Assembly (NCBI RefSeq): GCF_036588685.1
Contig: NC_086384.1
Coordinates: 53,816,001 to 53,880,000, forward strand
DNA from: Mytilus trossulus
Taxonomy: Eukaryota
Direction: 5' to 3'
Length of the DNA stretch: 64,000 nucleotides
Part shown: positions 1-64,000 of the stretch, one piece after another
How positions within the stretch are numbered: the stretch's first letter is position 1
How the letters are laid out: every line of letters starts with the position of its first letter
Made by a program: the position numbers and the translations under genes
The notes under the pieces: model-generated
The model's input: only the letters and a program-made list of their open reading frames with translations
Told to the model about the DNA's origin: nothing
Database searches by the model: none

Positions 1-885
1 TTTGACCATGTAAAGACAGCTTAACCATTTTGACAATGTCAACACAGATTAACCATTAATACTTTGTCAAGACAGCTTGATCATTTTGTCAATGCCATGA
101 CATATTAACCATTTTGACCATGTCAAGACAGATTAACCATTTGACGATGTCAAGACAGATTAACCATTTTGACCATGTCAAGACAGATTAACCATTTGAC
201 TATGTCAAGACAGATTAACCATTTTGACTATGTCAAAACAGATTAACCATTTTGACTATGTCAAAACAGATTAACCATTTTGACCATGTCAAGACAGATT
301 AACCATTTTGTCTATGTCAAGACAGATTAACCATCTTGACTATGTCAAAACAGATTAACCATTTTGACCATGCCATGACAGATTAACCATTTTGACTATG
401 TCAAGACAGATTAACCATCTTGACTATGTCAAAACAGATTAACCATTTTGACCATGTCAAGACAGATTAACCATTTTGTCTATGTCACGACAGCTTAACC
501 ATTTTGACTATGTCAAAACAGATTAACCATTTAGACTATGTCAAGACAGATTAACCATTTTGACTATGTCAAGCAGATTAACCATCTTGACTATGTCAAA
601 ACAGATTAACCATTTTGACCATGTTAAAACAGATTAACCATTTTGACCATGTCAAGATAGATTAACCATTTTGACTATGTCAAAACAGATTAACCATTTT
701 GACCATGTCAAGACAGATTAACCATTTTGACAATGTCAAGACAGATTAACCATTTTGACCATGTCAAGACAGATGAACCATTTTGACTATGTCAAAACAG
801 ATTAACCATTTTGACTATATCAAGACAGAAAAACGATTTTGATTGTGCAAGACAGAATAACCATTTTGATAATGTCAAGGCAGAA
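1..885 (+). repeat. 28-bp tandem satellite (ACCATTTTGACTATGTCAAGACAGATTA), about 31 copies, runs off the window start
   Basis: Period 28 (GATTAA at 241, 269...); unit core matches the SAM exon sequence CATTTTGACTATGTCAAGACAGA. Confidence 0.95.
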
Positions 886-939
886 TAATTATTTTAACTT
901 AAATATGATAATTTGTTATATTAAAATAATTTTGACCAT

Positions 940-1281
940 GTTTTGACATTATCTTAGATTTAGGGTTATTTTGACTATGTTTTTATATTTTCATTTCAGA
1001 CATTACCATATTGACTATGATTTGATATTATCTTTCGAGACTTGGCCCTTTTTGACTATGATTTGATATTTTCTTTAAAGACTTTAATGGTCATTTTGAC
1101 TATATTTTTGATATTATCTTTTCAGACGTGGTCATTTTGACTATGATTTGATATTTTCTTTACAGACTTGGTCATGACTATATTTTTTATATTACTTTTT
1201 CAGACTTGGTCATTTTGACTATGATTTGATATTTTCTTTACAGACTTGGTCATGACTATATTTTAGATATTATTTTTTCAG

Positions 1282-1300
<19 letters not shown>
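940..1300 (+). repeat. About 38-42-bp tandem repeat of the SAM-exon 3' splice site plus first ~19 exon nt
   Basis: Successive (T)nCAG|ACTTGGTCA(TTT)TGACTAT copies near 1125, 1164, 1203, 1243, ending in the real acceptor at 1281; more degenerate copies upstream. Confidence 0.9.
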
Positions 1301-24109
<22,809 letters not shown>

Positions 24110-27100
24110 TTCAATGGATTTGAATATTGATATTACATGTATAAGCTTCACAAAAAGCTTGTCTGGCACCTTTATTTATTATTATATATGTTTTTACATT
24201 CCCCCTCTTGAAACATGAGAAAACCTTAAATCTTTTTTTAGCTTGAAATTTTATAAATTTGACAAATAAATCATTAAGTTATTGCATAAACAAATATTTG
24301 TTTAGGTCTGGCAACCTTTTTTTAAAGCTAATACTTTTTTAAAGACAGAAAATATTCTGTAATATTTGTGACTCAGACATCAATTGACCCCCTTAGTCAA
24401 GTCAATAAAGTGTTTGAGAATAAATAATTTTATTAGAAAATAATTTAGTTCAGATTCCTTCCCTTAATGTGCGATTAGATTTAAACAGAAAAACTTGGAA
24501 GATGCCTGCAGAACAACAGAAAATGGATTTCTTTCTGGTTGACTGACTAGTGAAGAAATAATGTCGTTTTAAGATAAGGGATATTTTTGTCATATGAACA
24601 CATTACACATGTATATTTCAGTTGAAATGCTTCTTTTCTCACTAAACTGACCTCATTTTCCATTGCATGTTTGCATCTTTTCAATATTTTCCAATATATA
24701 TAAAGCATTTGTCAATGTCATTGTTTCATTGGTTCTCATTTTTACGTACAGAAAAATTAAGAACAGGCAGCAGATGGCCATGTGATCATGTGATATTGTA
24801 GTCCTTCTAGGTTAATATTTGTAGGGAACAAGGGCATTAATTTATTTTTTGAAAGTAGCTTTAGTTGCAATCACATCATAAAAAAACGTTGGGAATAAAA
24901 AAAAATCCGAAAATCTTTGTAAAAAAAACCCCATCTTCGTTCAGTTTATTACCAGCACAAAGATCTTAGGACAACCCATTCAAGGTTACATATCAATTAC
25001 CACTATCATGATTATTCAATACCAAAAAAATGTTCAGTCAGATACTACAAGTTTCTTAAATGATTGTATTAAATTAAAAAAATATTACAATGGTATGAGT
25101 TTTTATAATCTTTGAAAAATCCCAAAAGATAAAAGGAGGAAGATGATTGGCCAGAAAAGATTGTGACTTGAAAATGGAAGGGTAGTGAATGGAAACCTAA
25201 TATGTTCTTTTGTTAAGCATGTTATGATTGTTTTTTTTAAAGTTATGATTTATATCATGTATATTGCCTTTATAAATTATACTGATGAATTCTTTTTTGA
25301 AGTATAAATTAAAAAAAAAAACTGACTTTTGACCTGGAAAATCACCAATTTCCATTAGAGCCAAACTTTTTATGCTTAAAAATAGGTCTATGGACAAATC
25401 AAGTTTTATGATATCTGAACATGCTGAAGGTGTTGAACATGTTTTTTTAGCAAATTTTGTTTAGAATTTTTTTCTCTAATTTTTGTACTATTTTCACATT
25501 TCCTAACCGGTGTGAAAAAAATAATTCTCCTCACTAGTGAAAAATCTGTTCCCAGAAAATGATTATTCAAAATTTGATTATGACATCTAAATGTTTTGTT
25601 TTCTTCTGAATTTTCCTATTGTGATGCCATGAAAAAAGGCATCAATGCCTGATATTGTCGCATATAAAGAACACAAGTTTTTGAAAATCTTTGAAAAAGA
25701 ACGATCCAAAGCATTAGAGAAACAGATTTCAACACTATACCTCATTTATTACGATATTTCTTCACATTCAAAAGTTAAATTTTATTATTTAAAGAGCTTG
25801 ACAAGCATCACGCTTTAAATGATAAAATTTTACTGTATTGAGTGGAGAAATATCGTAATACCCCTGATGCAGTGTAAGAATCTATATTTCTCTCTTGTTT
25901 CTCTAAGGTTTTGAATTTTAAAGGCATGAATATTGAGCTATAACATGTATAACTAACTATATATTGAAATTTTAATTCTTATCTCATTTTTAATATATAC
26001 AAGATATTTGTAAAAACTCATCACAAATACTAACTAGAAAACATGTCATTTTTATGGTGTATATATACATAGTACATGTACTTGCATTTAGAAGTAAAAT
26101 ACACAGCTTAATTATTGAATTCTGTCAAGCGACTATTATTTATTATGATAGTTTACTCTTTATTGAGGCAAGTTTTGATATTGATTACAGAAATTTCTAA
26201 ATTTTATTACAAATGAAGCCTAATGACTTTGTTTACAATGAAGGGAAAGAAGGGGGCATTATATTTTTCTGGTCTGTTCTTTTCAGGTAAAAGTTTTTGG
26301 TCTAGATAGTTGACCATGAAAGTGTCATGATTGTGGTCAGATCAACTTGAAACTTATGGATAACAAGCCAAGTAACTTTAATCCAAGTAAGGCATGGTTT
26401 CCTTTGGGCCCATATTTGTTTTGTAAGGTTGCCTGAATCTTCTAAAATGTTAGAAATTGTACTTTTAATAAAAATCAAAATTTTATAATTATAATAATGT
26501 TAAATTTTGTATAAATTGTTATGCTTTGTCAAATCGTATTAAGTTTTTATGTTGTACAGACAGAATTTTAATTTTCATTTATTGCACAACAAATTTTAAT
26601 TCAAATATTTTATATTATTATTTTTGTTAAAATGATTTCATATTAAAGTATATATGTTATTCTCATATTTAAATATGCAGTCATATTTAATTACCTAGGA
26701 ATAAAAATGAAAAATTAGTTTATTATTATTTATTATCATGATATTACTTGTGAAGGAAAATGGTGGACAAAGGTCAACACACTGACAGCTGCATTAACTT
26801 ACATACTAGTCATTAATGTGTGCATTTATTATTGCAAATCCTTGATCTCTGCCAACAAAAATTAAATCTATTCAATGTGATGGTTATTTTTTAAAGAAAC
26901 AACACTGAATTTATGAATGCATGTTATTATTGTTTTGAACCTGTTGCTTTTCTTGCAACATGTAACCATGTCAGTGGCGTTGGGGTATATGCTCTCCTTG
27001 AGGTTTGGAGAAAAATTTACCTTTTAACCCAAGACTTTAAATTAAAAGAATGTGTCTTGGTATGATGAAATGTCTTCCTCTGAATCTTAACCTTTAAAAA

Positions 27101-28244
27101 TACAAAAATGCAACTCGACATATGGGTTAAGTTCAAAACATGGTATATTCTTGTTTAATTTAGGTGTAAATATCCTGAAAATACATCTTATAATTAACAC
27201 TGAACTTAAATGATTCAACAAGCACTATTGCAACTAACATATATTTTTTTAAATAACATATAAAAACAACACATTTGGGTGAATATTGCCCTTCTTTGGT
27301 TTAAAGCAAACACAATGTGTAGCTCATCAATATATATCATGATATATGCTCTTCCCCTAATTAAATTTAACATGTAACAGATCAAACCTTTTATTTAGTA
27401 TACATCAACTGTTTTGGGGGATTTCTGTGATGTATTAGAACTTTTTTCCCCCTTTTTTGTCATATTATTTTCATTGTTGTCTGTGGAATATTGATTGTTA
27501 CCTTTTTCGCATTTTTTTGCTGTTTTTCCTAAAGCACTTTTAGGTCTAACAATATCTGAAATTTTCATACAAGTACAAAGAATAACTATAAAAAAAAGAT
27601 GTGGTATGATTGCCAATGAGACAATTGTCCACAAGAGACCAAAATGACACAGACATTAACAACTATAGGTCACCATACAGCCGTCAACAATGAGCAAATA
27701 AAATTGAGAATTGAAATGGGGAATGTGTCAAAGAGACAGCCCATACTGCATAGTCAGCTATAAAAGGCCCTGATAAGACAATGTAAAACAATTCAAACGA
27801 GAAAACTAACGGCCTTAATTATAGAATGTTTAATTGGAGAGCCTAAATAAAAAAACAATTTTTCCAAGTTCGTGAATACCTGTTCTTGATCTATTATATC
27901 AGGAATTCCAAATAATGATGACCTTTTAAAAGACGACTTTTTGACCCAATGAGGGATCTTTAAAATAACGAAAAACAAAAAAAACAAAAAATTAAATTAT
28001 TATTCAACTTTCGGATTGCAAGAAAATGTTTTAGTGGTTTCTGATATTTATTTCTCAGAATACCTCATATTGTTGTTTCAAAACTATCAATACAGAATAA
28101 AAGAAACAACAAAAACAAGAAAAGAGAAAATAGTCTAAATATACAAAGAATAGAAAATAATAGGTTGTTACAACATAAAGAATAGAGAAAATAGGTGAAA
28201 GAATACCGCATAGGGAAAAATTTGTTTACTGAATACAGACATTC

Positions 28245-28392
28245 TAGTTATCAAAGGTACCAGGATTATAATTTAGTACGCCAGACGCGCGTTTTGTCTA
28301 CATAAGACTCATCATTGACGCTCATATCAAAATATTTATAAAGCCAAACAAGTAAGAAGTTGAAGAGCATTGAGGATCCAAAATTCCAAAAA
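28245..28392 (-). mobile_element. Retrozyme fragment with mutated hammerhead
   Basis: Minus strand GAGCGTCA-ATGATGA-GTCTTATGTAGAC-AAAA-CGCGCGTC-TGGCGT; C3 and G12 core changes. Confidence 0.8.
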
Positions 28393-28844
28393 CTTACCCT
28401 CGTCCCTGTGTGTGGTTTCTGTCGAACACATAATGGAATAAACACACGTAAATTCGAAATAGGGTATGACATATTCAGACAGGGCTGCCAGCTTCACCCT
28501 GACCTGTCAAATTGGCAGCCCACTGTACTGAAATTTGAAACCCATTCAGCAATATTGTGTTTATATATTGAACCAGCAACATGTCAATCAGATGTTGATT
28601 CTTGAATAGAATTCAGGTAAAGTAGTCCATCAGCAGTAATATACCTTTACCGTCAAGCTACCAAAATAAGGCAAAAAAGGAGACCATTTTGGTGCTTAGA
28701 AATACAAGTTTAAGAATTTAGAAAAAGGCTTGAAAATCGAAGAATACATCGACGAAGAAGCACCAATACAGACCCTTGCTTACGGACATCACGTGCAATG
28801 TCGTATTTTAAAATTTGACTTGATAGCAAATATTTTTTTCATGA

Positions 28845-29906
28845 CAGGTCTTCCAAGTGCTCCACGAAACCCCTTTCTAAATTATTAACATTCATTTTAT
28901 CAGCAATCAAAGACGGGCTTCAAAGTTATTGTGTAACTGCCTATTCTAGAGGTGGCGTGAATCAGATGTGGATACTTAAAATTCCAAAGATCTTTTAGAG
29001 TACATACAATCTAACTCTCTTTCATCTTGTAACAGTATTAAAACATTTGACTTTTCTACTCTTTACACAAGTATTCCACATTCCAAACTAAAAGACAAAT
29101 TAAAAGAGTTGGTATTACTTTGCTTCATTAAAAAGAATGGCCAACGTAGATACAAGTATCTCGTCTTAGGGAGGGATAAATCCTATTTTGTAAAGAATCA
29201 TTCTGATTCAAATAAAAAATTCTCTGAAACCGATATTATCAAGATGCTTTATTTCTTGATTGACAACATATTTGTTACGTTCGGAGGACGTGTTTTTCAA
29301 CAGACTGTCGGCATCCCAATGGGAACAAACTGTGCCCCTCTACTCGCTGACTTGCTTCTTTATTATTATGAGGCTGACTTCATGCAGGAAGAAAGATAAG
29401 AAGTTAGCAATATCCTTTAACTCTACTTTCCGCTATATAGATGACGTTCTTTCACTAAGCAATTCAAAATTTGGTGACTATGTGGATCGCATCTATCCCA
29501 TCGAACTGGAGATAAAGGATACTACTGATACAGTTAAGTCGGCTTCATATCTTGACTTACATCTAGAAATTGACAATGAGGGTCGGTTGAAGACAAAACT
29601 TTACGACAAAAGAGATGATTTCAGCTTTCCAATTGTGAACTTTCCATTTCTAAGTAGCAACATTCCAGCAGCACCTGCATACGGGGTATATATCTCCCAA
29701 TTGATACGATATTCCCGTGCTTGCATTTCCTATCATGATTTCTTGATAGAGGGTTACTGCTCACAAGGAAGCTATTAAACAAAGAGTTCCAAATGGTGAA
29801 GTTGAAATCATATCTTCGTAAATTTTACGGACGCCATCACGAGTTGGTTGACCGTTATGGAATAACCGTTTCACAAATGATATCGGATATGTTCCTTACG
29901 TCGTAA
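28845..29906 (+). mobile_element. Penelope-like reverse transcriptase fragment (disrupted)
   Basis: KTFDFSTLYTSIPH, FQQTVGIPMGTNCAPLLADL, FRYIDDVL, YGVYISQLIRY motifs across frameshifted ORFs 29109-29399 and 29260-29778. Confidence 0.85.
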
Positions 29907-30207
29907 CTACAATCCACTTCCCTTTCATGAATTTGACCTACCGAATTAGACTTTTTACCGGATTTGTAATCACATAAGCAACACGACGTGTGCTGCATGT
30001 GGAGCAGGATCTGCTTACCCTTCCGGAGCACCTGAGATCACTCCTAGTTTTTGGTGGGGTTCGTGTTGTTTATTCTTTAGTTTTCTATGTTGTGTCATGT
30101 GTGCTATTGTTTTTCTGTTTGTCTTTTTCATTTTTAGCCATGGCGTTGTCAGTTTGTTTTAGATTTACGAGTTTGACTGTCCCTTTGGTATGTTTGGTCC
30201 CTCCTTT
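29907..30207 (+). mobile_element. 3' non-coding part of the RT element; recurs alone as a non-autonomous repeat (about 42170-42455, 44655-44812, 46620-46875, 49185-49440, 53150-53400; inverted at 34025-34120, 37470-37640, 55390-55860)
   Basis: Shared GTGGAGCAGGATCTGCTTACCCTTCCGGAGCACCTGAG..GGGGTTCGTGTTG..GCCATGGCGTTGTCAG blocks. Confidence 0.7.
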
Positions 30208-30404
30208 GTATTTGTAGAAACTTTTTATGTTTCTTCGATTTATTCTTATAATGGGAATATGAAAGAAATGCATGATACAGACACGCCTACTTTAGCCCCT
30301 TAATAATAATTTATTAAGGGTTTACATATGTAGGTTAAATTCTTGAATAAGATACGAATAGTATATACATCAATCGAAAAAGAAGATCACTCTTGTAAAG
30401 TAAG

Positions 30405-30836
30405 ATACCAATAACATTAACGGTACCAATGTTCCAGTACCAGATGCGCATATCGACAACATATGTCTCTTCAGTGATGCTCGTGGCCAAAATATTTGAA
30501 ATCCAAATCTTAATTAAAAGGTGAAGAGCTATAGACCAAAAGGTCCAAAAAGTATTGCCAAATCCGTGAAAGGAATGGGAGCTTTCAAATTGCATGATTT
30601 ATAACATTATTAAAATATAATAACTTCTAAGATTTTGTAAGGGCAAATTTTAATACCACAAAAAAAATCCTTATTTTCATACCTGTACCAAAGTACTGGC
30701 TACTGGGCTGGTGATACCCTCGGGGACTAACAGTCCATCAGCAGAAGCATCGATCCAGTGGAAGTAATAACATTGACGGTACCAATTTTCCTGCACGAGA
30801 TGCGCATTTCGACAAAACATGTCTCTTCAGTGATGT
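30405..30836 (-). mobile_element. Non-LTR retrozyme, family B (356-bp monomer bounded by two type I hammerheads)
   Basis: Direct repeat with period 356; minus-strand CTGAAGA-GACA..TGTC-GA(A/T)A-TGCGCA-TC at about 30437-30482 and 30793-30836. Confidence 0.85.
30793..30836 (-). ncRNA. Type I hammerhead ribozyme motif (core intact, one stem I mismatch)
   Basis: ACAUCA CUGAAGA GACA-UGUUU-UGUC GAAA U-GCGC-A UC UCGUGC. Confidence 0.78.
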
Positions 30837-32657
30837 TGAAAGGAATATTCAAACTTTTAAACAGCAGCCGACTTAAATCTTGCGTATTAAATTATTACCC
30901 TGATACATTTATGACTATTATCATGTCGTAATGTTCTATTGTATTGTTAGTTTCTGAATTTCATTATCCTGAATGCTTTTTCATTTATGTGTATTGTAGT
31001 CCTGTCATATGATGTTGGCATTTTTGTGTTATATTTAACATTGCAATGAAAGCGGGAGGTATGACTAGCCACAAAATCAGGTCCAAACCATCATGTTTTT
31101 CTTAAAATGTCACAAACAAAATCAAGAAAATGGCATTTGTTATCTTATAGTTCGTTTCTGTGTGTATTACATTGATGTTGTTTTGTGTTGCACTTTAGTA
31201 TTTCTGTTGTTTCGTTGTTTTCCTCTTCTATTTGATGAATTTTCCTAAGTTTCAGTTTGTAAGCCGAATTTTTTTATCTCTCAATCGATATATGACTTCA
31301 GAACAGCGGTATTCTGCTGTTGCTTTATTTACCGGCGGTGATTTCATGCAATCTAACTTGGTCCACATGTAACAAATGAGATGCGTCGGATATTATAAGT
31401 TACATAGTTTGCTAGTGACCCAAAATTTACCGTATTACGTCACTGGCACACTGTGTAACGAATTTATCTTACCGACTATCTTAACGTGTGAAATTTAGGA
31501 TAGTGAGCTATCAAAATAAGGAAGTCTTCAAAACTGTTAGTATCAAGAAACTACTTCCATTGATCATACAAAAAAAGAAGCCAACAATAACAACTTGTTA
31601 GGTTTAAATGTGTTTTATGAATTATCTTCAATTTCTTCGTCTGTTAAACAATGTTAAAGCCTTTAAGATTTTTTTCAGAACCGATTGTTTTTATAAAGGG
31701 ACGTAACATTACTAATAACAGTGTATGAATTAAGCCCCGCCTCCCTACTAACCTAATATGAAATATACACGGTCTTCACGAGGACGCTTTTAACCAATCA
31801 TATTCCTTGAAATGTATAGTAGGTAAGATAAAAATGTATATTGATACATCAGCTATATTATTTCGGGTCGAAACAATCTGTATGAATAGACTGTTACTGT
31901 TTGAACATGTACATGAAGTTAAAGCCGTATACAAAAGACCTAAATTCACCTTTTATTCCGTATTTGAATGTTCTGATATCAACCATAGTCTTGTGTATGT
32001 ACAGGAATACGTGCACTTGCATGAGCCATTATCTATCCGACGTTACTCAAATGATAAGATACAGATACAATGACGCTGCCCACGAGACACCACTCAAAAA
32101 TGTGTAGTGCTTAACCAACCTAAATTGACGGTTTGATTTAAAAAGTACTCATTAAATACATCTATCTTTAATTGTTGTCTGCAGATGTCGTTTGGTTATT
32201 TTATCTTGACGTATCGAACCCAGCATCTCCTTGTATGAACAGTGTATACTGTAAACATTTTTAATTATTGCAGCAACAAGCAAAAAAAAAATAAAATCGG
32301 AAAAAATCAGTAAAGAAAAAAACACAAAAAAACTATTGAAGAAGAAGAAATTCACAGGATATAAATAAGGAAGTCGAGATAAAAGGGAAAAAATCCACCC
32401 CAAAAAATTGAATTAAACGCCTTTATAGTGTATCTTAATAATACTCAATGACTGTTCAACAATGGGTTTCTTCCTTAGAAGATGAAATAACAAGACCAGT
32501 CAATTGTATACAATTTCCTCAAATGTTCTTCCCAGCTTCATAAATATTCATTGTTAATGCGTGTCTTTTGTAGGCCAATCGCATGACAAAACTAGTCGAA
32601 AGTTTAATTTAATGAATAACGCTTATCTAATTGAAAATTGGCAGTATTAAAGATTAT

Positions 32658-32710
32658 ATTATTGATTGGTTAATTTTTTAGATAGTTAAAACCGCAAGTT
32701 CATATAAACC
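32658..32710 (+). promoter_or_regulatory. Putative core promoter of LamG-PAN gene A (reverse CCAAT plus TATA)
   Basis: TATTATTGATTGGTTA then CATATAAA about 35 nt before ATG; same layout at paralog B. Confidence 0.55.
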
Positions 32711-32739
32711 AATATTATATCAAGGTTCTCACGTACAGA

Positions 32740-35700
32740 ATGGATGCATGTACCCTAGTACTAATATCAGGTAAGTTTAGAAAAATAAAGTTTGGCTCTC
32801 TTTTTTTCAGAACTTTATATAAAAAACAACCATGCATGAAAGCTTTAGTAACTTTTTAAACTTTTCTTTTAGATGTTTATTGTTAAACGTTTGAGATTTG
32901 AATTATTTGTTTTACATAGATATAAAAAAAAAAAAGAAGATGTGGTATGATTGCCAATGAGACAACTATCCACAAAAGACCATAATGACACAAACATTAA
33001 GAACTATAGGTCACAATACGGTCTTCAACAATGAGCAAAGCACATACCGCATATTCAGCAATAAAAGGCCCCGATAAGACAATGTAAAAGAATTCAAACG
33101 AGAAAACAACCGGCCTCATTGATGTAAAAAATGAACGAAAAACAAATATGTAACACATAAACAAATGACAACCACTGAATTACAGGCTCCTGACTTGGGA
33201 CAGGCACATACTTAAATAATGTGGCGGGGTTAAACATGTGAGCGGGATCCCAACCCTTCCCTAATATGGGACAGTGGTATAGCAGTACAACATAAGAACG
33301 AACTATAAAAAGCAGTTGAAAAAGGCTTCACTCATCAGATAGACAAAAAATACAAGTGGATAGATGTCTACCTAATCAGTGTTTGTTTGGTTTCCTTATT
33401 TTTGTTATCTTTTGATTTTCGAACACCACACATAAAGGACTTTAACTTTCGCACACATTTACACTTCAAACCTTTTATATTTTTACAAATTATATCAAAC
33501 TTAAAGGTATCGAATACCTGAGTCGCATTGTGCACAACATATCAGAATTTTCGGTGTTTAAATCGCAACAACATTGTTTTTGATAAGGCTTACCAACTGG
33601 TACAATTCGAGCGTCACTGATGGATCTATGGATCTGATGTAGACGATAGTTATCAAAAGTACCAGGATTATAATTTTATACGCCGACGCGCGTTTCGAAA
33701 CTGGCGCCTTGCGTACACAACTACAAATGTTTATGCCTGGAGTCATTGTTGATTTGAAAATAAAGTATTTTTTTATCAAACGGTACGAAGTTAACATGGT
33801 TAATGTGTTATTAATCATTCGTCATTAATATATGCTAATATTTCTAAAGTTAAACCCGCTAGATGAAATTTGGTTTTTCAATTTTGTATCTTAATCGACC
33901 TTTAAACTATTATGCTTCAAGTATCTCTGACGAGTCATTTGAAGACGACAATAACAATCAAAACCAAGAAGTAAACAAAGACTCACAAAACCAAAGGACA
34001 TTCACATCAACAATTATAAACAATAATTAAGAAATAACACAAACTCCACTAAAAACCGGGAGTGAAATCAGATGCTCCGAAAGGGTAAGCATTTCCTACA
34101 CCGTATACGGCATCCGTCGTATCTATATATCTATAGATTATTTTTGTTTACATTGTTGCATGTCATTTGTATATAATTTATTCAACTGTCAACTATCGAT
34201 TCGTTGATATTCATTGATACACACACACCGTACCTTCATAAACTTAACTAATTAAAAATCACATAGGCAATACTTATGTACCAAAGAATTCTCGAAATAA
34301 CATAACTTGCTTTATTTTGTACCTGCATTGGTGGTTTGCTATAAACCTGGATTAGCGTTTAATGTCCCATTGTGACCAGTAAACAACTAAAAAAAACAAC
34401 TCAATAATTCATAAATTTAAACGACACTGTAATTACCTTTGTAATAAGACACATTGGGGATCAGATAAAAATGTCGGATTAAGCAAGTTTGATGAAATAC
34501 TAAGTTTTTTTGTTTTTTTATAAAAACAAGATATATTCTGAAATCCTGAAAATGTGTCGGTTAAAACAGGATGATGGAATAGTTGTCAAAAGTACCAGGA
34601 TTATAATTGAAGACGCCAGACGCGTGTTTCGTCTACATAAGACTCATCAGTGACGCTCAGATCAAAATAGTTATAGAGCCAAAAAAGTAAAAAGTTGAAG
34701 AGCATCGAGGACCAAAAAGTTCCTATAAGTTGTGCCAAATACGGTTAAGGTAATCTTTGTCTGGGATAGGAAAATCCTTAAGTTTTTTTTCGAAGAATTC
34801 AAAGTTTAGTAAAAATTGATCATATAATTGATATTCATGCCAACACCGAAGTGCTGACTACTGAGCTGGTGATACTCTCGTGGACGAAACGTACACCTGC
34901 AGAGGCATTGACCCAGTATTGTAAATAGTTATCAAAGGTACCAGGATTATAATTGAATACGTCAGACGCTTGTCGTCTACATAAGAGTCATCATTGACGC
35001 TCAGATCAAAATAGTTGTGAAGTCAAATAAGTAAAAAGTTGAAAAGCATTGGGGACCAAAAACTCAAAAAAAGTGTGCCAAATACGACTAAGGTAATCTA
35101 TTCCTGGGATTAGAAAATCCCAAGTTATCCTTAGAATCCTAAGAATAATCAGGTGTCAGATTAGGCAGGTTAAACTATACTAGTGATTTCTTTTTTTTCG
35201 TAAAGCGATATTCAGGCCTCCATATTGGTGAAGGCATTTTATGATAATGTTAAAGGAAAAACATCCTTGAATCCAGATTATCATCATAATATGAAATGTT
35301 CTTTTTAGCTAAGTGTTGGAAACAGAGATATATTATTGTAGAGTAACTACGGACGGCTGAAATATATTCAAAATAAAACAAAATACAAACTTAAGTTGAA
35401 ATGCATATTTTTATCATCGCCAAAGTCTTTGAAATTCTCACTGTATACCAACCAATTTATTTTAGTATTACACAAATTTTCGTTGTAGGTTTATCTAACA
35501 TTGCATGGTGCATCCCCGATCTGTTATGGCCATTGAACAGTGAAACATACGCGGCAGAAATCATACATAATAATCAAAATAATTCTGCTGGATGTAATAT
35601 AAAATTTGCACAAGACATGCCACCGACTTTCCTGAACCTTGCTGTTTCAACGGACGACGATCATGTCATTGATGTGAGACTTGCACACAGTATTAGTTTG

Positions 35701-38217
35701 CCTGGAAATGATGATTATACGTTCTCAGGCTGGTTTCAGTTATCAAATCCAGACGGCACTTTGTTTCACTACAAAAGTGATGATCAAAACGGTACATTTT
35801 TAGGAATTAAGGCAACACTGACGTCATCCTCTATTATCACATTGACAAGACTCTTACAGAGTGTCAACGAGAGTGGTGTAGTTGTGAACGACCCCCCTCT
35901 TAGTGCGAATAACTGGTATTATTGGACGTTCAGTGTTGATGCATCGAACGGCAAAATGAAAATATATCAGGATGAAAACAAAATTTTCAGCGAAGATGTT
36001 AATTTCGTCAATGACATAGCTATCGGTCTACCAGGCACACTGCGTATAGGTGGAAGTTTTGACGAATTTGATACAAACTTTAATGGGGATGTGACATGTT
36101 TTGCATATCACTCCGACAGACCTGACCCTCCCAAAATAGAATCAGAAAACAAATGTAAATTTGGACCAGCTGGAGAATCATGTAAGTGTTTTGAAGTTAT
36201 CAAACCTTGCTTCCAAATATAAATTGTTTTTGCATAAATATACTTTTCTAAAAAAATTCTAGTAGTCTATTTGCCAATTAACGAATTTATTCTGAAATTT
36301 CATCCATTTGTCTATCGTAAACTAGTTCCATACAATAAAATTGACTTTTGGTCAAGCAAAGTATGATAGTTGAAAGGGATATATTGTCGTATTAACAATT
36401 TATTAGTGAAAACAACATCTGGAATCAAACGTATTTATTTTAACAACAACTTAGATATAATTAAAAGATTTGAAATACTTAAAGGTTACAAATATTTTAC
36501 TCAGATACAATTGCTCTTTCCTCTAGCTCACATAGTCAATAAAGATGTATTGTCCTTATAGGAAACAACCAAATAAGGGATCTCTCACAGCAGTGTCAGT
36601 AAGAACAATTGGCAATCAGAATATAGGCATTTACATGGATGAAACAATAAAATTGATCAAACAGATCTAATCGCTTATAGAACATTAATCGCCCTTCTGG
36701 TGGAGGAGATTATATGTTTGAATACGACATGACTTCTCTCATGATGTTGGATGTTCCAAGCTATTGGAGAGCTGTTAATTGGTGCTTCTCTATTTAGCAA
36801 TTTACATTAGTAAATACTAATCGCAGTGGTGAATGGTCGTAGTCAAGTAGACTGTGAACCTAGTAGTTTTTGACGATACTCTATTACGCGTTTGGGTCTT
36901 TTTAACTGATTTTGTCACCATATATGTCACGATCTATTTTCATGATCTTTTATATCAGGAAAGATCTAATAATTACAACATCGCGATGATATAAATTTGC
37001 GTTATATTCCTTCTCACGAAAGTCGCAAAATTAAAACTTTCACAAAAATAAGTTGGTTTACAGTGTTTTCATGTAGAATTACGTGTTCTTCTTTGCTATT
37101 TGTTGAAACAAAATGATACTCAACTTAAGGGGTTTCTGTTCAAATTTTGTTGCTTGAAATTAAAAAAAAGTTTTGAATGTTTGCGCTTTTTTTTTATAAT
37201 TGTAAATCCTCCAAAAAGAGGCGACCTATGGAGGATAGCTGCTTTTTTATGGTTACATTTTTGTCTAATCTTGTCTAAGCCAATCAAACAAATTCCTATG
37301 TAAAACTATGGCGATCAAAAGAAAATGGTTACCTTATCACCACCTCTTTAAATTAGATAGAATATACCACCGCCATTGAAAAATACTTCGTTCTTGATTA
37401 AAGTTAGAGGTATGATAAGTGCCATGATTTGGCCTATAGTGAAACTATGTCGGTAGAAGTGAGTTACGAGAGAGGCGGAAGAAACAATAGGGATATTCAA
37501 ATTCATATGCTGAAAACAAACAACGTCATGGCAAAAAAAACCAACATAAAAACTGATAAAAGACAATACAGAAAAAGATGATGATCATGCGCAACACCAA
37601 CCCCACATTAACAGGGATTGATCTCGGGTGCTACGGAAGGGCTCAGGCAAATATAGTAGACATAGACCAGTTATAAATAAATTAAATGTGAATGATTTTG
37701 TAGATTTGTAATACTTTTTGATTTTTGATCTTCTACTTATTTTAATTCACGAATCTAGACATTAAACATACTATTCAAAACTATGGATGAGGGTAACTCG
37801 AAGATAGGATGGTAAGTTAAGCGAAATTTATTCCGACATGATTTGAAAATCTCCTCAGTTGCCTATATCTTACAAAATTGGTACTTAACATCGTTAGTAC
37901 ATTTATAAAAATCGTGAATACATTAAATTAATTCTTTTTTTTCAGATATACCAATATGTCCGAAGAGAAATGTAGGAATATACGCCAATTCAAGTATTGA
38001 TAGTTCTTTACTAAGCACAATTAGTTCGTCTACGGAGTGTTCCGTATTCCAATGTTGCATAGATTGTTTAAATGAGGTTTCCTGTAAATACATACAATAC
38101 GATTTGACCAGTGAGGGATGTCAGACATGTTTTCTGCTGACCATAGGTTCCGGCACCTTCGATTTAGATAACGGAGAGGTTTATGAATTAGTATATTTCA
38201 GCAAAGGAAATTTTTGA
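32740..38217 (+). CDS. Probably secreted LamG/concanavalin A-like plus PAN/apple protein, paralog A; exons 32740-32770, 35489-36181, 37946-38217
   Basis: GT-AG phase-1 junctions give MDACTLVLISGLSNIAWC-IPDLLWPL...YTFSGWF...GTLFHY...NNWYY...GTLRIGG...FNGDVTC (LamG-like), then C-x3-C..C..YIQY..C (PAN-like); collinear with paralog B. Confidence 0.78.
32925..33362. mobile_element. Common interspersed repeat (AAGATGTGGTATGATTGCCAATGAGACAA family; shorter copies at ~4003-4085, 18805-18992, 27590-27818)
   Basis: Shared 5' block and AAACGAGAAAACTAACGGCC block among copies. Confidence 0.7.
34578..35122 (-). mobile_element. Non-LTR retrozyme, family A (about 1.5 copies of a 346-bp monomer) in intron 1 of gene A
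   Basis: GTACCAGGATTATAATTGAA at 34592 and 34938; hammerhead at 34611-34660 and a degenerate one at ~34957-35004. Confidence 0.87.
34611..34660 (-). ncRNA. Type I hammerhead ribozyme with intact catalytic core
   Basis: GAGCGUCA CUGAUGA GUCU-UAUGU-AGAC GAAA C-ACGC-G UC UGGCGU; 6-bp stem I, 4-bp stem II, minimal stem III. Confidence 0.88.
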
Positions 38218-41028
38218 ACTTTTTTATTATGCTTTTGAAGAGGATTGAGAAACCGCTTATTCATACGTTCACTATTATTGATTTCAAAGAAATTGACACA
38301 ACTCCATGTTGCTTACATATTTGGGCAAACATATATCATATACTGCATGAGTGTTATACTTATAATAAGTGAATACGCATTGCTTGCTAGTTTGTATATA
38401 TTGACAATCAACCTCTATAGTCAATCTTTGCATGTTTTCATGATTTGAAAAGAATAAATTATATAAATACTCGTAATCGAAAGCACCGACCATTACTTGG
38501 TATTTCATTTGAACTATTTTTCTTCTTTTTTTTTCACGTTGTGGCGATTTGAAACTACATGTACTAATTAAAGACCAAATTGTTATGGACTTCTCGAACA
38601 TATTAAACCAAAAAAGAGAACATATTCACATTTTCTGTTATCGTGAGTTCAAAGGTCAAACCAGAAGAAACACATTTAAATCTAATAATAGAAATAAAAG
38701 AGCATACTCTCAACCTTTTGATCATTCTAAACAAATTAATACTTGTAAAGGAACAGGTCATTATATTTCGTCGGGGGGATAGATGGCTTAATTTCAAACG
38801 TCAGTAAATGTCATCTTTGCAAGTAACAATATATGTTGTCCAGTATTTTCATCAGACATGTTTAAAATTACATTAACCTTTATCATGTTTAGTAAAAGAG
38901 TTACAATGCCGTTTTTGAAAAGTTACCGCCGTCAATTTGATATAATTCACAAATATAGTTGAGCTGACAACGAAACGCCGAATTCAAAAAAATAACTACT
39001 TGCAACTGTCAAATCAAAAACATACGTGTCAACCTATCGATCATAAAATTGACGACAGACGTGCAACATGACACATTCAAAAAGATGTACTTTTACCAAT
39101 TATATTATACTATAATCCTTTCGTTTGTTTCCCTGTGCACTTTGTTACAGTAACTTGCTTTCTTGAATGTTGCACGTTATTAAAAACTAATAATTAATTT
39201 GGGAAATGCCTCTCAATTGTTGAACATCAAAGGCACGGATTTTGTTTTATCAAACATACATGCAATGTTATTATACAAAAAATACTCACAAGTTCAGTTA
39301 AACCCATACGTTGAAACAATACTTGTAAATGTGAACAATTATACACCCAACTTATCAATACTGGCCCTATATTTTTTTAACTCTCTTGTATTTTTTTTCT
39401 AAACAAAAACCCACAGAAAAGAATAAAAATCTTAATATGTCCAAGTTTGATCCATGTCCAAATTATTCTTTTCCAAAAAGATACAGAAATGTCGTCTAAT
39501 TTGTTAATTATTTATCAATTGTGTCGTACATCAGATACAAATTTCTGACTGATTGTGGATTTGCATTTTAGTAGATACATTTACGCGGTATTTGTTGGTG
39601 TTGAAGAAGACCCATTGGTGGCTTTGTAATGTTTTCGTGTCTTTTGTCAGGCTTTTTACGCATTCCAAATTGTTGGCATACCTTTAAAATCACATGATTC
39701 CCTTAACTGATTCATGAGATTAAACATCAGTAATTTACTGTAGCCTCTAATGTATAACTAGGAGTTTTAACACTGATCAATAAACTGTGTACCCTCTTAT
39801 AATGCATATGTACATAGACCTGATAATTGTCCCCTCATCACAAATAAAAACAAAACAAGTCAAACAAATATGTTGAGTGAAAGATTTTACATAATTGAAT
39901 AAAAGTTTTCACCAGTCAACGACGAGAATATTCTTTTTGCGTTTATTTCAGTCCTACTACAACCTTTCACATTCCTTAAAATATACAAGAAGTCACTTTG
40001 AAATACGGCAATACATTGAAGAATGAGAAAAGGATATCACCTAGTAATACGTCAACAGAACATTCTTTAAAAAAAAAAAGCAAATCGATTCGTTAAACGT
40101 AGGTTTTGGGATGGCCGATTTCTACACGAAAACCCGGACTTCAAACTACTACATGGATACTGACAACTATTCATTTAGTATGAGAAAGTTCACAACTATT
40201 ATACCCTTTAACTAGCTATAAACGCAGTTTCAATTTACCATTGTTTACGTAAGGAAATAACTGTAACATGTTAGGAATATGACAGTTGTTTTCCTCGTCC
40301 TTAGATGTGATTGAGCGTTTGATTTTACCCTTAGACAAATAACTTGCCTTTTATAATTTCACTTGCAGTTCAGTATTTCAGTTATTTTCTTCTTCCCGTA
40401 TATTTGTATATATCATTCAAGGGCACGCATTTTGTAAATCTGGATATACCAATAACTTTAATGTTACCTATCGTACTGCAGCAGATTGCAACTTTTGTCT
40501 CTCAGTACAGCCCGAGGCTAATAGCTCCGTAAAACTTGATCAAACGCTGAATTAGACATCAGTGGAACACATCAAGCGACAAAGAAGAATGCTCTATACA
40601 AATTTTGTTTGTTAAAAAACAAGATAAAAGATGGATGGAAACGGAAACTAAGGACTGGTTCTTACTTATTCAAGGTTTTAATGCATTCAACATCAATAGG
40701 AGATACAAAAAATATATACAAGAAAGATTTTTTGTAAAGTAAAACAACTTAATGTAAATCCATGTAAAAACACAGAACAATACAATTTGTTACTTTTATA
40801 GCGTGTCTTATTCAATGCACCGATTGATAAATATTTTACAGATAAAACAAACGGCGTAATACAATGTACAATTTAACTGTATCTAATTTCCCCTCGATTT
40901 TCTTAAACCTTAATTATGAATATTCATGAATGATTTGTTTCCGGTCTTTGTCAAACGCATGCGAAATATAGTGATATGCTTGATTGAGAGTATTTAGCTC
41001 TATGAAAGGAAATCTCGAATACTGCGAT

Positions 41029-41082
41029 ATTATTGATTGGTTATTTGCTTCTTAAAAGTAAACGCCCAGGTTAATATAAATC
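41029..41082 (+). promoter_or_regulatory. Putative core promoter of LamG-PAN gene B
   Basis: TATTATTGATTGGTTA then AATATAAA about 40 nt before ATG. Confidence 0.55.
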
Positions 41083-41116
41083 AACATACTATTAGGTTTC
41101 TTAACTTATGTGCAGG

Positions 41117-44100
41117 ATGGATGCATATACGGTTGTGCTATTATCAGGTATGTACAAAACAAATATTTCTAAAAAGTTTTAACTCGTTTTGCGAGCCTTT
41201 GAATGTTTAAATTTAATGAAACTTTTTATTCTTAATTTAAGAAATTGCATGTTAAAATATGTGTCAATATTTCATGATTTTCTTGATTGGTCATTATGTT
41301 GTCCGCTATCAGTTTTTAGACGTTTTTGAAGAACTTTTACCTTGTTTGTAATATAAATATTTGAGAGATATACTATAATGTTTGAATACCCTTATTTGAG
41401 ATATTTGATATCTATAGGCAATGGCGGATCAGGAAGCGTAGAGGTCGTACGACTCCCTTAATTTGGTCACAAAAAAAGAAGAAATAAATCTTAATATCTT
41501 GTTTCTAATTGTGACATCAAACTACAAATACTATGTTTCCTTAATATGTTTACTTACTACCGCTTAAAAAAAAACTGTTAATCTGGTCACTATTGTTTAT
41601 TGTGACAAAGAAGGCTTGTATAAACAAAGATATTATTAATTTTTCAAAATCGTTTATTTGTTAAGACTTTTGCAATTGCTTTAAGCGCCTCTGGTGAGTC
41701 TTATCTAGTCATAATGCGCCGTCTGACGTAAGCACGTTATAAGCCTGACATACTAAATAGCTTTTTTATAAGATCGAAATGACTCTTTTATACTGTAGAT
41801 TCATTATTATTCGTCGAATACAATTTTTTCGGTGAATTCTTGGAGACATGTGAATCACAAATATCAATGTTAAAATTTTCTACAAATATGTTTGCAGATT
41901 TTGCCTACCCCGCGAGATAAAATATCCACGAAAATGCAATTTTCCATCATTCCAAGAAAATTACAACCACGAGAAAAAATCAAACCAAATTATTTCATTA
42001 TTTTAAAGTACAACACTATACAGATAATTTTTCTGAATTCCTAAGAGAGGTAAATAATCTATACTGAATAAATGAAAACGCAACCCATACCTGTTTGTTC
42101 ATGTCATAAAAAATAAAACTGACGGATTTTGACTGGAAAATTAACCAACTGTTCTAACACTTCGTGACTTTTATTGTTCACCTACCTAATTATACTATTT
42201 ACCGGGCTCGTAATAACATAAACAAAACGACGGGTGCCACATGTGGAGCAGGATCTGATTACCTTCAGGAGTACCTGAGATCACACCGCTTTTTGTCGGG
42301 GTTCGTGTTGCTAAGTCTTTGTTTTGGTATACTATATTATTGTGTCATGTATACTATTGTTTGTCTGTTTTTATTTTTCATTTTTAGTCATGGCGTTGTC
42401 AGTTTATTTCCAATCTATGAGTTTGATAGTCCCTCTGGCATCTTTCTCCCCTGTTTTAACATATTTGTATGCCAAAACTTTGCAGCAATTTTTTTTTTAC
42501 ATTGCCAATCATTTTCAAGGTTCAATTTGAAGATGTTCATGTGTCCATATCTAAAAAAATATAAAGGAGACCTTCTTTACTAATATACTCGGAAGTATCC
42601 TTAAGGAGGTTTACTACCCAATTTCAAAATAAATAGCTTCCATAACACTAGTATATATTGAAAGGGGATTAATTAAGGAATAAAAAAAGCAAATATAATT
42701 GAAATCAATTGACAATGAGATGACAGAAACGAAAACGATAAAATAGATTAACAGGATACAAAACACAAAATAATAGTCTAAAGACTAAGCAACACAATTC
42801 CCCACCAAAATCTGCCATTTTACCAATATCTACGTGTTTCGAACGACAAAATAACAAACAAACATTTCAAAACAAAAAAATACAGCATAAATTAAAGCTG
42901 AATCAAAGAATATAATAAGATAATTGCAAATCATATTTTTTATCGCATATATTCGCACTTTAGGATGTTTTGTCGTTGGAAGCTGTACACTCGAACTACT
43001 ATGGCCATTGAATAATGTTACATACACGTCAGAAATCAAACTGAATTCCCAGAATCAAGATCGAGCAGCTGGATGCAATATGAAATTCGCACAAGATATG
43101 CCACCTAATTTCCAAAATCTTGCAGTTTCTACTGATAATAATCACTGGATTGATATTAGAATTGAAGACAATATTTCTTTTCAAAATAAAGACTATATGT
43201 TCTCAGGCTGGTTTAAGACATATAATCCAAATGGTGCTTTGATTCACTACAAAAGTGATGATACAACAGGACAATTTCTTGAACTAAAGGCAATGCTGAA
43301 TAATTCAAATATCATATTCACGAGAAAATTAAAAACTGCCAACGAAACTGGATCCATAGGCGTCACATTGAGCCCGAATAGCTGGAATTATTTGGCATTT
43401 GGCATCGATATAAGCAACGGTAAAATACAAATTTGTTATGATGGAACCAATATATATGACGGAGCCGACAGTTTTGTGGACATAGACATGAAGCTACCAG
43501 GTACATTGCGCATAGGCAGAAGTTTTGATGACGTTGATCCAACCTTTGATGGAGATGTGACCTGCGTTGCATTGCATAACGATAAAGGAGCTCCTTTATC
43601 GGATTCAGAGATCGAATGTAAGAACACTATCCCTGACGAATCATGTAAGTTGTTTATAAATATCGAAAATAACCACCATCTCGTTCTTATTATATAGTAT
43701 ACTGTTAGATAAAATCCATTTATATTATGTCAAGATTCTAAATATGTAATGGCTAATAGTATAACTGGCGAAAAATTTCCTAATAATTTGTAGCTTCAAT
43801 CTACCAAACACAGTGTTATACTGATGTTCAAAAGTCATTAATATATTAAGGAAAAACAAATTCTGGTTACAAATTAAAACCGAGGGATACATTTGAACTA
43901 TAGTGTAAGAGGTAAAGAACGGAACAGAAACATAAAACTGCAACAAATAACCAAAGTCTGTTATGGAACAGAATATAGTTATTCTCTCGAGGAGTTAGGG
44001 CCTATCATTTAAAATATAAACATTTATTTAAGTATGTTTGATTGACAATTTGGCCCTTAATTCTTTTCATTTACAGAACGATTAATTTCTATCATGTATT

Positions 44101-44385
44101 TTGAAAATTTCTAAATCAAACTATTGATTTTCAGATAAACCAATATGTCCGGACAGGAATGTAGGAACATACACAAGTATCAATAACGGGATGTCTAACC
44201 TACGTACGATCAGTACGAGTACTGTGTGCTCCGTGTTCCAATGTGGTATCGTTTGTCTAAAGCTGACATCGTGTAAATACATACAGTATAATCTGACCAC
44301 TGAAGGTTGTAACACATGTTATTTGCTGACCATTGGTTCTGGTAGCTTCGATTTGAATAACGGAGAGGTTTTTGAATTGGGATAA
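41117..44385 (+). CDS. Probably secreted LamG/concanavalin A-like plus PAN/apple protein, paralog B; exons 41117-41147, 42964-43644, 44135-44385
   Basis: MDAYTVVLLSGCFVVGSC-TLELLWPL...YMFSGWF...GTLRIGR...FDGDVTC, then ICPDRNVG...CSVFQCGIVCLKLTSCKYIQYNL..C..CYLL; same intron phases as paralog A. Confidence 0.8.
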
Positions 44386-46888
44386 TGAAGCAACTAAACA
44401 TTTGATCTCAAAACTTGTTGTATATGATGTTTAACAGACGGACACATATTTGCATTCCACAAATATATTTGCTTTCACCATATGATAATAGTCATACGTC
44501 ACAACTGTTTCAAACCATGAAGGAGTATAGCCAGGAACCCCAATAAATTGCTCTGTAAAGGCTTTTTTAAAACTTTGACTGTTGAATTACAAAATGTATC
44601 ATTTTTGAAAGTATATGTAGAAAAATAAGTGTCTGCCTCATACATGTGTAGATTATGGTGGGGTTCGTGTTGTTTATTCTTTAGTTTTCTATGTTGTGTC
44701 ATGTGTACTATTGTTTTTCTGTTTGTCTTTTTCATTTTTAGCCATGGCGTTGTCAGTTTGTTTTAGATTTAAGAGTTTGGCTGTCCCTTTGGTATCTTTC
44801 GTCCCTCTTTTATAAAGATATTAAAGGCTACAGTAGTATACCGCTGTTCAAAAGTCATGTATCGATTACGAGAGAAAAGAAAGCCTAAAACAGGTAGAGA
44901 TTTTGTTTATTTTTTTCTAGAAATTCAACTATTTCGATCTTATTTGAATTTATATGTGGAGCAGTAAAAGAGAGTGAATTAAGGCAACAGTAGTATACAG
45001 CTGTTCCAAAGTCATAAAACACTTTGTGGGCGAAGGATGACGAAACAGTTAACGGTTATTTTTGATCAGAAAATTTACATGAATTTCACCAAATAATACA
45101 CAAAATCCCGTATTCTTGTGATGTCATACATACACGACAAATATTCTGTAACCGAAACAATTGGATATTCTAACCTATGTTTTCATATAATTTTCAACAC
45201 ATTATCGCAATTGCAAAAAAAAAGTTTTATGGCCTTTGTTGCGAGTTGGTTAACTGTCACCTTTTAGCATAAAGTAATAGCGTCTATTTTTTTAGCATGA
45301 AGTAATAGCGTCTAAAAATGTTATCTATTTATAAATTCCTGATTTTAAAATCTTCAGACTTGAACGTTCAAATGATGATACACCAATAATACCGCTTTGA
45401 GCCGATTAAATTCATGAAGTGTTATTTTCATTTAGGTGTAATCATAACCATTATTCTTGATCTATATTGAGGTTTGTTGATTTTTATTCACTATATATTT
45501 CAACTATACGCTATTAAACATACATACTAATTTAGCACTCCCGTACAATGGCACTCAAAAAAGCGGAAAAAAATATATGTACAAAAATATTTGGGCACCA
45601 GCAACAATACCATTTATACCAAAATACAGCAAATACATAATAATTATATGTATGGCAAATTTATTTGACAGAAGTATGTTTCATACTTGTACAACAATAT
45701 TCATGTTCATACTATAACTATGGCTATATTGGTCATGCTATTTTATTTTTCATATTCTCATTTGTAGAATAGACTATCCATGTTAATACTAGTATATGTT
45801 TATATTCTTGTCATGATACTTACAAAAATAAATATTGTCGTAAAAATGAAAACAACACGTTATTATAATAATGAGTCTGAAGAGCTTTTCTTGGATTTAC
45901 CTTCACAAAATGCTTAAAATCGATTGTCTAATTGCCAAGAATGTATAAAAACTACAAAGGTTGAGCTATATGACTGCAAGAAGACAGAAGACAGAAAATA
46001 GCAAAATTCATCTTTTGTCTAATTTGCTTGAGGGTATTGAAACCAAAGTTTCTTTAAAATTTCAAAGGAGTAGACCCAGTTATACTCCTTTTTGGCCCCA
46101 ACATATAGCAATTTTATATAATAATAAAAATGTAAACTTTAAGCTGTTTATTTGAAAGTATAATACTTCTATTACATAAATATGGGCTGTGTTTGACAAT
46201 TCAATATTCAAATGTAATTTGTATTTTATGATAATACTTATTTATATAAAGGTTGAGAACACGGATGGGGCCATTTTCACTTTTCCATAAACAAAACCAT
46301 CTGAAAAGTGACATATTATGGCATAGTTGATAGATTGTTTAAGATTAAAGCTTGAATTCGGCAGTATTGATGACTAAATCAGTTCAATTTTTTCCAAAAA
46401 CTAGTTAAGTGGACTGGTGTAGACACTTAAGTGTTTAAAAAATTTCCAAAATCTTTCATCATATGAACTTGAAGTATGAGGACCAAATTGACCCTTACCA
46501 GACCTACTCTTGTTTAAACGAGTAATTTAAGAAAGTTTTGTTATAAATCATGCTAGTTCAGAAGTACTGACATCTGATCTTTTCAATTTCGCACATTATT
46601 TGACCCTATTAACTTTTATTCAAGCGTCAGTCATATCACGAGTTGTTTGACCGGTATGACATATTGCTTTCGTTTTATATGTATATGATGATGTATATGT
46701 TCCAATTGTCGTAACATCAGTCTCATCCCCTTTCATCCTAATAGGACATCTCTGGATAAGAATTATCATCAAATTTGCACTAACATGAACAACACGTTGG
46801 AGTAAGATTGGCTTACCCTTATAATGCACCCGATATTACCCCGATGTTAGTGGGATTCGTGATGCTCAGGGCTTAGTTTTTATGTTGC

Positions 46889-49590
46889 TAAAACAAACAA
46901 CCTTTCAAATAAAAAAAAAATGAATTAAGATTAAAACATGAAATAGATGTTATTGCTTTGAAAGTGGTCTTTTCTAAATTATATGCAGCATGTGAATTGA
47001 TATTAGTGTTAATCTATCTTATATATATGACGTCTAATACCACTTAACTGTATTTTATTTCCACTAATATTCTTTGCAACTTTATGAATTTTTTATTACT
47101 TGCAGCTTATTCTCCTGAAAAAATGTATACAGCTTTTTTGATCTTTTAAATTCTAAAGAATTTTGTTGATCAATCAGAAATATTTTTTCTTGGAAATTGA
47201 CTGAAAAACAAGTTATGACTCAAGCAAACATTTTAGATTAATATTGAAGCAAACATACTAGATGTATTTTGTATATTATGATATATACACGCATGTTTAT
47301 GAAGAGAAGCATAACATACACAGATGTATTTTCATTCGAATCAGTGCTTGGTGTCATTTTGGTTTGTGGTGTATCAATGCCCGGTGACGTCACTAGTTTG
47401 TGGTGTATCAATGCCCGGTGACGTCACTAGTTTGTGGTGTATCAATGCCCGGTGACGTCACTAGTTTGTGGTGTATCAATGCCCGGTGACGTCACTAGTT
47501 TGTGGTGTATCAATGTCCGGTGACGTCACTAGTTTGTGGTGTATCAATGCCCGGTGACGTCACTAGTTTGTGGTGTATCAATGCCCGGTGACTTCACTCT
47601 GTGTTTTATGTAGATGTATTTCTGTTTGTATCACCTGGTAATTTAAGCCTTTTAAACTGATTTTTATAGTTCGTTAGTTATCTAGTTTGAATTTTTTTCC
47701 ATTTTCCACATCTGGGCTTTTTATAGTTTTCTATGCAATATAGGCTTAGTTCATTATTGAAGGCCAGTGACTAATAGATGGTAATTTCTGTGTCTTTTTC
47801 CACATTGACAATCATTTCTGTTTGCTATTAATGTTATAATGTCAATGTTTTAAAAAAAATCAAAATGATCTGACATTTTTTTTTTTTTTATTATTTATAT
47901 AAAATGAAGTTATGTTTAAGATGTGTGTCGTGTACGCAGATATTTTAATCTTTACATTTGTAATCTGTTTATATTAAATCTGTTAAAAAGACGAAATATT
48001 TTTGAGAAAGTATTTGAAAATTGAGATACAAAAGTCAGCACTTTCTATTGATAAAACAATTCTAATTGTTTTCCGGAAATTATGTTTAATTTTCTAGTTA
48101 CAAAATATCCAATGGAAAGAATAAAACTTCCGAGGAGAAAATATTACTCATCAAATCAGTATTCATCACGTCTGTGGTTACATGAGTTATCATTGATATC
48201 GTCATGAAATGAATAATTCTTTACAAAATTTGTATCTTACGAAACATGAGAAACTCGTAGGACTTTTCAAAAAACAATTCGGATTTCGGATGTCTTCAAT
48301 GTTCTGAACCCTCTTTCTTAATTTTGTCCCTTAAAACTTAAATGACTCAAACGTCATTATCAAGTTTATGTTGACGTCACGCGGACGTACAAAATTGCAA
48401 TCCTTGTATCTATTTCTCATAGACGATACTCGGATCTGAAATCAAAATTTGGTGCAACTTTCTTCGTTAAAACCATTGATCTCCGCCGTCATTCACGATA
48501 GAACTTACGTTGTACGCTTACAGTAAGTAATCCGTGATTTCTTGCAACCGCTTGTTTTATTTAGAGAAAATATAGTTATTTATTTCTTATATGATTTTAA
48601 ATTTCAAAAAGGCCAATAAATAGTACACGTAATAATAATATGAATTTATTGAACTTTTTCCCATCTTCCAATAGCAGTTATGAGTTGACTTTATGCCTTC
48701 AAACTGAAATTGTATGTTGGTTTTCGCGTGAAAACAAACTTATATATGCAATAACCAAATGTAATGTTTTCATAAAAACGATGAAAAATACAGAATTTAT
48801 GCAGTTTTCTAACTTTATTTACATTATGGAAACATCCTGCGCAGCTGAGAAACAACAAAATAATTTAACAAAAGCTTTATTATAACTATTGGCATTGATT
48901 CACCAAATATAAAGTTGTATCTCGGGTGCGCACATACTTTTTCAGTCTAAAATATACTTAAAATTTTATGAATAAACAAGTAAAATCATGAAATTTAACA
49001 AAATTTGCAAATTAGGTTATGATTTGTTGCCATGGTAACTTGTTTGATGTCAAATGTGTTTTGTTTTTCTTAGTACCTTATACCTTAGACAAGTTTTCAG
49101 TAATTTAAGAATATGTATGATAGCTTTAAAATTTGCAGCAATTTTTGGGCCAAATAAGGACCTTATTGTCCCCACTCCTTTGATTTTCACGAGTTGGATA
49201 ACCATTTGAGAATTCTGTTTTACTGATGAAGACGGATATGTTCCATTTGTCCTGTCGTCTTGTCCCCGAATGTGACCTATCAAATTACACTTACCATCGG
49301 GTTTGTAATTACACGAGTAGCAAGCCGGATACCACATGTGGAGCATCAGGAAAAACAACAACAGTTTATCCTTTCCGGGCATCTGAGACTATCCCTCATT
49401 TTTTGGTGGAGTTCGTGTTGCTCAGTCTTAAATTTTTCCATGTTGAGATTATTTGGTTTTTCTTTTTGCTTTCATGTCGTTTTCAGTTCATCGAAAGATG
49501 GGTAAATCGACATGATTAAACAGGGTAAGCCCCCCCCCCCCCCCACCCCTTGATATGCATGCATCACCTGGGAAATGTTATCCCATATAA
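46889..49590 (+). repeat. Local segmental duplication, copy 1
   Basis: 46889-48775 aligns with 50301-51925, and 49180-49590 with 53150-53535. Confidence 0.88.
47362..47598 (+). repeat. 34-bp minisatellite, 7 copies, six with a perfect CRE palindrome
   Basis: Unit GTTTGTGGTGTATCAATGCCCGGTGACGTCACTA. Confidence 0.95.
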
Positions 49591-49595
49591 TATAT

Positions 49596-49760
49596 TTGTA
49601 ACACTCCCAAACGTGTCCTTCCCCCCAAACGTGTCCGATTCTCCCAAACGTGTCTTTTCTCCCTAAACGTGTCCGAAATGCACAATATTCCCCAAACGTG
49701 TCCGATTTCATAACCCCCAAACGTGTCCGATAATTGTTATTCGCCTAAACGTGTCCAATA
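49596..49760 (+). repeat. Cluster of 7 CC(C/T)AAACGTGTC motifs, probable DNA-transposon subterminal repeats
   Basis: Motif recurs at 18-30-bp spacing after TGTAACAC. Confidence 0.6.
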
Positions 49761-50300
49761 TTTAACGTCAAAACGTCACACATCTTTTAGCGCTAATACA
49801 TGTATCTCCTAATTAAAAAATCGCTGATAACGTTAACGGTAATTCTTTGATGGGAGATACACGTGATGAAGTTGTCATTTATCAGATTAAGTTAGTTCGA
49901 TGTAGGTTTTTATTGATTATAATAATTGCAAAATTAATCTGTTATTATTAAATAATTCTTATATCATTTGCATATCTATAAATACTTGAATTGGATTGGT
50001 CAAGTAGAATTTTTCTCTTGGTTTACACTTCGATAAACCATGTTTCCGAAACTAAATTTTTAGAAAGTCAAGATGGCGGCGTACTCCTTAGTTACGACAT
50101 GCCATTGTGCTTCTGATGGTACATATAGTAGCCATCAAAGTAATAATTTAAATTAATAATCGCGTATGTTTGGCGAAAGAATTATGAGGATTAATTTTAA
50201 TTTTAAGCGAAATAGAGAGGATATTTGTAAAGCACACACACAAAAAAAAGAATATAAATATTCCAAGACAAACGACCAAAGCCAAAAAATTAAAACAAAT

Positions 50301-53300
50301 AAAACAAACAACCTTTCAAATAAAAAAAAATGAATTAAGATTAAAACATGAAATATATGTTATTGCTTTGAAAGTGGTCTTTTCTAAATTATATGCAGCA
50401 TGTGAATTGATATTAGTTTTAATCTATCTTATATATATGACGTCTAATACCACTTAACTGTATTTTATTTCCGCTAATATTCTTTGCAACTTTATGAATT
50501 TTTTATTACTTGCAGCTGATTCTCCTGAAAAAATGTATACAGCTTTTTTGATCTTTTAAATTCTAAAGAATTTTGTTGATCAATCAGAAATATTTTTTCT
50601 TTGAAATTGACTGAAAAACAAGTTATGACTCAAGCAAACATTTTAGATTAATATTGAAGCAAACATACTAGATGTATTTTGTATATTATGATATATACAC
50701 GCATGTTTATGAAGAGAAGAATAACATACACAGATGTATTTTCATGCGAATCAGTGCTTGGTGTCATTTTGGTTTGTGGTGTACCAATGTCCGGTGACGT
50801 CACTCTGTGTGCTGTGTAGATGCATTTCTGTTTGTATAACTTGATAATTTAAGCCTTTATCAACTGATTTTTATAGTTCGTTAGTTTTTTCGTTTGAATA
50901 AATTTTCATTTGTCACATCTGAGTTTTTCATAATTTTCTATGCAATATAGGCTTAGCTCATTATTAAAGGCCAGTGACTAATAGAAGGTGTCTTTTTTCA
51001 CATTGGCAATCATATCTTTTTCATATTAATATTATAATGTCAATCTTTTAAAACAAAAACAAAAAATCAGACATTGTTTTTTTTTCAATTATGGATATCA
51101 AAATGAAGTTTTGTTTTAGATGTGTGTCGTGTACGTACATATTTTAATGTTTACCTTTGTAATCTGTTTATATTAACTCTTAAAATCGAAATAGTTTTGA
51201 GAAAATATTTGAAGATTAAGATACAAAAGTCAGCACTTTATATTGATAAAATCATTCTAATTGTTTTCCGGAAATTAAGTTTAATTTTCTAGTAACAAAA
51301 TATCCAATGAAAAGAATTTCACTACCGAATAGAAAATAGTCCTCATAAAATCAGTATTCATCACGTCTGTGGTGACATGAGTTAACATTGATATCGTCAT
51401 GATATAAATAACTCTTTACAAAATTTGTATTCTTGTATCTCAGCAATTTATGATAAAAACATTTCGGAATTTCGATGTATTCAATGTTCTTAACCCTCTT
51501 TCGTAATTTTGTCCCTTAAAACTTAAATGACTCGAACGTCATTATCAAGTTTTCGCTGACGAAACGCTTCGGACGGACAAAATTGTAATCCTTGTATCTA
51601 TTTTTGATAGACGATACTCTGATCTGAAATCGAAATATGGTGCCACTTTCTTCGTTAAAACCATTCATCTCCGCCGTCGTTTACGATACAACTGACGTTG
51701 TACGCTTACAGTTAGTAATCCGTGATTTCTTGCAACAGCTTGTTTTATTTAGAGAAAATATAGTTTTTTATTACTTTTATGATTTTAAATTTCAAAAAGG
51801 GAAATAAACAGTACACATTATAATATGAATTTGTTGACCATTTTCGTTCTTCCAATAGCAGTTATGAGTTAATTGTATACCTTCGAACTGAAATTGTATT
51901 TTGCCTTTCTCGTGAAAACGGACTTATATGTGCAATAATCAAAAGAAATCAGTTATGAATTGTGTAAACCCATACAGAAAGGTTAGTAATATTTCGTTTG
52001 CAATTAAATTCAATTTGAGATAGAAAAATGGTCCAGAGCATATTTTAAACCTTTAAATTTAATTCTTAAACTGACGAAATTTCAGTCAGAAAAATTATTA
52101 TTTTTATAAGAAGAATGTTATGTTAAAGGCATACTTTTGCCGAAGACTATATTTGCTTCTAAATGTCTGTTGTTAATCTATGATGATAGGTACTGTCTAA
52201 TTGACAATTATGCCACATTTCCTTTTCTTGTTATTATTATCATTTGATTGAAATTACATTAACGGTACTGCATCAGATGCACATTTCGACTACTGATGTC
52301 TCTTAAATGATGCTGGAGGTAAAAAGTAACGAATTTACTATTGCCATTACTAATTAAATCATCTTCTAATATGTTATATATCAGTGTCCAGTATTCGAAA
52401 GAGTAGTTTTGATAGGTATTTTATTATCTTTACCACGCTTGATACGCCTCTTATATTAAATACTGGGCTGAATATCTCTCTTTCATCATACGGGTATCTT
52501 AGTCAATCGAATTATCATTATACAGGTTATGCAATATTTCATGTTTGCAGTGTTCATAAAATTCAACTAAAGGAAAATAACGATTGAAATGAACAAAGGA
52601 ATTCATCGAAAACATCAGTAGCACTTAATATTTTTGAAGTCCCTAACTTTTAAATTAGACAATATCTACACGACAAGCTAGATTTTTAGTGATTTTATGT
52701 CATACTTAAACCATCCAACTAATTGAAGTTGCATATAAATGAAATAGTATAGTTCGATTTATGCTAACAGACAGGAAGATAAGGCACTGTATTCGATATA
52801 ATGAAATAGAACCGAAAAAATAATTAAGACTATAGTCTATATCACTTATCTGGCCGTACTTTAACCTATAATGGTTTACTTTTTAAATTGTTATTTGGAT
52901 GGCGAGTTGTCTTATTGGCACTCACACCACATCTTCCTATATATTTTTATAGCTTAAACTCTATTTATTCTTTATGCACTCAATCAACGCAATAACTGTT
53001 TAGCGCTGCCCTTTCAGAACTCTTCTGATTTTTTTTATTTCTTTTGATCTGTTGTATATTTTTTGTTTAATTAGATACAAATCCCGTCGCTGTACACATG
53101 GACGCTTTACAAAAAAAAGTTCTAAGTTGTGAAATCACCCCTTAATCAATTTGACGGACGCCATCACGAGTTGGATAACCATAACAAAAGTTCTGTTTTA
53201 CTGATGACGACGAATATGTTCCATTTGTCCTGTCCTCTTGTCCCCGAATGTGACCTACCAAATTAGACTTATCATCGGATTTGTAATTACGTGAGTAGCA

Positions 53301-53535
53301 ATCCGGATACCGCATATGGAGCATTAGGAAAGACAACAACAGTTTATCCTCTCGGGCATCTCAGACTATCCCTGATTTTTTGCTCAGTCTTCAATTTTTC
53401 ACGTTGAGATTATTTGGATTTTCTTTTTGCTTTCATGACGTTTTCAGTTATCAAAAAGTGGGTACATCGACATGATTAAACAGGATATCCCCCTGATATG
53501 CATGTATCACCTACGTAAATGTTATATTATATATT
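50301..53535 (+). repeat. Local segmental duplication, copy 2
   Basis: See copy 1; carries a single 34-bp unit at ~50772-50805. Confidence 0.85.
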
Positions 53536-56500
53536 ATTTTCAATATATTACCGACTTTTGACTCCGTATATTATATTTCTGCACAGGTTACCTTCTCTCT
53601 GGTAGGACATCATGTAATTTGGTCAACCATGATTAATGTTATGCAGTAAAAGGATGATAATTTGAGGAATTTGAATGTTTTATGTTTTCATTATTAGACA
53701 AAATAATTGATTAACAGTACCCACAGAGCTTATTTATTAAGGGTTATTCTATTCACTTTCTAATCAAAATGAAATATAAAGTGCAATTCTATTTTACGTA
53801 TACATTTAGATTTCCACAATATTATTTATCAAGTGAGCGTATGTTTTTATTTTAACTAGATCCCTTTTCAACGAGGAGTATCAAGCTATTATCGTAGTGA
53901 ACTTGAAAGCTATGTTCATTCGTGCGCATGGGAAGGTACACAAAAGGAATATTTAACCGATGCACTTTATAATTTCTTGTTTAAGATTGAAAAATTTGCA
54001 CTTAAAAATCTTGTTTTTTTAATCTTATCTTGCATGTACATATTGTATGTCATTAGTAAAAAAATATTTGCTGTATTTGTTACAAATTTAAATACCATTT
54101 TTTCAAAGAAAATAGAACTAATACGGAAGAATGTTTACACTCATAAAGATTTGATTCAGTACGATTTGAATTGAAAAAAGGAAAGTATATAATTTAATGA
54201 ATTTATTAAAACAATCGATAATAGACAATAATCTAAACACGCACATTAATGGATAAAGAATTTAAGGGTAAGGTACATCTGACTGAAATTGATAAAATTG
54301 TTGTTGTTTGCTTAAGTTAATTGAAAAACGAATTCCATATTAAATCAATTTAGGTCTAATAGGTTCTGTATTATTGGTCTATCGGAATGAGTGGCAGACC
54401 TTTCGGAGGTTAACGTCACTCAGGGTGAGGTTGAAATTGTTGACTTGTTATATGTCGTCTTCGGGTCCCTCTGAGTTAGTGTTCAGTTTCTTGTCCATAA
54501 CAAGACATCATAATTTAATTGCCTCATGTTGACAAGAGTTTACATTGTATGTAAGTTTATCCATGGTCTTGATTGAGGAAGGATATGGTTTTGGTCATTA
54601 TTTTCCTTGATATTCTGAGGTATACTTTTTAGAGCATTGTCATCTTTTCAGTCCAACACATTTAGACCCTTTCAAACAAATTTGCTTCTTAGAATAAGTC
54701 CATTTTGTGCGGCTGTTCGATATTCATTTCAGTGATAAGTATCAAAAATATCTTCTCGAAATTAAAGACATTGGATCTATGCTGTCATGTTATGTAGTTG
54801 AAAGTAAAGCAGTAATAGACATCTTATTATTGATTTTTCTAACCATAAACATTTGTGAAACCACCTCCAAATGAACTCAAAATGCAGAAACCAGGCTATA
54901 ACAAAATCATTTTTTGTATTTGCCTTTTTTCGTTTTTTTATCGCCTTTACGTTTGCTGATCTTTTTTTTCCGTGAAGTGGTATATTGGTTTATGATCATG
55001 ATGATAGAAATACCCAAAATAATATATGTTGTTATCGTTATCATCAAATACTAAACAAAAACCATTCTTTTCCTTATGAATGGGGTAGATCTAATGATTT
55101 TCTAACAAAAAAGAAATATAAAGTATGATAAACTTTATGAATTCAAATTTTGATTTTTTACAACATTTCTCATTTCTCATTTCAACCTTGGTTATTGTCG
55201 AGGTTCATTTCCTTATTCCTTGAAACTTTTGGTTAGTTGACATAAGCTAAAACCGCTAGTGAGAGGCGAATGGTATATGGTATGCATGTTTGTTATAATT
55301 TGTACATCGTGTTTCAATTTAGATTTTCCCATTTCCTAAATGATAGTCTTTTGACTTTGAAACATTTGATAGACTTGAACGTGTTATTTAAAGGCGAAAG
55401 ATTCCAGAGGAACATTCAAACTCATAAATCGAAAATACACTGACAACGCCATAGCTAAAAAAACCAAGACTTTGTCCGTGGTACACGGATGTACAAATCG
55501 TACTTCAGTAGCCTGGCAATTTTGGTAAAAACTCTAACTTGACATTAAAATGGGAAAGATCATAGTAAGGGGATCATGTTAACTAAATTTCAAGTTAATT
55601 GGACTACAACTCTATCAAAAACTACCTTCATCAAAAACTTTTAACCGAAGAGGGACCAACAGACAGATGAACGAACGAACGGACGAACAGACGGACGAAC
55701 GAACAAACGGACGCACCTAACATAAGTTGGGCGTACAAAAGACAAACAGACAAACAGAAAAACAAAAAAAACAGGAAACAATAGTAGACAAACACAACAT
55801 AGAAAACTAAAGAATAAGCAACCCGAACTCTACCAAACACTGGATGTGATCTCAATGCTCTTGACGGCTAAGTATTTAAAACTAACGTGTGGTTGTGTAC
55901 GTTAAGCGAGATCACTAGTGGTAGGCCAAGGATGGTTTAAAGGGATCACATCTAATAGGTCAATGGTCTTTGGAATGTAGGTATCCAAGCATTAAAAATT
56001 CTTCTGTCAATGCAGTTTTTTTGTCCTGCACCTTCAGACATGGTCCACTGGCTAAATATTTTGCATATTTTTTTACTGTTTAATATTGCCATTCTTATTT
56101 CAACATTTACATCATACAATATTGTAACATAACGGCGTGATATTTATTGGTGTCAACACTTTTTTACAGTTCAGCATGGGTAAATAAAACACATTTTGAA
56201 CCGATGTACTTTATAATGTATTTGTTTAGACGATAATATTTGCACAATGAAATCTTGTTTTGTTTAAAATCTTATCTTGTATGATGTTGAGTTGAGATTA
56301 GTAAAACTTTGTTTTCCATTATTTGTTCCAATGTTAAAACCAATTTTAAAATACATTGAAAGAGATATTGATTGATATAAACATAAAAAGAAAACATTCA
56401 TTGCAATTTGAATTAAAAATGTATAGATAATATTAATGAATTTGTTTCAACAAGTCAATCAAAGACAAAAATCTGAACACGCATATTAAAGGAATAGCAA

Positions 56501-56995
56501 AAAAGATAAAATAACCAAGGGTAAGGTTAATGTTAATACAAATGATTACATTGTTGTTGTTTACTGCAGTTTACAACTATAAGGGGTGTTTATCAACCTT
56601 GACAACCCACGAGAGTATCGAACAGTCAGATTTCATGCACTAAGGTTAGTAAAAAACATTTCAAGCATTTTCAAAACAAATTAAACAATGTAAAAATCAT
56701 GAGGTTAAAAATATTGTAAAATAGATCGGCCGGCAGGAACTACAACAAGAACAAGCAACTGGTAATGACAGGAAGAAAAAGCATTCTGGGAAGGAAAATC
56801 ATTTTCTCATTGCTTTATGTCGCACACAAACTCTTTAAAGTGAAATATTTCTTACGTGCAGAGAACGTGATGCTATATAAGAGAACATAATTCAATATCA
56901 AGCATAGAGTTGACCGGAAATGGCCATGAAAGTCACTCCCAAACAAGACAAATTTCTGTGGGAAGCCAAGATTTATATTGTCTTTCGAATACACA

Positions 56996-57700
56996 TTTAT
57001 TGTCGAGCCTGCAACTTTTGTTGCAGAAAGAATGACATAGGGATAGTGATCCGGCGGCGGTGTTAGCTCACTTCTTATAAGGTTTATATTTTAGAAAGTG
57101 AAAGACCTGGATGCTTTATACTTTGTATATAGATGCCTCATGTTACGAACTTTCCGTCAGTCACATGTCCAATGTCCTTGACTTCATTTTCATGGTTTAG
57201 TGACCACTTGAAAAAAAAGTTCAGAATTTTTTTAATGTTGAATTCTCTCTTATTATAAGTAATATGATTACTATATTTGGTATGTGTGTACCTTGCAAGG
57301 TCCTCATGCCCGTCGGACAGTTTCCACTTGACCTCGATCTCATTACATGGATCAGTGAACAAGGTTAAAATTTGGTGGTCAAGTCCATATCTGAGATACT
57401 AAAAGCAATAGGGCTAGTATAATTGCTTATAGTTAAATTTTGGTGTTTTGGTCTATTTTTGTCATACTTTATGCAATAGGTCTACTATATTTGTTGTATG
57501 GAAGAATTGTTAGCTGTACATGTCTGCCTGGCATTGTTAATCTGACTTTGACCTCATTTTCATGGTTCATTGCTCTTTGTTTAGCTATCTTGGTTAATGC
57601 TAAGTTTATGTTACAGTTGTAATAAAGCTTTAGGACTATCAACGTAATATCAATGGTTAGTGAGGAAGGCGAGACATTTCAGTGTGTGTACTCTTGTTTT
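56996..57700. mobile_element. Helentron/HINE-like element, second family
   Basis: Terminal palindrome TGCAAC-TTTT-GTTGCA, GGC microsatellite, internal TTGACCTCATTTTCATGG repeats, end ACTCTTGTTTT. Confidence 0.6.
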
Positions 57701-59419
57701 TATTTCGATACAATATTTGATACTAACACGTGTAAGTCTGAGTTATTTAACATAATGCCATTAAGATCAACGACATTATTTTGATCTTATACTTTTCTGA
57801 ACAATCGTAAAGTATAAGTTTTGAAATAGCATCCTCAATACCCAACCTCTTGAAGGATTTAACAATTTGAAGATTGTAAACCTACGATTGGAACAAATAC
57901 ATGGGAAATGCACTCTACTCTTCGAAAATCGAATTATTATAAGTATGCAGTTTGGTAACTTTATGTAATGAAGTAGAAATAAGTCAGTAATCGTTCATGT
58001 CTATAGTTTTGTTAGTCTTATGTTTTTTTGTTTTATTCCAATCTTGGTTTATTTGGATGTTTCGTTGTTTACGGGGGCGTACATTTGGCCGAAGTAGTAT
58101 ACGTTGATGTTTTGCGACCAGCAGGAGCCAGCCTCTGTGTGTGTGATTTTTTCGCTGCATGGAAATCCCATTGGATGCCATGAGATGTTTTCTGCTCTTT
58201 GGTAGGGTTGTTGTCTCTTTGACACATTCCCAATCTTGTCTTTTCCTGTCAGACTTGACAATTTTAGAATATTTACTCTGTGTAACAAAGACAAGAGAAT
58301 TAGACTTTACTTTAGAAAAAAAAAGATTATTATAAGTTTGCAGTGCAGCAACTGTATAAAAAAAGAAACATATATTTCAGTTTAAAATATCATTAAGATG
58401 GCTGAACATAAAATTAATAATGGAAATGGGGAATGTGTCGAGGGGACAACAACACAACCAAAGAGCAGATAACATTGAAAGGCCACTAATAGGTCTGCAA
58501 TGCAGCGAAAAAAATTCCGCACCCGTAGGCGAGCTTTCTCGGAGACAAACATGTATACTAGATCAGTGAAAATGGACCTCATACTGAAAAACTTCCAACT
58601 TAATCATTCTATTATACTACAACATATAGATAATAGTGATCAAAGTTATCAGGATTATAATTTAATACGCAAAACGCGCGTGTCGTCTACACACGACTCA
58701 TCAGTGACGCTCAGATAATTAATGGCATCAGTTACACATTGAAGTAATATAACGATTGACCGGGTGTGTTGCTGTATACAAAAAACATATTAACATTATT
58801 AGGCAACTTCACGTTTCCGTATTTTGTATTGATAACATGGTAGTACATTAACGTCAACATGTCAACAAAAAACCAAGCTATCATTTTCCAGTCAATATGA
58901 TTTTATAACTATATTTTTTTTCAGTTTTTATGTCAGATTCATATTTAAAAAAAAAACCACTAATGCACTCTGTTATTATCTTTCGGAGAGAAAAAGGTAG
59001 ACCAAAGGATGACACTTCTAACGAGAACAAAATCAATAATCTTTTTTTAAATCAAATTTCTTGAAGTATTGAATCCTTTTGTACTTTTTTTTTAGAAGAA
59101 ACAATGCCTTTTTAGTACTTAACTACAAAGAGTTTATTGATAAAATGAAGCTTTCATTAACATTTACTTTTATTTCGCATTTATTTCCTGATATTTGATA
59201 GTAGGATGGGAGCTTTATTACATTGTGTACAAATGTTATGACGCATTAGTATTTAAACTATGATATAATATGTAAAGGAAACGGTAAAATTGACCATTTT
59301 CATGCATTTAAAATAAAATCAAGCGTACAATAAGTGCAATTCTGTCAAAGACTTTTTAATTTTGAAATACATTTATTGAAAATCACATAAATATATTTAG
59401 TTTAAACATATTTATGTAT

Positions 59420-59748
59420 AGTGGATTGGGAAACAAGTTTTGCAACTTATATTAATCCCTTTCCACGGGTGGGTGCGATTGCTGTCTTGTACCGGCATTT
59501 TAGATTGCTCTTTTTTGAAATCTACAAGGGTGTCTTTAACGTGCAATATATATGGCTCTCTCTTAACACGAGCCATATATTTATCGTCTCCTTCCTACGG
59601 ATTATCATCGTTTTCTCAAGACTATACTAGTAAATGGTGTCAAGGGAGAGCCGAAAATTCATTCCCTGAAATTTTCATCCCTGACAGGGAATCGAACCAG
59701 GAACCTTTGTGTTAGTAATCCGATACACAAACAACTACACCATTGTTC
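59420..59748 (-). mobile_element. tRNA-derived SINE
   Basis: Minus strand TGGTGTAGTTG (A box) ... GGTTCGATTCC (B box) followed by a non-tRNA body. Confidence 0.72.
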
Positions 59749-60329
59749 TCATGAATATGCAAGAACAGACATATAATTAACCTTGTATAAAGCAGGACAG
59801 TAAACACAAGGGGCGAAGTCAAAGATTACCTGCTTCATATTTTCTATACTCGACAAAATCATGGTAGCAGTATATTTGAAATTATTAGAATACTTCTAAT
59901 ATGAAACTTGGTTATCTAAATAAAAACAATCAATTGGTCAAGTCAACGTAAGTAGTATCAACTTTCGACATAATGCTTGTATCACATTATTAATATTCGG
60001 TATCGGTGTTGAGGGTACATCCTCATAACCATCTACCGTGGAATTTAAAATTACTTTGTAAATATTCCTTCGAGGTCTTTGGTTACTGTCGGACTATTAT
60101 GGTCTTTCTCCGTGTTATTGATATTAAAAAAAACCATAGTAATTGAAACAGTTGCAGAGCCTATCGTAACATTCTATTCCTTGCATTTAAATCAAGAATA
60201 TGCGGCTGAAAATACTTCAATTGTGAAGCAAACAAAAAATATCTTATCTAACAAACACGTGATCAAATACAAGGTAAAGTTCGCAATAAAACTGAAGTGG
60301 ATTTTAATAACGATAAAAATATAATGTAC

Positions 60330-63015
60330 TTTCGATTCTACATAAAAAATTTAAAAAAAAATCAAAATCAAAAGAATATTAATGGAAACTTTTTGTTCTT
60401 TTTATCTAAACATAGACTTCAATATTTTTTATTCAAATGTTTTATTATAGAAACACCAATAACAGACCGTTTGACGTAAATAGTATTTCATTTGCATTCA
60501 CATGTTTTCAATGTATTTGTTGTATTTTTTTTAATTTACCATTGATAAATGCCCTATTGTTGAAATAAACGATCAATTTCTAATAAAGAGAGTTGCACAG
60601 GTTATTAAACCCATTTTTGTTTATTAGGAATACAAATCAATGTAAGCACTAAAGAGAAGGATGTTACAAGCATGTTGATGACACAGCTTTGATAATCGGT
60701 ATAAAGTTTTATGCCAGTTGAAAGGTATTCCGGGATAGTGAAGGTGGAAAACATTTTATCGAGATCACGTAGCATTTTGCTGGGCATCTGCAACGTTGTC
60801 TCGTCGTCGAATTGAGCAAATTAATTGAAATCAAAGCTCTATTTAATGATATTCGACAAAATTAAAAAAAAAAATTAAAAAATGAGTCATTTTGCTCGGC
60901 TTCCGCAATGTTTTTTTTTCTCTATAAGCGTCGAATTAATCAAACCAGGAATAAAGAGATATTAAGATATGCTGTTCCTAGACTAGGCTAATGGAAATTA
61001 ATGAAACGGAGTTAAGTATAAGTATATTAAACCACTTTTCTATTTTGACAACAACAAAAAATCTATAATCAAAAATAGACTTCAATTTCATTTTTTTTAG
61101 TTAGTTGTGATTAAAAACATATTTGCTTGCTTATGTTTTCATTTTTTTTAATCTTTTTTTGTATATCCTTTATACTGGTCATTTTATTGCCAAAAACTAT
61201 GGTTTATCACATTGCATCTTTCTATGCACACGTATCTATTAAGTCTTTTGCAACGTCGAATTTAGCAAATATTCGAATAAAATTAATATATTTGGTGATA
61301 TTCGACAACTTTTCTTTTTTACCATAAAAGTTAAAAACATTTCAGTGGAATAATTTTTACTATGTTTTTTCAATTTTCAAAAGAGACTTCGAATTCATTG
61401 TTTTTTTTATTCTAAAAATGATTTACTATATAAAAGGTAACAACATGTCTTTTCCCATTTGCATTCTTATGTTTTCAATTTCTTTTTGATATCCTTTATC
61501 ATCAGGGTCATATTGTTAATAAAAACGATCATTTTTAAATAAAAAGAGCGGCAAAAGTTTTTTTTTAACTCGTTTTCATCAATTATGCAAACACATTAAT
61601 TAAGAAGGTCATAGCACAACAAAGCAGAATGTTACAAACTTGTAGATGACAGAGTTTTGATCATGATCGTTATTGTGTTTTCCCCCTGCTGAAAGCAAAT
61701 ACGTGAGTTCCGGGTACGTTACAATAACTATTTCAGCGTCAAGGTTGACCTCGTATTATATATATCACATGTGATCTTTGTTAACGTGGAATATAATAAA
61801 ATATTGGAAATTAATAATCCGTTTTATCATAGTAGACCACTTTTACATTAGAAAATGCCTGTACCAAGTCAGGAATATGACAGTTGTTATCCATTCGTTT
61901 GATGTGTTTGGACTTCTGATTTTGCCTTTTGATTTTTGATTTTCCTTTTTAAATTTTCCTCGGAGTTCGGTATTTTTGTGTTTTTACTTTTTTCTTTTTT
62001 TCCCATAAAAGTCAGAAGAATATTAAGGAAACATTTTTACTTTTCAAAAAAGATTTCGATTTTTTTAAACTTTTTTTTTATTTAAATGAGTTGTTATGTA
62101 AAAGCCAATTAAATGTCTTTTCTCATTCGCATTCTCAAGTTTTCAATTTCTTTTATCTCTTTCATTTTTATCATCATTTATAGGTCATATTGTTGATTAA
62201 TTATTGTGGATAAAAACAATAGTTTTTAAATAAAAAGAGTGGCATAAGTTATTTAACACGTTTTCATCAATTATGAAATCACATCAATTTAGTAGGTTAT
62301 AGCACATACAAATTAATTTTACAAACTTGTTGATGACAGATCTATGAGCATGTACGTTATTGCAGTTTAATTTCTGTTGAAATGGAATACGGGAGTTCCG
62401 GGTACATTATAGTAGCTATTTTAACGATAGGGTTGAAAACGTGTTATGGATATCACATGACATCTTTCTATGCACAAGTATCTTTTAAGTTTTTCTCAAC
62501 GTAGAAGTTAGCAAATATTTGAAAAATATAAATATATCTTGTGATAGTCGACCACTCTTCTTTTTTTACCATAAAAGTCGGAAGAATTCCAATGGAACCA
62601 TTTTTTACTTTTTTTTTTTTGAATTTTCAAAAAAGACTTCGAATTCATTGTGTTTTTTTTTTTAAATTTAAATGATTTGTTATTTAAAAAGCAACACCAT
62701 GTCTTGCCTCGTTTGCACTCTCATGTTTTCAATTTCTTTAATCTCTTAATTTATATCCTTTATTGTCAGGGTCATATTGGTGATTAAAATGATTATTTCT
62801 AAATAAAGAGAGTGGCATAAATCATTTAACACGTTTTTGTCAATTATGAAATGACACAAGTAAGTTATAGCAAATAAAGACGAAAGTTACAAAATTGTTG
62901 ATGCCAGACATTTGTTCTGTTGAAAGTAAAAATGTGAGTTGTGGGTCAGTTATAGTAGCTATTTCAACGATATGTTTAAAAACGTGTTACTGAGATCTTG
63001 ACTTTATATGCATAC
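60330..63015 (+). repeat. Diverged tandem repeat of about 0.6-0.9 kb, about 4 copies
   Basis: Recurring AGACTTCGAATTCATT, TGTCTTT..CATTTGCATTC, AAAAGAGTGGCA, TTACAAACTTGTTGATGACAGA blocks near 60590, 61545, 62235, 62810. Confidence 0.7.
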
Positions 63016-63017
63016 GC

Positions 63018-63196
63018 TAGCCAGTCAACACTGAGGTTCTGAGTTCGAACACTGAACAGGGACAGGTTCACTTGATTCAAATCCTTATTGACTATGATTG
63101 TTAGTCTTTCTATCGAAGGTTGGTGGTTTTATCCGGCCATTCCGGTTTCCTTCACAATAGTGATGTAAGTGGCATTAAACAGTCAATCAATCAATC
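63018..63196 (+). mobile_element. Degenerate tRNA-derived SINE with V-domain-like core and (CAAT)n tail
   Basis: GAGTTCGAAC B box, GGTTTTATCCGGCCATTCCGGTTTCCTTC core, TCAATCAATCAATC tail. Confidence 0.65.
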
Positions 63197-64000
63197 TATG
63201 CAAACGTATCTTCAAGTCTTATTAAAGGCGAATAAGCATAAATAAATTATTATCACGGATTACCACTTAGGGGACGACCATTTGGTATTCGGGGGGGGGG
63301 GGGGATTTGTTTTTGATCGGTTATTTATTATTCCTTTTCTTCACTATTGAAGCAAGATTTCTCATTTTCATTAAAGCAAGGGACTGATTATTCATTGTCA
63401 CAACTATATTTATGATATTCGAAAACATACAATTTTAAAAATATTTGTTAATTATGAATAATACATGTACAGTACAGTTATTGTGTATCATTTAATCAAA
63501 ATTAGTCATTATCCCCTACAAAAATTTTAAGATTCAAGATTTTATTCATAACCTCAGACACAAACTTGTGTACAAAAGGACAATATGTACAAACATATTA
63601 AGATAATACATATAACGAGACAGGACAAACGAAACACAAATATATAACATATTATAAAAGACAATTGGTATAATTAGATTAAGTATATTATATTTTTCCT
63701 TCGAAAAGAATCATTTATATACCCAAGGAATTGTATATTTAAATATATAATTTCCTTGATATACCCAACCAATATACATGAATTGCAGATATACAATGTA
63801 CATAGTATTTAAGTTTGGTTCTACGCAGCCTTTTTCAAAGTATTGTCAAACATATTTCGGCGAGCGAAGCGAGGCAAAATTTTTTTTGAAGGGTTTTGGA
63901 ATCGCTGAAGGCCCAAGAAGCTAAAGACCTGCTGAGTTATTTATTTTCCATACATTCAAAGTCAGGTAATTTATTTTCAAACTACCAAAGAACAAACCAT

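Follow-up and report, generated by a model that had tools for sequence, protein, structure and literature searches.

Tandem copies of a splice acceptor at the SAM-domain exon of a Mytilus ACK1/TNK2 gene, probably silent and tolerated products of duplication

In the lancelet globin gene BflGb6, the 3' end of an intron and the start of the following exon are repeated in tandem, with six units in one haplotype and three in another, an arrangement that was termed a mirage and that, as described, leaves splicing unaffected by RT-PCR (PMC3087553). The reported unit range of mirages is 10-160 bp, with 150-160 bp in BflGb6 and 10-72 bp in Adh3 (PMC3087553), somatic instability is reported for Adh3, and further lancelet cases are described in BflGb9, Adh3, troponin C and PGBD5 (PMC3087553, PMC3902484). 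In humans, a 68-bp duplication of the acceptor intron/exon junction of CBS (844ins68) is reported to use the downstream site, which is strongly favoured, and to give normal mRNA (PMC2630376). The end unit of a 37-bp VNTR in intron 7 of human F7 is likewise described as spanning an exon-intron boundary, on the donor side and with the true site first (PMC1557585), and tandem repeats at boundaries in human duplicated genes are reported to arise by slippage or unequal crossing-over and to make new introns or alternative transcripts (PMC2812944).

The mussel locus described here adds to the lancelet mirage and CBS 844ins68 kind. We think it probable that it is a splice-acceptor-spanning minisatellite of nine tandem copies of about 40 bases, the last of which is joined in the transcripts seen, and that the extra copies are a tolerated product of slippage or unequal crossing-over rather than a regulatory device. 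As in the lancelet mirages described (PMC3087553, PMC3902484), intron end and exon start are repeated in tandem, many copies keep their AG, the edge units are less homogenised and normal splicing is seen; the unit spans the exon-intron boundary and its size lies within the reported range. The mussel case differs from those descriptions in its mollusc host, its 39-41-bp unit and its 78-bp dimer, and in a gene with three separate arrays and a derived, exon-only 28-bp array upstream. CBS 844ins68 is a human polymorphism with one extra copy (PMC2630376), whereas the mussel has eight extra copies shared across runs. The F7 VNTR, as described, resembles the donor-side array at 17965 more than the array at the SAM exon (PMC1557585), and, unlike the reported human boundary repeats (PMC2812944), the mussel array lies in an old intron, with no alternative form seen. 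A literature search, judged by titles and the starts of abstracts, found no report of such an array in Mytilus.

The window, by which we mean the whole stretch of DNA analysed, comprises 64,000 nucleotides of M. trossulus (GCF_036588685.1, NC_086384.1, positions 53,816,001 to 53,880,000 of the forward strand). Twelve exons of an ACK1/TNK2 kinase gene lie on its + strand, in the first 24 kb. The exon model has AG/GT at all internal boundaries and no internal stops, is identical to the M. trossulus protein P0048 at 1064/1064 residues, and shares 1042-1044 of 1064 residues with M. galloprovincialis and M. edulis proteins. Pfam finds SAM_TNK, tyrosine kinase, SH3, GTPase-binding (CRIB) and UBA-like domains in P0048, and by these sequence comparisons the host gene is ACK1/TNK2 of a Mytilus trossulus-like animal. 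Exons upstream of the SAM exon lie outside the window; among the Mytilus models listed, two different upstream exons, ending in VTR or KPQ, join the acceptor at 1281, both in phase 2. Models from four Mytilus species (P0047, P0051, P0054 and P0056) have the KPQ-ending exon as an alternative, short first exon and use the same acceptor with it; this exon replaces half of the SAM domain and sits upstream of the window. At position 1331 the window has T (Leu) and 8/8 runs compared have A (Met), while the Leu is common to most M. trossulus models listed. Elsewhere in the window, broken frames at 4821-5605 (inside an ACK intron) and 28700-29775 look like retroelement remains, as judged by eye from the list of open reading frames, and a 257-codon stop-free frame at 42924-43694 and a Cys-rich frame of 85 codons at 44128-44382, both downstream of ACK, are possibly exons of another gene. 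The features that matter here are collected in Table 1.

Table 1. Positions, in the window, of the SAM exon, its acceptor array and the other arrays of the gene
Feature	Positions	Strand	Remarks
28-bp array cut by the window start, 32 copies or more	1..899	+	Unit has 23 nt identical to exon 1289-1311
Acceptor-spanning minisatellite, 8 decoy units and true unit	929..1301	+	TRF and unit alignment
Four 5' units: AG at 957 (TAG), 999 (CAG), 1039 (GAG), 1080 (AAG)	940..1103	+	73-79% identical to true unit
Four clear decoys, CAG at 1125, 1165, 1203, 1243	1104..1259	+	Acceptor scores 6.7-8.6; true site 7.45
True 3' splice site, phase 2, within Arg or Gln codon	1260..1281	+	Only 22 nt that are not exon-derived repeat
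Extra TAG, 15 nt 5' of true acceptor	1264..1266	+	In frame, stop-free, +5 residues; score 1.06
SAM-domain exon of ACK1/TNK2, 130 nt	1282..1411	+	Pfam SAM_TNK, E 3e-13; GT donor at 1412
Next exon	2411..2605	+	Follows 1411 directly in 4/4 spliced runs
Independent 52-bp acceptor array at kinase exon	6536..10237	+	TRF; true acceptor 10203
Independent 28-bp donor-side array, 3 copies of exon end and donor, true exon first	17965..18047	+	Exon ends at 17971

An earlier note on this sequence had counted at least four clear and several degenerate copies ahead of the acceptor at 1281. Indeed, TRF and alignment of the units give eight extra ones: TRF returned a 39-41-bp array of 9.3 copies, scoring 341, and at 964-1301 a higher-order period of 78 bp, scoring 413, against a top score of 62 among 200 base shuffles of 900-1420. 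Each unit consists of 18-22 nt of intron end with its AG and 16-23 nt of exon start, at a spacing of 37-44 bp, and the decoy AGs end at 957, 999, 1039, 1080, 1125, 1165, 1203 and 1243 (the earlier note's 1164 is the A of the AG at 1164-1165). The alternation of long and short variants that had also been noticed holds over the last five units, where exon parts of 19 nt (1125, 1203, 1281) alternate with exon parts of 16 nt (1165, 1243) in a 78-bp long/short dimer. Units 1165 and 1243 are exactly alike, 1125 and 1203 are each 93% identical to the true unit, and 957 and 999 are 73-74% identical to it, a pattern of homogenised inner and diverged edge units as in mirage minisatellites. A 21-mer made of the AG and 19 exon nucleotides, allowing up to 3 mismatches, occurs on the + strand of the 64 kb only at 1124, 1202 and 1280, and in 100 shuffles there was no match. 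The splice signal is kept: the AG in 8/8 decoys, and CAG with a strong acceptor score in 5/8. Among the four 5' units only 999 is strong by score; that this unit is as strong an acceptor as the four named before, and that an in-frame TAG lies at 1266, had escaped the earlier note. On the minus strand, no stop-free stretch of more than 45 codons was found over 800-1500.

The array adjoins long repeats and holds a 58-bp exact duplicate, which would fit an assembly artefact. We compared it over 770-1500 with DNA runs X1, X2, X7 and X9, which carry four organism labels. The 5' units and the 28-bp array are present in all four. An X1 contig matches 789-1148 with 2 differences and no gaps, further contigs match 1157-1226 and 1235-1296 with 0 differences, the three other runs carry diverged versions, and the units differ among themselves. 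An artefact is thus refuted as far as the presence of the array is concerned, and we give it next to no weight; the exact copy number is provisional. The array is real and common to runs under four organism labels. It also appears in several forms. X1 shows a second allele, in which 6 nt are inserted after 1165; one X2 contig is shorter by about 72 nt (about two units), and one X7 contig joins 1084 to 1255 via 9 other letters, which makes it about 161 nt, or about four units, shorter; both of the shorter forms could be collapses of short-read assembly. In X9, two diverged haplotypes extend to 1139 without a bridge to the exon. Copy number likely varies among the runs, with short-read collapse as the alternative. 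In the lancelet mirages it is described as differing between haplotypes (PMC3087553).

The RNA data were assembled contigs from four probable RNA runs of three studies, out of 24 runs listed, compared over 900-2700; such contigs drop rare forms and would miss decayed transcripts, and the RNA animals may carry array alleles other than that of the window. In X6, X17 and X10 (two studies), one contig each passes from the upstream coding exon straight into 1282 and then into the exon at 2411, with a 3-base overlap at 1279-1281 that arises because the upstream exon ends in the same letters. The X21 contig also starts at 1279 and joins 1411 to the 2411 exon. Contig depth over 900-1265 was zero in 4/4 spliced runs; as absent RNA cover over this stretch alone is not proof, it is the direct joins that carry the argument for non-use. 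The earlier note had proposed comparing junction use at the AGs near 1125, 1164, 1203 and 1243 with that at 1281, and in the spliced contigs we saw no use of these or of the other decoys, nor of the TAG at 1266. Again, among the 15 Mytilus models listed (of 29 cluster members) none has an insertion at the junction and all use 1281. A search for short proteins running from the upstream exon into decoy sequence gave 38 matches, and 0/12 of those read did so, none of the 12 being a Mytilus transcript product. Regular splicing is undisturbed in the major form, as seen in the contigs of four runs and the 15 models listed, and the extra acceptors are probably silent.

We scored the decoys with an acceptor matrix built from the gene's 10 other acceptors, which is a small training set. 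With this small matrix, the decoys at 999, 1125, 1165, 1203 and 1243 score within the range given in Table 1, around the true site, and outscore all 638 background intronic AGs and all 10 genuine acceptors scored with one left out at a time. The five score like genuine acceptors, and weakness does not account for their silence. If spliced to, any one of the eight decoys would bring a stop within 2-38 codons (17-38 for the four clear ones), far upstream of the last junction; the weak TAG at 1266 is the sole in-frame, stop-free alternative. In an array of mutually exclusive exons of the Dscam type, every copy is a complete exon that has a donor of its own. Such an arrangement was rejected here: the copies hold only the short stretches of exon-like sequence given above, and no donor-like GT was found in the array (940-1281), so they cannot be exons of their own. 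As for branch points, TTGAC lies at -26/-27 of six decoy AGs, and four of the five strong decoys have a yTnAy motif at this distance, while the true site lacks it in the window haplotype, being preceded by a short variant without full yTnAy; the motif is weak evidence, as it is absent at 5/10 genuine acceptors. A fold of the RNA of 940-1420 pairs parts of the decoy tracts with the exon (z -2.2); as shuffles are a poor null for a repeat, we give it no weight.

These properties bear on the possibility that the decoys are used at a low, regulated rate that leads to nonsense-mediated decay, with copy number tuning the dose of ACK1. Five decoys as strong as real acceptors, an early stop from every decoy, an apparently variable copy number and the fact that unstable forms would escape contigs would all fit such a role. 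Against it speak the empty stretch over 900-1265 in 4/4 spliced runs, the 0/15 Mytilus models with an insertion, the lack of a conserved array in 28 distinct orthologous loci with one exception (L040, below), and the lancelet cases, which are described as being without aberrant mRNA (PMC3087553, PMC3902484). We therefore regard dose tuning as unlikely. With silent extra acceptors, which we favour, the last acceptor would win by being nearest to the only donor and because its use retains the entire exon, enhancers included; transcripts that leak to a decoy would be degraded by nonsense-mediated decay. With human data, one study states in its abstract a cross-exon proximity rule for long introns, while its section 9 has exon definition only reducing the preference for the upstream 3' site (PMC9225289); proximity to the donor may thus not suffice, and decay may hide a leak. 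The persistence of the array across four organism labels also counts against a silent by-product.

The age of the intron was judged from 46 loci fetched from metagenome contigs, of which 37 (28 distinct) break at this codon and the other nine break elsewhere or not at all. An AG stands at the same phase-2 position in 37/37 tested loci, and thus the intron predates the array. This decides a further alternative, that the intron was itself created by tandem duplication: everything from base 1 of the window to the acceptor is exon-related repeat, and a model of intron gain from repeats is in print (PMC3087553, PMC2812944), but the same phase-2 intron occurs without an array in 27/28 distinct loci of other animals and the genomic ORFs P0003, P0004 and P0080-P0084 are interrupted at the same Arg. 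The shared position refutes an intron born from the array, an origin that we hold to be extremely improbable. In the one exception, L040, the orthologous ACK acceptor is duplicated over 47 bp (1-95), with an intron part unrelated to that of the mussel array; the two copies differ by one base, and the duplication ends a few bases after the same TTTGACTATG. The contig begins at the repeat, and more copies may exist. L040 appears clam-like from the likeness, judged by eye, of its protein to P0014, the ACK of Mercenaria. Further along this contig, at 2570-3000, lies a repeat of about 67 bp that is unrelated.

Repeats derived from exon sequence are also found elsewhere in the gene. The 28-bp array upstream, whose exon-derived nature the earlier note had not recognised, matches exon 1289-1311 at 23/23 nt, with 22 copies at up to 2 mismatches and 0 in 100 shuffles. 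Its unit is a near copy of exon bases 1282-1310 and has no polypyrimidine tract; an inverted repeat lies within it, and the strong DNA fold of a dimer (z -4.6) may have aided the growth of the array. The decoy at 999 has a variant start like that of the 28-bp unit, closer still in runs X7 and X9. At the kinase exon, old, degenerate long copies of the exon start lie upstream, at 6431, 7291 and 8468; the first is identical to the kinase exon at 48/66 nt, and at 22/33 beyond the 52-bp unit. Each of the three is preceded by a 25-bp repeat, and those at 7291 and 8468 lie within larger duplicated blocks that interrupt the 52-bp array. Over 9120-10237, most of the 52-bp copies and the true kinase exon differ at synonymous positions; one of the exon's changes is also present in a few copies close to the 3' end. 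An intronic array of 53/77-bp units at 19703-21223 starts about 100 nt after the donor at 19598 and is not evidently exon-derived. The unit at the SAM exon is unrelated to the 52-bp unit, in agreement with the earlier note (local score 17 against a shuffle mean of 17.0, P=0.51).

The earlier note had also seen splice-acceptor amplification recurring within this gene to the same design, with the true exon last. Recurrence goes beyond that claim, since independent arrays span 3/23 splice sites of the window (acceptors 1281 and 10203 and donor 17971). The supposed design needs no selection: whenever a tandem duplication crosses an acceptor, the complete exon comes last, in the order intron end, exon start, intron end, whole exon, and the true exon's place is thus geometry, not evidence of design. 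Whether three arrays exceed chance depends on the null. With uniform placement of the 12 merged arrays in the gene, which lets arrays cover whole exons, 3.2 are expected over a splice site (P=0.70); with placement limited to 40 nt of exon entry, 0.58 are expected against 3 (P=0.018, post hoc). A k-mer test found 3/24 exon edges of the window duplicated against 0/204 in 33 other animal loci, leaving out 13 duplicate loci and the L040 acceptor edge, which is less than 60 nt from the contig start. These tests are biased: it was the arrays that led to the choice of the gene, and repeats break up or collapse in short-read contigs. Enrichment of arrays at splice sites is suggested, not shown, and the 3/23 sites together with the independent L040 duplication suggest an excess over a simple neutral expectation, on the post hoc P value above.

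Such an excess would be expected if short duplications in bivalves had mutational or survival hotspots at splice boundaries, and at this exon start in particular, for example with the exon's own TTGAC standing in as branch point for the copy downstream. The k-mer counts, the TTGAC ahead of six decoy AGs, and L040, an independent duplication of the same acceptor that ends a few bases after the same TTTGACTATG, point in this direction. However, the 0/204 is biased low by short-read contigs and not all of its edges are real splice sites, the gene was picked for having arrays, and the variant that precedes the true acceptor is the short one without full yTnAy. Seed hairpins, which were considered as an origin and rejected, are not significant in DNA folds of the three mussel seeds and L040 (z -1.57, -1.41, -1.11, -0.32, -0.52 and +1.39). 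We regard hotspots as possible but tentative; they are compatible with tolerated, silent copies. Unlikely, to our minds, is a broader scheme in which bivalve splice sites are repeated mirage hotspots in generations, from long boundary copy to short units to exon-only satellites, with this exon start struck independently in a mussel and a clam-like bivalve and with 4-8 full-strength decoys giving an allele-dependent leak into nonsense-mediated decay that sets ACK1 dose.

For the tolerated by-product that we favour, a plausible course of events can be outlined. A first duplication across the acceptor would necessarily have left the full exon last, and would have been survivable because of it; such duplications would survive if the last site is used, whereas 38-41-bp duplications inside the exon would shift the frame. 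Further rounds would have given two unit types and then the 78-bp dimer while the 5' copies decayed, with growth by slippage or unequal crossing-over, as the unit pattern and the account of the lancelet arrays suggest (PMC3087553). An older boundary copy with at least 30 exon bases may have seeded the exon-only 28-bp array, in parallel with the long degenerate exon copies upstream of the 52-bp array.

As a single locus, the array is ordinary, one more mirage; the main points of note are the full-strength but ignored decoys, the derived 28-bp array and the independent duplication in L040, and its value is that of a natural experiment. In mussels, alleles whose strong upstream acceptors number from about four to about eight seem to be segregating, and with them one could test directly how the spliceosome of an invertebrate passes over perfect decoys. 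The presence of three arrays in a single gene, and of an independent duplication in L040, hints at minisatellites across splice boundaries, a kind published mainly from lancelets and humans, being frequent in bivalves; if so, gene annotation, and models of intron sliding and gain, would have to take them into account.

Follow-up and report, generated by a model that had tools for sequence, protein, structure and literature searches.

A predicted mussel intron holds, in antisense orientation, a hammerhead ribozyme with a complete core; the question is whether it marks a working retrozyme or the remains of one, and how it came to be there. The window, i.e. the whole stretch of Mytilus trossulus DNA that was analysed, is 64,000 nucleotides long. 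An earlier reading, made from the letters only (the sequence-only reading), had described positions 34578–35122 as one 346-nt monomer of a hammerhead retrozyme with an intact ribozyme. In the interpretation favoured here, to which we assign a probability of about 85%, the insert is an old, 5′-truncated, partly tandem copy of a high-copy mussel repeat, likely the retrozyme described in Mytilus, which was likely pasted into the intron by a reverse transcriptase and is likely decaying without function. The locus is organised as follows:

32740–32770, plus strand: coding exon 1 of the host gene (MDACTLVLIS, a likely signal peptide start), with donor GTAAGT; a paralogous exon is at 41117.
32771–35488, plus strand: predicted intron 1 (2.7 kb; GT..AG and an open spliced frame), which holds the insertion in antisense.
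34578–35122, minus strand: retrozyme insertion of ~1.57 units (5′-truncated 158-bp partial unit, full 346-bp unit and 41-bp 3′ end).
34578–34618, minus strand: 41-nt 3′ end past the cut site, ending in ...AACTATT, an end point common to other insertions.
34613–34656, minus strand: type I hammerhead with complete core, predicted cut 34619/34618 and loop III ACGC (motif reading and Rfam).
34619–34964, minus strand: 346-nt unit between the two cut positions, 37% GC.
34959–35000, minus strand: broken upstream hammerhead, cut-equivalent 34965 (sequence comparison).
35489–36181, plus strand: exon 2, a Laminin_G_3 / concanavalin A-like domain (Pfam PF13385, E 8.8e-10).
~37946–38217, plus strand: PAN-like exon (PAN_1, E 0.0014, below its cut-off).

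Instead of a single monomer, the insert is 545 bp long (41, 346 and 158 bp). Its direct repeat spans only ~200 bp, and the 146 bp between the copies are also unit sequence, by homology to locus L003, one of ten metagenome loci (L001–L010) collected by hammerhead core pattern. L003 is a tandem array of 2.4 units; its 355-nt unit and the 346-nt unit are identical at 305 of 341 aligned sites, and the whole insert is colinear with it at 83%. There is no stop-free frame of at least 90 amino acids in the insert. No target-site duplication above chance is present, the 78-nt flanks aligning no better than 585 of 2982 random pairs; for retrozymes, duplications of more than 4 bp are described "when present", that is, as optional (PMC7229834).

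The downstream hammerhead runs on the minus strand from 34656 to 34613. Helix I (GCGUCA/UGGCGU) has six base pairs, including two G-U pairs, and is followed by the core CUGAUGA (34650–34644), a helix II of three pairs (GUC/GAC) around UUAUGUA, the GAAA (34630–34627) and a helix III of two pairs (A-U and C-G), closing the tetraloop ACGC at 34625–34622. The cut triplet is GUC with C17 at 34619, and the predicted cut is therefore between 34619 and 34618, where the sequence-only reading had placed it. The core CUGANGA, the GAAA and the NUH triplet (here CUGAUGA, GAAA and GUC) are those of a type I hammerhead, and its helices I (at the open end), II and III are all pairable, with 6+3+2 pairs. The label "minimal" that had been attached to it does not fit: helix III has two base pairs and a tetraloop, so in the wording of PMC7229834 it is not of the minimal Penelope-like element (PLE) type. 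A search with the Rfam Hammerhead_1 model (RF00163), proposed earlier as a check, gives a full-length match (model 1–45 of 45, 29.3 bits) including the core, GAAA and GUC, with an E-value of 1.9e-4 in 3 kb. When the whole window is scanned, its E-value is 0.004 and those of the other 12 of 13 matches are at least 0.7. The match nevertheless falls short of the gathering score of 34, at which there are no matches, and it differs from the model in having ACGC instead of GCGC as loop III. Homologous copies peak at 33.3 bits, which leaves the whole family under the gathering score.

The active fold of this hammerhead is calculated at -3.4 kcal/mol, the same as in L005 and L006, with a predicted minimum of -8.9 kcal/mol; the active fold is not the minimum in any of eight evaluated copies, GCGC copies included. 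Compared with shuffled sequences, the local hammerhead folds show no unusual stability (z 1.06 and 0.55). Slow cleavage as a monomer is predicted, and is plausible because monomeric cleavage is reported for most hammerheads of invertebrate retrozymes (PMC7761336). The non-palindromic loop III, to which attention had been drawn, is present letter for letter, but it is no special feature. A palindromic eight-mer, ACGCGCGU, is found at this place in six of nine homologous loci; ACGC recurs in one (L009), while L007 and L010 contain other changes. In two runs of contigs, of uncertain RNA or DNA origin, the letter of GCGC makes up 92% and 96% of the depth at 34625. ACGC is a minority variant; the change is a CpG-to-CpA transition, of the type that methylation decay would leave, and the monomer fold is the same with either loop.

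That the insert is a decayed copy of a known kind, of the non-LTR retrozyme class, is supported by comparison of sequences, because nine of the ten metagenome loci are homologous to its unit, L003 is tandem and the host is a mytilid; the class named by the sequence-only reading can be retained. As in other non-LTR retrozymes, the hammerhead lies in a head-to-tail repeat of 150–450 bp with low GC content (346 bp and 37% GC, tandem in L003), and there are many dispersed copies without a coding frame, namely the nine loci and further pieces of the same family (family 1) in the window, at 28245, 33512–33697, 33877, 30878, 41676, 51352 and 58632. At 34625, 82–83 distinct contigs provide coverage in the two runs, against a depth of ~2 on exon 2, figures that are not copy numbers. 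Four of the loci (L001, L002, L004 and L010) form a subfamily with the same hammerhead and another 3′ tail (...TATCTATGATGAGTTT), which stops about as far from the cut site as in the other copies. The exception among the ten, L008, is non-homologous: it contains a type III-like hammerhead (695–749, minus strand; Hammerhead_3, 43.9 bits) on a 30-kb metagenome contig. Core-pattern scans of viral contigs and of prokaryote genomes gave no matches. A second family is represented in the window by a copy at 30410–30835 (minus strand), with core CUGAAGA, helix II GACA/UGUC and a 356-bp unit, 68% like family 1. Its upstream hammerhead keeps the core, GAAA and AUC, with a C-C mismatch in helix I, and its downstream hammerhead has GAUA; the copy has no Rfam match at E ≤ 1.

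In M. galloprovincialis, ~5000 type I hammerheads in two families of 350–390-bp repeats have been described; the mussel hammerhead cleaves at ~0.1/min and the retrozymes are expressed as abundant circles (PMC7229834). The units found here (346, 355 and 356) and their two families are close to this description, with the 346-bp unit slightly under the quoted range. The likeness to these retrozymes (Cervera and de la Pena 2020, PMC7229834) includes the mytilid host, the ~350-nt unit of low GC content, the type I hammerhead with short helix III, the two related families, the tandem copies and the co-occurrence with PLEs. In contrast to them, the copy described here is dispersed, measures 1.57 units and has only one complete hammerhead, with loop ACGC. 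The insert likely belongs to the published Mytilus retrozyme, as judged on these features and not by direct sequence comparison with the deposited circles (GenBank MN642551–MN642576); the hammerhead motif, when sought in the texts of the papers, gave no match in published text. Vertebrate non-LTR retrozymes are likewise present as scattered monomers or partial copies, often intronic and mostly inactive (bioRxiv 10.64898/2026.07.22.740005). That survey, in its available part, is without molluscs, and, unlike there, no pseudo-LTR (pLTR) homologue was found for the mussel family.

The insertion is antisense within the predicted intron 32771–35488 of a plus-strand gene, as had been claimed. Exon 1 is predicted to splice in frame to exon 2, giving a LamG reading frame, and the ATG exon and its donor are retained in the paralogue, at 41117. 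Nine of the 13 homologues of exon 2 are named in Mytilus (50–59% identity; closest homologue 93%); exon 1 has no cover in the two contig runs. The gene at 32740–38217 and that at 41117–44393 (both plus strand) form a tandem pair of three-exon genes, likely for secreted proteins with LamG/concanavalin A-like and PAN domains, and this family has several uncharacterised members in Mytilus.

The two overlapping units of the insert, A and B, differ at 30 of 200 sites. Compared with four outside units, they contain 11 and 13 private changes in 198 sites; three letters are common to A and B and absent from the four outside units, which fits a single template. These comparisons fit an origin of both units in a single round of copying, after which each decayed by ~6%. 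At 6% divergence, the probability that a hammerhead is still intact is 0.21–0.40 per site (for 15–25 constrained sites), and the core, GAAA and UH are kept at two of nine hammerhead positions in the window, so that one survivor is expected without need for selection. A quite unlikely alternative is that selection preserved the downstream hammerhead, for instance to cut an antisense transcript, or favoured the antisense orientation as a protection of the pre-mRNA. The two introns contain three sense hammerhead remnants, all of them broken, and the antisense one at 34613–34656 is intact, as selection might leave them, and Xenopus retrozymes are somewhat depleted in introns (bioRxiv 10.64898/2026.07.22.740005). 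However, zero of three intact sense cores against one of two antisense gives a Fisher p of 0.4, antisense and intergenic copies are mostly broken too, and the surviving hammerhead itself bears private changes in the helix I extensions and loop III. Moreover, 42–44% of Xenopus copies are intronic, and most are inactive, which makes an intronic, inactive mussel copy ordinary (bioRxiv 10.64898/2026.07.22.740005). Slow intronic ribozymes are reported to have no effect on splicing (Fong 2009 as cited in PMC10274809). With 0.1/min, the half-life would be ~7 min, and with 870 nt to exon 2 this suggests that a sense copy would do little harm, rarely cutting before the exon is made. Of the earlier statement that the orientation spares the host pre-mRNA, the geometrical part is true: the pre-mRNA holds only the reverse complement, so the host transcript is not cleaved in cis. 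There is no sign of selection on antisense orientation, and decay by chance is preferred to account for the one intact hammerhead.

Formation of a circle requires the 5′ end to be made by the upstream cut and the 3′ end by the downstream cut. The degenerate partner noticed in the sequence-only reading is indeed present, with its cut-equivalent at 34965, 346 bp from the downstream cut, and its lesions affect the core: C3 is changed to A, a G at the base of helix II is changed to C and two nucleotides of the GAAA are lost. Two consecutive complete hammerheads are thus not found in 34578–35122, since the upstream one is broken, and only repeats with two complete ones count as active in the vertebrate survey (bioRxiv 10.64898/2026.07.22.740005). 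With the upstream ribozyme broken, only the 3′ end of a monomer could be cut, and, as far as can be read from these lesions, the copy is likely unable to release a unit-length monomer or circle; the ~346-nt circle expected earlier from this locus is unsupported. Compared with shuffled sequences, the circle also folds no better (z -0.65 for the 346-nt unit, -0.61 for the L003 unit), which does not match the published description of such circles as "highly self-paired". It is less probable still than selection that the locus is an active retrozyme, in which transcripts of the minus strand would yield a 346-nt circle, the broken upstream site being cleaved either in trans or by way of a dimeric hammerhead. 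In its favour are the complete downstream core and the dimeric cleavage known from axolotl retrozymes (PMC7229834), but the upstream site is without C3, the helix II base pair and the GAAA, and ACGC weakens the dimeric helix III to -8.1 kcal/mol, compared with -13.3 kcal/mol for GCGC (-8.4 kcal/mol with a GCGC partner). In vitro, eight of nine Xenopus genomic dimers tested did not cleave and one did (bioRxiv 10.64898/2026.07.22.740005).

How a decayed copy of this kind was inserted can be approached from its ends. The 3′ end was scored, by alignment to L003 as the reference, in those family-1 copies that continue beyond the cut site and stop short of the limit of their record. In the window, these ends are at +41 past the cut (34578), +39 (28245), +41 (58632), +40 (33646, an inversion junction) and +41 (30919), and in the metagenome loci at +41 (L005), +44 (L006) and +9 (L007). 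Seven of the eight scorable insertions end at +39 to +44, with L007 as the exception; the chance of this is ~3e-8 on a uniform 355-nt null, with the limitation that selecting loci by hammerhead pattern favours nearby ends. Set aside from the count were L001, L002, L004 and L010 (variant tail), L009 (which ends with its record) and L003 itself, as well as the old fragments at 33512, 33877 and 51352, whose ends lie short of the site or elsewhere, and the piece at 41676, which missed the E cut-off. The four loci with the variant tail align to L003 up to +26 to +34 and resemble each other to ~+42 to +46. The family-2 copy ends at the homologous 3′ position. The 5′ ends, on the other hand, vary (-154, -108, -38 and -178). 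A sense-strand copy at 33512–33697, in the same intron as the insert, has an in-place inversion of its final ~52 nt (-12 to +40), which splits the hammerhead. The piece at 30878–30919 (plus strand) contains 42 bp of family 1, just from the cut site to +41, and faces the family-2 copy head to head. This single case may have been made by run-off copying of self-cleaved linear RNA, or may be an inverted 5′ piece of the PLE type.

Because self-cleavage leaves the monomer with its 3′ end at the cut site, a start at +41 requires internal priming, and copies of more than one unit imply a circle or an uncut multimer as template. The 3′ ends at +39 to +44 point to Penelope-type internal priming on retrozyme RNA. 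Tentatively, and at somewhat less than even odds, we propose that the fixed 3′ end ~40 nt past the cut, at ...ATT and with a counterpart at the homologous position in family 2, is the internal priming site of a PLE, copies of more than a unit being made from the circle and the ~41-nt run-off from linear RNA. A Penelope-like reverse transcriptase has been shown to initiate internally, downstream of the hammerhead, with nicking at ATT (PMC11167929), and 5′ truncation, partial tandems and tails are marks of PLEs (PMC8557442). The insert resembles PLE copies (Poseidon PAc, PMC11167929; Naiad, PMC8557442) in its 5′ truncation, partial tandem and defined 3′ end downstream of the hammerhead, and in PAc, as proposed for the retrozyme, reverse transcription begins inside the RNA (PMC11167929). 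It differs in having no reverse transcriptase or endonuclease frame, and in its single end point, as opposed to two start sites bounding a 30–40-bp tail (PMC11167929). Naiads are without canonical hammerheads, unlike the retrozyme (PMC8557442). PLEs have been proposed only as candidate mobilisers of retrozymes (PMC7229834, available part), and the mechanism of mobilisation is listed as unresolved (bioRxiv 10.64898/2026.07.22.740005). No description of a fixed 3′ end of retrozyme insertions was found in the literature, where PMC7229834 (Figs S4, S5 and S9) and the bioRxiv supplements may bear on it.

The window also contains a broken reverse transcriptase:

~28850–30210, plus strand: PLE-type reverse transcriptase remnant, 5′-truncated and frameshifted (RVT_1, E 4.6e-4).

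By eye, the remnant looks Naiad-like, with a long RT3–RT4 region and without an endonuclease downstream. Its 3′ region is also represented by pieces at 33987, 42177, 44649, 49268 and 53095. A PLE reverse transcriptase, possibly of a hammerhead-less Naiad, is a candidate for the enzyme that mobilised the retrozyme; the remnant (28401–30400) itself has no sequence link with the retrozyme (best E 0.16). The reverse transcriptase and GIY-YIG frame of an autonomous PLE is absent from 34578–35122, which has no such ORF. An origin of the insert as a pseudo-LTR end left behind by an autonomous PLE with a hammerhead, not as a copy of a retrozyme circle, is about as improbable as an active locus: the 5′ truncation, partial tandem and fixed end form a PLE-type architecture (PMC8557442) and Xenopus retrozymes are homologous to PLE pLTRs (bioRxiv 10.64898/2026.07.22.740005), but the L003 unit repeats head to tail with no ORF between, there is no similarity to the remnant, and PLE hammerheads are described as minimal, without helix III (PMC7761336).

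Copying from retrozyme RNA, the preferred reading, would have proceeded as follows. Tandem copies elsewhere would be transcribed, self-cleaved and ligated into ~350-nt circles, as published for the family and not for this locus. Reverse transcription by a Penelope-like enzyme would then have started ~41 nt beyond the cut and covered ~1.57 turns of one template, with a fixed 3′ end, a ragged 5′ end and an incomplete tandem as the outcome. Private changes (11 and 13 in 198 sites) have since broken the upstream hammerhead and altered loop III in its downstream counterpart. As a monomer, the remaining hammerhead is predicted to be capable of slow cutting, provided that the minus strand is transcribed; with no working upstream cut, neither unit-length monomer nor circle would be expected, and the pre-mRNA holds only the inactive reverse complement. 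The locus itself is of little weight, as it likely represents one among thousands of copies of a published element and is probably inert; the insert is of use as a relic of how such elements are mobilised. A 3′ end shared in this way across the genome would define an RNA priming site for a mussel PLE reverse transcriptase, and the proposed internal priming, if true, would be genomic evidence that a PLE reverse transcriptase copies retrozyme circles.

Several other elements were considered. A hammerhead on the opposite strand (~34866–34900, CTGGTGA...GAAAC) was rejected: its core is imperfect, the homologous loop differs in family 2 and Rfam finds no plus-strand hammerhead. A tRNA-like Pol III promoter past the cut site, sought by eye with A- and B-box consensus sequences, was discarded as well, the unit being full of T runs; a sigma-70 promoter scan gave chance-level results, with a consensus irrelevant to an animal. 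The 53-bp minisatellite at 19622–21278 has CTGATGAG...GGAAA in its unit but no helix II pairing, and was not retained as a hammerhead; other minisatellites are located at 1–1300 and 6534–10237. A ~445-bp repeat at 32930–33375, very high-copy and non-coding, is also present in L004 and at 2101, 18105 and 61856, and contains a Twister-P1-like motif at 33166–33236 (minus strand; UAACCCCGCC...GUCCCAAG...GUAA). The motif is not significant (16.6–17.1 bits, E 0.38–4.7, gathering score 67.2) and is absent from the whole-window scan; a literature search for twister ribozymes in Mytilus gave only the two retrozyme papers. At 10204–10494 and 22232–24106 (plus strand), exons of a tyrosine kinase gene are present, with a long proline-rich exon and a UBA-like end, which we take to resemble Ack1/TNK2.
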